Shown here in pieces: positions 1 through 64,000 of a stretch of 64,000 nt of DNA; the first letter of the stretch is position 1, and the number at the start of each line of letters is the position of its first letter. Made by a program: the position numbers and the translations under genes. The stretch spans positions 102,734 through 166,733 of the forward strand of contig CAZWEM010000002.1 of the NCBI GenBank assembly GCA_964632315.1, given 5' to 3'. The notes beneath the pieces were generated by a model. That model worked only from the letters and a program-made list of their open reading frames with translations. It was not told the origin of the DNA and made no database searches. Source of the stretch: an uncultured archaeon. Lineage in GTDB: Archaea > Asgardarchaeota > Lokiarchaeia > Sigyniarchaeales > SOKP01.

Positions 1-453
1 TTGGTATTCAACATGATTTTTAACATACTACAAACAGATGGAAAAATACCTCCCGGAATCTTAATAACGTATTCTATACTAGTGGGAGTTGGGTTCATTG
101 TTTCTGTTTTGCTTTTAAAATTAGGATTAAGATTTGTAAAAGCTGAAAGAAGGAAGACTTTCAAATGGACTGCTATTAGCTTTTTCCTTCAAGTATTGGT
201 AATTTTTATGTTGGGGTCACCGTTCATCTTACTTGGTTTTGCAAATGCAATGAATGATAAAGATCCGCCAGTGGGCATTATTATCTTTATGGTAGTTATC
301 GCAGTTTTTATCGATATGAACGTTATTAATGTTATTCATCGAACAGGATTGCTTAAATCTTTCTGGCCTTTCTTATTAATGGCTATTCCTATGGCGGCTA
401 CGATTGGATTTGGGATTATGATTGATAGAGTAGGATTATTTATTACGTTCTAA
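1..453 (+). CDS. Hypothetical integral membrane protein (about 4 TM); start may be ATG at 13
   Basis: Four hydrophobic segments; stop overlaps the convergent pyrF stop. Confidence 0.7.
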   Translation: MVFNMIFNILQTDGKIPPGILITYSILVGVGFIVSVLLLKLGLRFVKAERRKTFKWTAISFFLQVLVIFMLGSPFILLGFANAMNDKDPPVGIIIFMVVIAVFIDMNVINVIHRTGLLKSFWPFLLMAIPMAATIGFGIMIDRVGLFITF

Positions 454-1373
454 TTAAGCCTTACTTTGTTTATTGCTTGATTCATCTTTTCTATTTCGAA
501 TCTAGCAGCCTTATCGAATTCAGAGGGGGAATAGTTTTGATATTTGTTATAAGCAAACATGATTCCTCGAGATGAATTAATTATTCCACCTAATCCTTTT
601 GAATCGAACCCATATTTGATATCTTCGCCGGTTGCGCCTTGCACTCCGTAACCAGGCATTAGGATAAAGGATTTAGTAAGGATTTTTCTAATTTCCTTTA
701 ATTGGGATGGATATGTTGCCCCTACAACAGCTCCAAGGTTAGAATAACCAGAAAATCGATGTAAATTTTCATTCCACTTATTTAAAAGCTTAGCCATTTG
801 GATGTAATTCCGTTCCAGTTTTAAATTCTCAACCTGAACTTCAGTAGAATCATCATTTACATTATCTAATCTTATACTGAATAGATCTTGGAATTCAATA
901 CTACTCGGATTTGATGTTTTTACTAATATAAATATTCCTTTCTCAAAATAATTCTCAAAATAGGGTCTTATTGAATCTATTCCAAGATACCCGTTTAGAG
1001 TACAAGCATCAGCTTGATAAACGTTAAAAGTTGAATCTGCGTAAGCTTTCGAACTTGATCCGATATCGTTTCTTTTAGAGTCTAAAATAACGAGTAAGTC
1101 TTTCTTATGGGCATAATTAATTGTTTCTTTTAGACAATTAAGGGCATCATATTTTTCGTAGAATGCAATTTGAGGCTTTATCACGGGGATTATATCACAT
1201 GTTCTATCAATTAATGCTTTATTGAATTCTAAAATGATTTGATTTGGTTCTTCATAATAATCAATGAGAAATTGAGGAATAGTCCCTTCTTTTTCTAAAC
1301 GAGGGTCCAAACCCATACATACTACGCTATTTTTATCCAGTATTACTTCAATTAAATCTTCAATAAACGACAT
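450..1373 (-). CDS. pyrF: Orotidine-5'-phosphate decarboxylase
   Basis: VCMGLDP, KPQIAFYE, catalytic DSKRNDIGSS (DxKxxDI), VGATYP, PGYGVQG, NSSRGI motifs. Confidence 0.95.
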   Translation of the reverse strand: MSFIEDLIEVILDKNSVVCMGLDPRLEKEGTIPQFLIDYYEEPNQIILEFNKALIDRTCDIIPVIKPQIAFYEKYDALNCLKETINYAHKKDLLVILDSKRNDIGSSSKAYADSTFNVYQADACTLNGYLGIDSIRPYFENYFEKGIFILVKTSNPSSIEFQDLFSIRLDNVNDDSTEVQVENLKLERNYIQMAKLLNKWNENLHRFSGYSNLGAVVGATYPSQLKEIRKILTKSFILMPGYGVQGATGEDIKYGFDSKGLGGIINSSRGIMFAYNKYQNYSPSEFDKAARFEIEKMNQAINKVRLN

Positions 1374-1519
1374 TATCTATGACTCACAATTTAGATCTCT
1401 CTCTGTAAAAAATGAGGCGATTCTCAAAAATATTTGTATAAATTTTTTATTTAATATTTATAAACGAAGATTAAAAAAAGGAAACAAATTAATATAATAA
1501 ATAAAATGAGTGAAGTTTA

Positions 1520-2761
1520 ATGGTTGCAATAAAATTAAGTGAAGATATTTATTGGATTGGAGCAAATGTACATACAGAAGATCTATTTGAAGGCATATGG
1601 CCCATTCCATATGGAGTCGCTCTGAACTCTTATGTTATTAAGGGAGATAAGATCGCGTTAATCGAATTAGTTAGAGAATGGGGAGATGCTGCCTTAACAC
1701 TTCTGAAGAACCTTGAATCAGTTTCAGTAAAATTAGAAGATATTGATTATATTATCTTAAATCACCTTGAACCAGATCATACTGGATTCACCTATATGAT
1801 AAAGTCTCTTTCTCCGTATGCCCAAATCCTTTCAACTCAAAAAGGAGTGGATTTAGTAAATGCATTTTATAATGTTGAGGAAAATGTTAAACCTGTTAAG
1901 ACTGGTGATGAAATAGACCTTGGTAAAAATAAAGTATTGAAATTTGTTGAAATTCCTAACGTGCATTGGCCAGAGACAATGGTGACTTACGAACAGAATT
2001 CAGGGATCTTGTTTTCTGGTGATGCTTTTGGAGCGTTTGGTGTTCACCATGGCAGTATTTTCGAAGATGAAACTCCAGAGGATAGTAAGCCTTATTGGGA
2101 AGAAGAGATGCTAAGGTACTATGCCAATATAATTCCTATGTTCTCTAAGAACGTATTGAATGCTATTGATAAGTTATCAGGAATCAAAATTAACATGATA
2201 GCTCCATCACACGGATTAATCTGGCGGTCTCGACCAGATGTAGTCATAAAAAAGTACAAAAGATATGCAAATTATAACAATGATTTTGCCGAACCTGAAT
2301 TATGTGTTGTTTGGGGAAGCATGTATGGTAATACGGAGGTCATGTTAAATTCGATTTTAAAGGGTATCGCAAAGGCTGGTGTTCATGTTAATATTCATCG
2401 TGTTCCTAACGAAGATCCATCATTTATCTTATCCGATGCTTATAAATCTGCGGGTTTGATAATTGGGGCTCCCACGTATGAATATGGGATGTTTCCTCCC
2501 ATGAAGTATATTATGGATCTGTTAAAGAAGAAATTCATTAGATATAAAAAAGTTCTCTATTTCGGTTCATACGGTTGGAGCGGTGGAGCGAAAAAGGATT
2601 TTACTGAGCTTTCTGAAAATATGAAATGGGACATTTACGATGCAATCGCATATAGAGGATATCCATCTCAAGAGGAATTGGAAAAAGGTGAAGAACAAGC
2701 CTTCAAACTGGCTAAAGATGTCAAGGATATAGAATCGAAAACAGAGGGAGAAGATTACTAA
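1520..2761 (+). CDS. fprA: Flavodiiron protein (FprA/type A flavoprotein)
   Basis: HLEPDH, HWPE, SGDAFG, PSHG diiron ligands; C-terminal flavodoxin SMYGNT and GSYGWSGG. Confidence 0.92.
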   Translation: MVAIKLSEDIYWIGANVHTEDLFEGIWPIPYGVALNSYVIKGDKIALIELVREWGDAALTLLKNLESVSVKLEDIDYIILNHLEPDHTGFTYMIKSLSPYAQILSTQKGVDLVNAFYNVEENVKPVKTGDEIDLGKNKVLKFVEIPNVHWPETMVTYEQNSGILFSGDAFGAFGVHHGSIFEDETPEDSKPYWEEEMLRYYANIIPMFSKNVLNAIDKLSGIKINMIAPSHGLIWRSRPDVVIKKYKRYANYNNDFAEPELCVVWGSMYGNTEVMLNSILKGIAKAGVHVNIHRVPNEDPSFILSDAYKSAGLIIGAPTYEYGMFPPMKYIMDLLKKKFIRYKKVLYFGSYGWSGGAKKDFTELSENMKWDIYDAIAYRGYPSQEELEKGEEQAFKLAKDVKDIESKTEGEDY

Positions 2762-2790
2762 TCATTTAATTTTATTTATTATATAAGAAT

Positions 2791-4179
2791 TTAAGATTCA
2801 ATGAGTTTTTCAATTTGATTCGTAATTATTTTCCCGTGTGCTACGGCATCAACCACGCTTTTGGATCCAGTTACACAATCTCCTCCAGCAAGCACTTTTG
2901 GTATTGAAGTAATGAAATTTTGATCAATTTTGATAGTATTTTTATTCGTTATTTTCAAATCCTTAGTATCGAATTCATCTAAGTCTGCTTCTTGGCCCAC
3001 CGCTTCAATAATAAAATCAGCATCTACTTTAAAATTTGAGTTCTCAATTGGGAGTGTTCTAGGACGACCACTATCGTCAAGGTCCCCCAATTCCATTTTT
3101 TGGCATACTGCTCCAAGGAGTTCCCCTTCTGTACAGATAAATGATACGGGATTCGTTAAAAAGCTTACGATTATTCCCTCATCAAATGACTCCTCTATTT
3201 CTTCCTTTCCTGCGGGCATTTGTTCTTTTTTTCTACGATAAATAATAGAAACTTCTGCCCCAAGCCTTTTTGCTACCCTAGCAGCATCCGTTGCTGTGCT
3301 TCCTCCACCAATAACAGCCACGCTTTTTCCCTTAATATCAGGAAATTTCTTCTCTAAATTAAATTTTTTTAAAAATTCAATCGCTTGTAAAACTTTACTG
3401 GATTCTTCTCCAGGAAGACCAATTTCTTTAGCTTTATGAGTCCCAATTCCAATTACAACGACATCATATCCCGATTCAAAAAAGTTTCTGATTGGATTTT
3501 TTTCATCAATAGAAATGTTTTTCTTGAATTCTATTCCCAATTTTTTAAGATTGTTTACTTCTTCAGTCACAACTTCTCTTGGCAATCTAAATTCGGGAAT
3601 TTCAGATATTAACATACCACCTATAACGTTCAGTTTTTCGAAAATGGTGACTTGAAAACCAAGTTTTTTAAGAAAATATGCACTCGATAATCCTAAAGGT
3701 CCGGATCCTATAATCGCTACTTTCTTACCATTATTTGGTTTACAGCTGAAAAAATCTTTAGATAATCCATAATGATCAACCAAATATCGCTTAATCGTTG
3801 GAATTTGAATAGGATCTCCAACTTTTCCAGAAGTACAATATTGTTGACAATATCCTGGGCATACTCGTTCTACAGATCTAGGAAAAGGGTAATGTTCATA
3901 GATAATTTTTAATGCTTGGTCAATATTACCACTTATAACATTGGAGATTATTTCTCTGGTATTACAATGTGTAGGACAATTTTTCATGCACGGTGGGGGT
4001 TTTATTTCAGGGTCGCTTTTTTTAAAACATTGAAGACATCTTTCACATTCTTTAATAACTTCATCCATAGTTCGAAAACCTTGGTTAACTTCATCAAAAT
4101 TTTTAATTCTATCTTGTGCATCTAATAGATGAGGTTTAAAAGCAGTTTTTTTTCTCTTTTTTTTTTGATTTGTGCTCAT
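2791..4179 (-). CDS. GltD/SudA/NfnB-like NAD(P)-dependent Fe-S flavoprotein
   Basis: RCLQC..C..CP, RVCP..CQ..C clusters; GSGPLG and GGGSTATD nucleotide-binding motifs; GGDCVTG. Confidence 0.88.
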   Translation of the reverse strand: MSTNQKKKRKKTAFKPHLLDAQDRIKNFDEVNQGFRTMDEVIKECERCLQCFKKSDPEIKPPPCMKNCPTHCNTREIISNVISGNIDQALKIIYEHYPFPRSVERVCPGYCQQYCTSGKVGDPIQIPTIKRYLVDHYGLSKDFFSCKPNNGKKVAIIGSGPLGLSSAYFLKKLGFQVTIFEKLNVIGGMLISEIPEFRLPREVVTEEVNNLKKLGIEFKKNISIDEKNPIRNFFESGYDVVVIGIGTHKAKEIGLPGEESSKVLQAIEFLKKFNLEKKFPDIKGKSVAVIGGGSTATDAARVAKRLGAEVSIIYRRKKEQMPAGKEEIEESFDEGIIVSFLTNPVSFICTEGELLGAVCQKMELGDLDDSGRPRTLPIENSNFKVDADFIIEAVGQEADLDEFDTKDLKITNKNTIKIDQNFITSIPKVLAGGDCVTGSKSVVDAVAHGKIITNQIEKLIES

Positions 4180-4288
4180 TTTATGTGTCCAATTCTAAAA
4201 CTGAGTTGATTATGTGAAAAATCATAACTGATATAAATTTGCTGTTTATAATACAAAAAGATTTGAATATTTAACCTATTTAATCCTC

Positions 4289-5638
4289 CTAATCTGCAAA
4301 TTCGTCCAGAATTGCATAAATTTCATCAATTAAAGAACTAATTTTAATTGTTTTTTGCTCTTCAGTTTTCATATTCTTTATAGTAACATTACTTTCTTGC
4401 ATTTCTTTAGGGCCAATAATTAGGGTGATTAATACTCCGAGTTCATTAGCTTTACTTAACTGATTTCCCATCCCTTTAAATCTATAATCAATAATACAGG
4501 GAAATTCTTCACTCCTAACTATATTTGCCAATTTGAGAGCATATTTAGAAACGCTTTCATTAATGGATGCGATGAAAATCGTATCTGTATAATCTTTTTC
4601 GCGAATTTCTGTTGGTATTAAATTGTACGTTTTCAAAAATAATGATAACATTAGTGTTCCCATTCCAAATCCAGTTCCAGTAATTTTTTCATCAGAAAAT
4701 AAAGATGCTAAATCATCGTACCTTCCACCTCCAAAAATACTCCTAATATTTTTCTTCCCAGTATCAAAAACTTCATAAACGATTCCCGTATAATAGTCTA
4801 ATCCGCGAACTGTTTTTGGAGAGAAACTACAATATTCTGTAATTTCAGCATCCTCAATGAGAGCAATAAAAGCACTAAGTTCTTTATATCCCTCTGTTTC
4901 ATAAAAATTTTTAGGAATATCATCAAAGGATGAAAGTAACTCATCTAAAGATTTAGAATCCTTGATTTTATATATCCCTTGAATTACATTTTCTTCTTTG
5001 AATGATTCTCTAACGAACTCATCAAATTCAGATTCTTCCATCTTATCTGATTTATCAAGAATTTTATAAACAAGAGGATATTCATTTTTCTTTACCCCTA
5101 ATAAAAGTTCACAAACAGAATCAATAAACCTCCGGTTATTATAATATATTTGAAATTGATCCGAATTTGCTCCAAATTGTTTAAATATATCAACTATTAC
5201 CATGAAGATTTCAATGTCAGCATAAAGGCTTTCCTCTGCTAATATGTCAAAATTTATCTGTTTAAATTCACGTCTCCTACCCCTTTGAGGTCTTTCATAC
5301 CTGAAGCAGGTTGGTACTGAAAACCAGCGTATTGGCTTTTTGAGTTCTTGGCTTTTTCGTGAAATCATGCGCGCTAAACTTGGTGTTAATTCAGGGATTA
5401 ATATCAACCTTTCCCCTTCTTTTTTTTCTATTATAAATGATTGTTCATTAACCAATTCTTCAGAAGATTTAGCAGCAAAAATTTCAATTGGTTCAATCTG
5501 AGGACTTTCGAATTCTTCAAATGAATAACGTTCCGCTATATCTCGAATGGTCTCTATTATCCAATTGAGTTCCCTCAAATCTTCTGGGTAATAATCTTCC
5601 ATTCCTCGTAAGGGTTCAGTAGAAAATTTTTTTGACAT
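4289..5638 (-). CDS. hisS: Histidine--tRNA ligase (start likely ATG 5638, MSKKFSTEP)
   Basis: RGMEDYYP, PELTPSLAR, FRYERPQRGRRREF, VRGLDYYTG, GGGRYDDL; C-terminal anticodon-binding domain. Confidence 0.96.
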   Translation of the reverse strand: MSKKFSTEPLRGMEDYYPEDLRELNWIIETIRDIAERYSFEEFESPQIEPIEIFAAKSSEELVNEQSFIIEKKEGERLILIPELTPSLARMISRKSQELKKPIRWFSVPTCFRYERPQRGRRREFKQINFDILAEESLYADIEIFMVIVDIFKQFGANSDQFQIYYNNRRFIDSVCELLLGVKKNEYPLVYKILDKSDKMEESEFDEFVRESFKEENVIQGIYKIKDSKSLDELLSSFDDIPKNFYETEGYKELSAFIALIEDAEITEYCSFSPKTVRGLDYYTGIVYEVFDTGKKNIRSIFGGGRYDDLASLFSDEKITGTGFGMGTLMLSLFLKTYNLIPTEIREKDYTDTIFIASINESVSKYALKLANIVRSEEFPCIIDYRFKGMGNQLSKANELGVLITLIIGPKEMQESNVTIKNMKTEEQKTIKISSLIDEIYAILDEFAD

Positions 5639-5772
5639 TAGTAGCAACCAATACTTTTGAATATGATTATAAAAAATCGGTTTCAAATATTAGTTTCGAT
5701 CCTCGATAACTTAAATTCGAAATTATATTTTGTATTATTACTAAATTTGACTTTTGCTAAAAGTGAATATAG

Positions 5773-6852
5773 ATGAATGAAAAATGGAAAGCTGAAATAT
5801 CAACACCTGCATTAGTTTTAGATTATGATGTAATGCTGGAAAACATCAAAAAAATGTCTGAATTTGTAAAAAGTACAAAAGTGACCTTACGACCACATCT
5901 CAAAACTGCTAAGATGCCCTTGATAGCACATATGATCTTAAAAGAGGGAGGCGCAAGAGGAATCGCGGTGGCAAAGGTTGGAGAAGCTGAGGTTTTTGCT
6001 CAATCAGGAATAGAAGATATCTTAATTGCTAATCAAGTTATTGATCCCGAACATATAAAGAGATTAATTAGGCTAAATAAATACATATTAGCAAGGTGTG
6101 CTGTAGATTCAAAAAAGAATATATTAGATTTAAGTAAATATGCAATTCAATCGAATAGTGAACTTGAAGTTTTACTTGAAATTAATTTAGGATTGGGAAG
6201 AGCTGGTGTAAAGCCCGAAGATCCTGCTTTAGAAATCGCTAAATTCATTAGAGCCACTCCAGGTGTAAATTTGGTTGGTTTGCAAGGTTATGAAGGCCAT
6301 TTAACTCCGATGATGAATGCAGAACAACGAGAGGAGATGACTAACGATTGCATGAAAACACTCATTGATACTAAAAATTTGTTAATCAATGAAGGATTCA
6401 AAATCGATATTGTATCCACCTCTGGATCAGCAACTTACATGTATTCAGCAAAATATCCAGGAGTCACAGAAATTCAACCCGGAACGTATTACTTTTCTGA
6501 TGAGCATTTACACAGGGTTAATCCAGTCTTTGACATTGCGGTAACTGTATTAACTACCATCCAAAATCAAACGGGAAAGAAGGAATTTACAGCCGATGCA
6601 GGTACAAAAGCAATAGCAACAGGAGATGGAAAGCCAGAAGTTAAAGGGTTTCCAAAAATTAGATTTCGAGTAATAAATGAAGAACATTCGCAAATGAAGA
6701 GCATTGGTGCAGATCTAGAAATAGGACAAAAGATAGAATTTATCCCAGCACATGTATGTACTACTATTAATCTATATGATTTCATTCATGTCGTTAAAGA
6801 TAATGAATATATTGGTAAATGGCAAATTCCTGCTCGAGGTAAAAATTATTAA
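5773..6852 (+). CDS. D-threonine aldolase / D-serine dehydratase (DSD1) family PLP enzyme
   Basis: TPALVLD, LRPHLKT (PLP Lys), YEGH, DAGTK, EEH, PAHVCTT. Confidence 0.88.
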   Translation: MNEKWKAEISTPALVLDYDVMLENIKKMSEFVKSTKVTLRPHLKTAKMPLIAHMILKEGGARGIAVAKVGEAEVFAQSGIEDILIANQVIDPEHIKRLIRLNKYILARCAVDSKKNILDLSKYAIQSNSELEVLLEINLGLGRAGVKPEDPALEIAKFIRATPGVNLVGLQGYEGHLTPMMNAEQREEMTNDCMKTLIDTKNLLINEGFKIDIVSTSGSATYMYSAKYPGVTEIQPGTYYFSDEHLHRVNPVFDIAVTVLTTIQNQTGKKEFTADAGTKAIATGDGKPEVKGFPKIRFRVINEEHSQMKSIGADLEIGQKIEFIPAHVCTTINLYDFIHVVKDNEYIGKWQIPARGKNY

Positions 6853-6880
6853 TTCTAAATAAAATATATGGTAAAAAAAT

Positions 6881-7258
6881 ATGGTCGAATTAGAACATAT
6901 AAATCCAGGCACTCCCGTAGCTGGTCCTTACACTCCTGGAGTAAAGGTAGGAGATTTATTATTTATCTCTGGTCAAGGTCCAAAACAGGGTGCAACCGAA
7001 ATTAAAGAACAAACATACACTGTATTAGAGAACATCAAAGCAATTGTTGAAGCTGCTGGAGGATCAGTGGCTAATATTGTCCACATTAAAGTTTATTTGA
7101 GAGATATGAATGATTTTGGCAAGATGAACAGAACATATAAAAAGTTTTTTAATGAAAACGGAGTTACTGAAAAATATCCCTCACGCTCAACACTTGAGGT
7201 TTCAAATCTTCCAGTAGCATCTATGCTTTTGGAACTTGATGCAGTGGCTTTGATTTAA
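6881..7258 (+). CDS. ridA: RidA/YjgF family imine deaminase
   Basis: GPYT, LFISGQ, MNDF..MN..Y, YPSRS, ELDAVA. Confidence 0.9.
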   Translation: MVELEHINPGTPVAGPYTPGVKVGDLLFISGQGPKQGATEIKEQTYTVLENIKAIVEAAGGSVANIVHIKVYLRDMNDFGKMNRTYKKFFNENGVTEKYPSRSTLEVSNLPVASMLLELDAVALI

Positions 7259-7261
7259 TCT

Positions 7262-7283
7262 ATCTTTATTTTTTATTTTTTTT
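7262..7283 (+). terminator. Oligo-T tract after ridA (archaeal-type terminator)
   Basis: ctttattttttattttttttt directly after the stop. Confidence 0.5.
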
Positions 7284-7512
7284 AAAAGTAGAAGAAGAAA
7301 GGGATCTTGCATTTTAAGTTCAAATATAAAATGATAAAGATAAATCAACTATTTTAATTAATGATATAGGTAAACTGATGCACAATTTTTATTCAATACA
7401 AATAACCTTGAAAGTAATGAAAAAATCATTGAAATCCTTGAAAACGTACTTAAATTAATGACCAAATATTAAATACTAGCAAATTGAATTCTTCAATAAA
7501 AAGGTGAAAATT

Positions 7513-9354
7513 ATGCCAAATGGATATATGGGAAAAATTTTGTGGGTAGACCTTTCTAATCAAAAATTTGAAGATATGCAATTGACAGATGAGGTTTATA
7601 GGAATTATATAGGAGGTTATGGGCTCGCTACTAAAGTAATTTATGAACATACCCCCAAAAATTTCGATCCATTAAGTTCGGATTCGGTTTTTGGGTTTTT
7701 TCCAGGATTACTTACGGGCACTGTCGCACCGTTGACTGGTCGTTTTATGGTTGCCGGTAAATCTCCATTAACAGGAACTTGGGGAGATTCGAATTGTGGG
7801 GGTTATTTTGGACCAGAAATAAAGAAGTGTGGATATGATGCTATTTTGATTAAGGGAGCATCAAATACGCCAAAAATGGTCACTATAATAAATGATGATA
7901 AGTCAATTGTAGATGCTTCAGAGTATTGGGGATTAGACGTCGTAGAAACAGAAAAAAAAATCAAAGATAAATATGGAAATGTACAAGTCGCTAGTATTGG
8001 ACAGTCGGGGGAAAAACTTTCGTTAATTTCGGGAATTGTAAATGATCAAGCGAGGATTGCGGGGAGATCCGGGTTTGGGGCTGTTATGGGATCTAAAAAG
8101 CTAAAAGCAATAATTTTGAGAGGTAACAAAAAGATTGAACAAGCTGATAAAGATAGCACATTAAAGCATACAAAAGAATACAATGAAGGCATTAAAGCAG
8201 CTACAAGTGGTGCTATACAAGCCTGGAGTACGATGGGAACGACATTTGGAAATACAGTATCTCCTTCAATTGGAGATACACCCATTAAAAACTGGGGAGG
8301 GACTAAAAATGAAGATTTTCCCGACGAAAAATTGAATAAAATATCAGGATTGGAAATTTTAAAATATAAACAAAAAGACTATGGTTGTTTTTCTTGCCCA
8401 GTCCAATGTGGAGCAATCCTAAAAATTCCAGATGCTAATTTAGATGAAACACACCGACCAGAATATGAAACTTGCGCTAGTTTTGGACCTTTGTTATTAA
8501 ATGATGATCTTCAATCTATATTTGTAATAAATGATCTTTGTAATAGAGCAGGGATCGATACGATCTCTGCGGGAGCTACCATTGGATTTGCGATAGAATG
8601 TTTTGAGAATGGGATTATCGATTTAGAAGATACTGGAGGAATTTCCCTCAAATGGGGGAATTCAGAAGCGATATTAAAAATCTTAAAGAAAATGATTAAC
8701 CGGGAAGGTTTCGGTGATATTTTAGCAGATGGTTCTAAAATCGCTTCAGAAAAGATTGGTCAAGATAGTGAAAAATATGCAATGCATTCATTAGGACAGG
8801 AGCTTGGAATGCACTCTCCAAAATATTATAAAAATATGGGTGCTTCTTTTGCTTTTGATCCCACTCCTGGAAGACATACGACAGCAAGCATTGAAATGAT
8901 GGCTGGGGGTCCTTTAATTAAACCAAATGGCTTATTTGAGGGATTCTCATTACCAAAACGATTTAAAAGGCCAGGAGATGACAGATATGAAGCCGCAAAG
9001 CTATTGATAGGATTATGGCAAAGCTTTTCAAGTGTTGGATTGTGTGAATTTGCATTATTCTTTCAAAAATATCCCTTACTTGAACTGATAAAATCAGTAG
9101 TTGGATGGGATATGGCGATGGAAGAATTCATAAATATTGGAATAAGAATTCAGACCTTAAGGCAAGCATTTACTCTCCGAGAAGGAGTCAATCTTATTAA
9201 GAATGAACTCCCAGAAAGGACATATGATTTTGATTATCTCTCTGACTATAAGGGATATTGTGAAAAAATAGGCTGGAATCCAGAGAATGGTGTTCCTTTA
9301 GAAAAAACTCTTCATGAATTAAATCTCGAGTTTGTTATAGATGATCTATACTAA
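7513..9354 (+). CDS. aor: Tungsten-dependent aldehyde:ferredoxin oxidoreductase (AOR family); start ATG 7513 after AGGTGA
   Basis: GYMGKILWVDLS, KSPLTG, GRSGFGAVMGSKKLKA, CFSCPVQC, PEYET, GIDTIS, GLCEF. Confidence 0.92.
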   Translation: MPNGYMGKILWVDLSNQKFEDMQLTDEVYRNYIGGYGLATKVIYEHTPKNFDPLSSDSVFGFFPGLLTGTVAPLTGRFMVAGKSPLTGTWGDSNCGGYFGPEIKKCGYDAILIKGASNTPKMVTIINDDKSIVDASEYWGLDVVETEKKIKDKYGNVQVASIGQSGEKLSLISGIVNDQARIAGRSGFGAVMGSKKLKAIILRGNKKIEQADKDSTLKHTKEYNEGIKAATSGAIQAWSTMGTTFGNTVSPSIGDTPIKNWGGTKNEDFPDEKLNKISGLEILKYKQKDYGCFSCPVQCGAILKIPDANLDETHRPEYETCASFGPLLLNDDLQSIFVINDLCNRAGIDTISAGATIGFAIECFENGIIDLEDTGGISLKWGNSEAILKILKKMINREGFGDILADGSKIASEKIGQDSEKYAMHSLGQELGMHSPKYYKNMGASFAFDPTPGRHTTASIEMMAGGPLIKPNGLFEGFSLPKRFKRPGDDRYEAAKLLIGLWQSFSSVGLCEFALFFQKYPLLELIKSVVGWDMAMEEFINIGIRIQTLRQAFTLREGVNLIKNELPERTYDFDYLSDYKGYCEKIGWNPENGVPLEKTLHELNLEFVIDDLY

Positions 9355-9407
9355 ATAGTAATTTTCAAATTTTTTTTTTTATTATTTATTTAAGCTAAGT
9401 GATTTTT

Positions 9408-9689
9408 ATGAAGCAAAAATATATTGTAATGAATAAGACTGACAATTGTGCTACGGCTTTGGAGGACATTAAGAAAGGTGAAGAAATAGATTATAGTGAC
9501 ATCAAGTTCAAAATAAAACAAGAGATACCACTTGGTCACAAGTTCGCATTAATAGACATTAAGTCAGGAAATGAAGTAAGAAAATATGGTCAAGTTATTG
9601 GATTAGCGACGCAAAATATCTTCAAAGGAGAATGGATTCATACACATAATATTATAAGTCATTATCTTAAAGAGGTGGTAAATCAGTGA
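9408..9689 (+). CDS. UxaA/SuyA-type SAF-domain small subunit
   Basis: DNCATAL, IPLGHKFAL, KYGQVIG, GEWIHTHN. Confidence 0.88.
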   Translation: MKQKYIVMNKTDNCATALEDIKKGEEIDYSDIKFKIKQEIPLGHKFALIDIKSGNEVRKYGQVIGLATQNIFKGEWIHTHNIISHYLKEVVNQ

Positions 9690-10873
9690 ACGAAGAGTTC
9701 ATGGGATATGAAAGACCGAAAAATAAGGTTGGAATCAGAAACAAGATTGCTATTATTCCTTCTGTTCTCTGTGTAAATCACATTGCTGAACGAATTGCAG
9801 CTAAAATAGATCAAGCTGTTGCAATTCGCCATCCACTAGGGTGTGGCCAATTTGGTCCCGATTTTAATAATACTCTACGTACTTTAGCGGGATTAGGAAG
9901 TAATCCCAATATATATGGTGTTGTTGTAATTGGATTAGGATGCGAAAACTTAAAAAGCAAAGTATTAGCAAAAAATATTAAACGTTCAAAAAAGCCGGTG
10001 GAATTTTTTGATGTACAAGACATTAAAGGAGGTTCCATTGCTGCAATTGAGCATGGAATAAAAATTGCAAGTCGATTGAGAGATGAAGCAGACGAATTGG
10101 TTAGAGAACCGTTCGATTTTTCGAACCTAACGCTTGGATTAGAATGTGGAGGGTCTGATTCTATCTCTGGGATCACTGCTAATCCAGCAATTGGAATAGT
10201 TTCAGATAAAATTGTACAATTAGGAGGAACATCGATCCTACCCGAATTTACTGAGTGGATTGGAACAGAGCATATTCTTATTGATAGGGCTGTGAATCAA
10301 GAGGTTGCGACTAAAATTCATGAAACACTCACTGGATTTATCGATCATCTAAAAAATATTGGGATTGACTTTTTAGGTGTTCAACCTACTCCTGGAAATA
10401 TTGAAGGAGGGCTGTCAACGATAGAAGAAAAGTCGTTAGGAAACATTGCAAAATCAGGGAAAGCACCGATTCAAGGTTTAATAGATTATTCAGAATCTCC
10501 TAAAACAAAAGGTTTGTGGTTGATGCTTGAACCAGGACTCGATGTAGAATCCATGACCGGATTAGCTGCAGCAGGGGCAAATATTATCCTCATGACAACA
10601 GGGAGGGGGAGCCCCTGTGGAAATCCAATCGCTCCAGTAATAAAGTTATGTGGGAATCCAAAGACTTGTGAATGGATGGACAGAGACATTGATATAGATG
10701 CCAGTAAAATGTTAACTGGTGAGGCAACAATGGAAGAAATGGCTGAAATTATTTGGAAGAAATTGAAATTAACTTGCAATGGGCAAACAACGCATTCAGA
10801 GTTACTAGGATTCAATGATTTAGCAATTTGGAGAAATAGTGCTTCTCCATTCCAATACATGCATTGCAAATAG
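9686..10873 (+). CDS. UxaA/GarD/SuyB family dehydratase large subunit
   Basis: GIRN, HPLGC, GLGCE, GLECGGSD, TIEEKSLG, TTGRG; GTGA overlap with the small subunit. Confidence 0.9.
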   Translation: MNEEFMGYERPKNKVGIRNKIAIIPSVLCVNHIAERIAAKIDQAVAIRHPLGCGQFGPDFNNTLRTLAGLGSNPNIYGVVVIGLGCENLKSKVLAKNIKRSKKPVEFFDVQDIKGGSIAAIEHGIKIASRLRDEADELVREPFDFSNLTLGLECGGSDSISGITANPAIGIVSDKIVQLGGTSILPEFTEWIGTEHILIDRAVNQEVATKIHETLTGFIDHLKNIGIDFLGVQPTPGNIEGGLSTIEEKSLGNIAKSGKAPIQGLIDYSESPKTKGLWLMLEPGLDVESMTGLAAAGANIILMTTGRGSPCGNPIAPVIKLCGNPKTCEWMDRDIDIDASKMLTGEATMEEMAEIIWKKLKLTCNGQTTHSELLGFNDLAIWRNSASPFQYMHCK

Positions 10874-10969
10874 CTTTTGATTGAAAAAAAATTCAATTAA
10901 AAGTAACTACCACTTTTTGTAAAAAAAATTTTCCAAGAAACTTTATAAAAATATCTTTTTTCTAATTAT

Positions 10970-11593
10970 TTGGTGTTTTTGATTAAAATAAATAATTTTC
11001 TCTCAGAAAAGGATCTCACTCTAATATTTAATCTTTTAAAACATCCTTTACGAAGGGGGATTATTAAGTTATTATCTGAGAGTCCACAACATTATTCATC
11101 GATACTAAAAAAACTAAATATTTCTGAAAGTAGCATTTTGAATTATCACTTAAGAGAAATGGATGAATTATTAATCAAAAAAGATAATAACGCAAAATAC
11201 ACGTTAACTGAAGTTGGTGATATTTGCCTTCAGCTCATCCTTAGAGTTAAAGAAGAGAAAATTTACAGCTATGACAAGCTTCAGAGATTAGTAGAAAAAT
11301 TAAAGTCACTAATATTTTTGATTCAATTAACTTTCTTTCCAGTTGTATTGATTCTGTCCCTCGTTCTATATTTCTTAAATATAATCAATTTAGGGGCAAT
11401 TATTGGAATTTTCAGTTCAGGAATAATAATAAGTATATTACTATCAACCAGCATTTTCCTAATCAATAAAGAAATAAAGAGTGCCAATAGAATTAGTTTT
11501 AAAATGGAAAATCAAGACAAATTGTCAATATTTACAACAATTTTAACTTTTTGGATACTTATTCAAATAACTTTTAGCCTATTCTTAAGATAA
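10970..11593 (+). CDS. ArsR-like winged-HTH regulator with C-terminal TM helices
   Basis: HPLRRGIIKLL...LNYHLREM...YTLTEVG followed by about 3 hydrophobic segments. Confidence 0.75.
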   Translation: MVFLIKINNFLSEKDLTLIFNLLKHPLRRGIIKLLSESPQHYSSILKKLNISESSILNYHLREMDELLIKKDNNAKYTLTEVGDICLQLILRVKEEKIYSYDKLQRLVEKLKSLIFLIQLTFFPVVLILSLVLYFLNIINLGAIIGIFSSGIIISILLSTSIFLINKEIKSANRISFKMENQDKLSIFTTILTFWILIQITFSLFLR

Positions 11594-11619
11594 TAAGCAA
11601 AAATATCTTTTCTTAAAAA

Positions 11620-12921
11620 TTAGGTGAATGGATTTTTTTCCTTAAATATTTTTTCTTTATATTGAACTAAATACGGAGGGGCTAGACCTTTTTCTGTTGC
11701 TTCTTTTTTCATTTTTCTTAATATTTCACCACAATTGATCGATACAGGACACCAGTGATAGCAATTTTCACATCCAGTACACAGAAAAAGTCCATCCTTA
11801 ACTGCTGCCTCAATTCCATTGTGAATATAGTCTCTAATGATTGCTGTTGCTCCGAGACCATATTTAGAAGCATAAATATTTCCAAATGCCCGAGATGCAG
11901 TACAAGGAAAGATACAGGATTTACATCCAATACATTTCAAGAAATCTTTATACAAAAGATTTTCCTTTGCAGCTTCAGTCCTCCAATCGTCAACTAGAAT
12001 TACGACCACCTCCTTTGCTCCGTACATTCCTTGTACACTAGTCCCTTGTATATCTGAGGTATTTGATGGACCTGAAATGAGACTAATGTAATTAAAAGAC
12101 ACATTATTAATTCGAGACTGCAATTTTGTCATCAAAACTGCGTCTATAATATCAGGTACAATTTTAGTGATTCCACACACCACAATGTGCTTTTCAGTAG
12201 CTCTAGTGATTAAACTAATATTCCCCTCGTTTTCTCCCAAAACAATCGTACCGTCTTCGGCAGAGATGGCATTGGCAGAAGTTAAAGAGACTTTAACATC
12301 GTTCAGAAGTTCCTTCCTATATGTATTCCTAAAAAATTCTACGATTGCGTGTGCTTTGGGTTCAAGATCAACATTATAGACTTCTTTAATTTTATTTGCA
12401 ATTTCTTCTTCAGTAAAATGAGCACCAGGTCCAACTTGAAAACTGGGGAGTTTATATTCAAAAAGGTCTACAAGGACATCTCCTAGGTCGGTTTCTTTTA
12501 CTTCAATATTATTCTCTTTTAACACATCAAGGATTCCAATATCTTTCGCTTCTGTAGATTTTGATTTATATATGACCTTATTGTCACCTAATTCATCCAT
12601 AAAAAGCTTTTGAGCTTCTTCATTAGTTTTAGCATAATGTACTATGAAATTTTCCTTACGCATTATGTCGATACACTTCTCTACGTATTTATCCATGTTA
12701 TCTATAAAATCCTCTCTCATCTTGATAAGTCTATCCCGATATTTTTCTACAAATTCTCTACTTGAATCATCAAATAAATATCTTAAATCATGTTGCCTTG
12801 TTTTAATAGTACATGCTAATTTCCAAAAGTCTCCGAATTTTTTCTGTAGGGTGCCTTCAGTTTGAAGAGATTTAATATTGTCTCTCACATGTTCATAATT
12901 ATCTTTTCCCTTATCACTCAA
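11620..12921 (-). CDS. LutB/LldF-like LUD-domain Fe-S protein (lactate utilisation)
   Basis: KSKS, ETDLG, ENEGNI, ISGPSNTSDI, CIGCKSC..C and CTGCENC...CP. Confidence 0.85.
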   Translation of the reverse strand: MSDKGKDNYEHVRDNIKSLQTEGTLQKKFGDFWKLACTIKTRQHDLRYLFDDSSREFVEKYRDRLIKMREDFIDNMDKYVEKCIDIMRKENFIVHYAKTNEEAQKLFMDELGDNKVIYKSKSTEAKDIGILDVLKENNIEVKETDLGDVLVDLFEYKLPSFQVGPGAHFTEEEIANKIKEVYNVDLEPKAHAIVEFFRNTYRKELLNDVKVSLTSANAISAEDGTIVLGENEGNISLITRATEKHIVVCGITKIVPDIIDAVLMTKLQSRINNVSFNYISLISGPSNTSDIQGTSVQGMYGAKEVVVILVDDWRTEAAKENLLYKDFLKCIGCKSCIFPCTASRAFGNIYASKYGLGATAIIRDYIHNGIEAAVKDGLFLCTGCENCYHWCPVSINCGEILRKMKKEATEKGLAPPYLVQYKEKIFKEKNPFT

Positions 12922-13654
12922 CTAATGGGTCAACTCCTTCCATTAATTTTACAATAAAATCTTCAAATTTAATAACTGGTTTTTTAATTTGATTTTCATT
13001 TCTAATGCGATTTAAGGAAGTATAACAAAAAGGACAAGCAGTTAATAATAATTTACCACGCTTTAATTGGTCAAAAATCAGTTTAGAATTGTGATCACTA
13101 TTTTCTTTAAAAACTGAATATACTCCACCACCTGCTCCACAACAAATACTATTAGTTTTAATGTTATCTAATTCTTTTAGTTCAACATTTTCGATAGATT
13201 CAAGAATTTTTCTAGGTTCTTCCATTATTGGAACTTCGGCATTTCTCAAGTGACAAGCATCGTGATAACTGACTTTTAAAGGTTTATTGGAATTCTTAAG
13301 ATTTAGTTTAGTTAAGTTTTCGGGCATAGCCATTAATTGGAGTAAATGTTTAACATCAACAGTAAAGTCTTCTCCTAAATAATGTTTATAGTATTTTGTC
13401 AAATAATTATAACATCCAGCACAAATAGTTACAATTTCATTGACATCATTTGACTTGAACCAATTGTTAACAAATTCCACATGAGTTTTTAATTCTGTAT
13501 CACTGCCAATATGATATGCTAAAGCTCCACAACAAGGAGTATCATCAAGAACTTGGTATTCCGAATCTAATAAATTTATGATTTTCAATGCATTTTTACA
13601 AGTTTCTTGATATCTTGTCTTAGATAAACATCCAAGAAAAATTAATTTAGTCAA
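12914..13654 (-). CDS. CCG-domain Fe-S protein (LutA/GlcF-like)
   Basis: PCCG, CAGC, YHDACHL, CCGAGGG, ACPFC; overlaps the LutB-like gene. Confidence 0.85.
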   Translation of the reverse strand: MTKLIFLGCLSKTRYQETCKNALKIINLLDSEYQVLDDTPCCGALAYHIGSDTELKTHVEFVNNWFKSNDVNEIVTICAGCYNYLTKYYKHYLGEDFTVDVKHLLQLMAMPENLTKLNLKNSNKPLKVSYHDACHLRNAEVPIMEEPRKILESIENVELKELDNIKTNSICCGAGGGVYSVFKENSDHNSKLIFDQLKRGKLLLTACPFCYTSLNRIRNENQIKKPVIKFEDFIVKLMEGVDPLVE

Positions 13655-13846
13655 GAATAAATCCCATCGTTATTTGAAGTAATTTATTATAGATTTTTGA
13701 AATTAAAATTATTTACTTTATTTATCTATAACTTGAGTTATATTAATAATTTCAAATCGATTCAAAAATACTTAATAAGGATTAAATTGAAATTTAATTC
13801 ATTAATATAATTCATTAAATTGTTTAATCGTCAGAGTTGAGATAAG

Positions 13847-14128
13847 ATTCCTAAATTAGTTGAAAATAAGGAAAAAAAATTTTCATTATTCCTCAATAAA
13901 AATAGATGCGGTGGAGATCAATGTTATAACTGTATTGCTGTATGTCCCACTGGAATATTAGAGCCTGGAGATGAATTGAATATGAGAGTAGCGTATCTCC
14001 CTCGCGTAAAAAGCGGTAAAGAATCATATTGCACTGGATGTCGCCGCTGTGAATATGCTTGTCCAGAATGGTGTATATACGTTATAGATGAGGAGGAGAA
14101 TCTTTCAAATGAGAAGGCTAAAACATAA
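13847..14128 (+). CDS. 2x[4Fe-4S] ferredoxin-like delta subunit of the 2-oxoacid:ferredoxin oxidoreductase (93 aa, probable ATT start); not in ORF track
   Basis: Hand translation (M)PKLVENKEKKFSLFLNKNRCGGDQCYNCIAVCPTG...YCTGCRRCEYACPEWCIYV...KT*; in-frame TGA at 13838; SD-like GAGTTGA 6 nt upstream of ATT. Confidence 0.88.
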   Translation: MPKLVENKEKKFSLFLNKNRCGGDQCYNCIAVCPTGILEPGDELNMRVAYLPRVKSGKESYCTGCRRCEYACPEWCIYVIDEEENLSNEKAKT

Positions 14129-14141
14129 ATCGGTGAGATGA

Positions 14142-15317
14142 ATGATAAGTGAAAATAAAAAAAGATTCATAGCTCCCGGTAGACATTTGATGATGGGGAA
14201 TGAAGCAATGTCAGAGGGTGCCCTTGCAGCAGGTTTAAAATACTTTGGAGGATATCCTATTACTCCAAGCACAGAAGTCATAGAACATCTAGCTAAAAGA
14301 CTTCCTGAAGTAGGAGGGGTTTGCATGCAAATGGAAGATGAATTAGCGTCAATAAATTCTGTAATAGGTGCTTCTTTAGTAGGAGCAAAAGCTATGACGG
14401 CAACTTCTGGTCCTGGTCTTTCCTTGATGGTTGAAACCATATCAATGGCTGCTAATTTAGAAATTCCATTTGTGTTTTGCGATGTTCAAAGAAATGGTCC
14501 TGGAACTGGATTTGTAACTGAGCCCCATCATAATGATCTGGGATTAGTTAGATTTTCTGGAAATGGAGAATTTCAAGTTATAGCATTAGCTCCAATGAAT
14601 TGTCAAGAATTATATGATTTAACCATAACGGCTTTTAATTTTGCTGAAACTTACAGATGCCCAGTCTTTATTTTGTCAGATGCATATCTTGGGCACTTAC
14701 ATGAAGTTGTTAATATTCCTCCAAAAGAACAAATTCTTGAAAGGATAATAGATAGAGAATTGCCTAGCCCAGAAGATTTCGTGAAAAAGTTTACTTATTT
14801 TGATGATATAACAGGAGAGATTGTAATTCCCAAACCCCCTCAAATGGGTACAGATTATTGTCCTGGATTATTTATACATCAACCACATAATTATGAAGGT
14901 TTGCCTACACCAAGGCCCATGCAGTATATACAATTAATAATGGATAAGATAAACAAGAATAAAGATAAAATCTGTTTGACAGATCAATATAAAATGGATG
15001 ATGCTGAGATTGTAATAGTAGCTTATGGTTTACCTGTTCGTTCTAGTTATAGAGCAGTTGATATAGCGAGAGCAGAAGGGATAAAGGTAGGTGTATTTAG
15101 GTTAATAACCGTCTGGCCCTTCCCAGATGAAGAAGTGAAAAAAGCTGTGAAAGATGCTAAAGCAATTATAGTACCCGAATTAAATTACACTGGAGTTATT
15201 GCAGAACAAGTAGAAAGAGTTACCGAACTTCAAACCCCAATCATAAAGATTCCTAAGGTATGTGAGTTTCATCATCCCCAAGACATTCTAAATGTTATAA
15301 AGGAGGTGGCAATGTAA
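14142..15317 (+). CDS. 2-oxoacid:ferredoxin oxidoreductase alpha subunit
   Basis: GNEA, GYPITPSTE, QMEDE, TATSGPG, QRNGPGTG. Confidence 0.93.
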   Translation: MISENKKRFIAPGRHLMMGNEAMSEGALAAGLKYFGGYPITPSTEVIEHLAKRLPEVGGVCMQMEDELASINSVIGASLVGAKAMTATSGPGLSLMVETISMAANLEIPFVFCDVQRNGPGTGFVTEPHHNDLGLVRFSGNGEFQVIALAPMNCQELYDLTITAFNFAETYRCPVFILSDAYLGHLHEVVNIPPKEQILERIIDRELPSPEDFVKKFTYFDDITGEIVIPKPPQMGTDYCPGLFIHQPHNYEGLPTPRPMQYIQLIMDKINKNKDKICLTDQYKMDDAEIVIVAYGLPVRSSYRAVDIARAEGIKVGVFRLITVWPFPDEEVKKAVKDAKAIIVPELNYTGVIAEQVERVTELQTPIIKIPKVCEFHHPQDILNVIKEVAM

Positions 15318-16234
15318 TGTCAGAGATAGGAAGAATGCTTAAAAATGAGAAACCAGAACATCCTTATGTTCCTGTTTCCTATGCAGGTAGCATGTTTAAT
15401 AACTTTGCTACGAGATTTTGTTCGGGTTGTGGATATGGAGTAATTGGTCAGATTTTTACTCGGATTTTTGAGGACGAACATTTAGATCCTCATCTTTATC
15501 CAACAGTTATTGGGATTGGATGTTATAGTCAAATGCTTTTATTAGTTCATTATAGATCTCAAAAAATTTTGGCACTACATGGTCGAGCTCCTGCTTTAGC
15601 TACAGGAATTAAAATGGCTAATCCAAAAACGAAACCAATCATTTTTTCGGGAGATGGAGACTGTTTGGGGATTGGAGGTAACCACTTCATTCATCTTTGT
15701 AGGAGAAACTTAGATTGTGTAATATTTATCTTCAATAATAGTATTTACGCTATGACCGGAGGGCAAGGAGCTCCTACAACGCTCTATGGTGCTCAAAGTA
15801 CCACCACACCTTATAAAATGTTTGAAAATAGAAGCGATGGTGTAAAGTTAGCCTTAGCTGCTGGTGCCACCTATGTAGCGAGAACTACAGTTGCGCATCC
15901 AAGAACATACATGAAGTATTTTAAAAAAGCGTTAACCCATAAGGGTACATCTGTGATAGAGATCATCACTCCTTGCGTGACATATTTTGGGAGAAAGAAT
16001 TTAGACAGTTTAGGAGCTGAATATACGGGAATTAAAGGAGAGAAAATGGATCAAGGTTTTAAGATGATTGATTGGATTAAAAGAAATACTGTGAGAATCA
16101 ATCAAGCAAAATTCATGACAGAAGAGGAGCTATTTAATAAGTATATTATTGGAGAATTCCGCTATCAAACAAATAGACCAGAATACTCTGAAGAATATGC
16201 TAAAATTCAAGAAATTGCAATGAAGGAGGATTAA
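15317..16234 (+). CDS. 2-oxoacid:ferredoxin oxidoreductase beta subunit (TPP-binding)
   Basis: FCSGCG, GIGC, LHGRA, GDGD...NN..YAMTGGQ, TPCVT. Confidence 0.93.
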   Translation: MSEIGRMLKNEKPEHPYVPVSYAGSMFNNFATRFCSGCGYGVIGQIFTRIFEDEHLDPHLYPTVIGIGCYSQMLLLVHYRSQKILALHGRAPALATGIKMANPKTKPIIFSGDGDCLGIGGNHFIHLCRRNLDCVIFIFNNSIYAMTGGQGAPTTLYGAQSTTTPYKMFENRSDGVKLALAAGATYVARTTVAHPRTYMKYFKKALTHKGTSVIEIITPCVTYFGRKNLDSLGAEYTGIKGEKMDQGFKMIDWIKRNTVRINQAKFMTEEELFNKYIIGEFRYQTNRPEYSEEYAKIQEIAMKED

Positions 16235-16237
16235 TTT

Positions 16238-16834
16238 ATGGTCAGATATGAAATTAGGATCTCAGGATATGGTGGTCAGGGCGTAATAACCCTAAGTAAA
16301 ATGATAATTACAGCAAGTTCTTTATATGAAAATCTTGCTGCTACTCAAACAGAGGCATATTCAGCAGCAGCAAGAGGGGGGAAGTGTTGGGCAGAAGTGG
16401 TCGTTGAGCTCGACAGGGATAAAAAATTAATCGATTATCCTAAAGCTTTAGAGCCTTACGATTTTCTCATAGTTTTATCTGAAGAGGCTGCCGGAGATAT
16501 AAAACCAGATCTTGTCAAAGAAGGTGAAACTGGATTTTTGATTTGGGATTCTTCAACAATAACTAAATTTAGAGCAGCTAAAAGAGTTAAGAAATCTTTA
16601 GGGATTCCCATCCAAAAACTCGCTGTTGAAAAATTTAATAACATGGTATTTGGAAATACAATTTTATTCGGGATTTTTACAGTATTATCTGGAATTTTCT
16701 CAGAAGAATCAGCTATAGAAACGATAAAGAATTTTGTTCCTGTTTCAACATTAGATATTAATTTAGAAGCATTCGAACTTGGAAAACAAGAGGGAATGGA
16801 TTTCTTGAAAAAAGTTAAAGAAGAGAGTGATTAA
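16238..16834 (+). CDS. 2-oxoacid:ferredoxin oxidoreductase gamma subunit
   Basis: GYGGQGV, YSAAARGG, NTILFG, NLEAFELG. Confidence 0.92.
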   Translation: MVRYEIRISGYGGQGVITLSKMIITASSLYENLAATQTEAYSAAARGGKCWAEVVVELDRDKKLIDYPKALEPYDFLIVLSEEAAGDIKPDLVKEGETGFLIWDSSTITKFRAAKRVKKSLGIPIQKLAVEKFNNMVFGNTILFGIFTVLSGIFSEESAIETIKNFVPVSTLDINLEAFELGKQEGMDFLKKVKEESD

Positions 16835-18653
16835 GACGTATATTCAAAAAATTAAAAAAGGTTGGAAGGAATTAAACGAAGAAATAATCCAAACGGGCAA
16901 GTGTGTTTACTGTGGAGCGTGCGGAGCTTTTTGTGCAAATATTAAATTTGATTTAGAAAAGGAAATTCCTATTGAGGATGGTTCTTGTGAGGATTCAAAC
17001 ACATGCCGAGATGGATATGGATTATGTTATAATTTATGTCCCAAAACTGAAACTGAAATGATTCCATTATCTTTATTAGATAAATGGGTGTTTGGCAAAA
17101 AAAGTGAAAGAATTCTTGGCCATTATATTGATATAGTCTCAGTTCGATTGACTGATACTGCTAAAGGAGATTTCCCCTCAAATGCGGGTCCTCTTACAGT
17201 TTTACTTTCAACAGCAATGGATCAAAATTTCATTGATGCAGCCATAATTACAGAAAAAGATGAATTTTATCGACCACACCCCATAATAGCTAAATTCAAG
17301 GAGGATTTATTAAAGAGTTCTGGTTATAAGCCTCAACAAAATCCTACTATATCATTAGTTGGAGATGCAATTAATAAGGAATTCGTAGATATCGCAGTTG
17401 TGGGTACTTCTTGTCAGATCCAAGCTTTAAGGAAACTTCAAACCCATCCTATCTTTGACTTTGAAGCTTATGATTTGGTTTCACTCGCAATAGGGACATT
17501 TTGTACAGGTACGTTTTATAATAAAAGCTTAACAGAAATATATAATGAAAATGGGATAAAAGAACAAGAAATTCAAGAGGTTAAGGCTGATCATGACAAT
17601 TTTAAATTGAAAATCAAGGCAGAATCAAAACAAGTCGAAATACCTTTAAACTATCTATATGATAAAGCGATACGAAAAGCTTGCTTTTCCTGCTCTGATT
17701 ACACTGCGTCATTTGCTGATATTTCAATTGGAAATTTTGGGAGTGATGAAGGATGGGATACCTTTATAATTAGAACGGAAAGAGGTAAAGAAGTTTTTGA
17801 ATCTGCAATTAAACAAGGTGTTTTTGAGGTTAAATCTCTTGCCAAGGACAATGAAGAACTTATACTAGATATTACTCGAGCCAAAACAGATATCGTTAAA
17901 ATTGAATCCATTACAGAACACACACCTAAAATTAAGAGTTTTTATCTTAGAAATCAGAGAATTGCAAAGGCATATAAACCGGGAATGTTCATAATTCTTT
18001 GGTTACCTGATATTGATTTTTTGCCCATGTCGATATCAAAAGTGGAAGGAAATCAAATTGAAGTAACTGTTGAAAAAGTAGGAATGGGAACTTCAGCATT
18101 ATTTGATATGGAAGAAGGTGATTATCTTGGAGTAAGAGGTCCTTTTGGAAATTCTTGGAATTACGAAGATGGTATAAATATCCTTGTAGTTGGAGGAGGT
18201 ATGGGGATTGCTGCTTTAACCAGTTTAATTGAACCATTAAAAGCTAATAAGAAAAATGTCTTTGTAGCAATAGGAGCTAAAGATGAAACTTCATTAATTT
18301 TTGCTGATAGATTAATTGATCTTATTCCTAATACACTCTGCACTACTGATGATGGTTCAGTTGGAAAGAAATGTTATGTTACTGATCCGATAAAGGAAAT
18401 TATTGAAAAGGAAAAAATAGATTTAGTCTTAACTTGCGGACCCGAAGTGATGATGAAGAAAGTATTTGATATCGCTGAAGCAAGTAAAATACCAATTCAA
18501 GCCAGTTTGGAACGTAAGATGAAATGTGGTGTGGGTTTATGTGGTTCATGTTGTATTGGAGAAGAAAATAATATATCTGTCTGTAAGGAAGGACCCATTT
18601 TTAATTCATCCCAACTTAAAAGCTTCCCTCAATTTGGGACATATACTAAATAA
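16827..18653 (+). CDS. Fusion of an FrhB/FdhB-type F420-binding domain (with N-terminal Fe-S motifs) and a PyrK-type FAD/NAD/[2Fe-2S] domain
   Basis: CVYCGAC..C, VVGTSCQ, IGTFC, CFSCSDY..ADISIG..GW...IIRTERG; then KPGMFI, GVRGPFG, GGGMGIA, TDDGS, CGPEVMM, ERKMKCGVGLCGSC, CKEGPIF. Confidence 0.85.
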   Translation: MIKTYIQKIKKGWKELNEEIIQTGKCVYCGACGAFCANIKFDLEKEIPIEDGSCEDSNTCRDGYGLCYNLCPKTETEMIPLSLLDKWVFGKKSERILGHYIDIVSVRLTDTAKGDFPSNAGPLTVLLSTAMDQNFIDAAIITEKDEFYRPHPIIAKFKEDLLKSSGYKPQQNPTISLVGDAINKEFVDIAVVGTSCQIQALRKLQTHPIFDFEAYDLVSLAIGTFCTGTFYNKSLTEIYNENGIKEQEIQEVKADHDNFKLKIKAESKQVEIPLNYLYDKAIRKACFSCSDYTASFADISIGNFGSDEGWDTFIIRTERGKEVFESAIKQGVFEVKSLAKDNEELILDITRAKTDIVKIESITEHTPKIKSFYLRNQRIAKAYKPGMFIILWLPDIDFLPMSISKVEGNQIEVTVEKVGMGTSALFDMEEGDYLGVRGPFGNSWNYEDGINILVVGGGMGIAALTSLIEPLKANKKNVFVAIGAKDETSLIFADRLIDLIPNTLCTTDDGSVGKKCYVTDPIKEIIEKEKIDLVLTCGPEVMMKKVFDIAEASKIPIQASLERKMKCGVGLCGSCCIGEENNISVCKEGPIFNSSQLKSFPQFGTYTK

Positions 18654-18701
18654 TTTAATTTATATTCTTTTTATATTCATAACGAATTATTTGTTTCGCA
18701 A

Positions 18702-19628
18702 ATGCCTAATTACGATCTAAGAAAAGGGGTTATTTATTGTTCCATAGGTGTTTTATTAATCGGATTACAACCAGTGATAGCGAATAGTAGACCTAAAACT
18801 ATCGATCCTATCATTTTTGGAGGAATAACCGCTCTTATCGAAGCTTTAATATTTATGCCTTTTTATTTCATAGAAAGGAAATCAATAAAAAAAGAAGAAA
18901 AGTTGATTTCTCTTTTAAATGGATGGAAAAAAAAAAGAAATTTGTTCTTGTTATTTGTTATAGGACTAGTTTTTAGTGCTATACCTATCATGCTTTATGT
19001 TGGATTTGAAATTACAGGAGCTATTAATAGTTCCTTAGCGTTAAAAAGTGAGATTGTAGTTGCCTTGCTTTTTGGGTACTTATTATTGAATGAGAGAATC
19101 TCTAAAATTCAAATTTTTTTTTGTTTCACTTTATTCCTTGGACTATTTTTAGCAATAACTGAAGGATTTAAACATGTTATAGGCTTTGATTTAGGTGTTT
19201 TTATTATTTTAATAAGCGTAATCTTATTTACATTTATCCATGCGCTCACTAAAATTAGTTTTGATCGTGATGAGTTGTTCCCATCTCAAGTAGTATTTAT
19301 AAGGAATTTAGTAAGTGGGATTTTAATAATTATAATCTACATAATAATATTTCCATTCGAGAATCTAAACGTGATTTTTTACAAAAATAACTTCCTTTTT
19401 TTTCTCCTTATGGGTGTTGATTATGGATTTTCTTTATATGTGTGGTACAAAGCTTTATCTTACATTGAAATAGGGAAAGCAACTATTATTATTTCATTCA
19501 CCCCTATAGTTTCTTCATTTTTTTCCTATTTTTTACTAGGAGAAAATTTTACCATATTTCATTTAATAGGAACGAGTATAATCATAATATCAATCATAAT
19601 GATCGTTAAAATGAAAAAGAAAATTTAG
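18702..19628 (+). CDS. EamA/DMT family transporter
   Basis: About 10 TM helices, duplicated EamA pattern (LLNERIS / LLGENFT). Confidence 0.85.
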   Translation: MPNYDLRKGVIYCSIGVLLIGLQPVIANSRPKTIDPIIFGGITALIEALIFMPFYFIERKSIKKEEKLISLLNGWKKKRNLFLLFVIGLVFSAIPIMLYVGFEITGAINSSLALKSEIVVALLFGYLLLNERISKIQIFFCFTLFLGLFLAITEGFKHVIGFDLGVFIILISVILFTFIHALTKISFDRDELFPSQVVFIRNLVSGILIIIIYIIIFPFENLNVIFYKNNFLFFLLMGVDYGFSLYVWYKALSYIEIGKATIIISFTPIVSSFFSYFLLGENFTIFHLIGTSIIIISIIMIVKMKKKI

Positions 19629-19680
19629 CTAACCCGAGCATACTAATGTTTTTATGCTATAGGGCGTTTTTTTTAATGTC

Positions 19681-20631
19681 TTGGATGATAGAAGAAAAGG
19701 ATTAGTATATGGAATCGTAGGAACCTTCTTGATTGGCTTTCAACCTATTGTCGCAAATTCTCGACCAATTGTATTAGATGCTTATATTTTTGCAGCAATG
19801 ACCTGCATAGTCGAGACGATTATCTTTCTTCCCTTAGTTATTAAAGACTTATTTCATCCATTCAATAAACGGATTACAAGTAATATTAAAAAGAATAACG
19901 CAAAAAAGATTCTGAACAATTGGAGAGCGAATTTAAAAACAATAATTTTTATCGGATTTATATTTGGACTAAATCAGTTGCTCTTCTTTATAGGATATGA
20001 ATTAGCAGGAGCAATTAATGGATCATTAACCCAGAAAACTACTGTATTTTTTAGTCTAATCTTTGGATACACGATTTTAAAAGAGCAAATTGATAAAAAG
20101 CAAATTTTCTTTTCAATTATTCTTTTCTTAGGTTTATTTATCGCTATAACTCAAGGAAAATTTACATTATTTAATTCTTCGAAGATGATGGGGGTGATTA
20201 TTCTATTATTTATAACTTGTTTATGGATGTTTGGTCATACTATAACTAAACCAATTTTAAATCGAAAAGAAGTAACAGCAAGTCAAATGGTATTTCTCCG
20301 CAATTCTTTGAGTGGAATAATACTAATATCAACATATTTCATTTTTTATCCATTTAGTAGTCTAAAATTACTCTTAATACCAGTGAATATGTTCTTCACT
20401 ATTGCTATGGGAGCAGTATATGGTTTTGGCTTATATTGTTGGTATAAGACATTATCATATTTAGATGTATCAATAGCAACCATAATTTTGTCTCTTACGC
20501 CTATAATAACGGCAATATTTGCTACATTCTTATTAAATGAAACTTTTACGATATTTCATTTGATTGGCACTGCTATTGTTGTTCTTTCAATAATTTTTAT
20601 CATGAAAGGAAAAAAATCAAAACAAGGATAA
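19681..20631 (+). CDS. EamA/DMT family transporter, tandem paralog
   Basis: Shares LIG.QP..ANSRP, GAIN.SL, SQ.VF.RN, WYK.LSY with the upstream gene. Confidence 0.85.
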   Translation: MDDRRKGLVYGIVGTFLIGFQPIVANSRPIVLDAYIFAAMTCIVETIIFLPLVIKDLFHPFNKRITSNIKKNNAKKILNNWRANLKTIIFIGFIFGLNQLLFFIGYELAGAINGSLTQKTTVFFSLIFGYTILKEQIDKKQIFFSIILFLGLFIAITQGKFTLFNSSKMMGVIILLFITCLWMFGHTITKPILNRKEVTASQMVFLRNSLSGIILISTYFIFYPFSSLKLLLIPVNMFFTIAMGAVYGFGLYCWYKTLSYLDVSIATIILSLTPIITAIFATFLLNETFTIFHLIGTAIVVLSIIFIMKGKKSKQG

Positions 20632-20808
20632 GATAAAAAAAGAATATATATTATTATATATTTACATCTATCATGACGTTCACTTTTGGGTTTATACCTG
20701 ATTATTTTAAAATACAAATTTTATGTAATAAGATTTAAATATACTCTACTTTATTCTTATATATAAAAATATAGTCAAATATATACAACAAATTAAAGTA
20801 TTCCTTGA

Positions 20809-21621
20809 TTGATAGTTGTGATCAAAATGAAAAATAATGTAATGATCTCTGTTAGAGATTTGAAGAAATTCTTCGGAGAAGTAAAAGCTGTAAATGGAAT
20901 TTCTTTTGATGTGTATAAAGGTGAGGTTTTTGGTCTTTTAGGACCAAATGGAGCCGGTAAAACAACCACTATCAAGCTTTTACTTGGTTTATTAGAACCG
21001 AATGAGGGTGAAATCGAAGTATTAGGACTTGATCCAGAGAGGGATGAAATAAAAATAAAAAGTAGGGTGGGGTACGTTTCAGAGGAACCCTTGATATTCA
21101 AATCACTGACTCCTAAAGATTTGTTTAATTTTATTGCTTCAATAAGGCAATTAGACCCTATAGAGGCTTCCGAAAAAGCCTATGAATACATGGAAAGTTT
21201 AGGAGCATTGGATTATTACCAACAACTCATTGCAACTTTATCTCATGGCAATAAGCAAAAGATCCAGGTAATTGCAGCAATATTACATGACCCTGATTTA
21301 TTAATCTTGGATGAACCTTTAGCTGGATTAGATGCTAAATCGGTAAAAGTAATGAAAGAAATTTTAGATATTCATCTCGAGAAGGGAGGAGCTGTGTTAT
21401 TTTCAACTCACATAATGGAAGTTGCTCAAGAATTGTGCGATCGAATTGGTATCATAAACAATGGAAAATTAGTTGGAATAGGTACAATAGATGAATTAAG
21501 AACTCAAGCGGATAAAATTGGAGCGAACTTAGAGGATGTCTTCCTTAGATTAACAGAACAAGATAAGTCTGTTGAAGAAATTGTGAAAAGGTTACGAAAG
21601 TCTTTCAATAATAAGAGATAA
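20809..21621 (+). CDS. ABC exporter ATP-binding protein (start may be ATG 20827)
   Basis: GPNGAGKTT, LSHGNKQK, LILDEP, STH. Confidence 0.93.
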   Translation: MIVVIKMKNNVMISVRDLKKFFGEVKAVNGISFDVYKGEVFGLLGPNGAGKTTTIKLLLGLLEPNEGEIEVLGLDPERDEIKIKSRVGYVSEEPLIFKSLTPKDLFNFIASIRQLDPIEASEKAYEYMESLGALDYYQQLIATLSHGNKQKIQVIAAILHDPDLLILDEPLAGLDAKSVKVMKEILDIHLEKGGAVLFSTHIMEVAQELCDRIGIINNGKLVGIGTIDELRTQADKIGANLEDVFLRLTEQDKSVEEIVKRLRKSFNNKR

Positions 21622-21635
21622 AGGTAAGGTTACTA

Positions 21636-24284
21636 ATGTCTAAGCAAAAATTGAGCCTATTTAAATTAGCAAAATATACCAACCTCGAAGTTGTCATGGA
21701 GGCGCAAGTCCAATCAACAGGTGCGAACCAAACGAGATTAATGGAAAAATACAAAAAAAATAAAAATAGTATAAAAAATCAAGCGATAGCATTAAAGATT
21801 GCATATGGATTTTTATTAACGTTTATTGTTGTCTTGCCTATCGTTGCATATTTTCAACTTATTGAATATTTCTCTACTGGATCAACTGAAGTAAATGCTG
21901 GCTTGTTTGCAGCAACCATCATTTTCGCTATTTTCTTTGCGATGCAAATCGGATATTTATTAATATTAGGTTTACTAAATATTTCAGCTTTAATGACAGG
22001 AGAGGCATTTCGTTGGTTTGAAACTTTACCAATATCAGAAAATAAGTTAAACAAATTAGGATTCCTTACAGTATTTCGTAATATTGATGTGGGATTAATA
22101 TTACTCGCACTGGCCTTTCCTATAGTAATGGTAATCATCACCCAAAACCTATTGTTTTTTGTTATTAGTATTTTTATATCACTGATCAATGTTTTCTTTG
22201 CATTTAGTATATTAATCATAGTTGGAGAGAGAATCAGTCGGATATTTAGGGTTCAAGAGGTCAACTCCAAAAGAGCTACTCTAATCCGCCTAATCACAAT
22301 GATTGGCTATTTTATTCTTGTTTTTAGCATGTCATTATTCCTAAATTTGGCAATTGCAATTGTAGATAATTTATTCGTCGCCGTCTCTACAATTGAGAAT
22401 CTTCAAGAATTAAATTTAATTTTCAGTTTAATTCCCTTCCCATTTTCTTCCAGCTATATTTTGGCAATGACTCTTGATCCTGGAAGATTTTCAATGATGC
22501 AATGGATGTTATCTGTCATTGGACTTCTCCTATATTGTGGAATTACATGGTTTGTATATAAAAAAGCAGTGAAATCTATGCGAACTGTCACCATGTCTTC
22601 TACATTAGAAATTAAAAGCGGAAGAACGAGTGAAGTAGAACGATTAGATGTTGTTATAGAAACTAGATCTCCAATATTGGCATACATTCGCAAGGATCTT
22701 TCAGTCGCAACAAAAGACATTCAAATGCTAATGTTTATTTTAATGCCCATCATTCTCCCGACGATAATGGTTGTTACAATTATGGGGACTGCAGGGGCCG
22801 AGATTGGTGGAGAATTTTTAGTTCTCTGGACAATCGTGACAATATATTTTCCTGTTATTGCTTTAATGTTAATAGCAGGATTTTTAAACGTGGAAGATTC
22901 TGGAGCCTCAATTCTGGCTTCTCTGCCCTTGAATCCCCGAGATCAAATGAAAGCAAAAATGATCATGATGTTAACAATTACCACCATTTCTTACATTTTA
23001 CCAGTTTTTATAATGCTTTTCAATCCCGCGCTTTCCGATTATACAGGGTTATTCATTTCATGGTATCCAATAGTCTTAATGTTTTTGATGATCGGATTCC
23101 AAATGAAACTTCGATTATTCGGAAGGATGAAATATAAATATGTTTTAGAAGAAGTAAATGCTGAACATAAAACGTGGAAATGGATCTTTATTGGGAGTGT
23201 CGAATTCATAGTTTGTATCGCATTTATGATACTTGGTGTAATGTTAAATTTATTGTTCGGAATATTCGTGATGACTGTAGCTTTATTGGGAATGAGTTTA
23301 GGATCTTTAGCAATTTTATACGTTACCCTTAACTTAATGTTTCCAAAAAAACCAGGTTCAAAAAAAACATTAGGAATTAGAGGTACGCTTCGAGAACATC
23401 CATTATTAGGAACCTTTGTATTATTAGTGATATATTTTGCATTCTTTTTTATTACGGATTTTGCTCTTTTACCGTTTTTACCACTTTTGCAATTGCTTCC
23501 ATATACTTACGTTTTAATTTTTAATTTTTGCTTTCAATTCGGTTTTATGGCACTCCTTTGGTTTTATATTGTACCAAAAGGATTGAGACTACCTAACGAT
23601 GATAGTAAATTTTCAGGTTTTTTAAAATCTATTAAACTATCAAACAAGAACCATCTTATTAGGAATGTTGTAATCGGATTACTTGCTTCCGCATCATTTT
23701 TCTTAAGCGTAACTATATTTGGCAACATTTTTGGGGAGCCAATTTATGATTTAGGTGTCCTCGTAGGAAACCCCAGATCTTCTGAAGCTTATTTTGGCTT
23801 TGGATGGTTTCTATTTATTTTGATGTTAATTCCGGGCATTTGGGAAGAAACATCATTTAGAGGAGTAATAACTTCTCTTAATGAAAGAAAATACTCGAAA
23901 AGATCTGTTTTGATTTTTGTATCCTTTCTTTTTGGTGCCTTTCACCTAACAAATTTAATAGGAGCACAGTTAACCGCTCAAACTAGTCCCACGTGGCTTC
24001 CATTTTGGTGGCTTCCTACAATTCTTCAAACATTTTACGCTTCGATGTTAGGATTGGTTTTTGGATATATGGTTTTGAGAACAGGTAGTTTGATCCCAGC
24101 AATAATCACTCACTACTTAATTGATTCCGTAGGACAGTTTTTCTTAATAATTAATTTCAATAATAATATAATTTCATATATATGGTTTGACCTTATAGGT
24201 GTCGGTATTTTTCCTGCTGTTGTTGGAATTTTTTTAGTCTGGATTCTAACAAAATCAAAATCCCCGGAAGAACTTTTAAAATAA
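21636..24284 (+). CDS. Multi-TM ABC exporter permease fused to a C-terminal CPBP (Abi/CAAX) intramembrane protease domain
   Basis: About 14 N-terminal TM helices; C-terminal WEETSFRG, FGAFH, AIITHYLID motifs. Confidence 0.8.
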   Translation: MSKQKLSLFKLAKYTNLEVVMEAQVQSTGANQTRLMEKYKKNKNSIKNQAIALKIAYGFLLTFIVVLPIVAYFQLIEYFSTGSTEVNAGLFAATIIFAIFFAMQIGYLLILGLLNISALMTGEAFRWFETLPISENKLNKLGFLTVFRNIDVGLILLALAFPIVMVIITQNLLFFVISIFISLINVFFAFSILIIVGERISRIFRVQEVNSKRATLIRLITMIGYFILVFSMSLFLNLAIAIVDNLFVAVSTIENLQELNLIFSLIPFPFSSSYILAMTLDPGRFSMMQWMLSVIGLLLYCGITWFVYKKAVKSMRTVTMSSTLEIKSGRTSEVERLDVVIETRSPILAYIRKDLSVATKDIQMLMFILMPIILPTIMVVTIMGTAGAEIGGEFLVLWTIVTIYFPVIALMLIAGFLNVEDSGASILASLPLNPRDQMKAKMIMMLTITTISYILPVFIMLFNPALSDYTGLFISWYPIVLMFLMIGFQMKLRLFGRMKYKYVLEEVNAEHKTWKWIFIGSVEFIVCIAFMILGVMLNLLFGIFVMTVALLGMSLGSLAILYVTLNLMFPKKPGSKKTLGIRGTLREHPLLGTFVLLVIYFAFFFITDFALLPFLPLLQLLPYTYVLIFNFCFQFGFMALLWFYIVPKGLRLPNDDSKFSGFLKSIKLSNKNHLIRNVVIGLLASASFFLSVTIFGNIFGEPIYDLGVLVGNPRSSEAYFGFGWFLFILMLIPGIWEETSFRGVITSLNERKYSKRSVLIFVSFLFGAFHLTNLIGAQLTAQTSPTWLPFWWLPTILQTFYASMLGLVFGYMVLRTGSLIPAIITHYLIDSVGQFFLIINFNNNIISYIWFDLIGVGIFPAVVGIFLVWILTKSKSPEELLK

Positions 24285-24303
24285 GCAACAAATTCTCATT
24301 TTT

Positions 24304-25578
24304 TTATATTTTTATATATGCTAAACATAATCTTAAAACCTTTTCTAAGGCTCCTTTCTGTATTTTATCAGTCGTATCTGTAGATTGGTGATAGAATTTG
24401 ATCATTTCCCTGAGATCCATAGCACTAATATTAGCTGAGTGAATTTTTGCTTTTGAAAATGATGTTGCGTCAGTACCACCAGAGATCTGTCCGAACAATT
24501 TACTTATTCCTTTTTGTCCTCCTAATGAGGAATGGAGGACTTTTTCCCCAATTAAGGAAGCAGATTCTTTTAATTTACTAATAACTTGTTGAGAATGGTG
24601 TGTTCTTGTTGAGGGCTCATAATCAATAAGAGTTATGTTATTTACTGCTTGAATAGCATCCATATTGACGCATTCTGAATTTTTAGCGATGAGTTCATCA
24701 TGGTGTGCTTGCACATATCTTCGTGACCCTCTTAAACCTGCTTCTTCACAACCAAAAGAAATTAATCGTATTTCTGTATTAGGAGGGATAAAACTTTGAT
24801 TCTTTTTCAGATATCGAGCAATCCCGATTAGTATCGCCACAGCACTAAGGTTATCAACAGCACCAGGGACTTTATTAGCTTTCTCACCTCGAGACACAAA
24901 AAAAAGCATACCTATAAAGGAAGGTATTGAAATAATGAAAAGTATTAATGATATAAGATATAATGTATTAGGGATTAAAAATCCGATTAATGAGATTATT
25001 AAAAAGACAAACGAGAGGAAAGACCATAAGAATAATCCTAATAACCCAATTAAGATTAAAATAACATAACCAATTTTTAGACGCTTTAACAAATTAAATT
25101 CTAAAGCGCTATCATGATGTCCTGAGAATATTAGCAAGTTTTCTGAATCTTCTTTGGCATTAAATTTACCAATTACATTTTGAGATTTTTTTTCTTTGAA
25201 TAAGGGATCGATAAACTCCCGATAATTGAAAAATTCATTCCACAAAATAAGATCAGCAAAAATGTTAAGAGAGAAGCTTACTATGATTAATATTTGTCCT
25301 ATCAGGGTTAAATTTCCTTGGAATGATAAAAAGAACAAGAAGAATGAAATTAAAGTCATAAAGACGATAACCTTTATGAATCCAAGGAATGCCCTGGGAT
25401 GACAAGTGAAAACTTCTATTTGAGAATCATCAGATAAATCATTAAATTCTCGTTTAATCATTTGAGCAGCTTTCTTTTCCTGAATACTACAGGGCATTCG
25501 AGGCCCACATTCATTAATTATTTTTTCAATAAAACCATACATATATTTAGAGTCTTCTTCTGATAATTCAATCTCCAT
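24304..25578 (-). CDS. Membrane-embedded M28 family zinc peptidase (start likely ATG 25578)
   Basis: GHHDS, GAVDNLS, GCEEAG, NMD, TDA, YHQSTD; inserted TM hairpins. Confidence 0.85.
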   Translation of the reverse strand: MEIELSEEDSKYMYGFIEKIINECGPRMPCSIQEKKAAQMIKREFNDLSDDSQIEVFTCHPRAFLGFIKVIVFMTLISFFLFFLSFQGNLTLIGQILIIVSFSLNIFADLILWNEFFNYREFIDPLFKEKKSQNVIGKFNAKEDSENLLIFSGHHDSALEFNLLKRLKIGYVILILIGLLGLFLWSFLSFVFLIISLIGFLIPNTLYLISLILFIISIPSFIGMLFFVSRGEKANKVPGAVDNLSAVAILIGIARYLKKNQSFIPPNTEIRLISFGCEEAGLRGSRRYVQAHHDELIAKNSECVNMDAIQAVNNITLIDYEPSTRTHHSQQVISKLKESASLIGEKVLHSSLGGQKGISKLFGQISGGTDATSFSKAKIHSANISAMDLREMIKFYHQSTDTTDKIQKGALEKVLRLCLAYIKI

Positions 25579-25588
25579 ATTTATCACC

Positions 25589-26869
25589 TCAATGTTCTAA
25601 ATTTTCATTTTTTATGAAGTTTAAGCATATTTTTAAAGCATTTTCCAAAGTCCCTTTTTTTATCTTATCAAAAGTGTCTTCACTTTGATGATAGTAGCTG
25701 GATCTTGTTTTCCAGTCTGCGGAGTTTAAAAAGGTGGCTTTTATTCCTGCTTTTGAAAATGCTGCAGCATCTGATCCTCCAGATAATCTCCCAAGGGTTT
25801 TCTCTAATTTCCCACTTCCAAGTTTTTTAACATCAATATTAGCACTTTTGGCTGCTTCCAAGATCTTATTCACCATTTCTCGTGAGTGCCAAGTTCTAGT
25901 TGTAGGTTCATATTCAATGACATAAAATTTATCTGGAGTTTCCAAACCGTCTAAATTTAAGATATAAGTTTCAAATTTCTTTAACTCGTCAAGATGTGAA
26001 GATACATATCTATAAGATCCTCTTAAACCCGCTTCTTCGCATCCAAAAGATATCAATCTAATCTCTGAATCCTTAGGAATTAAATTTCGGTTCACATTTA
26101 AGAAACGAGAAATTCCAACCAAAACAGCGCATCCACTCAAATTGTCAACTGCTCCAGGAACAACATTCCCTCTATCTCCAATGGGAACGAAGAAAAATAA
26201 CGCAATAAAAAATGGTGAACCTATTATCAACGTCCACATACTAATTCCAAAAAAGATGCTATTTAATGTATAAAATCCGATAACCATGATTATTAAATAA
26301 ATAAAACTTATAACAGTCCAAAACAAGAGTATCAAAATTCCAGTAAAAGCTACAATTAAAAAACCCCATCGAAGTATTTTTAGAAGATTAAATTGGAGAG
26401 CAGTATCAATATGAGCCGAAATTATTATAATTTTTTGTCTTTCTCCATTTTTAAAAGTACCAATAACATTTTGAGAATTCTTTTTACGAAAGAGAGGATC
26501 TATGAACTCGTTATAATTGAAAAACTCTTCCCACATTATTTCAATAGCAATAATAACCAGAGAAAATGAAATTATAGTTAAAATGATAATCCAATAAATG
26601 AGTGTAATAACGGATGAAATTATTATTCCAATAATCGATAAAACCAACATTATCATTATTACCCGGATCCACCCTAAAAAAGCTTTAGGATGGCATATAA
26701 AGGATTCAACATGTGCCTCATCACATGTTTTTTCAAATTGCCGTTTTATAATTTCCGAGCCTTTAGCTTCCTGTTCGCTACATGGCATCCTCGGTCCACA
26801 TTGTAGTATAATATCTGTTACCAAATTATACATGTAATCCGAATCAGTCTTAGATATTTCTAGTCCCAA
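25589..26869 (-). CDS. Membrane-embedded M28 family zinc peptidase, tandem paralog
   Basis: AHIDT, GAVDNLSG, GCEEAG, NLD, SDA, YHQSED. Confidence 0.85.
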   Translation of the reverse strand: MGLEISKTDSDYMYNLVTDIILQCGPRMPCSEQEAKGSEIIKRQFEKTCDEAHVESFICHPKAFLGWIRVIMIMLVLSIIGIIISSVITLIYWIIILTIISFSLVIIAIEIMWEEFFNYNEFIDPLFRKKNSQNVIGTFKNGERQKIIIISAHIDTALQFNLLKILRWGFLIVAFTGILILLFWTVISFIYLIIMVIGFYTLNSIFFGISMWTLIIGSPFFIALFFFVPIGDRGNVVPGAVDNLSGCAVLVGISRFLNVNRNLIPKDSEIRLISFGCEEAGLRGSYRYVSSHLDELKKFETYILNLDGLETPDKFYVIEYEPTTRTWHSREMVNKILEAAKSANIDVKKLGSGKLEKTLGRLSGGSDAAAFSKAGIKATFLNSADWKTRSSYYHQSEDTFDKIKKGTLENALKICLNFIKNENLEH

Positions 26870-27032
26870 TAATTTTTACCAAAAAATGATTAATTGTTTT
26901 ATTATTATTTTTTGAACTTATAAAAATAGATTTATTAGATAGTTCTTAACTATTCATTTTTTTATGTTTATGATCAAATTAAAATAGGATTTCTATTACT
27001 TGATAGTCAGAATCATTATTTCATGATTTTTT

Positions 27033-27857
27033 ATGGCGGAATTGTATAGGAATATTGAAGTAACTTGTCCCGTTTGTCAGGTTGTTAAAGAAATAAAAAT
27101 TCCTAATCTCATTTTTGATCAAAAAAGATTTGGTACGGTAAAAATACAAGTTCCTCAAGGTGGTGTTTGTGGTGATCATCAATTCATTGTATTTATTGAT
27201 ACTAAGGGGATTATAAGAGGCTATGAAAAGATTGATCTGATTCTAAAAAACCTTGAAACAACTGAAAAATTCGCTTTACAGTTATTAATCAAGATATTTG
27301 GATTGTATGGTTTATTTTCTTTGTTACATGCTAAGATTTTTGATTATAATACATTGATTATATGCAATAAAAATATAGAAGTAGAACCAGAAGTCATAAA
27401 TAAATTTGGAGAGGAATTACTTCCGGAAAATTACAGAGGGGCAAATAGTTTCAATTTCACTCAAGAGGCAGATTATGATAAAATAAAGAAAGTAAAAGAT
27501 AAACTAGTCATTGATAATTTTCAAAACATATTACAGACTCCTTGGAACAAAAAATTGAAATTTGAAGAAGAAATTGTTCAAGATGCATTAAAGGTGTTAC
27601 ATGAAGATGAACAGCTTGCTAATATCAAAAAGCAAATAGAGCAATTTGTGAAGGAAGTGGAATTTGTAAAGAATGTAATTGAAAAGAAAGAAATGATAGA
27701 AGATGATCTCATCCAAATGATTTCTAGTGAATTTTTGGTTTCAAAGGGAAGCCGCTATCGAATTCGGTTAATTAAAGAATTTATTGAAAGGCGTATTTCT
27801 AGAAAATTGGCTCAAAGAATCAAAAATAAAGTCGAAGATTTTCTTAATTCTCTATAA
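27033..27857 (+). CDS. Hypothetical protein with N-terminal CPxC...CxH zinc-binding domain
   Basis: TCPVC..KEIKIP...CGDHQF..FID....IRGYEKID, shared with the ORF ending at 57946. Confidence 0.75.
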   Translation: MAELYRNIEVTCPVCQVVKEIKIPNLIFDQKRFGTVKIQVPQGGVCGDHQFIVFIDTKGIIRGYEKIDLILKNLETTEKFALQLLIKIFGLYGLFSLLHAKIFDYNTLIICNKNIEVEPEVINKFGEELLPENYRGANSFNFTQEADYDKIKKVKDKLVIDNFQNILQTPWNKKLKFEEEIVQDALKVLHEDEQLANIKKQIEQFVKEVEFVKNVIEKKEMIEDDLIQMISSEFLVSKGSRYRIRLIKEFIERRISRKLAQRIKNKVEDFLNSL

Positions 27858-27944
27858 AGCATTCGATAAATTGTTAAGAAAAAAGTAAAATAAGATCAAA
27901 TCCTTTTAAGCTAAATCAATAATAATATAAAATTGTGATTTGAT

Positions 27945-28727
27945 ATGGATTGGGGAATGCAAAACCGATTATCTCGAATTATTAAGCCCAAATCTGGGAA
28001 ATGCGTGATGCTAGCAGTAGATCATGGTTATTTTGGAAATGTTCCTGGAACTTTAAAATGTTTTGGTGATCTAAACCCGTTATTTGAATATGCTGATGCC
28101 CTAATGCTTACTAGAGGAATGTTAAGAAGCTGTGTTTCTCCTGATTTCAACATTCCAATCGTATTGAGAGTATCTGCTGGAGCGAGCATGTTAAAAGAAC
28201 TTTCTAATGAAGAAATCAACGTCACGATCGAAGATGCTATTAGATTAAACGTTTCTGCTATAACGTGTTCTATTTTCGTGGGGGGAGAATTTGAAAAACA
28301 AAGTTTAATGAATCTCTCTAAATTAGTCAATTGGGGTCAAGAGTATGGAATACCCACATTAGCTGTTACGGCTGTTGGAAGAGAAATGGCAAGAGACGAT
28401 CGATATTTAGGAATGGCAAGCCGGATGGCTGCTGAAATGGGGGCGACGTTTGTTAAAACATATTATTGTGAAAATTTTGAGAACGTGACAAGTATTTGTC
28501 CAGTTCCAATTGTGATCGCTGGCGGAAAAAAGACCCCAGAGCGAGATGCTCTGCAGATGGCTAAGAATGCAATAAATGCTGGAGCCGTTGGAGTAGATAT
28601 GGGTCGAAATATTTTTCAATCAGATAAACCTATTGGAATGATTCGGGCAGTAAGAGAGATAGTTCATAATAATGCAAGCGTAGATGAAGCATTCGAAATA
28701 TACCAAAATGGACCATTAGGGTTATAA
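27945..28727 (+). CDS. lsrF: LsrF-type thiolase / class I aldolase (DhnA family)
   Basis: MDWGMQNRLSRII, MLAVDHGYF, TRGMLR, VKTYY, AGGKK, GVDMGRNIFQ. Confidence 0.88.
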   Translation: MDWGMQNRLSRIIKPKSGKCVMLAVDHGYFGNVPGTLKCFGDLNPLFEYADALMLTRGMLRSCVSPDFNIPIVLRVSAGASMLKELSNEEINVTIEDAIRLNVSAITCSIFVGGEFEKQSLMNLSKLVNWGQEYGIPTLAVTAVGREMARDDRYLGMASRMAAEMGATFVKTYYCENFENVTSICPVPIVIAGGKKTPERDALQMAKNAINAGAVGVDMGRNIFQSDKPIGMIRAVREIVHNNASVDEAFEIYQNGPLGL

Positions 28728-28809
28728 CATTAATTCTTATCCTTTTTATTTTTACATTTAAATCCCTTAAAGCAAACTTAATTAGGGCACAATATTTTTA
28801 AAAGTAAGA

Positions 28810-29763
28810 ATGAAAATTCCCAAAATCGATAATCTTAAGATCACTGAAGTAACTAATGATTTATGGTTGATTCATCAAATAAAACCACCATATTATTTTT
28901 CTTGTTGTGATGGCTTAATAATTTTACCTATGGAAAGAAATGAAAATCCCATTATACTAGATTTAAATATTGAGCCCAAATTCGTGATTAAAATTTGCAA
29001 GGGTGTTGGTATTCCTAGTCATTATATTTGTACACACGGACACATGGATCACATAGCACACGTGCATCAATGGGAAAAGTTAGGGGTAAAAATTCTTGCT
29101 CCTTATCCAGAGCATAAGTACTTATTGGATCTTGAGAAATTTTTTACTGGATTCGGCTGGAATGAATCAATGGATTTTTCATTTATCGAGAAATTCGCCA
29201 AATTAAATGAATATCAATCATGCACCGATGTCACTCCATTCTCACCGGGTTCATCCCTCAAAATCGATGATAGTACAATTGAAACGATTCCTTTATTTGG
29301 GCATTCTAAAGCTCATACCGGTTTTTTCTTACCAAAACAAAAAGTATTACACATAAGCTGTTTAGGTTTTGACCAGTTAGAACCAGGATTGAATGGTTTT
29401 GGACCTTGGTATGGTTTTGAAGAATGTTCAATTGAGCAATATCTCAAAGATATAGAATTAACTGAAAGGATTTTTAGGGAAAAATCTGATTTTTTGACAT
29501 CAAGCCACTCTTATGTGGTAAATCGCCCAGATTTTAGTCCTTTTGAATACATGAAAAACAAGATTAAAAACAATCAAATAATGGTTGATCAAGCGATTCT
29601 TTCATTAAAAGAAAAGAATTTACCAATTAATATGAATAACTTATTAGATCTGGATATTTTCTTCCCAAAAAAGAAAATGGATAGTTTTCGAAAAAGCATA
29701 TGGAGTTTTTGGGAGAGTAAAATGCTTGAAAAGCATTTAGAAAGGAGTGAACATGTTAATTAA
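28810..29763 (+). CDS. Metallo-beta-lactamase fold hydrolase
   Basis: THGHMDH, GHS..H, SSH. Confidence 0.8.
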   Translation: MKIPKIDNLKITEVTNDLWLIHQIKPPYYFSCCDGLIILPMERNENPIILDLNIEPKFVIKICKGVGIPSHYICTHGHMDHIAHVHQWEKLGVKILAPYPEHKYLLDLEKFFTGFGWNESMDFSFIEKFAKLNEYQSCTDVTPFSPGSSLKIDDSTIETIPLFGHSKAHTGFFLPKQKVLHISCLGFDQLEPGLNGFGPWYGFEECSIEQYLKDIELTERIFREKSDFLTSSHSYVVNRPDFSPFEYMKNKIKNNQIMVDQAILSLKEKNLPINMNNLLDLDIFFPKKKMDSFRKSIWSFWESKMLEKHLERSEHVN

Positions 29764-29764
29764 A

Positions 29765-30808
29765 TCACTCAAGGTCAATAATTACTTTTAATGATTCATT
29801 TGCTTCACAAACTACTTCAAAAGCTTCTTTGGCTCTTTCAATAGGAAATCTATGAGTGATCAACTCTCTAACATTTATTCTTTTAGCAAGGATCCAAGTG
29901 TAAGATTCTTGCAAATCTTCTGGAGCTGCTCCATATGAGGTCATCAAAGTGATCTCATTCCTCCAATAGTCGTTTATTGGGACCTCTAACATCACACCCG
30001 GTTTTGGAACTGCAAAAAATATGATCGTACCTCCGGATGAAACGCATTCAAGAGCTTGTTTTGCAGCGGATAAAGCACCAGTACACACAATCGCTACGTC
30101 AGCCAGTCTATTATTATTTTTCTCTCTAATCTGGGCAGGCACATTTTCACTAGCATGAAATACGGCGTCTGCACCAAATTCTTTAGCCTTTTGGATCCTA
30201 TAGTCATTAATATCTGTTGCGAAAATCTTTTCTGCCCCTCTTAACCTTGCTAATTGAATATGTAATATTCCAGATACTCCACTTCCTATAATTAAAACAG
30301 TTAATCCCTTCTTAATATGTGCAAGTCTTTGAGCACGGCATACACAACCTAACGGTTCAATCAATACTCCTTCTTCATAAGAGACGGAATTATCTAAAGT
30401 TATTACTCCTCTCTTTTGAATATTTATTTCTGGAATTCGCACATATTCAGCAAATCCTCCAGGGTCAAAATTAGTATTGTGGAGTAAATCGCAAGCTGTA
30501 TGATGCCCTTGTCGACAGAAATGACATTCAAAACAGGGAACGTGGTGTGAAACAAACACTCGATCCCCTAGTTTAAATCGTTTTACCTCACTACCAACTT
30601 CTACGATGTCTCCTGCAATTTCATGGCCTAATATTAAATTGTCTACTCCTAATTTTTTCATTTTCGCAAATCGATAATATTCCAAAATATCTGATCCGCA
30701 AATGCCCGATTTTCTTATTTTTACAAGCAATTCTCCAGAGTTAATCTTAGGTTTTTCAATTTCATCAATTCTTATATCTTGATTGCTGTAGTATCTTGCT
30801 ACTTTCAC
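29765..30808 (-). CDS. Zn-dependent medium-chain (sorbitol/L-iditol-type) dehydrogenase
   Basis: GICGSD, GHE, CFECHFC...C, EPLGC, GSGVSG. Confidence 0.9.
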   Translation of the reverse strand: MKVARYYSNQDIRIDEIEKPKINSGELLVKIRKSGICGSDILEYYRFAKMKKLGVDNLILGHEIAGDIVEVGSEVKRFKLGDRVFVSHHVPCFECHFCRQGHHTACDLLHNTNFDPGGFAEYVRIPEINIQKRGVITLDNSVSYEEGVLIEPLGCVCRAQRLAHIKKGLTVLIIGSGVSGILHIQLARLRGAEKIFATDINDYRIQKAKEFGADAVFHASENVPAQIREKNNNRLADVAIVCTGALSAAKQALECVSSGGTIIFFAVPKPGVMLEVPINDYWRNEITLMTSYGAAPEDLQESYTWILAKRINVRELITHRFPIERAKEAFEVVCEANESLKVIIDLE

Positions 30809-30916
30809 AATATCACCTATTTTTTCAAAAATTGCTATTATAATTCATAATTCGGCATCTATAAATTTATCTTTTTATTCAATTATACAATGAAATTAAT
30901 TATAGAATGAAATTAA

Positions 30917-31381
30917 ATGGTCGAAATAAATAAAGATCTTTTAGCTCCTTGTGGTTTATATTGTGGGGTTTGCTCAATTTATATCGCTCATAGGGATAAT
31001 AATCAAAAATTCAAAGAAAAATTAATGAAAGTATATAAACCTTTTGTAAAAACTGTAGATGACATTGCTTGTACGGGATGCTTATCAGAAGGAGTTGTTT
31101 TTCCTATTTGCCGTGTCTGTTCAATTAAAAAATGTTGTAACAAGAAAGGAATTGAAGGATGTTACCAATGTGATGAATTTCCCTGTGAATATATTAATAA
31201 CTTTCCAATTGAAGTTGGAAAAAGAGTAATCATGCGTACAATACCAACTTGGCGCGAGATTGGAACAGAAAGGTTTGTCGCAGAAGAGGAACGAAGATAT
31301 CATTGTCCAAATTGTGGAAATCCCTTATTTCGTGGTGCAAAACGTTGTAATAAATGTGGAATCGAAGTAAATGTAGATTAA
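30917..31381 (+). CDS. DUF3795-type cysteine-rich protein with C-terminal zinc ribbon
   Basis: APCGLYCGVC, CTGC, C.IKKC, CYQCDEFPC, CPNCG..CNKC. Confidence 0.8.
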   Translation: MVEINKDLLAPCGLYCGVCSIYIAHRDNNQKFKEKLMKVYKPFVKTVDDIACTGCLSEGVVFPICRVCSIKKCCNKKGIEGCYQCDEFPCEYINNFPIEVGKRVIMRTIPTWREIGTERFVAEEERRYHCPNCGNPLFRGAKRCNKCGIEVNVD

Positions 31382-31406
31382 ACAAAAAAAATAAAAAAAA
31401 AGTAAC

Positions 31407-31613
31407 TCAAGAGTTTTTACCACTTCTTAATAACATTTTGAAAGCTTCCTCACCCAAATCATCATACATCTTCAATTCTTCCTTTAAAAAATCTTTTAAA
31501 GCGGTTCGAATAGCTTCACTTCTTGAAGGATAGATTCCTAGATCATTCAAAGTTTGAATAGCTGACAAATATCTTTCTGGTAAATTAATGGTTATGATTT
31601 TCAATTTTCTCAA
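31407..31613 (-). CDS. Ribbon-helix-helix (CopG-like) DNA-binding protein
   Basis: IITINLP...YPSRSEAIRTAL. Confidence 0.85.
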   Translation of the reverse strand: MRKLKIITINLPERYLSAIQTLNDLGIYPSRSEAIRTALKDFLKEELKMYDDLGEEAFKMLLRSGKNS

Positions 31614-31778
31614 CCCAACAATTATCTAAAGTTTATTACCACATTTAGAATCTGATTATGTTAATAAATTTACCAGATAATATATAAAATAAGGGTATTA
31701 ATCTCTTAATCCTATTAACCGCTTAACTTCTAACGAATATCGTTTTTAAATCAATTTAAATTTAATAAAAAAGAAAAT

Positions 31779-32528
31779 TTAAGGTGCCTTAAATGATTTA
31801 ACGTGTAGTATTAAAGAAAAACTCGATTTATATAATTCAGAATGGGAAACCTCTTTCATATCGTCTAAAAATGACAAATCGTAGTTTTCTTTACGCTCCA
31901 GATATACTTTATCTCTTGTTAAATGATCTTTGTCCATGAAAATATCGATTTTCAGTACTTTTTCATCAAATTTGACTGGGAATTGTGGCATCATATTGAA
32001 AGTAAAGACAATATCCGCTTGAGTGTCATCTATAGAATCGATGACAAATATTACATTTGGTTGTGAATAAGATACAAACGATTTGAAATCATGAAATAGA
32101 TCATCAATTTTTATTGTAACTTTGGCATCATCTATTGAACTACAATCACTTAATTTAGGAAAGAGAAATTTCTCTTTTCCGTGAAATGCTAAATCGCGTT
32201 CATTTTGATTTAGATATTCATGAAAAATGGGTTCATCTTTTTCTAATAAAAATTTTTCTGATATTAGGGTACTTTTTACATAAATGATGAGTACTCCAGA
32301 TGAGATCAAATTAATTTTCTGATAATATACTTGATTCACGGGATCGAAGGGTAGACTAATAATATCTGGATTTCCTCCTATTCCAAGTTGAGCCATAAGA
32401 TTATTAGCAGATTGACTCGTAAGAGTGAACAACAAGATTTGTCTAAAATCATCCAATTCTATAAAATTGGAAAATGTACTAAATCTCTGCTTAATTTCAG
32501 AAATAACTGATTCTATCTCTTTTGACAT
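31779..32528 (-). CDS. Hypothetical protein
   Basis: 249-aa soluble ORF with no recognisable motif. Confidence 0.65.
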   Translation of the reverse strand: MSKEIESVISEIKQRFSTFSNFIELDDFRQILLFTLTSQSANNLMAQLGIGGNPDIISLPFDPVNQVYYQKINLISSGVLIIYVKSTLISEKFLLEKDEPIFHEYLNQNERDLAFHGKEKFLFPKLSDCSSIDDAKVTIKIDDLFHDFKSFVSYSQPNVIFVIDSIDDTQADIVFTFNMMPQFPVKFDEKVLKIDIFMDKDHLTRDKVYLERKENYDLSFLDDMKEVSHSELYKSSFSLILHVKSFKAP

Positions 32529-32584
32529 TTTTATTTGTAAAATTTTATTTAATTATGTCAAGAAAAGAATCAGATAATTAAAAT

Positions 32585-33004
32585 CTATTCTTGATAATTT
32601 GTTAAGAAATCATTTAAAGAATTTTTAACTTTTGGAGTGATGTGATGTTCTATCTCACACGTTATTTTTTCCACTAATTCAGGGTTTTGAATGTTTAGTA
32701 CTTTTTCAAAAAATTTACGCAGTAAAGAATGAATTTCGCTCAATTCTAAAGCATAATTTTTTCCTTTATCTGTTAACCTTATCGCTCTTCTTGGTTCCCA
32801 TATAACTAACTTTCTCTTTTTTAATTTATCTAACATTCCTGAGACCGAAGCAGGCTCAACGTTAAGATTTTCAGCAATTTCCTTATTTGAAACCCATCCT
32901 CCGCGCTTCGTTTTGGATATTTCATATATAACATCTAAATATCGTTGATAACTCTCTGGAATTTCTGAAATTTTAATATCAGAAGAAATTTTTTTCTCTG
33001 CCAT
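32585..33004 (-). CDS. DtxR/MntR family metal-dependent regulator
   Basis: YLDVIY, EIAENLNVEPASVSGML, LTDKG, H.LL..F, CEIEHH. Confidence 0.9.
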   Translation of the reverse strand: MAEKKISSDIKISEIPESYQRYLDVIYEISKTKRGGWVSNKEIAENLNVEPASVSGMLDKLKKRKLVIWEPRRAIRLTDKGKNYALELSEIHSLLRKFFEKVLNIQNPELVEKITCEIEHHITPKVKNSLNDFLTNYQE

Positions 33005-33186
33005 TTTTATCCTAGAGCGATTCGAAAAAATATTGAATTCTATAATATATTTAGCTTTATTGATTATTTATTTCTTTTTAATAAATTATAATTTAATCTA
33101 ACTTAATCTCTAAATCTAAAATACACAAGAATAATTAGTAAAAGATTTCTTTTCGTTATATATTATCATCATATCCAGTAATTAAA

Positions 33187-33762
33187 ATGAAATCATCTCA
33201 AAAGTACCTTGAGGGGTATTTAATTTTAGTGATAGGCAATTCTGGTTCAGGAAAAGATACAATTATAAAAGAAGTAATCTCGAGAAACAAGAGTTTAAAA
33301 TTAACCGCTCCAAAAAGGTATGTAACAAGGATGCCTTCCGTAGACGAGGATAATATATTTTTAACCGAAGAAGAATTTCAACAGAAATCGGAAAAGAACG
33401 AATTCGCTATAGAATGGGAAATATATGGCTTGAAGTATGCTGTACCGATGGAAATAAATGATTGGCTTAATGATGGTTATTATGTAATTATTAATGTTAG
33501 TCGAAATGTAGTCGAAAAAACAAAAAAAAAATATCGAAATTGCAAGGTAATTTTCATTGAGGTCCCTTTTGAACTCACTCGTAAAAGAATTCTTGAACGA
33601 GGACGTGAAGGAAACGCAGCTTTAGAAAATCGCATCGCAAGAGCAGAACAAAATCAGAAATATCCCGAAGCAGATTTTGTTGTCGATAATTCTGGTGAAT
33701 TAGATACTGCAGTTAATCAATTTGTAAGATATTTAAATTCACTTGAAACTACTAAGAATTGA
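33187..33762 (+). CDS. PhnN-like ribose 1,5-bisphosphate kinase / guanylate kinase fold
   Basis: GNSGSGKDT, RYVTR, W.IYGLKY, INVSR, RGRE, DNSGEL. Confidence 0.8.
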   Translation: MKSSQKYLEGYLILVIGNSGSGKDTIIKEVISRNKSLKLTAPKRYVTRMPSVDEDNIFLTEEEFQQKSEKNEFAIEWEIYGLKYAVPMEINDWLNDGYYVIINVSRNVVEKTKKKYRNCKVIFIEVPFELTRKRILERGREGNAALENRIARAEQNQKYPEADFVVDNSGELDTAVNQFVRYLNSLETTKN

Positions 33763-33795
33763 TTCTTTTATCAATCTTGAAATTCAAACAACAAA

Positions 33796-33810
33796 TTTTT
33801 TTTATTAGGG
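33796..33810 (+). promoter_or_regulatory. Probable TATA box for tRNA-His
   Basis: TTTTATTAG about 25-30 nt upstream of the tRNA 5' end. Confidence 0.45.
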
Positions 33811-33831
33811 TAAATTATTGGAAATATCAAT

Positions 33832-33934
33832 GGCCTGATTAGTGCAGTGGTGAGCATTGGGGACTGTGAATCCCTAGAGACGGGTTCAAAAAAGAAAACT
33901 AAGCGTTTTTTTTGGACAATTCCCGTATCAGGCC
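33832..33934 (+). tRNA. tRNA-His(GUG) with encoded G-1 and a 30-nt intron (33890-33919) at position 58/59; CCA not encoded
   Basis: Acceptor GCCTGAT/ATCAGGC, G-1 and C73; D stem GTGC/GCAT; anticodon arm GGGGA-CTGTGAA-TCCCT (GTG 33866-68); T stem ACGGG/CCCGT; BHB junction; oligo-T downstream. Confidence 0.92.
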
Positions 33935-34024
33935 CTCTTTTTCCATTTTAATTTAAAAAATGAAGATTAATATCATTTTATTGATTTTCAATATTATTAG
34001 ATAGAGAGAATTACAGTTTTCGTA

Positions 34025-34489
34025 ATGGTTGAGATAGATCCAGATAAATTGAGAGACATTCCAGGATGGCATAATGCTCCTATACATATCTGCATGGATG
34101 CTGATTACCGTGGTCTGACTTTTTGTTGCCGTCCAGGCTACTCATTAACGTTTGCTTTTAAATGTAAGCGTGATGAGACTTTAAACAAGATTGGAATGTC
34201 ACCTGAAGAATTCATCCAAATAAAAGAGGATTTTTCAAGGGAAAATGATTGGGATTCGGATCTAGTGTGTTTTGGATCGCTATCATATTGTTGCATGCGA
34301 CGTGGTGGATGTCAAAGGAGAGACCCAGCTCTGATAAAACGTTATCCTGGAAAAAGCAGAGATGAGATCATGGAGATTTATTTCACGAAAAAGAAGGAAC
34401 TTTCAAAAAAGATTTTGCAGGCAGTAAAAGACCCAGTAGGAAAGGAAAAAGTTAAACCATATTTGGAAATATTCGATCAAGAAGATTGA
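34025..34489 (+). CDS. Methanogenesis marker 9-like cysteine-rich domain protein
   Basis: W.NAP.HIC...D.RGLTFCC.P, CFGSLSYCC....C.RRD, Y..KKKELS. Confidence 0.7.
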   Translation: MVEIDPDKLRDIPGWHNAPIHICMDADYRGLTFCCRPGYSLTFAFKCKRDETLNKIGMSPEEFIQIKEDFSRENDWDSDLVCFGSLSYCCMRRGGCQRRDPALIKRYPGKSRDEIMEIYFTKKKELSKKILQAVKDPVGKEKVKPYLEIFDQED

Positions 34490-34512
34490 TTATTAAATTC
34501 AAGTTGATATTT

Positions 34513-35448
34513 ATGATTATTTCTATTACTCATGAGCACGATCTTGATGGTCTTGGTTCTCAAGCCATTATTAAGCGGTATTTCGACCAAGAAAATACAG
34601 AACTGATTCTTAATTTTGCTCACTACATTGATTTTTCGGAAAAAGTAAAAAATAGTTTGAAAAAATCCCCGGAAAAATTATTTATTACAGATTTAGGATT
34701 TAATGAAGACTTTTTAGATGTATTTAAGGATCTTAAAAAAGCTTCAGAGAAAGGAATTATGATTTTTTGGTTTGATCATCACATCGTGGATAAAGCAGTT
34801 AAAGCGGAAATTGAAGATTTTTGTAAAATATATATCAATGATACTAGGATGTGTGCTGCTGAGATTGTTCAAAATCACTTTATGCCTGATGATGATATAG
34901 CAAGTAAAATTGCAGCATTAGCGCATGATTCTGATTTCAAGGAATATAGGTATGAAAATTCAAACAAATTACAATTGATCATTGAATTTAATCGTGGAGA
35001 TTCGAAAATCAATGAGAAGAGAAAAATAGTTGATTATTTATCAAAAGGAATGTTTGAGAATGAATGGTTTAAATCTCAAGTGAAAGAATTGAAGAGTTGG
35101 TATAATACACAGTCTAAAATTGCTCAAAAAAATGCTACAAAAATTATATTACCCAATAAACAAGAATTAATAATATCATTTGCTAAGCTTGGTGGAGGAA
35201 AAATTACAGATTTACTCAGAAAAAAGTATCAAAATTTATTTGCTTATGTAGGTATTGATACAAGATTCAATGAAATTATCATTTATAGCTTATATTTTAA
35301 CTGTAGAGATTTTGCACGATTATTTGGCGGAGGTGGTCATAGAATGCGCGCAGGTTTCAAACATAAAAGTATTTTTAAAAGTAGAGATGATTTAAATCCA
35401 ACATTTTTAGAAGAGATAAAGGAAAAAATTGAATCATTCATTTCTTAA
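34513..35448 (+). CDS. DHH/DHHA1 family phosphoesterase (start likely ATG 34513)
   Basis: HEHDLDG, ITDLG, FDHH, GGGGH..RAG. Confidence 0.88.
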   Translation: MIISITHEHDLDGLGSQAIIKRYFDQENTELILNFAHYIDFSEKVKNSLKKSPEKLFITDLGFNEDFLDVFKDLKKASEKGIMIFWFDHHIVDKAVKAEIEDFCKIYINDTRMCAAEIVQNHFMPDDDIASKIAALAHDSDFKEYRYENSNKLQLIIEFNRGDSKINEKRKIVDYLSKGMFENEWFKSQVKELKSWYNTQSKIAQKNATKIILPNKQELIISFAKLGGGKITDLLRKKYQNLFAYVGIDTRFNEIIIYSLYFNCRDFARLFGGGGHRMRAGFKHKSIFKSRDDLNPTFLEEIKEKIESFIS

Positions 35449-35842
35449 GCCCGATTACTCTTCCACTAGAATCAGTTTTATATATTCCTTTTGTTGAATC
35501 AAGTAAAATGAGCTTATTATCCCAAGGGTCTTTAACTACTACACACTTACCGATTGGTATATCAAAGGGTTCAACAATAACATTTCCTCCAGCCTTCTTA
35601 AAGCGTTCAGCTGCTTTTATTGCAGAGTCGACTTTTAAATCAACCTCAAATTGCTCTGATTCCGTGTGAATGACTATTTCAGTTTCACTTTCAGGCATTC
35701 CTAAGCCAATACTATTATTTGTTCGCCATAAGATTTTATGACCTAATGAATCTTTATAGAATTTTAATGCTAAATTTAAATCTGGTACTGGGATTCTAAT
35801 GCAATCAACTTTTTTTATTAAACTTTCTTCAATAATTTCCAC
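35438..35842 (-). CDS. VOC/glyoxalase family protein
   Basis: VPDL..A..FY...LG, EPFDIPIG....KDPWDN. Confidence 0.85.
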   Translation of the reverse strand: MEIIEESLIKKVDCIRIPVPDLNLALKFYKDSLGHKILWRTNNSIGLGMPESETEIVIHTESEQFEVDLKVDSAIKAAERFKKAGGNVIVEPFDIPIGKCVVVKDPWDNKLILLDSTKGIYKTDSSGRVIGLKK

Positions 35843-35923
35843 ACCTGCTTAAAAGAATGATTAAATATTATATAGAAATTATCTGGAGATACATAAAAAC
35901 AATATGGACATATTGATAATTAA

Positions 35924-35945
35924 TCGTGAAATTGGTGTTTCACGA
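35924..35945. promoter_or_regulatory. Perfect 8-bp inverted repeat (candidate operator or hairpin)
   Basis: TCGTGAAA-TTGGTG-TTTCACGA. Confidence 0.4.
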
Positions 35946-35990
35946 ACTTTTTAAAAAAGTAAAAAGAAAAAAAATTGGAATCATTTTTAA

Positions 35991-37031
35991 TTAAAATTTC
36001 CAAATTTTCTTATAGATATATGGCAAGAAGTAGATCAAGATAAACGATAATAAAGCGTATCGAACATACCTGTAGATGACTGAATCAAAAAATCCTTTAG
36101 GTACCTCCAGAGCAAAATAAACTACAAAAACCAATACCAATCCGATTATTAAAGCAACAATTTTCTGTTTTGTGTTAAGCTTGGAAGGTTCATATTTGAT
36201 CTTCTCGTGTTCAAGGACGTATCCAATGCCAAAACCCAAGACAACGCCTCCTACTAAGGCAAAATTCCCTGTATCAGAAAAAGCAACTGGAACTGGGAGT
36301 AAATCTGTTCCAGAGGTTGGATATAGAAGAATTCCAACAAGAAATAACGCCAAAGACGCAACAATAAAAACTATTATCTTCATCATCATTGAAAGCTTGT
36401 TAAATTGCTCTGAAACTATCGGTTCTAAGTAAATGAATAATAATAAAGCGCCAAAACCAAAAGTGAAACCTCCAATAACATCTTGTAAGTCATGTACTCC
36501 AATGATCATTCTCGAAATACCAACCAAGAAAATAATAATCGCCATTATGATTGGAACTACTAATGGTTTAGGCTTATCTTTAAAATGATATGCAAGATAG
36601 CCCCAATATCCCACTGCTGATGAAGTATGTCCAGATGGAAACCCATAAGAGGTCTCGATTAAACCAGTAGGATTTTGTGTTGTAATGTTTTCAGGATCCA
36701 CGTTTGTTGATGGTCTTGGATCTTTAAATATATTCTTTAATAGTTCATTAAAGTAGAGAGTTATTAGCAAGCTCACAATGAGATTTTTTGCAAATTTCTT
36801 GTCATATACAATATAAAGCACAGCAGCAACTACTATAAAGACGATCGGTTCGCCGAGATTCGTAATAATCTTAAATATTGATTGTACTGTAGATGAACTG
36901 CTATAAAATGCCTCATTTAATCCTGACCATAAGAGGATTAACCCTATTAATGTAACAATGACAAGCAAGAGTATGTTTACAAGCCATCCTTTTTTGGAAA
37001 GTTTTTGTTCATAATCTGACATATTTAACAC
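35991..37031 (-). CDS. PAP2 family membrane phosphatase
   Basis: K.IFKDPRP, FPSGH, SRMIIGVH..QD. Confidence 0.9.
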   Translation of the reverse strand: MLNMSDYEQKLSKKGWLVNILLLVIVTLIGLILLWSGLNEAFYSSSSTVQSIFKIITNLGEPIVFIVVAAVLYIVYDKKFAKNLIVSLLITLYFNELLKNIFKDPRPSTNVDPENITTQNPTGLIETSYGFPSGHTSSAVGYWGYLAYHFKDKPKPLVVPIIMAIIIFLVGISRMIIGVHDLQDVIGGFTFGFGALLLFIYLEPIVSEQFNKLSMMMKIIVFIVASLALFLVGILLYPTSGTDLLPVPVAFSDTGNFALVGGVVLGFGIGYVLEHEKIKYEPSKLNTKQKIVALIIGLVLVFVVYFALEVPKGFFDSVIYRYVRYALLSFILIYFLPYIYKKIWKF

Positions 37032-37148
37032 TAATACAAAGTTGTGTAAAATAATTTGAACTTAGAAGTTTAAAAAGCTTTATATCAAATTAAGTGGTAA
37101 ATTTGATCTATCTGGTGGTATCAAGAGGAATTAATGCTTAAACTAGAT

Positions 37149-37796
37149 TTAATCCACTTTTATTTTCGTCTGCTTTTGATCGAGTTTTTTAAGCTCAACT
37201 TCAAGTATGCCGTTAGTATATCTTGCTTTAGCATAATCAGAATTTATCGCGCTAGGAAGGTTAATTTCTTTATAATATGCCCTAACCGCATCTTTTTTAG
37301 TGGAAATTGTTAGGGATTGGCTAGTCGCTTTTAATTCAATATCTTCTTTAGTGACTCCAGGCATTTCGGCAATAACAATTATATTATCTTCAACTTCGGA
37401 TACTTCAACTAAGGGATCTCGATCCTTTTTAACTTCTGGTTTACCAGTATACTTTTCTTTCTTGATGTTTCCAAAAGGTTCAACTATCGGTTTTCCATCT
37501 TTACCAAAATCGAATCTAAATCCATAAGTGAACGGTCCTTTAACCCCAAACTTAGATTTATTTTTTGTGAATTCCTTCAAGAATTCTTCAGGAGACATAT
37601 TTTGAAATTCCTTTGGTAAATTCTTATAAACTTGATCAAAAATCTGCTTAAAAATATTATTAAACTCTTTACTTTCAAAAATCTTTGAGGGATCAAAATT
37701 TTTGAAAATACCATTAGGATCCTTGAAATACTTGAAAATATCAAGTGGATCATCTATATCATCTTCATCATCATCATAATCATCTTCATCAGACAT
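37149..37796 (-). CDS. Archaeal small heat shock protein Hsp20
   Basis: GPFTYGF....GKDGKP...FGN, DPLVEV, AEMPGV, ARYTNGILEV. Confidence 0.9.
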   Translation of the reverse strand: MSDEDDYDDDEDDIDDPLDIFKYFKDPNGIFKNFDPSKIFESKEFNNIFKQIFDQVYKNLPKEFQNMSPEEFLKEFTKNKSKFGVKGPFTYGFRFDFGKDGKPIVEPFGNIKKEKYTGKPEVKKDRDPLVEVSEVEDNIIVIAEMPGVTKEDIELKATSQSLTISTKKDAVRAYYKEINLPSAINSDYAKARYTNGILEVELKKLDQKQTKIKVD

Positions 37797-37979
37797 CTTA
37801 ACTCACCCGAATTGCGTTTATCGATCTTATTGTACTCAAATTTTTAAATATGTATTATGTTATATTTACATAAAGTTAGAAACATTATAGCTTATATTCT
37901 AGGAAAAATTGTATTCTAATAAATTTATTCCAATTAAAAATTACATTAACCATTAATAAAGTAAGTAGAGGAAAAATAA

Positions 37980-39794
37980 ATGTACAGCGAACTTTCTGAT
38001 GACGATAAACAAATGTATTTGGATGTTCTCCGAGAAGCACCAATCCTTCCTTTCTCAAATTTTGTTTCTCGAGGAGATATTGCAGATCGAATTGATATTC
38101 AACGACCAAGAAGCTACATTGATCGAGAAGTATATAGACTTGTTCAACAGACTTATCGAGACCGTAGCTCACGGTTAATTCCGATCTTGGGTTCCGCTGG
38201 AACCGGAAAGACTCATGCATATCATTCATTTAAAGATAAAGAAAGAGAGAACAGGAAAAAAATTGAACAAGCTTCTGATGAAGAAGAAATTGAAGTGAGT
38301 CAATTAGAGCCAGTAGATTGGACAATTATCTATGTTCCAAGCCCTCCAGCGAGTATTAGAGTTCTTCTTCATGTATATACTTGTATCATTGAATCTGTTG
38401 GACCAGAAATCCTCGATCTTGTCTCCCAAAAATTAGTGTTTGAAAAATGGGGAGGAAAAAAAGGAGGTATTTTTCAAAAACCCAAGATTGATGAAGTTAT
38501 ACAAAAAGGTATCCGAGAATTTCCAGGAGTTTTTGCAGATTGCGTAAAAGCATTAGTTACTTATCAACTTGATAAAAGTCGAAAGGCACTAGCAGAACGT
38601 TGGTTATTAGGAGAAGAACTTGAACCGGAAGAATTGACTGACCTTGGAATCAACTCAGTTGTGGAAGAAGATGATGTATGTTTGGCCATGATCAAGATTA
38701 TAACTGAAAATTTGGATCGAGTATTGATCCTCTACTTTGATGAATTAGAAAGTCCTTATCGTTATCTCGGCGAAAGCGCAGAGATGAAGTTTCTCGAGAT
38801 CCTTAAGAGATTGTATAATGAAGTAAAAGGATTAGTGATCATTATAGCTGTTCTGAAGGAGATTTGGCCGAGAATATTAGAGATAGCTGATCAACCTCTT
38901 CGTTCAAGAATGGAACCAGAACAGGAATTAAAGCCATTTAGTTTGAATGATTTGAAGATATATTATTCGAGAACCATGGAAACATTCTGGGATGACAATA
39001 ATTTAAATCCTCCTTTATATCCACTTTTTCCATTGAATGAAAAATTGATAGAAATGATATATGAAAAAACTAAAGGAAATCCACGTAATTCAATTAAATT
39101 ATGTCGCCGATTCATTGATAAAGTGGTAATGGAAGAGATGAGCGTAGAGGAATTGATGGAAGTTGGTGTAGAAATAGTTGCAACAGCTAAACCTCCAATT
39201 CCTGAAGAAGAAGTTATTGATTTTTCAAAACCACGAGAAGTTATTAAAAAGACGATAGAAGAAATATTAGCAGAAGAAGAATACATAGTCGATGTGAATC
39301 CCGCTTCAGTAGCTGGAGCAGCTCTAAAAAGTGTGATTAAAATTGGAGAAGAAAAGAAAATAAAATTTTCTACTCAATTAGAATTCAAATTCATGCTCGG
39401 GAAGAAGAGCCAAACCCTTGCTGCTTTGATCGAAGTTGGTAAAAAGAAAATTGGATTAGAAATTCCATCGATTAAAACATTTGATAGAAGTGCAGGAGTT
39501 GCTGGATATTATGCTGCTAAACGATTAAAAGACGCATTAGATCAAAACGCAATTGATGAAGCAATATTAGTTGTACCAGAGGGAAGTGGTGGGGCAAAAT
39601 TTGAAATGATCCTTCAAAATCACGAAGAAATTCATAAAATAGAGTTAAATAATGATTCTGGTGAAAAATTAATCGCTAATGCTCTCACCTATCCAACTGA
39701 AAAAGGATGGGAAATAGCAAAATTAGTATTCCCAGATATCGGCGATTATGTACCTCCGGTAAGCGAGGAATCAACCGAGGATCAAGAAGGCTAA
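37980..39794 (+). CDS. P-loop AAA+-like ATPase with an extra C-terminal alpha/beta domain
   Basis: Walker A GSAGTGKT, Walker B LILYFDE, RSRM, TKGNPR. Confidence 0.78.
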   Translation: MYSELSDDDKQMYLDVLREAPILPFSNFVSRGDIADRIDIQRPRSYIDREVYRLVQQTYRDRSSRLIPILGSAGTGKTHAYHSFKDKERENRKKIEQASDEEEIEVSQLEPVDWTIIYVPSPPASIRVLLHVYTCIIESVGPEILDLVSQKLVFEKWGGKKGGIFQKPKIDEVIQKGIREFPGVFADCVKALVTYQLDKSRKALAERWLLGEELEPEELTDLGINSVVEEDDVCLAMIKIITENLDRVLILYFDELESPYRYLGESAEMKFLEILKRLYNEVKGLVIIIAVLKEIWPRILEIADQPLRSRMEPEQELKPFSLNDLKIYYSRTMETFWDDNNLNPPLYPLFPLNEKLIEMIYEKTKGNPRNSIKLCRRFIDKVVMEEMSVEELMEVGVEIVATAKPPIPEEEVIDFSKPREVIKKTIEEILAEEEYIVDVNPASVAGAALKSVIKIGEEKKIKFSTQLEFKFMLGKKSQTLAALIEVGKKKIGLEIPSIKTFDRSAGVAGYYAAKRLKDALDQNAIDEAILVVPEGSGGAKFEMILQNHEEIHKIELNNDSGEKLIANALTYPTEKGWEIAKLVFPDIGDYVPPVSEESTEDQEG

Positions 39795-39796
39795 AA

Positions 39797-40726
39797 TTAA
39801 ATTGAATCAAATTGTTCTTTAATTTTTATATCTAAATTAAACAATTCTTTAGCAAGTCTATCTGCTCGTGTTGCTTTTGTGATTAACTCTAGCAAACGTG
39901 AGATCTTTTCTTGTTCTTCAAATGAACTCGAAAGTTCAATTAATCGATTAAGTGGTTTAATGATTTCATGATATAAGTGAAGTTGATTCGATTGTAAATC
40001 CTCAATATTTTTTCCAATTTCTTTTAATAATTGTTCTTGTTCCCTTTTTAGATCTGGAAATAACCCCACTTCTTCTGCTTTATGCTTCAAGAAAGAAGCA
40101 ATCTCATATTCCTGAATTGACTCGGCGAGACCTGCAGATTTTTCGTAACTTTTTTTAGCTTTTTTATAAAAGTGCTCATTTAGATATTGTTCCGCAAGTT
40201 TAATTTCTTCGGCCAAATTTTCTGGTATTTTTTCTCCCAGCTCAATTAATTCTCTTGCTTCTTGTAGCTTACCATCGTCTAACATTTTTTTAGTTTTTTC
40301 ATTAATTGTATCCACAATAATCCTGGGCTCTTTTAACTTATCCATTAAAGTTAAAATAGAATTTAAAGAATCCTTTAATGTATTTTCTAATTCATTCTTA
40401 TCTTTGGAATAATCTCTTCGAACTCTCTCAAGGATAGTTTCAAAAGCACTTTTAATAGAAAGAATATCTTCATCATCTTTAAAGATAAATCCTAGATAAA
40501 CATTATCTATACCTTCTCCTAATCCCTCAATTTTACCAGAATAATATCTAATATTATCCTTTTTAACCGATGCAAAGTTAAATTCTTTATTTACATGTTT
40601 CTCTATAAATTCTTTCAAAATATCTTTTTGAACCTTTAAATTGGTTAATGAATATTCAGCCAATAAATTTGGTCCAAAAGACTTATCAATTTCATAAAGG
40701 AAGATTGATTGCGGGGACATTTTCAT
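39797..40726 (-). CDS. Longin/uDENN-like N-terminal domain plus helical (TPR-like) C-terminus
   Basis: N-terminal SIFLYEIDKSFGP hairpin and YLGFIF strand; helical repeats. Confidence 0.55.
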   Translation of the reverse strand: MKMSPQSIFLYEIDKSFGPNLLAEYSLTNLKVQKDILKEFIEKHVNKEFNFASVKKDNIRYYSGKIEGLGEGIDNVYLGFIFKDDEDILSIKSAFETILERVRRDYSKDKNELENTLKDSLNSILTLMDKLKEPRIIVDTINEKTKKMLDDGKLQEARELIELGEKIPENLAEEIKLAEQYLNEHFYKKAKKSYEKSAGLAESIQEYEIASFLKHKAEEVGLFPDLKREQEQLLKEIGKNIEDLQSNQLHLYHEIIKPLNRLIELSSSFEEQEKISRLLELITKATRADRLAKELFNLDIKIKEQFDSI

Positions 40727-40816
40727 AAATCCTAGGCTTGATTATTTTTAGTTATTAAATAATAGCATTTTTATTTTAAATTCTTATTTGATCAAAAATA
40801 TTCTTTAGTTATATTT

Positions 40817-41467
40817 TTACCTTGATTTTCTTAGCATTTTTTTTGCAAGTGCATATTTTGGGTAGTTCTTTTCAAAAACTTCATCTATTTCTTCTAGAGG
40901 TAAATCCGAATATATACCTCTATCTAAAACATACTCACCATACTTTTTTCCATTACCATCATACTTAGGGAAAATTGCATCAGTTTTACCATCAAATTCC
41001 ACCATCGGGATGAAGCCACCCTTTATTGCCGTTTCGGGATCAAAAGAAGGAGTTAATTTAACCCATTTACCATCTAAATAGAATTCACTATATCCGTGAT
41101 AATACATGACATCAGTCTCCATAAAATCTATAACTTTTTGTGAGATTTTATGATTGATCAAATCTACAAGATGTATTCGAGCTGGAATTCCTACAGCTCT
41201 GGCAAATGCAGATAATAAGATTGATTTAGAAACGCAAAATCCGTTTTTACGCTTAAGGGTAACACTCGCTATAAAGTTCTGTTTATCAAAAGGCATGTAG
41301 GTCCTCATATTATACTTGATTTCATTTCTTACCCAATAGAATAACGAAATCGCTTTCTTTGAATCACTTGTTGCATCATTTATGATTTCAAATGCTTTAT
41401 CTTTTACCAAAGGATTATCAAAATCATAAAATTCACTCGCTTTTAAATATTTTGATAGCTCTTCCAT
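40817..41467 (-). CDS. Transglutaminase-like protein
   Basis: GFCVSKS..L.A..RA.GIPAR, HGYSEFY..GKW. Confidence 0.88.
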   Translation of the reverse strand: MEELSKYLKASEFYDFDNPLVKDKAFEIINDATSDSKKAISLFYWVRNEIKYNMRTYMPFDKQNFIASVTLKRKNGFCVSKSILLSAFARAVGIPARIHLVDLINHKISQKVIDFMETDVMYYHGYSEFYLDGKWVKLTPSFDPETAIKGGFIPMVEFDGKTDAIFPKYDGNGKKYGEYVLDRGIYSDLPLEEIDEVFEKNYPKYALAKKMLRKSR

Positions 41468-41510
41468 GATTCATTAAAATAAAGATCGCTTTAGAATATT
41501 CTTATTCGAG

Positions 41511-42824
41511 TCAAGAATGAAGGTTGGGATTCGCTGGTATCGTCAAAATAAAATTACTACCTTTTGAAGGATCTCCTTTAAACTTATCTTCAACCCAAAT
41601 TTTTCCTCCATAATTTTCAATTATTTTTTTAACTAATGATAAACCTAGTCCCATTCCACCAATAATTCTGTCTTTTTGAAATGATCTAAGAAAAATTTGA
41701 TCTTTTAAGTGTTCAGGTATTCCTTTTCCATTATCTTTAAACTCAAATCGAAAATAAGTCCCCTTTTCAGACTCTTGCTTTACAATATAAATTAAAACAA
41801 TAATTTTTTGATTATTGTTATGTTTAATCGCGTTATTTAAAATATTTTCAAAAACATCGAAAAGCAGTTCATTTGCATCAATAAGAATTTTATCAAGTTT
41901 AGTAGTTATTTCTATTTTTAATTCTTTATTTTTAATAGGCTTTTTCGTGAAGCTTATCGCTTCTTTTAGAACTTCTAATGCATCTATTTTATTCAGATTA
42001 TACTTAGATTCATCTATTTCAGATAATTTCCGGACATTTTTAACTAATCTTGATCCTCTCTCAACTTGTTCATTTATCAATGTTCGCAATTCTTCTACAT
42101 TTTCATTTTCGATTCCTCTTAATTCTAATGAAAGAAGATCTGAGGATGCTCGTACATTTTGAAGAATATTATTAATATCATGCGCAACTAAATCTTTATA
42201 AAATGATGCTCGTTGAAATGATTCTTTGTATTTCATTTCCGATTTGACTAATTGTTTTTCTAATAAGGCAACAACCCCCGTGGTTATAAGCATTGAAGTA
42301 AAAAATAGATCTGCTCCAACATTAACTGCAATAGCACCTTCAATCCCTATATTAATAAAAATATTTCCTAAGGTGGTTAGTGCGGCCCCGAACAGGGAAA
42401 TACACAAAAATCCATAAGTAATATTTCTTTTTCTTAGTGTAATACGGATTTGTAGAACTAGATCAAGCACTAAGAGAAAAAATCCTATAATTATTGAAGA
42501 GAATAATATAGAAACCCCAATCATCATAGTGCCAGTTATTATTCTTGTCTCTGCGTTTTTCAAAAAGGTATCATAATATTCCCTTATCACAATATAAGTA
42601 GTTGTCAAAATCGCTATCCCATAAAAAGCAATTGAGTAATATTCAAAGAACTCCAAAAAATTTCTTAAAAAATTTGAAATTAATCCTAAAGTAGATAATA
42701 AAATTACGTAGAGCCATCTTCTAAGGTAAGTTTGACCTTTTGAAGCGATTCCGAATAAAATAGATGCTGCAATTCCAATTAATAATAATTCAAATTCAAT
42801 TACGGAAGAATCAATTAAAACCAT
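41511..42824 (-). CDS. Membrane sensor histidine kinase
   Basis: About 7 TM; H box AHDINN; NILNNAIKH, DNGKGI, GMGLGL. Confidence 0.9.
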   Translation of the reverse strand: MVLIDSSVIEFELLLIGIAASILFGIASKGQTYLRRWLYVILLSTLGLISNFLRNFLEFFEYYSIAFYGIAILTTTYIVIREYYDTFLKNAETRIITGTMMIGVSILFSSIIIGFFLLVLDLVLQIRITLRKRNITYGFLCISLFGAALTTLGNIFINIGIEGAIAVNVGADLFFTSMLITTGVVALLEKQLVKSEMKYKESFQRASFYKDLVAHDINNILQNVRASSDLLSLELRGIENENVEELRTLINEQVERGSRLVKNVRKLSEIDESKYNLNKIDALEVLKEAISFTKKPIKNKELKIEITTKLDKILIDANELLFDVFENILNNAIKHNNNQKIIVLIYIVKQESEKGTYFRFEFKDNGKGIPEHLKDQIFLRSFQKDRIIGGMGLGLSLVKKIIENYGGKIWVEDKFKGDPSKGSNFILTIPANPNLHS

Positions 42825-42878
42825 GTATTCTGATCACAGTCTTACTAATGATATATTTATCACATTATTTATAATGAA

Positions 42879-45269
42879 CTATTGAATCTTAAATTTAAAT
42901 CCTTCAACAATATCTTGCTTGTTTTCGATAATTAGCACCTTTTCATTAAGTTTTAGAGAAATTTTGTCAAGGGGAGGAGCTCGTGCTTTAATGATAATCG
43001 AATTTTTATCTTTTAAGTTTTGATAGGTTATTAAAACCTTATTTCCTTCAAAATCAAATTTTTGAATCAATATCCCATCAATACCAAATACGAATTTCTG
43101 CTTGAAATCAATAAATAAATCTCCAAATTTTTTTTTCGCATATGCAGTTGCCATGGAAGCCGTTCCTACACCCCAATCAAACATAATGAATCCAGGGATT
43201 TTTTGATTTTTTCCTACATGTCCATAATTCTCACTCACGCAACCTTTATCAATTCCATTATCTGTAGTGATTCCATTAAAATTTCCAGGACATAGTTCAC
43301 GATAATCAGGTAGAATTTGTAAAGCCCAAGACGCTCTTAATGCTGCAATACCCCTTTCCATGTATTCCCATTTGCCAGTTTCCAAGTAATATTCCATATA
43401 TGTTTTCACGAATAACCCCTGTCGTGCATCACTTAACTCAGCATCAGCATTTTGCACTCCAAATCCTCCAAATGTATGAAAATCTATGTATGGCATATCC
43501 CATACTTGTTGAAATAAGGATAATACCCCCAAGATTCGCTCTCCTTCATTTAAATATTTTTCTTCACCAGTAATACGATATAACTCAAGAAATCCTTCGG
43601 TACACCAATAAATGCAAAGATTATTCATAATGTTGCTGTGAGTATAACTGTCATATTCAACTTTTTGAGGATAAGTGCATGAATAAAAAGCTTCAAAATC
43701 ATGCCATTTGTCTATTGGGATGATCTCTGAAGAAATGTAACTGGCGATTCTCTCACATGAATCCAAGATCTTACTATCTTCCGTAACTTTATAAAGTTCT
43801 GTTAAAAACATCATTATTGCCCCTGAACTCGCTGAATTTATCAAGTCATCATGAATGATGGGATTATCATCCTCATCAAAATCTATAAAAGTAGGTATTG
43901 CTCCATTATCTAATTGACAACTGATTAAAAAATCTGCCAGTTCAATAGATTTTTGTTTTATCTCTTCAATTGGAAGATTAAAATCCCTAGAGATCCGAAG
44001 TCCCCAATACATTGCTAATGAAGTATCTACAACATGATAATAATCAATCGGCCACCATGCTTTAGTACCATTAATAGTTATAAATTCTGAGGTTTTTGCC
44101 GAACTAGGAAGAATGATACTAGGGAAAAGCCCACTTTTTCGAGGTAATTGAATTATAAGATTCATCATAGCATTACTTTTTTCAATTAATTCCTTGTTAT
44201 TCCAAATTTCTCCAAAGTATCTAAATCCGTAGGAACTTCTGATATTTAGGAACCAGGCATTATTATAAATAGCAGCATTTTTGTTCTTTTTATTGAAGTT
44301 ATTTCTAAATTCATTAATATTAGATCGATCAAAGAATTTCAAGGGATATTTATCTTCTCCTAACCATGAACCAACCCAGAATCCTCCACAATCAACTCCA
44401 TTTACTTTAAGATCCCCCCAAAATTTATGTCTCTTAAGTATTGCATCAAACCCCTGTTTCACATTTTCTTCAAAAGGAACAACTTGAGGGTTTAAGGTTT
44501 CGTAATAGAATTTTCTTCCGTATTTTTCCCAAAGAAATTGATTTATAAACTGAATAATCTCTAAATCAGTCTTGTTTACCAGAACCATAATATAATATCT
44601 AAAAGTTAAATCTGTTTTTTCTTTTACTTGAAATTCTTTATTAGATTTATGTCTAAATAAAACGTGTTTATATGGTTGATAGTTACCAAAACCAAATGAA
44701 ACCAAATGTTCTGAATCCTCAAGTTTCATTTCCATAAGCATTTGAAAAGGTCGATTTCTGTGGATTGTTTTAAGATCGGGTAGAAATATAAAAGCAAGCT
44801 CATTCTTTCTATAAATCATTACTGGTGAACGAAAAACGTGATCTCCGACTACTAGATCCTCCCTTGGACAAATATGAGGGATCCAAGTGAAATTGGGATC
44901 TTTTTCTAAATGGATCCGATATCTAACTCCTAATTTTGAAAATTCTAGGTCTTGATATGTTAAAATTTGATATCTGACATGAAGGATATTACTTTCTTCC
45001 ATGCAATAATCCAATTTAATCTCAAAATCTTTGTTATTGAGTTGAAAATAAATTTTTTTTTTCTTACTCTTCAGATAATTAAATAACATTGGAGATTTCT
45101 TTCTTAAACTTTCTACTTGTAAAGTATTGCATCCGGTTAAACTGCCTAATATTGGAACCCATTCATTATTCAGTTTAATAGTTATTACTTCTTCGTAATG
45201 ATTTTTATGTTCAAATAGAGAAACTCTCATATTTTCCCGTTCTAGCAAATAATCAGTCAAGTTACCCAC
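42879..45269 (-). CDS. Hypothetical protein with probable (alpha/alpha)6 glycoside-hydrolase-like barrel
   Basis: Helical-hairpin repeats (FLTELYKVTED, GFLELYRITGEEKYL, YMEYYLETGKWEY), QLDNGAIP. Confidence 0.6.
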   Translation of the reverse strand: MGNLTDYLLERENMRVSLFEHKNHYEEVITIKLNNEWVPILGSLTGCNTLQVESLRKKSPMLFNYLKSKKKKIYFQLNNKDFEIKLDYCMEESNILHVRYQILTYQDLEFSKLGVRYRIHLEKDPNFTWIPHICPREDLVVGDHVFRSPVMIYRKNELAFIFLPDLKTIHRNRPFQMLMEMKLEDSEHLVSFGFGNYQPYKHVLFRHKSNKEFQVKEKTDLTFRYYIMVLVNKTDLEIIQFINQFLWEKYGRKFYYETLNPQVVPFEENVKQGFDAILKRHKFWGDLKVNGVDCGGFWVGSWLGEDKYPLKFFDRSNINEFRNNFNKKNKNAAIYNNAWFLNIRSSYGFRYFGEIWNNKELIEKSNAMMNLIIQLPRKSGLFPSIILPSSAKTSEFITINGTKAWWPIDYYHVVDTSLAMYWGLRISRDFNLPIEEIKQKSIELADFLISCQLDNGAIPTFIDFDEDDNPIIHDDLINSASSGAIMMFLTELYKVTEDSKILDSCERIASYISSEIIPIDKWHDFEAFYSCTYPQKVEYDSYTHSNIMNNLCIYWCTEGFLELYRITGEEKYLNEGERILGVLSLFQQVWDMPYIDFHTFGGFGVQNADAELSDARQGLFVKTYMEYYLETGKWEYMERGIAALRASWALQILPDYRELCPGNFNGITTDNGIDKGCVSENYGHVGKNQKIPGFIMFDWGVGTASMATAYAKKKFGDLFIDFKQKFVFGIDGILIQKFDFEGNKVLITYQNLKDKNSIIIKARAPPLDKISLKLNEKVLIIENKQDIVEGFKFKIQ

Positions 45270-45368
45270 TTTTTTAAAGTTAATTTGCGTGCCATTCTCT
45301 ATTGATAATAATTAATGTTTTTAGAATAATATTCACTATTCATAACAATAAAATACAATATTTGAATT

Positions 45369-46382
45369 ATGGTCATGAAGTTAAAAATTGGTTTGCTAGG
45401 AGCTGGTCGTTTTGGTATTTTTCATTTAGCAGGATATGTAAAAAACAAGAATTGTGAAATTGTCTCAGTTGCTTCTCGGACAGAAGAAAGTGCTAAAAAC
45501 GCTGGAAAAAAGTTTAATATCCCCCATATTTACTGGGGAGATTCTTGGAAAGCTATGTTAGAGGAACAAGAATTAGATGCTGTTTCGATATGCTCTCCTA
45601 ATTACTTACATGGTCCTATGACAATTGCCGCATTACAGAATAATTGTAATGTTTTATGTGAAAAACCAATAGCAATTTCCTTAGAAGAATTAAAAAACAT
45701 TGAAAGGTTGTTAGATAATAAGAAGCTCATATACTTCTCATCTTTTCAGAAGAGATACTTAGAAATTTCTCCAATAATCAAGAAGATTGTTCAAGAGAAT
45801 GTTTTAGGGAATCTTCATTTAGTAAGATACTTCTTTGGACATTACGGACCATACACTTCATACCCAGCCATGTCTAAACAAAAATGGTTTATAAATTCAA
45901 AAATGGCAGGAGGAGGAGTATTATTAGACTTAGGTGTGCATTGTATAGACTTAATGAGATATTTAATTGGAGAATTTAAAACAATTGAAGGTTATAATGC
46001 GAATAGTGTTTGCAAGGGAATAAGTGATGAAGATGTGTGTAATGTTTTATTTCGATTCGAAGAAAACATACTTGGAATTGTTTCAGTTTCTTGGTGTTCT
46101 GAACCAATGGAAATTATTGAATTATACGGCTCAAAAGGAACTTTAAAAATTGATATGCAATCGAAAGACCCATTTAATATTACTCCCATAAAATTAAGGA
46201 ACAGCCCTATTTTAAAGAAAGTTTTTAATACTAATTTTGGCACGGATTCAATACCGCAACATAAATTAATTGATCATTTCATAGATTGCGTTATTAATAA
46301 GAAACAAGAAGAACCAAATTTCAATGATGGAAAAAGAGCTGTAGAGTTTGTATTAGAAGCTTATAAGTTAAAGAGTAAATAA
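45369..46382 (+). CDS. Gfo/Idh/MocA family oxidoreductase
   Basis: GAGRFG, CSPNYLH, LCEKP, GGGVLLDLGVHCID. Confidence 0.92.
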   Translation: MVMKLKIGLLGAGRFGIFHLAGYVKNKNCEIVSVASRTEESAKNAGKKFNIPHIYWGDSWKAMLEEQELDAVSICSPNYLHGPMTIAALQNNCNVLCEKPIAISLEELKNIERLLDNKKLIYFSSFQKRYLEISPIIKKIVQENVLGNLHLVRYFFGHYGPYTSYPAMSKQKWFINSKMAGGGVLLDLGVHCIDLMRYLIGEFKTIEGYNANSVCKGISDEDVCNVLFRFEENILGIVSVSWCSEPMEIIELYGSKGTLKIDMQSKDPFNITPIKLRNSPILKKVFNTNFGTDSIPQHKLIDHFIDCVINKKQEEPNFNDGKRAVEFVLEAYKLKSK

Positions 46383-46498
46383 AATTAAATAAATAAATTT
46401 CAAATATTTATTCAAAAAATTTTATTAGTAAAAAACATATTTAACAAATATCTTATCCAATATTTATGATTAAGAATTAATTCTTTAGTGAAATCTAT

Positions 46499-46951
46499 AT
46501 GGATTTGTTTGAATGGATGTTTATTATTTCAGGTTTTATTTTCTTCATATCGATGATTAGTGCATTGATATTAATGGCCAATAATAAGATGAAAACTGTG
46601 TTGATTTTTGGTATAATTCTGGCAATTCTTATGGTGCCAATTGTAATAATTATAATTAATTTTTTAATCGTTGGAAAAGGTATTAACTTTATTGTTTACC
46701 TAATCTTGATTTTTGCTTATTTATTAGCAGAGTTTTTGCTTGATAGAGTGTTTAAAATTGATTTTAGATCGAAACCTATTCAACACATTCCCTATATTAT
46801 TTTAGAATGGGCTGCTTGCTTTTCATTTTTGTTTGGCGTTATAAGACTTGATACTATGATTGGTTGGATTATAGCAATCTTCTTTTATGCTTTTGTAGGT
46901 GCTTTAATCTATTATCTTATTATTCAGAGGAAAATGAAAAAGAAGACTTAA
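46499..46951 (+). CDS. Hypothetical membrane protein (about 5 TM)
   Basis: Hydrophobic segments; LDRVFKIDFR loop. Confidence 0.7.
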   Translation: MDLFEWMFIISGFIFFISMISALILMANNKMKTVLIFGIILAILMVPIVIIIINFLIVGKGINFIVYLILIFAYLLAEFLLDRVFKIDFRSKPIQHIPYIILEWAACFSFLFGVIRLDTMIGWIIAIFFYAFVGALIYYLIIQRKMKKKT

Positions 46952-47042
46952 TATTTGATATATATACGATTCTAAATTTGTTTATCTAAATCTCACTACA
47001 TTGAATACAACTGAGAAAAATAAGAAAAGTGAGGTTGTGAAA

Positions 47043-48278
47043 TTACAACTTCGAAGCTATAAAATCGATAATATCAATAACTTTAATTTTTGCTTTTTCA
47101 TCATCATTTAAAAAATTATAAGCATCGCTTAAATTTCCAATGCAGAAGGGGCAACTTGTTGTTAATATTTCTGCTCCAGTCTCTATAGCTTCTCGTATTC
47201 GTTCTTTAGCAATATCAACTGCTAACTCCGGGAACTGGCTTTTAACTCCACCTCCTGCACCACAACACCACGCATTTTGTTTATTTCTTTTCATTTCGAT
47301 CAACTCAATGCCAGGTATTTTGGAAATGACTTCTCTTGGAATATCATACATCCCCATATGACGACCAAGATGGCATGGATCGTGGTAAGTGACTTTAACT
47401 GGTTCACCTTCAATAGCTTTAAAGGGGATTTCATTGTTCCTTAAAAGTTCTACAAGGATTTCAGTAATGTGCTTTACATCAAAAGGCAATTCCTTACCGA
47501 GTAATTCTGGATAGTCTTTTTTTATGGTTCTATAACACCCTGCACATGCAGTGAATAGAACTTTCGTTCCCAATTTGGATATATTTTCTACATTATGTTT
47601 GATAAGATCCATTACAGAAGAATTATCGCCAATCCTAAGCCCTATAGACCCACAACACCAATCATCTTTAAATGATGCAATATCTTTACCGACAGCAGCA
47701 AAGATCTTCATCATGTTTTTTAATGTTTCAGGCTGTCTTAAAGGCATTGTACATCCGGCATAAAAAGTTAATTCACCCGATTCTTTAAGATTTGAAATTC
47801 CTTCTGTCCACTCGTATTTCTTTTCTAATGGTTCACCGTAAGGATTTTTCATATCCTCATTGATCATGTAATCCCTTATCGTTTCATGGCGTTCAAGAGG
47901 TGCGAATCCTGCTTCAACCAAATCTTTCCGTAATGCTTCCCAAACTTTAACATGATCAATCCATTCACTAGTGGGGAGAATAATATTTGGATTCTGAGTC
48001 ATATGACATACTTCAGAACAATTCCCACATTCAGAACATTCATAAACAAATTCTGCGAGTTCTTTACTTAAGGGAATTTGTCCTTCTAAAACGCTTTTCA
48101 AAATATTCATTCTTCCACGAGAAAAATTTATTTCAAAGCACTCTTCACCTTTCGCTTCTTTTACTGGACAGGTTAGAAATCTCTCGACTGCGGGTCGAAT
48201 AGCATATCCACAATCTCCACAGCCCATACAGCTCATTACAGCACCCCATTCTTTTCTTAAGTTATTTAGATTACTCAT
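47043..48278 (-). CDS. HdrD/GlcF-like Fe-S and CCG-domain protein (start likely ATG 48278)
   Basis: CMGCGDC..CP, CSECGNCSEVC, WCCG, CAGC, YHDPCHLGR, CCGAGGG, CPFC. Confidence 0.9.
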   Translation of the reverse strand: MSNLNNLRKEWGAVMSCMGCGDCGYAIRPAVERFLTCPVKEAKGEECFEINFSRGRMNILKSVLEGQIPLSKELAEFVYECSECGNCSEVCHMTQNPNIILPTSEWIDHVKVWEALRKDLVEAGFAPLERHETIRDYMINEDMKNPYGEPLEKKYEWTEGISNLKESGELTFYAGCTMPLRQPETLKNMMKIFAAVGKDIASFKDDWCCGSIGLRIGDNSSVMDLIKHNVENISKLGTKVLFTACAGCYRTIKKDYPELLGKELPFDVKHITEILVELLRNNEIPFKAIEGEPVKVTYHDPCHLGRHMGMYDIPREVISKIPGIELIEMKRNKQNAWCCGAGGGVKSQFPELAVDIAKERIREAIETGAEILTTSCPFCIGNLSDAYNFLNDDEKAKIKVIDIIDFIASKL

Positions 48279-48279
48279 T

Positions 48280-49797
48280 TTAATTTTCACCCCACAAATT
48301 AAATTTTCCTCTACTAATAATCGTATTAGGATCGAGTACTTTTTTAATCGATTTCATCATATTATAATATTCTTCGCTATAAGCTCCAATATCAACCATT
48401 AGTCGAGACATATAGTCTCCCATCATGTACCACTGCACACCATGTTTGGTTACTCTCTCTAAGAAAGATTTCCAGAGTTTATTGTTTAATTCTTCGATTA
48501 TTTCATAAATTTTACCGTCATAATACTTCCCAAAAGATGTAAATCCACAAGTCAGCTCTACATTATTCCCATCAATTAATAGAACAGGTCCACTACCTGC
48601 AATTGGCCGAGTATTTGTTATTTCAAAAATTTTACGCATATCCGAATCATTCTCCATATCCCATTGATCGATATCATTTAGCATTTTAGGATAAACATTA
48701 ATAGGACAAAAGCATTCTCCAGTTAGAGGTTCCATAGCTGGATACATACCCCAGAGATTATGATAAAATTGCCAATGTCCTTGCTCTGTATAATGCCATT
48801 TAGCTATATTTCCATCAGAAATTTCTGAACCGAGATATTCCGCTTTATTTTCCTCCATAATCCTATCTAAAGCCTTGACATTTTCTTCTAATTCAGTTTC
48901 GCTGTTTGCTTCTATAACGTAAAAGATCATACCTCGTTTCCTTTTTAGGTTTTCCCATAAGGGCATAAACCCTAATTCTGTTGAAAGTCTAACTATAAGA
49001 TCCATAATATACATCGTATCATAAACATCAATTCCCTTATGCCTTATTTCTGACATGATTTTTGCCGATACTTCTCTTTCTTTACGAGGAAGCTGGAAAG
49101 TTTTATAAGCCGCAAACTCTGGTCGAGGGAAGACTTGGAGGGACACTTTTGTTTTCACTCCAAAAATTCCATTATCTCCGCAAAACAATCCTGCAAAATC
49201 GGGACCATTTCCAAATCGATTAAAAGGGGTTTCTGAAAATTTATTGGCTTGCGAACCAGTATTAATGACATCTCCTGTGGGTAGTACCACTTCTAAAGAA
49301 ACTAACTGATTTGTACACGCACCGTATTTTGCACAACCACCACCACCTACTGAGTGGTGAGAAATCCCTCCTCCAATAGAAGCAGTCATACCTGAACCAG
49401 GCCCCATACATCCCGTATATAACCCATATTGGCACAAATACTCATTTAATTTTCCCCATGAAATACCTGCTTCAACAGTAACCACTAAATTCTCCTCATC
49501 CAGGTTTAGGATATTATCCATGCGTTTCATATCCAAGACAATACCGCCATCACCTATTGGTTTACTACCTCCGAATTCGCAATCACCCCCACCACGAGGA
49601 ATTACAGGAATATTTTCCTCATTTGCAACTTTTAAAATTTCTGAGACATCTTGAGAATCTTTAGGTCTTATTACGAGCGAAGGAACTCCTTGTAAGATAG
49701 GATCCACGTTTCGAGAATAAGCATGTCTAATATAAATGTTATCCGAAATGAATTTTTTGCTAACGATTGACTCTAATTTTTGATAAATTTCTGTCAT
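48280..49797 (-). CDS. FAD-linked oxidase (GlcD/D-lactate dehydrogenase family)
   Basis: PRGGG, VEAG, ASIGG, KYG, LEVVLPTG, G.FGV.TK, LDPNTIISRGK. Confidence 0.88.
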   Translation of the reverse strand: MTEIYQKLESIVSKKFISDNIYIRHAYSRNVDPILQGVPSLVIRPKDSQDVSEILKVANEENIPVIPRGGGDCEFGGSKPIGDGGIVLDMKRMDNILNLDEENLVVTVEAGISWGKLNEYLCQYGLYTGCMGPGSGMTASIGGGISHHSVGGGGCAKYGACTNQLVSLEVVLPTGDVINTGSQANKFSETPFNRFGNGPDFAGLFCGDNGIFGVKTKVSLQVFPRPEFAAYKTFQLPRKEREVSAKIMSEIRHKGIDVYDTMYIMDLIVRLSTELGFMPLWENLKRKRGMIFYVIEANSETELEENVKALDRIMEENKAEYLGSEISDGNIAKWHYTEQGHWQFYHNLWGMYPAMEPLTGECFCPINVYPKMLNDIDQWDMENDSDMRKIFEITNTRPIAGSGPVLLIDGNNVELTCGFTSFGKYYDGKIYEIIEELNNKLWKSFLERVTKHGVQWYMMGDYMSRLMVDIGAYSEEYYNMMKSIKKVLDPNTIISRGKFNLWGEN

Positions 49798-49964
49798 TTT
49801 AACAACCTTGTTAAATTTTTTAGTTATTTTTCATTTATTGATTAGATTGAATCTATAGCTATTTATAAATTCAATTTGGTAAAATATTAAGTTACAAAAA
49901 AAATATTTAAAATTAAAACCATTTTCATATAAATTTAGTTAGTAAAACAAACATATTAGTTCAA

Positions 49965-50579
49965 ATGATAAAAGAAACAATAAAAACGCATACCAAAGAT
50001 GTAATCATTATTATAGTTGTTTTTATCTTATTTATTCCGTTGTTTTATGGCTATAACTTAAAAAAAATTATTAATCTGACGTTTAGTTTCAATTCTTTTG
50101 CTATTTTAGCATTAGGGTTATTTTTTCTCTTTCTGTTATGGAGATTTATATTTTCCACCTTGCTCGATCAAAAAAGTATCTCTCAAATGGAGAATCATGA
50201 TTTGGTTGACGCTTTTATAAAGAAAAACCGAAAATGGACAAAATGGCTCATTTTCCCACTTACAATGCTGATGGAAGAATTAATCTTTAGATTTTATGCT
50301 ATCTCGGTGATCATCGATCTGATTAAATTAAATCCATTTATCGCAGTTATAATTTCTAGTTTTATATTCGCAGCATATCATATTCACTTTTGGATAAGAT
50401 TTAAGAATTTTAGAATATTTATAGCATTCTTTATTTTATCTTTTTTCTTAGGTTTATTGAATGGATATGCTTTTATTTCCTTCGGATTATTGATATGTTT
50501 TATTATTCATTATGGGATGGCTTTCGAACTTTACTTCTACCTTTATCGTAAATTTTATGCGGAAAATCAAAAAAAATAA
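49965..50579 (+). CDS. CPBP (CAAX/Abi) intramembrane protease
   Basis: MEELIFR, FAAYH, IIHY. Confidence 0.82.
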   Translation: MIKETIKTHTKDVIIIIVVFILFIPLFYGYNLKKIINLTFSFNSFAILALGLFFLFLLWRFIFSTLLDQKSISQMENHDLVDAFIKKNRKWTKWLIFPLTMLMEELIFRFYAISVIIDLIKLNPFIAVIISSFIFAAYHIHFWIRFKNFRIFIAFFILSFFLGLLNGYAFISFGLLICFIIHYGMAFELYFYLYRKFYAENQKK

Positions 50580-50630
50580 ATTTTTATAACGCTTAGCAGA
50601 TTTAATGCGGTAAAAAAGGTAGAATAATTT

Positions 50631-51500
50631 ATGAGAATATACTTCCGAGAGTTAGATACAGATGATATTCCAGCCATTAAAGAAATAAGCAAAGATATTT
50701 GGGAGGGAGATGATTACGTTCCAAGTATTATTGCAAGATGGCTAGAAGATGACGATTGTTTAAATTATGCTGGATTTGCGAATATTGAAATGACCGATAT
50801 GATTGGATTTGGAAGGGTAAAGTTCCTTTCAAATGGTATAGCATGGCTCGAGGGAGGAAGAGTAAAGAGTTCGGAGCAGAAGAAGGGAATTGGGAGAGAA
50901 TTAATGCGATATGCAATTGATTATGCTCGTAATTATGGTTCTAAATATGCTCAATATGATACTGCATCAGAAAATGAAGGATCTATTGCTCTTGCTAATT
51001 TTTTTGGATTTAAAAGAAAGAAGTCTGTGGAATGCGTAGTGTGTGAGACGAGAAATTTAAAAATACGTGACGATCAAGTATCTACCCTTGGAATCACTCA
51101 ACTAAATGCAGAACAAGCAAAAGAAGAGTATAAGAATTATGATATCGGTCCTGGTAATGAAATTAATATAGGATGGTCATATATTCCTTTAGAATTTATC
51201 AAAGACCAAGGATCTTCTTGGTATACCTATAAAGATGCGATCCTACAAAAAAGAAGTTTTCCGAGTCAAGAGATAGGCGAAAGTCCAAGCACCAAAGAAA
51301 TCTGGTTGATAACATATGGTAATCCCATCAGCGCTAGTTTTTTAATAAAAAATATTATTTTAGGTGAGTTACATAAAAATAATATTGATTACTTCGGAGT
51401 TTTTTGTAATCCCGAGGTGGTGGAAATAATAAAAGATTTTGGATTCTCATACTGGGAAGATAAGACAATAAGAGTTGTCCTTTATGAAAAGGAATTATGA
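50631..51500 (+). CDS. GNAT family acetyltransferase
   Basis: WEGDDY, WLEGGRV...QKKGIG, N..SI.LA..FGF. Confidence 0.85.
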   Translation: MRIYFRELDTDDIPAIKEISKDIWEGDDYVPSIIARWLEDDDCLNYAGFANIEMTDMIGFGRVKFLSNGIAWLEGGRVKSSEQKKGIGRELMRYAIDYARNYGSKYAQYDTASENEGSIALANFFGFKRKKSVECVVCETRNLKIRDDQVSTLGITQLNAEQAKEEYKNYDIGPGNEINIGWSYIPLEFIKDQGSSWYTYKDAILQKRSFPSQEIGESPSTKEIWLITYGNPISASFLIKNIILGELHKNNIDYFGVFCNPEVVEIIKDFGFSYWEDKTIRVVLYEKEL

Positions 51501-51585
51501 TCTTTAGACAATAGAGAAAAATATATTAAGTATCAGATCTACTTCACTTTTAATTAGTAAAATTATAACAATAATAGGATTTCTA

Positions 51586-51696
51586 ATGAAGAAGTTCCAG
51601 ATAGATACTCGATATTTAAAAAAATCCTTTCTTAAACTTCCTCTATCAATATTATTGTTATTAGGTTCATTAAATCTTTTCTTATTGTTATTATAA
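51586..51696 (+). CDS. Putative leucine-rich leader peptide of the leu operon (36 aa, 14 Leu); not in ORF track
   Basis: MKKFQIDTRYLKKSFLKLPLSILLLLGSLNLFLLLL*; two TTATTGTTATTA Leu4 runs; double TAA; 129 nt upstream of leuA. Confidence 0.75.
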   Translation: MKKFQIDTRYLKKSFLKLPLSILLLLGSLNLFLLLL

Positions 51697-51759
51697 TAAA
51701 CCCTCTTCCCCTTCAATAAGATTCAAGGCACCATCTTTTCTATGGGAAGAGAAGAGATT
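51673..51759 (+). promoter_or_regulatory. Putative attenuator-like RNA switch in the leu leader
   Basis: Three pyrimidine segments (51673-83, 51703-10, 51733-41) are complementary to one purine tract (51744-59). Confidence 0.55.
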
Positions 51760-51825
51760 AAAGATTGAGAAATTTAATAAGGTGAGTATGGAACGGAAAA
51801 AAATAATGAAATATATGTCTCAGAA

Positions 51826-53442
51826 ATGATGGAAAGAATTCGTACTTCTTTAAATCTTCCCGAAAAAGCATACTTTTTTGACACGACTCTTCGGGACGGA
51901 GAACAAACTCCTAGTATTAGTTTTACTCTTGATGAAAAAATTGCAATTGCTAAAGCACTGGATGAGTTAGGAATAGACGTGATCGAAGCGGGATTCCCAA
52001 TCGTATCCGAGGGAGATTTTGAATCCTGTAAAAGGATTGCGAAATTGGGGTTAAGTGCTGAAATAATTGGATTAGCACGTATTAGGAAGGATGATATTGA
52101 TAAAGTGATAGACGCAGATATGGATAGTATTCACGTTTTTATTGCTACATCTGACCTTCACTTGAAAGAAAAACTCCAAATGACCCGAGAAGAAGTTACC
52201 AGCGAAGTAGCAGAGCTAGTGTCCTACGCGAAGGAACATTACTCAACTATAGTATTCTCTGCAGAAGATGCAACTCGCTCAGATTTAGATTATCTTCTCG
52301 AGGTAAATAAGATAGCAGTAGAAAGTGGTGCCACCCGAATTAACATTCCAGACACTGTAGGAACAATTACTCCAAGGGCATACGGATATATAATCAATAA
52401 ACACCATGAAATGTTACCCAATACCATAAGGATCGCAGCACATTGTCATAATGATTTTGGATTAGCTGTTGCTAATACCATTGCAGCTTTTGAGAATGGC
52501 GCTTCTGAAGCACAAACTACGATATTAGGCTTAGGAGAAAGGGCTGGAAATGCCGCATTTGAAGAAACAGCTATGTCTTTATATGCTTTATATCAAATTC
52601 CAATGAATATTAATGTTAAAAAGATTTTTCCAACTGCTAAATTGGTTGAAAGCTTTTGTGGAGGTAAGATCAGAATAGGTCGTCTTAAACCCTTAGTTGG
52701 ACAAAATGCTTTTGCTCATGAATCTGGTATTCATGCTCATGCTATGATTAAAAATGCTAGAGCTTATGAACCAATCACGCCTGAGTTAATAGGGATTAAA
52801 CGTTCTGATGATGTAGAGGAAATCATAAAGCAATCAATTGTACTTGGGAAAGGAACGGGAGGACACGCTCTAAAAGCTAAATTAGATGATTTAGGAATAA
52901 AAGCTACTAAAGACCAATTCGCAGATATTCGAGCACATATTAAAAGATTTGGAGATAAGGGGCACGAAGTTACAGAAGAGGATTTTCACGCAATTGTGAA
53001 AGATGTAATGGGAGAAATTCCTAAAGAGGAACGTTATGTAATCTTGGATGAACTTACAGTATTAACAGGATCTGTAACTCCTACTTCTACAGTCCGTTTG
53101 AAAATCAGAAATGGAGGTATGATAGAAAAAGTTGCCTCAGCGGTCGGAGTAGGTCCAGTTGATGCTTCAGTTAAAGCAATAGTTAAGTGTTTTAAACCAA
53201 TGAACAATATAAAACTGTTAGATTTCCAACTTGATGCTATAACGGGAGGGACTGAGGCTTTGGGACATGTAACAGTGGAAATAATGGATATGCAAACTAA
53301 TTTAATTGTAAAAACTAGTGCAACTCATGAAGACATTGTAATGAGTTCAGTTTTAGCATTAATAAAAGGATTAAATTTAATTGTTAAAAAGTTAAATAGA
53401 GAGAGAAAACTAAGTATAGAAAAAAATGAAAGTAGTGAATAA
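51826..53442 (+). CDS. leuA: 2-isopropylmalate synthase (LeuA/CimA family)
   Basis: DTTLRDGEQ, EAGFP, AEDATR, HCHNDFG, GERAGN, AHESGIH; C-terminal regulatory domain GPVDA; adjacent to leuCD. Confidence 0.88.
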   Translation: MMERIRTSLNLPEKAYFFDTTLRDGEQTPSISFTLDEKIAIAKALDELGIDVIEAGFPIVSEGDFESCKRIAKLGLSAEIIGLARIRKDDIDKVIDADMDSIHVFIATSDLHLKEKLQMTREEVTSEVAELVSYAKEHYSTIVFSAEDATRSDLDYLLEVNKIAVESGATRINIPDTVGTITPRAYGYIINKHHEMLPNTIRIAAHCHNDFGLAVANTIAAFENGASEAQTTILGLGERAGNAAFEETAMSLYALYQIPMNINVKKIFPTAKLVESFCGGKIRIGRLKPLVGQNAFAHESGIHAHAMIKNARAYEPITPELIGIKRSDDVEEIIKQSIVLGKGTGGHALKAKLDDLGIKATKDQFADIRAHIKRFGDKGHEVTEEDFHAIVKDVMGEIPKEERYVILDELTVLTGSVTPTSTVRLKIRNGGMIEKVASAVGVGPVDASVKAIVKCFKPMNNIKLLDFQLDAITGGTEALGHVTVEIMDMQTNLIVKTSATHEDIVMSSVLALIKGLNLIVKKLNRERKLSIEKNESSE

Positions 53443-53445
53443 AAA

Positions 53446-54714
53446 ATGGGATTGACAATTACAGAAAAAATATTTCGAGAGCACTCCAAAGACGCCACTC
53501 TAAATGCAGGCGATTTCGTACTTGTTCGAGTTGACAAATGTTTGGCTAATGATATTACCGCTCCTATAGCGATAGATGTCTTCAATGAGATTGTTAGTGG
53601 TACAAGTAACGAAGTTTTTAATCCAAACAAAATAATTCTAATACCGGATCATTTCACTCCAAATAAAGACATTGCTTCAGCAAAGCAATGCCAAATACTT
53701 CGAAATTTTGCCCTTAAGTACAAAATAAAAAGCTATTTCGAAGTAGGGAGGGGGGGTATCGAGCATTGCCTCATTCCTGAACTAGGTTTAGTCCTTCCAG
53801 GTGATATTTTCATTGGGGCAGATTCTCATACTTGTACTTATGGAGCATTAGGTGCTTTTGCAACAGGTGTTGGGTCGACAGATTTGGGGGTAGCTCTTGC
53901 ATCAGGAAAATGCTGGTTTAAGATTCCAGAGTCTTTAAAGTTAATTTATTCTGGAAAATTAAATAAGTGGGTTTCTGGTAAAGATCTAATATTATACACC
54001 ATTGGTCAGATTGGAGTTGACGGAGCTACTTATAAAGCTATGGAATTTACTGGAAATGTTATTACGAGTTTACCAATGGCAGATCGCTTAACAATGTGTA
54101 ATATGGCCATAGAGGCAGGTGGTAAATCGGGAATTATACCTCCTGACAATATTACCAAGGAATTCCTTGAAAAAAGAGGGTTTTCATCAAATAAAATGTT
54201 TCTGAGTGATTTAGACGCGGATTACATAGAATCAATTGAATTTGAATGTGATAATCTTGAACCCCAAGTTGCATTACCTCATTTACCAGAAAATACAAAA
54301 CCTATTTCAGAAGTTAGTAACGAAAGAATAGAATTGAATCAAGTAGTTATAGGATCATGTACAAATGGAAGAATAGAGGATCTAAGAATAGCAGCCAAAA
54401 TCTTAAAGAATCATAGAATAAAGACAAATTTAAGGTGTATAATAATCCCGGGTACTCAAAATATTTATTTAAAAGCTTTAAAAGAAGGATTAATTGAAAT
54501 CTTTATTAGTGCGGGGGCAATTTTATCCACTCCCACTTGTGGACCCTGCTTAGGAGGGCATATGGGTATCCTAGCTGATGGAGAAGTAGCGTTATCAACA
54601 ACAAATCGTAACTTTAAAGGCAGAATGGGTCATATAAAAAGTGAAGTCTATTTATCAAGTCCTGCAGTTGCTGCTGCTTCTGCTATAGAAGGATATATTA
54701 CATCTCCAGAATAA
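53446..54714 (+). CDS. leuC: 3-isopropylmalate dehydratase large subunit
   Basis: DHF, GADSHTCTYGA, CNMAIEAG, GSCTNGR, CGPCLG, NRNFKGRMG. Confidence 0.93.
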   Translation: MGLTITEKIFREHSKDATLNAGDFVLVRVDKCLANDITAPIAIDVFNEIVSGTSNEVFNPNKIILIPDHFTPNKDIASAKQCQILRNFALKYKIKSYFEVGRGGIEHCLIPELGLVLPGDIFIGADSHTCTYGALGAFATGVGSTDLGVALASGKCWFKIPESLKLIYSGKLNKWVSGKDLILYTIGQIGVDGATYKAMEFTGNVITSLPMADRLTMCNMAIEAGGKSGIIPPDNITKEFLEKRGFSSNKMFLSDLDADYIESIEFECDNLEPQVALPHLPENTKPISEVSNERIELNQVVIGSCTNGRIEDLRIAAKILKNHRIKTNLRCIIIPGTQNIYLKALKEGLIEIFISAGAILSTPTCGPCLGGHMGILADGEVALSTTNRNFKGRMGHIKSEVYLSSPAVAAASAIEGYITSPE

Positions 54715-54736
54715 TTTCGAAATCCAAGTGATATAA

Positions 54737-55237
54737 ATGAAAGGAAAAGTGATTATGTATGACATTAAAAATATTAATACTGATGTAATAATTCCAGCGC
54801 GTTACTTAGTGTCCTCAGCACCAGATCTCTTAGCTCAACATTGTATGGAAGATTTAGATCCTAATTTTATGCTTAAGGTAAAAGAATTTAATTATTCGAT
54901 TTTAGTGACAAATTCTAATTTTGGATGTGGATCGAGTAGAGAACAAGCACCAATCTCTTTAAAAACTGCGGGAATAAAGTGTGTTATAGCCCCATCGTTT
55001 GCAAGAATATTTTTTAGGAATGCTATAAATATAGGGTTACCGATTTTGGAAATAGAAAAAATAAATTTATTAAAATCCGGAGACGATTTGAAGATTGATT
55101 TAACAAGTGGTTTAATTGAGAATCTAACAACTAATATGAAGATTAGAGTTAAAAAAATGCCTAAATTTATTCAAAACATAATAAATTCAAATGGGCTTAT
55201 TAACTATTCTAGAAAATTCCTAATTCCAAAAAACTAA
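54737..55237 (+). CDS. leuD: 3-isopropylmalate dehydratase small subunit
   Basis: NINTDVIIP, NFGCGSSREQA, SFARIFFRNAINIGLP. Confidence 0.93.
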   Translation: MKGKVIMYDIKNINTDVIIPARYLVSSAPDLLAQHCMEDLDPNFMLKVKEFNYSILVTNSNFGCGSSREQAPISLKTAGIKCVIAPSFARIFFRNAINIGLPILEIEKINLLKSGDDLKIDLTSGLIENLTTNMKIRVKKMPKFIQNIINSNGLINYSRKFLIPKN

Positions 55238-55288
55238 AGTTTTATCTAATTTATTTTAGAAGGTTTTAAAAAAAAAAATTAAAAAAAA

Positions 55289-55816
55289 TTATTGCTCAAC
55301 TTCAATAACTTCAGATTTAAATCCCTTTCCACAGTGAATGCAAAACACAAATCCATTAGAAGATAATTGTTGCTTCATATATGGAGTAAACTCGCTTCCA
55401 CATTCATTACAATAAGCTGCATTAGGTCGGATCATATCATAATTATTGGGGGCAGAATATTTAGCTTCTGATATGACTTTTGGTTCAATACCTGGTTCTA
55501 ATTCTTCTGGTTCTTCGGATTTCTCTATTTTCACGGGTTTAGGCTTTCCAGATATCGCATAATATAATTCTTCAAAGATCTTGTATATTCCAATAAAAAT
55601 CGCTTTAAGTAGGTAATAAACTCCCTTCAATACATAATAAACAAGATATGCTGCACCTTTTAATACATAATAAACTAAGATTCCCGCAAGTATTACTACT
55701 GCTACTGCACCAACGATCACCAAAACTTGCCCATACATTGGGATCGATAAAAACCATTCTAAAAATTGCTGCCAATAGAAATTAGCATGTTCTGCAACTT
55801 GATTCCAATCAACCAT
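55289..55816 (-). CDS. Membrane-anchored protein with 11-aa repeats and a C-terminal zinc ribbon
   Basis: TM helix; LVYYVLKG repeated; CNECG...CIHCG. Confidence 0.7.
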   Translation of the reverse strand: MVDWNQVAEHANFYWQQFLEWFLSIPMYGQVLVIVGAVAVVILAGILVYYVLKGAAYLVYYVLKGVYYLLKAIFIGIYKIFEELYYAISGKPKPVKIEKSEEPEELEPGIEPKVISEAKYSAPNNYDMIRPNAAYCNECGSEFTPYMKQQLSSNGFVFCIHCGKGFKSEVIEVEQ

Positions 55817-56027
55817 TTACTAATCACCTTGATTTAGTTAAATTCAATATTTTTAGCTTAATTAAAGGAGGTATTGAATGAATGATAAATAAATTGGAGA
55901 CCAGTTTCTAATTAGGAGTCCAATTTTTAATCAATTGAGAATCATAGATGCAGTTTTATTATAGGATTGCCTACTTGAAAATTAGTTTGTTGAAAATAGT
56001 CCCCTCAGAAACGGAATTATTTAATAA

Positions 56028-57401
56028 TCATAGGTTTTTTCCAAACTCAAACATCATTTTAAGAGCTTTAACTGCCTGATCGATTTGCGTCATAATTGAC
56101 AAAGAATATTTATTTGAATAACTAAGAAAATAATCCAACATCCATCTTGAACCATATACACAAGTAATGATTGGCTTTCTATTCTCCTTAGACAAAGTTC
56201 TCATATCCCTCAGTTGTGGCGTAATTGGAATAGAATATTTTTGGATTGGTATTTTTGGAACTGCAAAAATATTGATTATCCCATCAACATTGGGGTCATT
56301 CATTAATAATTTTAAAGAAGGTCTAAATGTTGAAAAAGAAGAAGGTCCCAAATCAACAGGATTTCTCGCAGAGATCCAGTTAGGTCCTATTGCCTTTATT
56401 TCCTCAACAGTTGCTTTCTTAAGATCTGCTAAATTTAAATTCCATTTATAAATCAAATCACAAGTTAATGCACCCAAACTCCCAGAAGAAGTGATAACCG
56501 CAATATTTTTTCCTTTTGGAATCGGTTGTGTAGCAAAGGCATTTGCGATATTAAACATTTCATAAAAATTCTCAACCCGGTATATCCCTCGGAATTGCTT
56601 TATCAAAGAATCGAATATTTTATCATTACCAGCAATTGATCCCGTATGACTTCTAATAGCTTTTGTACCAATTTTGCTACGCCCATTTTTCATGATCAAA
56701 ACTGGTTTGGACATTGATTTCATTGTTGAAATAAATTCTGCTCCACGCTTTACTCCTTCTAAATATAAAACAATTACCTTGGTTTCAGGATCTTTTTCTA
56801 GGTATGTAAGAATATCGATTTCGTCCACATCGACTTTATTACCTAATGTGATTATTTTACTTAAACCAATCTTTTGACTCGCTGCCCAATCTACAAAAAT
56901 ATTTCCCAAAACACCCGATTGTGCTATTACTGAAATAGTTCCTTTTTCTACAGCTTCACTAAAATTAACTTCAGTAGTCGTGAATTGATTCCAAAAATTA
57001 GTAACACCAACACAATTAGGGCCGATGATCCTCACGCTGTTATTTTTTGCGATTTCTTCAATATCTTTTTGAATCTTAGAGAGCGTGTTATCTCCAGTTT
57101 CAGAAAAACCCGCACTTTCAATTATTATTCCTTTTACGCCTTTTTTCACGCAATCTTGAACTGATTCTAAAACATTTTCATTTTTAACGACTACAATCGC
57201 CAATTCAATTTTTTCGTGGATGCTGTTAACATTTTTATATGCTTTATGTCCAAAGACTTGATCTTTACTAATGTTTATAGGAAATGTTTTGAAACTTGAA
57301 TTTAGTAGATATTTCGTCATAGAATGACCAAATTTGATAGATTCTGAAGCACCAATAATAGCAATTGAGTTAGGATGGAAAAATACTTCTAGTTCACTCA
57401 T
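56028..57401 (-). CDS. acdA: ADP-forming acyl-CoA synthetase alpha subunit
   Basis: IGAS, SAGFSE, IGPNC, QSG, GNKVD, YLEG, SHTGSIAG (phospho-His), NPVD. Confidence 0.88.
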   Translation of the reverse strand: MSELEVFFHPNSIAIIGASESIKFGHSMTKYLLNSSFKTFPINISKDQVFGHKAYKNVNSIHEKIELAIVVVKNENVLESVQDCVKKGVKGIIIESAGFSETGDNTLSKIQKDIEEIAKNNSVRIIGPNCVGVTNFWNQFTTTEVNFSEAVEKGTISVIAQSGVLGNIFVDWAASQKIGLSKIITLGNKVDVDEIDILTYLEKDPETKVIVLYLEGVKRGAEFISTMKSMSKPVLIMKNGRSKIGTKAIRSHTGSIAGNDKIFDSLIKQFRGIYRVENFYEMFNIANAFATQPIPKGKNIAVITSSGSLGALTCDLIYKWNLNLADLKKATVEEIKAIGPNWISARNPVDLGPSSFSTFRPSLKLLMNDPNVDGIINIFAVPKIPIQKYSIPITPQLRDMRTLSKENRKPIITCVYGSRWMLDYFLSYSNKYSLSIMTQIDQAVKALKMMFEFGKNL

Positions 57402-57526
57402 TTAGTTCACAATCAGATAAGAAAGATTTGCTAGTAATCATGCTTCATTACAATTAAGTATTTAGTTTGAAATCTGTGATGTTTAAATTTGTATATCTAA
57501 AAGAATGTAAAATAGGGTGGATATTT

Positions 57527-57946
57527 CTGAGTGAAATAAAGCAGATTAATAGGAAATTTAGAAAGGTTTTGATTACATGTCCTATTTGTAAAACTAAAAA
57601 AGAAGTTAAAATACCGTTAAGGATAATCGATGAGACTAGACAATTAACAACGGTTTCAATCCCCCGTGGAATAAGTTGTGAGCATCATTATCAACTTTTT
57701 ATTGATAAAAATTATGACATACGTGGATATCAAAAAGTAGATTTCGAAGTATGTAATAATAAAAATAAACTTAATAAAATGAGTTTAAAAGAGATTTATG
57801 AAGAGTTCTGGGAATATATTGATGATGAAAATACAAAGTTTAAATCCTTCGTATTGAAAGATAGCAGAAGAAATAGTTATATCAAGAAAAAAGAGTTATT
57901 CATTAGAGAGATAACAACTGAAAATATCCATAAAAGTTCAATATAA
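57527..57946 (+). CDS. CPxC...CxH zinc-finger hypothetical protein (paralog of 27033 ORF); probable CTG start at 57527, track gives 57467
   Basis: TCPICK.KKEVKIP...CEHHYQLFID..YDIRGYQKVD; GGGTGG SD 6 nt before CTG. Confidence 0.7.
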   Translation: MSEIKQINRKFRKVLITCPICKTKKEVKIPLRIIDETRQLTTVSIPRGISCEHHYQLFIDKNYDIRGYQKVDFEVCNNKNKLNKMSLKEIYEEFWEYIDDENTKFKSFVLKDSRRNSYIKKKELFIREITTENIHKSSI

Positions 57947-58096
57947 GGGAACTTAGTGAGCAATACTTTATAAGTAGAAAATCCTATTAATCTTTTAAGA
58001 ATTTTAGATGATATATTATTAATATTATTGTCGATTTAATTATTCAATAGATTAGATCCTTCAATAAAGCGATTCTTTATTAGAGAGTTATGATCG

Positions 58097-59251
58097 ATGA
58101 ATTTAGGTGGATTAATAACAAAAGAGTTTGGAAGAATTCGATCAGATAAACGGACTCTAATCTTAATATTCATAATTCCAATTATCTTAATCGTGATTTT
58201 TGGCCTTACGACAGGGGGAGGACCTACTAAATTTTTTAATGGGGCGATAATCACTCAAGATGACATGCCTACTTATGACACCTTTCCGGCAAATTCCTCT
58301 ACATTTGACGAGACTTTTATTTCAGTAATGAGAGATAATACCACATCCTGGGATTTATACCAATATTTTAATACAACAACGATTGAAGAATATCAAGAAG
58401 CATTTGATAAGTGCATTTATTTTCTAAAGAATGAGTTGATTGATGTTTTTATCGTCCTCCCAAAGAATTTTTCCGAATCTATTCAATACAATACTAATCC
58501 TGTTATTTTTTATTATATTGACGGAACAGACATTGGTGCTATTGATGCTGTAGAAGTCGCATTGCAGGAACCAATCGCCATGTTTAGAGTAGAGTCTAAT
58601 TTATTAACAAATTTTACCATGATGGTACCTCACCTTGAATTTGGACCTCCTTCCTGGGAATCTCAAGTATTAAATTATGCATTACCATTAATACTTCCCA
58701 TTATAATCGTTGCTACAACCATGAATTTAACTGCTTTAAGTATAGTATCTGAAAAACCCCTTCCACGAATGTTAATAACGCCAACGACTAAAAGAGACAT
58801 CCTTCTCAGCAAGATAATTGCGAATTCAGCAATAATGATTTTACAAGCAACTGAAATCTTTATTATGACGGCATTTTTCGGATTATATAGTCTTGGTTCA
58901 CTATTCAACTTATATCTTGTATTAATTATGATTGGATTTAGCGGGATTTGCATTGGGTTATTTATATCCGCTATAAGCCCGACTGAACAAGGTGCTAATC
59001 AGATGTATATGATGATTTTCATTGTGATAATTATATTTTCGGGGACGATATTACCTGCCGAGGCTTTAGGCAGCTCAATGGGATTTATAATAGAGATCTT
59101 TCCGCTTAGTCATTCAAGTATTTTAATAAGAGATATAACGATGAGAGGTTTAAGTTTTAATGCTGAGCACGTAATAAAGTTGAATCTTATTTCTCTAGTT
59201 TTTTTATTTTTGGCTTATATAAGTTATAAATTCAAGAAACTAGAGGTGTAA
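58097..59251 (+). CDS. ABC-2 type permease with large extracellular domain
   Basis: KEF..I..D.R, TM1, extracellular loop with N-x-S/T sequons, 5 further TM, R.LITP, FSG...P. Confidence 0.88.
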   Translation: MNLGGLITKEFGRIRSDKRTLILIFIIPIILIVIFGLTTGGGPTKFFNGAIITQDDMPTYDTFPANSSTFDETFISVMRDNTTSWDLYQYFNTTTIEEYQEAFDKCIYFLKNELIDVFIVLPKNFSESIQYNTNPVIFYYIDGTDIGAIDAVEVALQEPIAMFRVESNLLTNFTMMVPHLEFGPPSWESQVLNYALPLILPIIIVATTMNLTALSIVSEKPLPRMLITPTTKRDILLSKIIANSAIMILQATEIFIMTAFFGLYSLGSLFNLYLVLIMIGFSGICIGLFISAISPTEQGANQMYMMIFIVIIIFSGTILPAEALGSSMGFIIEIFPLSHSSILIRDITMRGLSFNAEHVIKLNLISLVFLFLAYISYKFKKLEV

Positions 59252-59255
59252 AAAA

Positions 59256-60476
59256 ATAAGTAATCCTAATCATCGAATTAAGTGGATTAACTTCATTGCT
59301 AATATTAAGGTAAGAATTCTACGCATCCTAAACCAAGTCAAAAAAGAATTTCGGATGTTGTGGACAGATAAATTTAACTTATTTATCGCTTTAGTAGTTC
59401 CTCCTTTGATTGTAGCACTTTTAGGGATATTAGGAAATCTTTCAAGTGATGTTGAAGTGTCTCCCATTAAATGCGTGTTGGTTTCTTACGATTCTGATAC
59501 TTTCATCAATGAAAATAATTTTACTGAATCAAAATTAGATGATTTTCAATTACCATATATTAACGCTGTTAACGATTCTGATTTATTGAATTTAATAAGA
59601 TTTTATAATGCTAGCAAGGAAATTTATGCCATGGAAATGGCAAGAGAGCAGCTTATCCAGAAACAAATTGAAATTATTATTACAATCCCAGTTGATTTTA
59701 GCGAGTTAATAGATTGGGGCTATCCGGGATTAATAGATTGTATAGTAGATTCGTCAGATCCCACCCAAATTCAAACCAGTCTTAATGCTGTATTTGATTC
59801 AATTAAAATTTTCATAAATGATAATAATTTAACTCCTGAGTTCGAGCTGACTGGTTTTGAAGAATTTTCAATTCCAGGGAATTATAATGCTAAGTTTAAT
59901 AATTCCATAGTCATGGCTTTATCATTCATGGTAATTGGGGTTGGTATGGTATTGACTATTTTAGTTATTGTTCAAGAAAAACCAATAGCTCGATTACTTC
60001 TCACTCCCGTCAAAAGAAGTGAAATCTTATCAGCTAAATACATAACTTATACATTAGTTTTAGTAATTCAAAACATTTCACTTGTAGCCACTGCTCTTTC
60101 ATTTAATTTGTACATCGCAGGTTCAGTTTTTGATCTGTTTCTCGCATTATTCATATTAGGATTTTCAGGTTTGTCATTAGGAATTTTTATAAGTTCAAAC
60201 TCAAAAACGAAAACTGAAGCTAATCAGCTATTTTTTGCAGTATTTTTGGTATTAGTATTATTAAGTGGAACGTTCATACCAATCAGTGCAATGCCTATTT
60301 ACTTACAAGCAATCGCATACATCTTACCACTTTCACATGGGGATCCCCTAATAAGGGGGATCATTACCAAGGGAAAGTCAATATTTGGATTTGATTTCTA
60401 TGTGCTGCTGATCGTGAGTATCATTTTGATAATTCTTTCATTCATCTTATTTAAACGGAGAAAGTATGAGGTGTGA
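59256..60476 (+). CDS. ABC-2 type permease, second subunit; probable ATA start at 59256, track gives 59355
   Basis: Family motif VKKEFR lies upstream of the ATG at 59355; GAGGTG SD 7 nt before ATA; in-frame TAG at 59241. Confidence 0.85.
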   Translation: MSNPNHRIKWINFIANIKVRILRILNQVKKEFRMLWTDKFNLFIALVVPPLIVALLGILGNLSSDVEVSPIKCVLVSYDSDTFINENNFTESKLDDFQLPYINAVNDSDLLNLIRFYNASKEIYAMEMAREQLIQKQIEIIITIPVDFSELIDWGYPGLIDCIVDSSDPTQIQTSLNAVFDSIKIFINDNNLTPEFELTGFEEFSIPGNYNAKFNNSIVMALSFMVIGVGMVLTILVIVQEKPIARLLLTPVKRSEILSAKYITYTLVLVIQNISLVATALSFNLYIAGSVFDLFLALFILGFSGLSLGIFISSNSKTKTEANQLFFAVFLVLVLLSGTFIPISAMPIYLQAIAYILPLSHGDPLIRGIITKGKSIFGFDFYVLLIVSIILIILSFILFKRRKYEV

Positions 60477-61506
60477 TATAGTGATTCATGATAACGATCT
60501 AATGGTGGAAGTTAAAGATTTAAACGTCAGTTTCGGAAAGAAACACATAGTTCACGATGTTTCGTTTGATGTTAAAAAAGGGGAGATTATAGGAATGTTC
60601 GGGATATCAGGAGCAGGGAAAACAACTATTATCCGAGTCCTCACATGTCAGATAGAAAAAAAGAATTGGGAAGGAAGGGTTTATATAACTGGATTAAATC
60701 CTGAAAATAAAAAGGAACATTCCAAAATCTTGAGTAATATTGGATACGTTCCTCAACTTGAAGAGCTTAACTTATATTATGAATTAAGTCCTTTTGCTAA
60801 TGTTGACATTTTTGCCTCTACTTATGGGAAAGAAAAAAGAGAGGCGAGAAGAATAGCTGAAAGGTTTTTTAGCATTCTTGATATCCCTGAAGATACTTGG
60901 AATAAAAGAGTTAAGCAAATGAGCGGAGGAGAAAAAAAGAGACTTTCAATGGCAATAGGATTGATTCATAACCCGGGCGTACTTTTCCTTGATGAGCCCA
61001 CAACAGGCGTAGACGCATCTAAACGATATCAAATACTTAGTTACTTAAAGAAGCTTAATCAAAAACTTCAAACAACGATGTTCATAATTACACACGATTT
61101 AGAGGCGGCTCTGATCTGTGATAAAGCAGCGATATTAAGAAAGGGTAGGATGCTTGATTTTGATTCCCCCAAAACTCTAATTCGTTCCCTTCCAAGCGAA
61201 GGCAACATTGCTAGAATTACCATTGAAAATTTAAATGAAAAAATTATTGAATCGATTAAGAAATTTCAACCAATTAAAAAATTATTGCGTGTTGGAAATG
61301 ATGTAATTGAAATTATGATGAACGATTTTGATTCGAATCTTCCAAAATTAATACAATCTATTATAGATAAACAAGCAAATATAACTGGCATGAGTAGAGA
61401 TTTAGCCAGTTTTCGCAGATATTTTCAAATTAGGGTTCAAGAGGAAGAAGAAAAGGAACTTGATTTATATTCTAATGAAAACATAGCTATTGGTGTTTCT
61501 GAGTGA
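60466..61506 (+). CDS. ABC exporter ATP-binding protein (start may be GTG 60481)
   Basis: GISGAGKTT, MSGGEKKR, FLDEPT, ITH. Confidence 0.92.
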   Translation: MRCDIVIHDNDLMVEVKDLNVSFGKKHIVHDVSFDVKKGEIIGMFGISGAGKTTIIRVLTCQIEKKNWEGRVYITGLNPENKKEHSKILSNIGYVPQLEELNLYYELSPFANVDIFASTYGKEKREARRIAERFFSILDIPEDTWNKRVKQMSGGEKKRLSMAIGLIHNPGVLFLDEPTTGVDASKRYQILSYLKKLNQKLQTTMFIITHDLEAALICDKAAILRKGRMLDFDSPKTLIRSLPSEGNIARITIENLNEKIIESIKKFQPIKKLLRVGNDVIEIMMNDFDSNLPKLIQSIIDKQANITGMSRDLASFRRYFQIRVQEEEEKELDLYSNENIAIGVSE

Positions 61507-64000
61507 AATTTAAAAATTTAAGTCGGAAGAGTAAAAAAACACTGAAAACTCTCTTGCTATTCATTTTTTTAATCGGAACTCCTTCCATTACACTCGTGTT
61601 AGTTAACATACCATTCATATGGTATTTTCCTGAAAAAACAGCAATGCAAACTAAGACAAACGTGGATATTTTTACTCGAACTCACCAAAATGAAGTTGGA
61701 TTATTTATAGAACCAAGTATTGAAGTTACGTATAGAGCAGTTGATTGTATTGACTTTACATTAAATGGTTCTTCTATTTTCAATCCAAATTTATTTTCTC
61801 AGGAATATTTATCTAATTTCATGCTCAATTATTTAATAGAAAAACAGAGTTCAGATGGATCCTATGGTGATATAAATGGGTTAGGCTCGTTAGCTTCAGC
61901 ATTTCAAGTAATAGACACAATTGATAGAATAGATCCTAATTTTTTAAACAATCCCCAACTTAATTATAGAATTCAAAGCCTTGGAAACTACATTAACTCA
62001 TCTTTAAACCGTGCGGGATGGGGATTTCAAGCTAATACATTACTTAATGATTCTGATATCATATCTACTTTTTATGCCCTAAATTTAGTGAATCGTTTTT
62101 CGCTTCCGGGAATATTGAATAATTCAAATATCAAGAAATTTATTAATTCTACATTTCTTCCAGCACTGGGGGGTGCAGGATACTATCTTACAAATTACTC
62201 ACTTCAAAGCAATTTAGAAACTAATTATTATGGGATAAATGCCTTTTTAGAGTCGGGAATGAATTATTCTTTCTTTGAACCATTGGCAATTTACACGTTT
62301 ATTACCTCATTATATAATTCTTCAAACGGGGGATACCGAGATCCTCTCGGTTTAATACCTGACATACAGTCTACATATTTTGCTTTAGCTGCTTTAGACC
62401 TACTTGGTTTCTCATTCCATGATGCCAATAAAACTTTACGATTTATTCTCAATAATCAACGGGCAGATGGGGCTTATGGTTTAAGAAAAGGGGATGAGCC
62501 CAATTTTAAATCAGGTTGGGCAGCTAATAAAGCAATTACCCTTTTAGAATCAAAAATAATTCTTTCTCCTATTGAATTACAAGAACTAAATCAGAGTAAA
62601 ATTGCTTATTACGATTGGATCCATTATTTTCAAGCCTACAATACTCTTTTTGGTTCTATCACTCTAGAATCAAATTATTTTGGAGTTCTTGCTTTAGAGA
62701 ATTTTTCTCCGGGTAATTTACTACAATATTTAGGAATAGATCAAATTAATTCAATCTTGAATTATGTAATCGAATGCTATAATCTTGATGAAGGAGGATT
62801 TGGATCTACACCTAATTCCGAAACGACGTTATTTTCCACCTATTGTGCTTTAAATATTGTCGAGATATTCTTTGATTATCCAAATTTAGAAAATATTATT
62901 AATCCTTATTATGTTAATTTACGTCCAAATATATCAAGTTACATATTGGATCTTCAAAATGATGATGGGGGATTCAGAGCAGGAGGAGATGTAGAATATA
63001 TCTTATCCTTATACATTCCTTATCATGAAGTATTATTGAATTTATTAGATACCAATATATCTACCATACAATCGACTTTTTGGGCTTTGGATAGCTTAGT
63101 ATTTTTAGATACCTTAGATAGAATTAACAACGACAATATGACTCATTGGGTAAGATCTAGTCAAAACGCTGATGGAGGATTTTCTATATTCATTGGGTTC
63201 CATAGTGATACAATATCTACATACTACGGACTTGAAATATTTAAAGAGATATTACTTCAAGATCCATTATCCAAGACGAGCGTAATCGAATTTCTGAAAT
63301 CTGCTCAATTAACCGACGGAAGTTTTAGCCTTTTGCCTGCACTTGGGACCTACTTAAATTTACCCACAAATTTCATAGTAACATATCTTGCATCTAAAGC
63401 TTTATATGATTTTGACAATCAACCGGAGGATATTCAGAGTGCTCTTTCATGGTACGCTGGATGTATTAGCCCTACTACGGGAGGGATAGGAGATGCACCA
63501 AATTTTGGAGGAGATATAAGAAATTCGGCATATGGAATTGTGATTATCGATGAATTAAAAATTGATCAGAGTTTTAATTCTAAACCTTGGAATCAATTAT
63601 TATTTTATATTCTTCTTACTGAAGCGGGATTAATAGTTCTCTATATCATGATAAGATTTTATCAAAGATTATCAATTCCTAAAAAAATTAAACTACGATT
63701 AGGAATTGGTGAAAAGTTAACAACAGAATATCTAAGTCAGTTCAAAGCAATCAATTGCGAAAACTTAAGTGTTTTTGCAGGAAAAAAACTGATCGTAGAC
63801 TCTGTTACAATGAATTTGGATCATGGTAAAATTTTAGGTATTTTAGGAGAAAGTGGTGCTGGAAAATCAACATTGATGATGATCCTTAAGGGCGTCTATC
63901 CATGGGGGACATTTGACGGAAAAATATATTATGATGATGAAGAATTAAAGCTCGAAGGGGGTTCTATTCGGCAGGCAAGTGAAGAAGGCATTTCGATTGT
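61503..64000 (+). CDS. Partial protein (>830 aa): TM - extracellular prenyltransferase/squalene-cyclase repeats - TM - ABC ATPase; not in ORF track
   Basis: Open from GTG 61503 (GTGA overlap) to the window end; repeats QSSDGSYG, QRADGAYG, QNDDGGF, QNADGGFS, QLTDGSFS and ST(F/Y)(Y/F/W)AL; TM about 63590-63660; Walker A GESGAGKST at 63846-63872. Confidence 0.88.
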   Translation, partial: MKFKNLSRKSKKTLKTLLLFIFLIGTPSITLVLVNIPFIWYFPEKTAMQTKTNVDIFTRTHQNEVGLFIEPSIEVTYRAVDCIDFTLNGSSIFNPNLFSQEYLSNFMLNYLIEKQSSDGSYGDINGLGSLASAFQVIDTIDRIDPNFLNNPQLNYRIQSLGNYINSSLNRAGWGFQANTLLNDSDIISTFYALNLVNRFSLPGILNNSNIKKFINSTFLPALGGAGYYLTNYSLQSNLETNYYGINAFLESGMNYSFFEPLAIYTFITSLYNSSNGGYRDPLGLIPDIQSTYFALAALDLLGFSFHDANKTLRFILNNQRADGAYGLRKGDEPNFKSGWAANKAITLLESKIILSPIELQELNQSKIAYYDWIHYFQAYNTLFGSITLESNYFGVLALENFSPGNLLQYLGIDQINSILNYVIECYNLDEGGFGSTPNSETTLFSTYCALNIVEIFFDYPNLENIINPYYVNLRPNISSYILDLQNDDGGFRAGGDVEYILSLYIPYHEVLLNLLDTNISTIQSTFWALDSLVFLDTLDRINNDNMTHWVRSSQNADGGFSIFIGFHSDTISTYYGLEIFKEILLQDPLSKTSVIEFLKSAQLTDGSFSLLPALGTYLNLPTNFIVTYLASKALYDFDNQPEDIQSALSWYAGCISPTTGGIGDAPNFGGDIRNSAYGIVIIDELKIDQSFNSKPWNQLLFYILLTEAGLIVLYIMIRFYQRLSIPKKIKLRLGIGEKLTTEYLSQFKAINCENLSVFAGKKLIVDSVTMNLDHGKILGILGESGAGKSTLMMILKGVYPWGTFDGKIYYDDEELKLEGGSIRQASEEGISI

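Follow-up and report, generated by a model that had tools for sequence, protein, structure and literature searches.

A leucine-run leader upstream of leuACD as a probable ribosome-read amino-acid gauge in Lokiarchaeia

Ribosome-read amino-acid sensing is textbook bacterial control, represented by the enterobacterial leader-peptide transcription attenuators leuL, ilvL, trpL and hisL and by pheM before pheST. Could an archaeon gauge its leucine supply in the same manner? The question is raised by a 64,000-nt stretch of DNA (the window) from an uncultured member of the Lokiarchaeia, in which a short ORF on the forward strand stands ahead of leuACD. This leader ORF (51586-51696) comprises 36 codons (coding span 51586-51693, followed by TAA TAA with the second stop at 51697-99), and 14 of its 36 residues are leucine, 10 of them among the last 15 codons, including identical Leu4 runs at 51652 and 51682. 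These features, together with a purine tract at 51744-59 and its complements at 51673-83, 51703-10 and 51733-41, had been pointed out in the initial annotation and are all confirmed. Among the 6,032 short ORFs scanned in 2,268 upstream regions of this genome, 10 leucines in the last 15 codons was the top count, and just two ORFs genome-wide, this leader included, held at least nine. The annotation had also considered that the peptide might be a conserved small membrane protein found away from leu genes; no second copy of a leuA-type leader was found in this genome, and the peptide gave no Pfam match.

The genes downstream, all on the same strand, are leuA, encoding 2-isopropylmalate synthase (51826-53442; NF002085, 577.7 against a cutoff of 517), leuC (53446-54714; TIGR02083 above cutoff) and a leuD-family small subunit gene (54737-55237; TIGR02087 above cutoff, TIGR02084 below). 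A leuB-like gene lies apart from them (G000:C5:63978-65045), with no Leu leader seen. The leader's own promoter is predicted at 51513-51529, with a BRE at 51513-51521 and a TATA box at 51522-51529 whose offset from a conserved downstream block is as in relatives. The TATA-like segment at 51548 that had been proposed earlier aligns with DNA some 20 nt downstream of the relatives' TATA box, close to where transcription is expected to start, and 51522-51529 is more likely to be the TATA box. Promoter motifs line up upstream of the leuA, leuS and ileS types of leader discussed below.

The start of leuA itself is unusual. Its Shine-Dalgarno (SD) sequence lies at 51780-51785 (AGGT, conserved 72-93 nt past the leader stop), and the ATG at 51788 behind it, 94 nt from the leader stop, has the usual spacing, yet it is out of frame with leuA here. 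In relatives LeuA starts about 12 codons farther upstream than in this genome. From the ancestral start runs a 13-codon ORF (51788-51829), whose TGA overlaps the ATGs at 51826 and 51829 (ATGA/TGATG overlap). The letters are identical in a second assembly (JGI contig L182), which may share the same reads, and the 538-residue LeuA product matches its family model from position 5 onward. The out-of-frame ancestral start is a peculiarity of this genome, and a scan of metagenomes for the pattern gave no match. Translation of leuA may begin at 51826/51829 through reinitiation or at an in-frame ACG at 51793; termination-reinitiation at such overlapping stop/start sites has been demonstrated in Haloferax (PMC6728339).

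We searched for leuA in 400 Asgard genomes and examined the upstream DNA of 97 loci; the named relatives belong to the Promethearchaeota (Lokiarchaeia). In the family of this genome (f1), an ORF whose last 15 codons include 7-12 leucines is found at 58 of 59 loci, and the 59th has a weaker Leu-run ORF at an equal distance from leuA. These leaders are mostly 31-41 codons long, with the stop mostly 85-105 nt ahead of the leuA start. The sister family (f2) carries a Leu-run ORF at four of five testable loci, two further loci being gapped there. Relatives thus carry the Leu-rich upstream ORF, whose absence from them the initial annotation had named as evidence against a leader. Directly before leuA no such ORF was found at 31 distant loci (11 in families f3-f7 and 20 leuA-like loci in other Asgard classes), some of which may be operon-internal. 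At one locus (L073, genome G048) a tandem 27-nt repeat beside an assembly gap occupies the position where a leader is expected. The LeuA tree, built without bacterial rows, follows taxonomy and places every carrier within one clade (support 100/99), so the leader sits on a leuA gene that looks vertically inherited. The closest LeuC relatives returned from outside the Lokiarchaeia are bacterial (L229-L292, 58-65% identity), unlike the taxonomy-following LeuA, and a separate origin of leuCD is possible. In a limited test, no terminal Leu-run leader was found within 2.6 kb upstream at the bacterial loci with the closest LeuC.

What is conserved in these leaders is the leucine-rich tail. The N-terminal halves vary freely, and the tails retain leucine through all six codons with TTA favoured (419 of 607 leader Leu codons, 69%, vs 46% genome-wide). 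Taking one locus from each of 14 genera, the last 13 codons hold 7-11 leucines against about 2.2 in base shuffles (p <= 0.001 each). Positions -1 to -4, counted back from the stop, are leucine in 55-61 of 62 leaders, and the Leu run abuts the stop in nearly every one. Counting synonymous against non-synonymous changes on right-aligned codons gave 241 vs 245, a comparison that register shifts confound and that was set aside.

Similar leaders were found at other genes, with other residues. The initial annotation had suggested looking for cognate leaders before trp, his, ilv and thr operons; such leaders were found before leuS, ileS, the trp genes and hisIE. A Leu-run ORF precedes archaeal-type leuS at 44 of 44 family loci, genomes without leuA included, and an Ile-run ORF lies ahead of ileS at 30 of 30; Trp-rich ORFs stand ahead of trp genes at 10 loci in family f1, and in this genome a His-rich 48-codon ORF with a hairpin lies directly before hisIE-hisG-hisD (L313:359-580; G000:C55). 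The Trp leaders (L194-L196, L203, L204, L207, L209-L211) are 22-26 codons long, with four Trp within the last nine residues. Codon and gene therefore match in five independent settings, namely Leu/leuA (63 loci), Leu/leuS, Ile/ileS, Trp/trp and His/hisIE-G-D. A cognate leader was not evident before valS (two genes), cysS, proS, thrS, hisS, glyS, bacterial-type leuS, two ilvD-family genes and the leuB-like gene. Because the enriched residue tracks the downstream gene, we hold it highly probable that these ORFs serve ribosome-read amino-acid sensing, rather than encoding a membrane peptide or arising by chance.

The leuS leaders offer some further observations. A second copy of their RNA scaffold (G000:C62:18310-18900, forward strand) carries an Ile/Val-run ORF in place of the Leu run, and from this comparison of sequences the codons appear to be swappable on a fixed RNA; the gene that follows has a 4Fe-4S ferredoxin-type N-terminus. 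At three loci (L139:534-800 of G134, and also L138 and L140) what follows the Leu leader of leuS type is the gene of a divergent LeuRS that shares about 40% identity with the usual one; in L139 a remnant stub of the old leuS start lies between leader and newer gene, which suggests that leuS was replaced beneath a retained leader. The genome under study also encodes a bacterial-type LeuRS, whose gene has no Leu leader, and two ValRS enzymes that differ in type (L150 = G000:C41; L085, L088).

How such a leader might act depends on its RNA structure. The leuA leader DNA is too diverged for alignment-column counts and partner-swap tests were used instead; folding is at equilibrium and 37 C, and related loci are not independent. 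Two helices emerged. The first, P0, joins the 5' UTR (51565-51584, with an SD-like AGGA; upstream strand 51565-51576) to leader codons at about -20 to -9, here the first Leu run (downstream strand 51650-51661; MFE -19.4, z -2.9). Cognate pairing reached -9.4 against -6.2 kcal/mol when swapped, in favour of P0 in 52 of 62 leaders, and the control was null. By the folding model P0 shuts the leader's own entry region and would limit reloading. The second is a post-stop hairpin, or rod (51703-51751), with an outer stem (51703-10 with 51744-51), an inner stem (51718-22 with 51733-37) and a pyrimidine-rich 5' arm. In leuA leaders generally the rod is about 55 nt long and starts at a distance of 0-9 nt from the stop codon's first base; it folds with a median z of -3.6 across 62 loci (49 below -2), and its own arms pair at -18.6 vs -11.4 for other-genus arms, better in 61 of 62. 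The rod of this genome ranks with the weaker examples (z -1.3 to -1.5), and relatives provide its support. The original proposal that leuACD is preceded by a leader ORF which gauges leucine and has conserved RNA structure is supported by homologous ORFs and covarying helices in those relatives.

Its particular long stem, between 51673-83 in the leader and the purine tract, fared less well: it folds here (-20.5 kcal/mol) and shows no covariation (cognate -7.5 vs other-genus -7.3; 31 of 62). Several other pairings were likewise dropped for lack of covariation, including those that would join the Leu codons to the 3' arm or the inner rod, the 5' UTR to post-stop segments, and the 5' UTR to the second Leu run, the last of which folds in this genome alone (-13.1). 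No mutually exclusive helices of the 1:2, 2:3 and 3:4 kind covary in the leuA leaders, no hairpin-plus-U-tail terminator was found there, in agreement with the initial annotation, and four loci gave no Rfam match at E <= 1, Leu_leader included. In leuS leaders, two competing helices, A:A' and B:B', both covary, with two-sided changes in 15 of 25 pairs, a count reached by 0 of 500 shuffles and lying well above slid controls; RNAalifold returned only five pairs since the two helices compete, and the named structures were counted instead. In ileS leaders the folding model gives an invariant 5' UTR motif two alternative partners, one within the ORF and the other the hairpin loop. A U7-8 tract is kept in most ileS leaders (L152-L174) about 115-125 nt past the leader stop, and U4 in 27 of 30; the former, which leuA leaders lack, is a candidate archaeal terminator.

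Where would a ribosome sit on this RNA? One study gives an archaeal footprint of 27 nt (PMC7261190), and our folding mask accordingly covered 27 nt, the last of them 9 nt beyond the A site. With the ribosome stalled anywhere from -14 to -3, roughly 9 bp of the outer stem remain; this drops to 3.9 at -1 and to 1.5 at the stop, where the inner hairpin persists (8.7 to 7.3 bp) and modelled exposure of the pyrimidine arm rises only from 0.27 to 0.38. A stalled ribosome had been thought to cover the C/U tract at 51701-14; on the last Leu codon it reaches 51702 and at the stop 51705, leaving the tract mostly uncovered. The other suggested output, a switch at the leuA ribosome-binding site (RBS), finds no support either, in that no leader segment covaries with the RBS (own better than swapped in only 20-28 of 62) and accessibility stays at 0.52-0.66 across ribosome positions. 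Sequence, conservation and covariation together establish a predicted promoter, a 5' UTR, a 31-41 codon ORF ending in leucines, P0, the rod and, about 25 nt downstream of it, a leuA RBS that is not sequestered.

From these parts we propose that leuACD is controlled co-transcriptionally by the leader, which would act as a leucine gauge read by the ribosome, with the rod as the ON state and termination as the OFF state, a scheme for which we put the balance at even. The first ribosome would load before P0 forms, and P0 would then restrict later loading. With Leu-tRNA scarce, the ribosome would stall at Leu codons -13 to -3, the rod would form fully, its pyrimidine-rich strands would be hidden and RNA polymerase would continue into leuA. 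With leucine ample, the ribosome would reach the stop, block the outer stem and be released, leaving an uncoupled polymerase with C/U-rich nascent RNA, to be ended by FttA/aCPSF1 or by U-rich intrinsic termination. FttA/aCPSF1, the CPSF73 orthologue, is encoded in this genome (TIGR03675, 882 > 580). As there is neither a terminator hairpin nor an RBS switch, this factor or archaeal U-rich termination is the likeliest effector, and premature termination or cleavage by FttA/aCPSF1 is our best guess for the output, held with middling confidence. For FttA, binding to U-rich nascent RNA and a possible competition with the ribosome have been described (PMC11616081), and a Lokiarchaeota orthologue is functional in M. 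maripaludis (PMC13675443). Some points count against the model. FttA reads nascent RNA at positions -30 to -36 and so could meet the 5' arm of the rod before the rod closes; the modelled exposure change is small, U4 tracts occur in under half of the leuA leaders (27 of 62 at 0-30 nt, 19 of 62 at 30-60 nt), and a 3:4-type hairpin is lacking.

The same gauge could run with the opposite sign, the rod being an OFF element (pause, termination or cleavage) that forms after ribosome release and is prevented by a stall at the final one or two Leu codons. The abutment of Leu run and stop fits this arrangement, as does the halving of the outer stem by a ribosome at -1; in the ileS model, too, the hairpin is lost when a ribosome occupies the Ile run, since the 5' UTR is then available for pairing with the loop. 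However, the majority of the conserved Leu codons (-3 to -13) are too far away to affect the stem, so that stalls there would have the wrong sign, and no U tail follows the rod; we consider this reading unlikely, while giving it real weight. We are a little more doubtful of a post-transcriptional output, in which ribosome position would alter leuA initiation or mRNA decay as in the mycobacterial polycysteine leaders (10.1101/834739). Beyond that precedent, it would account for the fixed stop-to-start spacing, and the masked fold of this genome does join the 5' arm with the RBS region; it is opposed by the flat RBS accessibility and lack of covariation reported above and by the leuS and ileS hairpins, which lie 50-110 nt away from start codons.

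Two further readings deny that the ribosome senses anything. An untranslated RNA element, binding protein or tRNA, with U/A repeats that mimic Leu codons, would explain the dominance of TTA, and mutations in the Streptomyces leuA leader did not act like attenuation (PMC1262725), but all six Leu codons are used, the frames have a start and a stop at conserved length, runs of ATT/ATC, TGG or CAT appear before other genes instead, and Rfam gave no match, all of which makes it very improbable. Slightly less credible still is a small membrane or trans-acting peptide followed by an ordinary 3' end or processing signal: 19-residue hydropathy does reach at least 1.6 in 42 of 62 peptides, but leucine accounts for 93% of hydrophobic residues in the tails vs 27% in the membrane helices of this genome, a charged residue occurs in 30 of 62 tails, the residue that is enriched changes with the downstream gene (Ile, Trp, His), and neither a Pfam match nor a second copy exists, so that on the sequences this reading appears largely refuted.

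Set beside known systems, the proposed gauge resembles bacterial leader-peptide attenuation in its working. With the enterobacterial attenuators it shares a short cognate-codon ORF before a biosynthetic operon or synthetase, a hairpin a few nt past the stop and a leader entry site paired by downstream leader sequence; it differs from them in the archaeal host with its BRE/TATA promoter and in lacking a 3:4 terminator with U tail, a leader:post-stop (1:2) pairing in leuA and an Rfam Leu_leader match. In terms of the classical attenuator, the cognate-codon ORF and a hairpin reachable from the stop are present and the intrinsic terminator is absent. E. coli trpL has a 2:3 antiterminator, and its geometry is that of the leuA rod, whole during most Leu stalls and blocked at the stop. 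The closest logic is that of the uORF-controlled Rho-dependent attenuators tnaC, mgtL, corL and speFL (PMC12360218), which likewise have no intrinsic terminator and let uORF translation decide factor access to pyrimidine-rich RNA, whereas our proposal has the FttA/aCPSF1 nuclease as the Rho analogue and cognate aminoacyl-tRNA as the signal. The actinobacterial LEU element before leuA and the Streptomyces leuS leaders also contain Leu-run ORFs, and LEU is without terminator (PMC1262725), as is the Asgard leader; in LEU, however, the Leu run pairs with the leuA SD, while in the Asgard leader it pairs with its own 5' UTR and SD pairing does not covary. The mycobacterial polycysteine "ribulon" of leaderless sORFs (10.1101/834739) similarly tunes several loci through cognate codons, and the leuS leader here also looks leaderless, but the ribulon acts through RBS sequestration, which was not found here, and multiple amino acids are covered here.

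For archaea, translated uORFs have been reported by Ribo-seq in Haloferax and Methanosarcina (PMC7261190, PMC10117724, PMC11456600), and the available portions of these papers give no cognate-codon sensing or attenuation mechanism. The literature searched, whose scope excluded most subscription papers, held no published case of archaeal ribosome-read amino-acid sensing. Very probably, then, an Asgard clade gauges amino-acid supply with the ribosome, a form of control that we found described only in bacteria. Going further, we suggest, with more reserve than for the leucine gauge, that a Lokiarchaeia clade may have evolved an attenuation network spanning several amino acids, where the place of the ribosome on cognate leaders gates FttA/aCPSF1 cleavage-linked termination, without intrinsic terminator or Rho, on archaeal promoters and a vertically inherited leuA. 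If true, this would imply tight transcription-translation coupling in Asgard archaea, and the leaders would be short natural reporters for the possible competition between ribosome and FttA on nascent RNA, as hypothesised from the FttA structure (PMC11616081). The leaders could also help to connect unknown genes with a particular amino acid, for instance the ferredoxin-type gene behind the Ile/Val leader.
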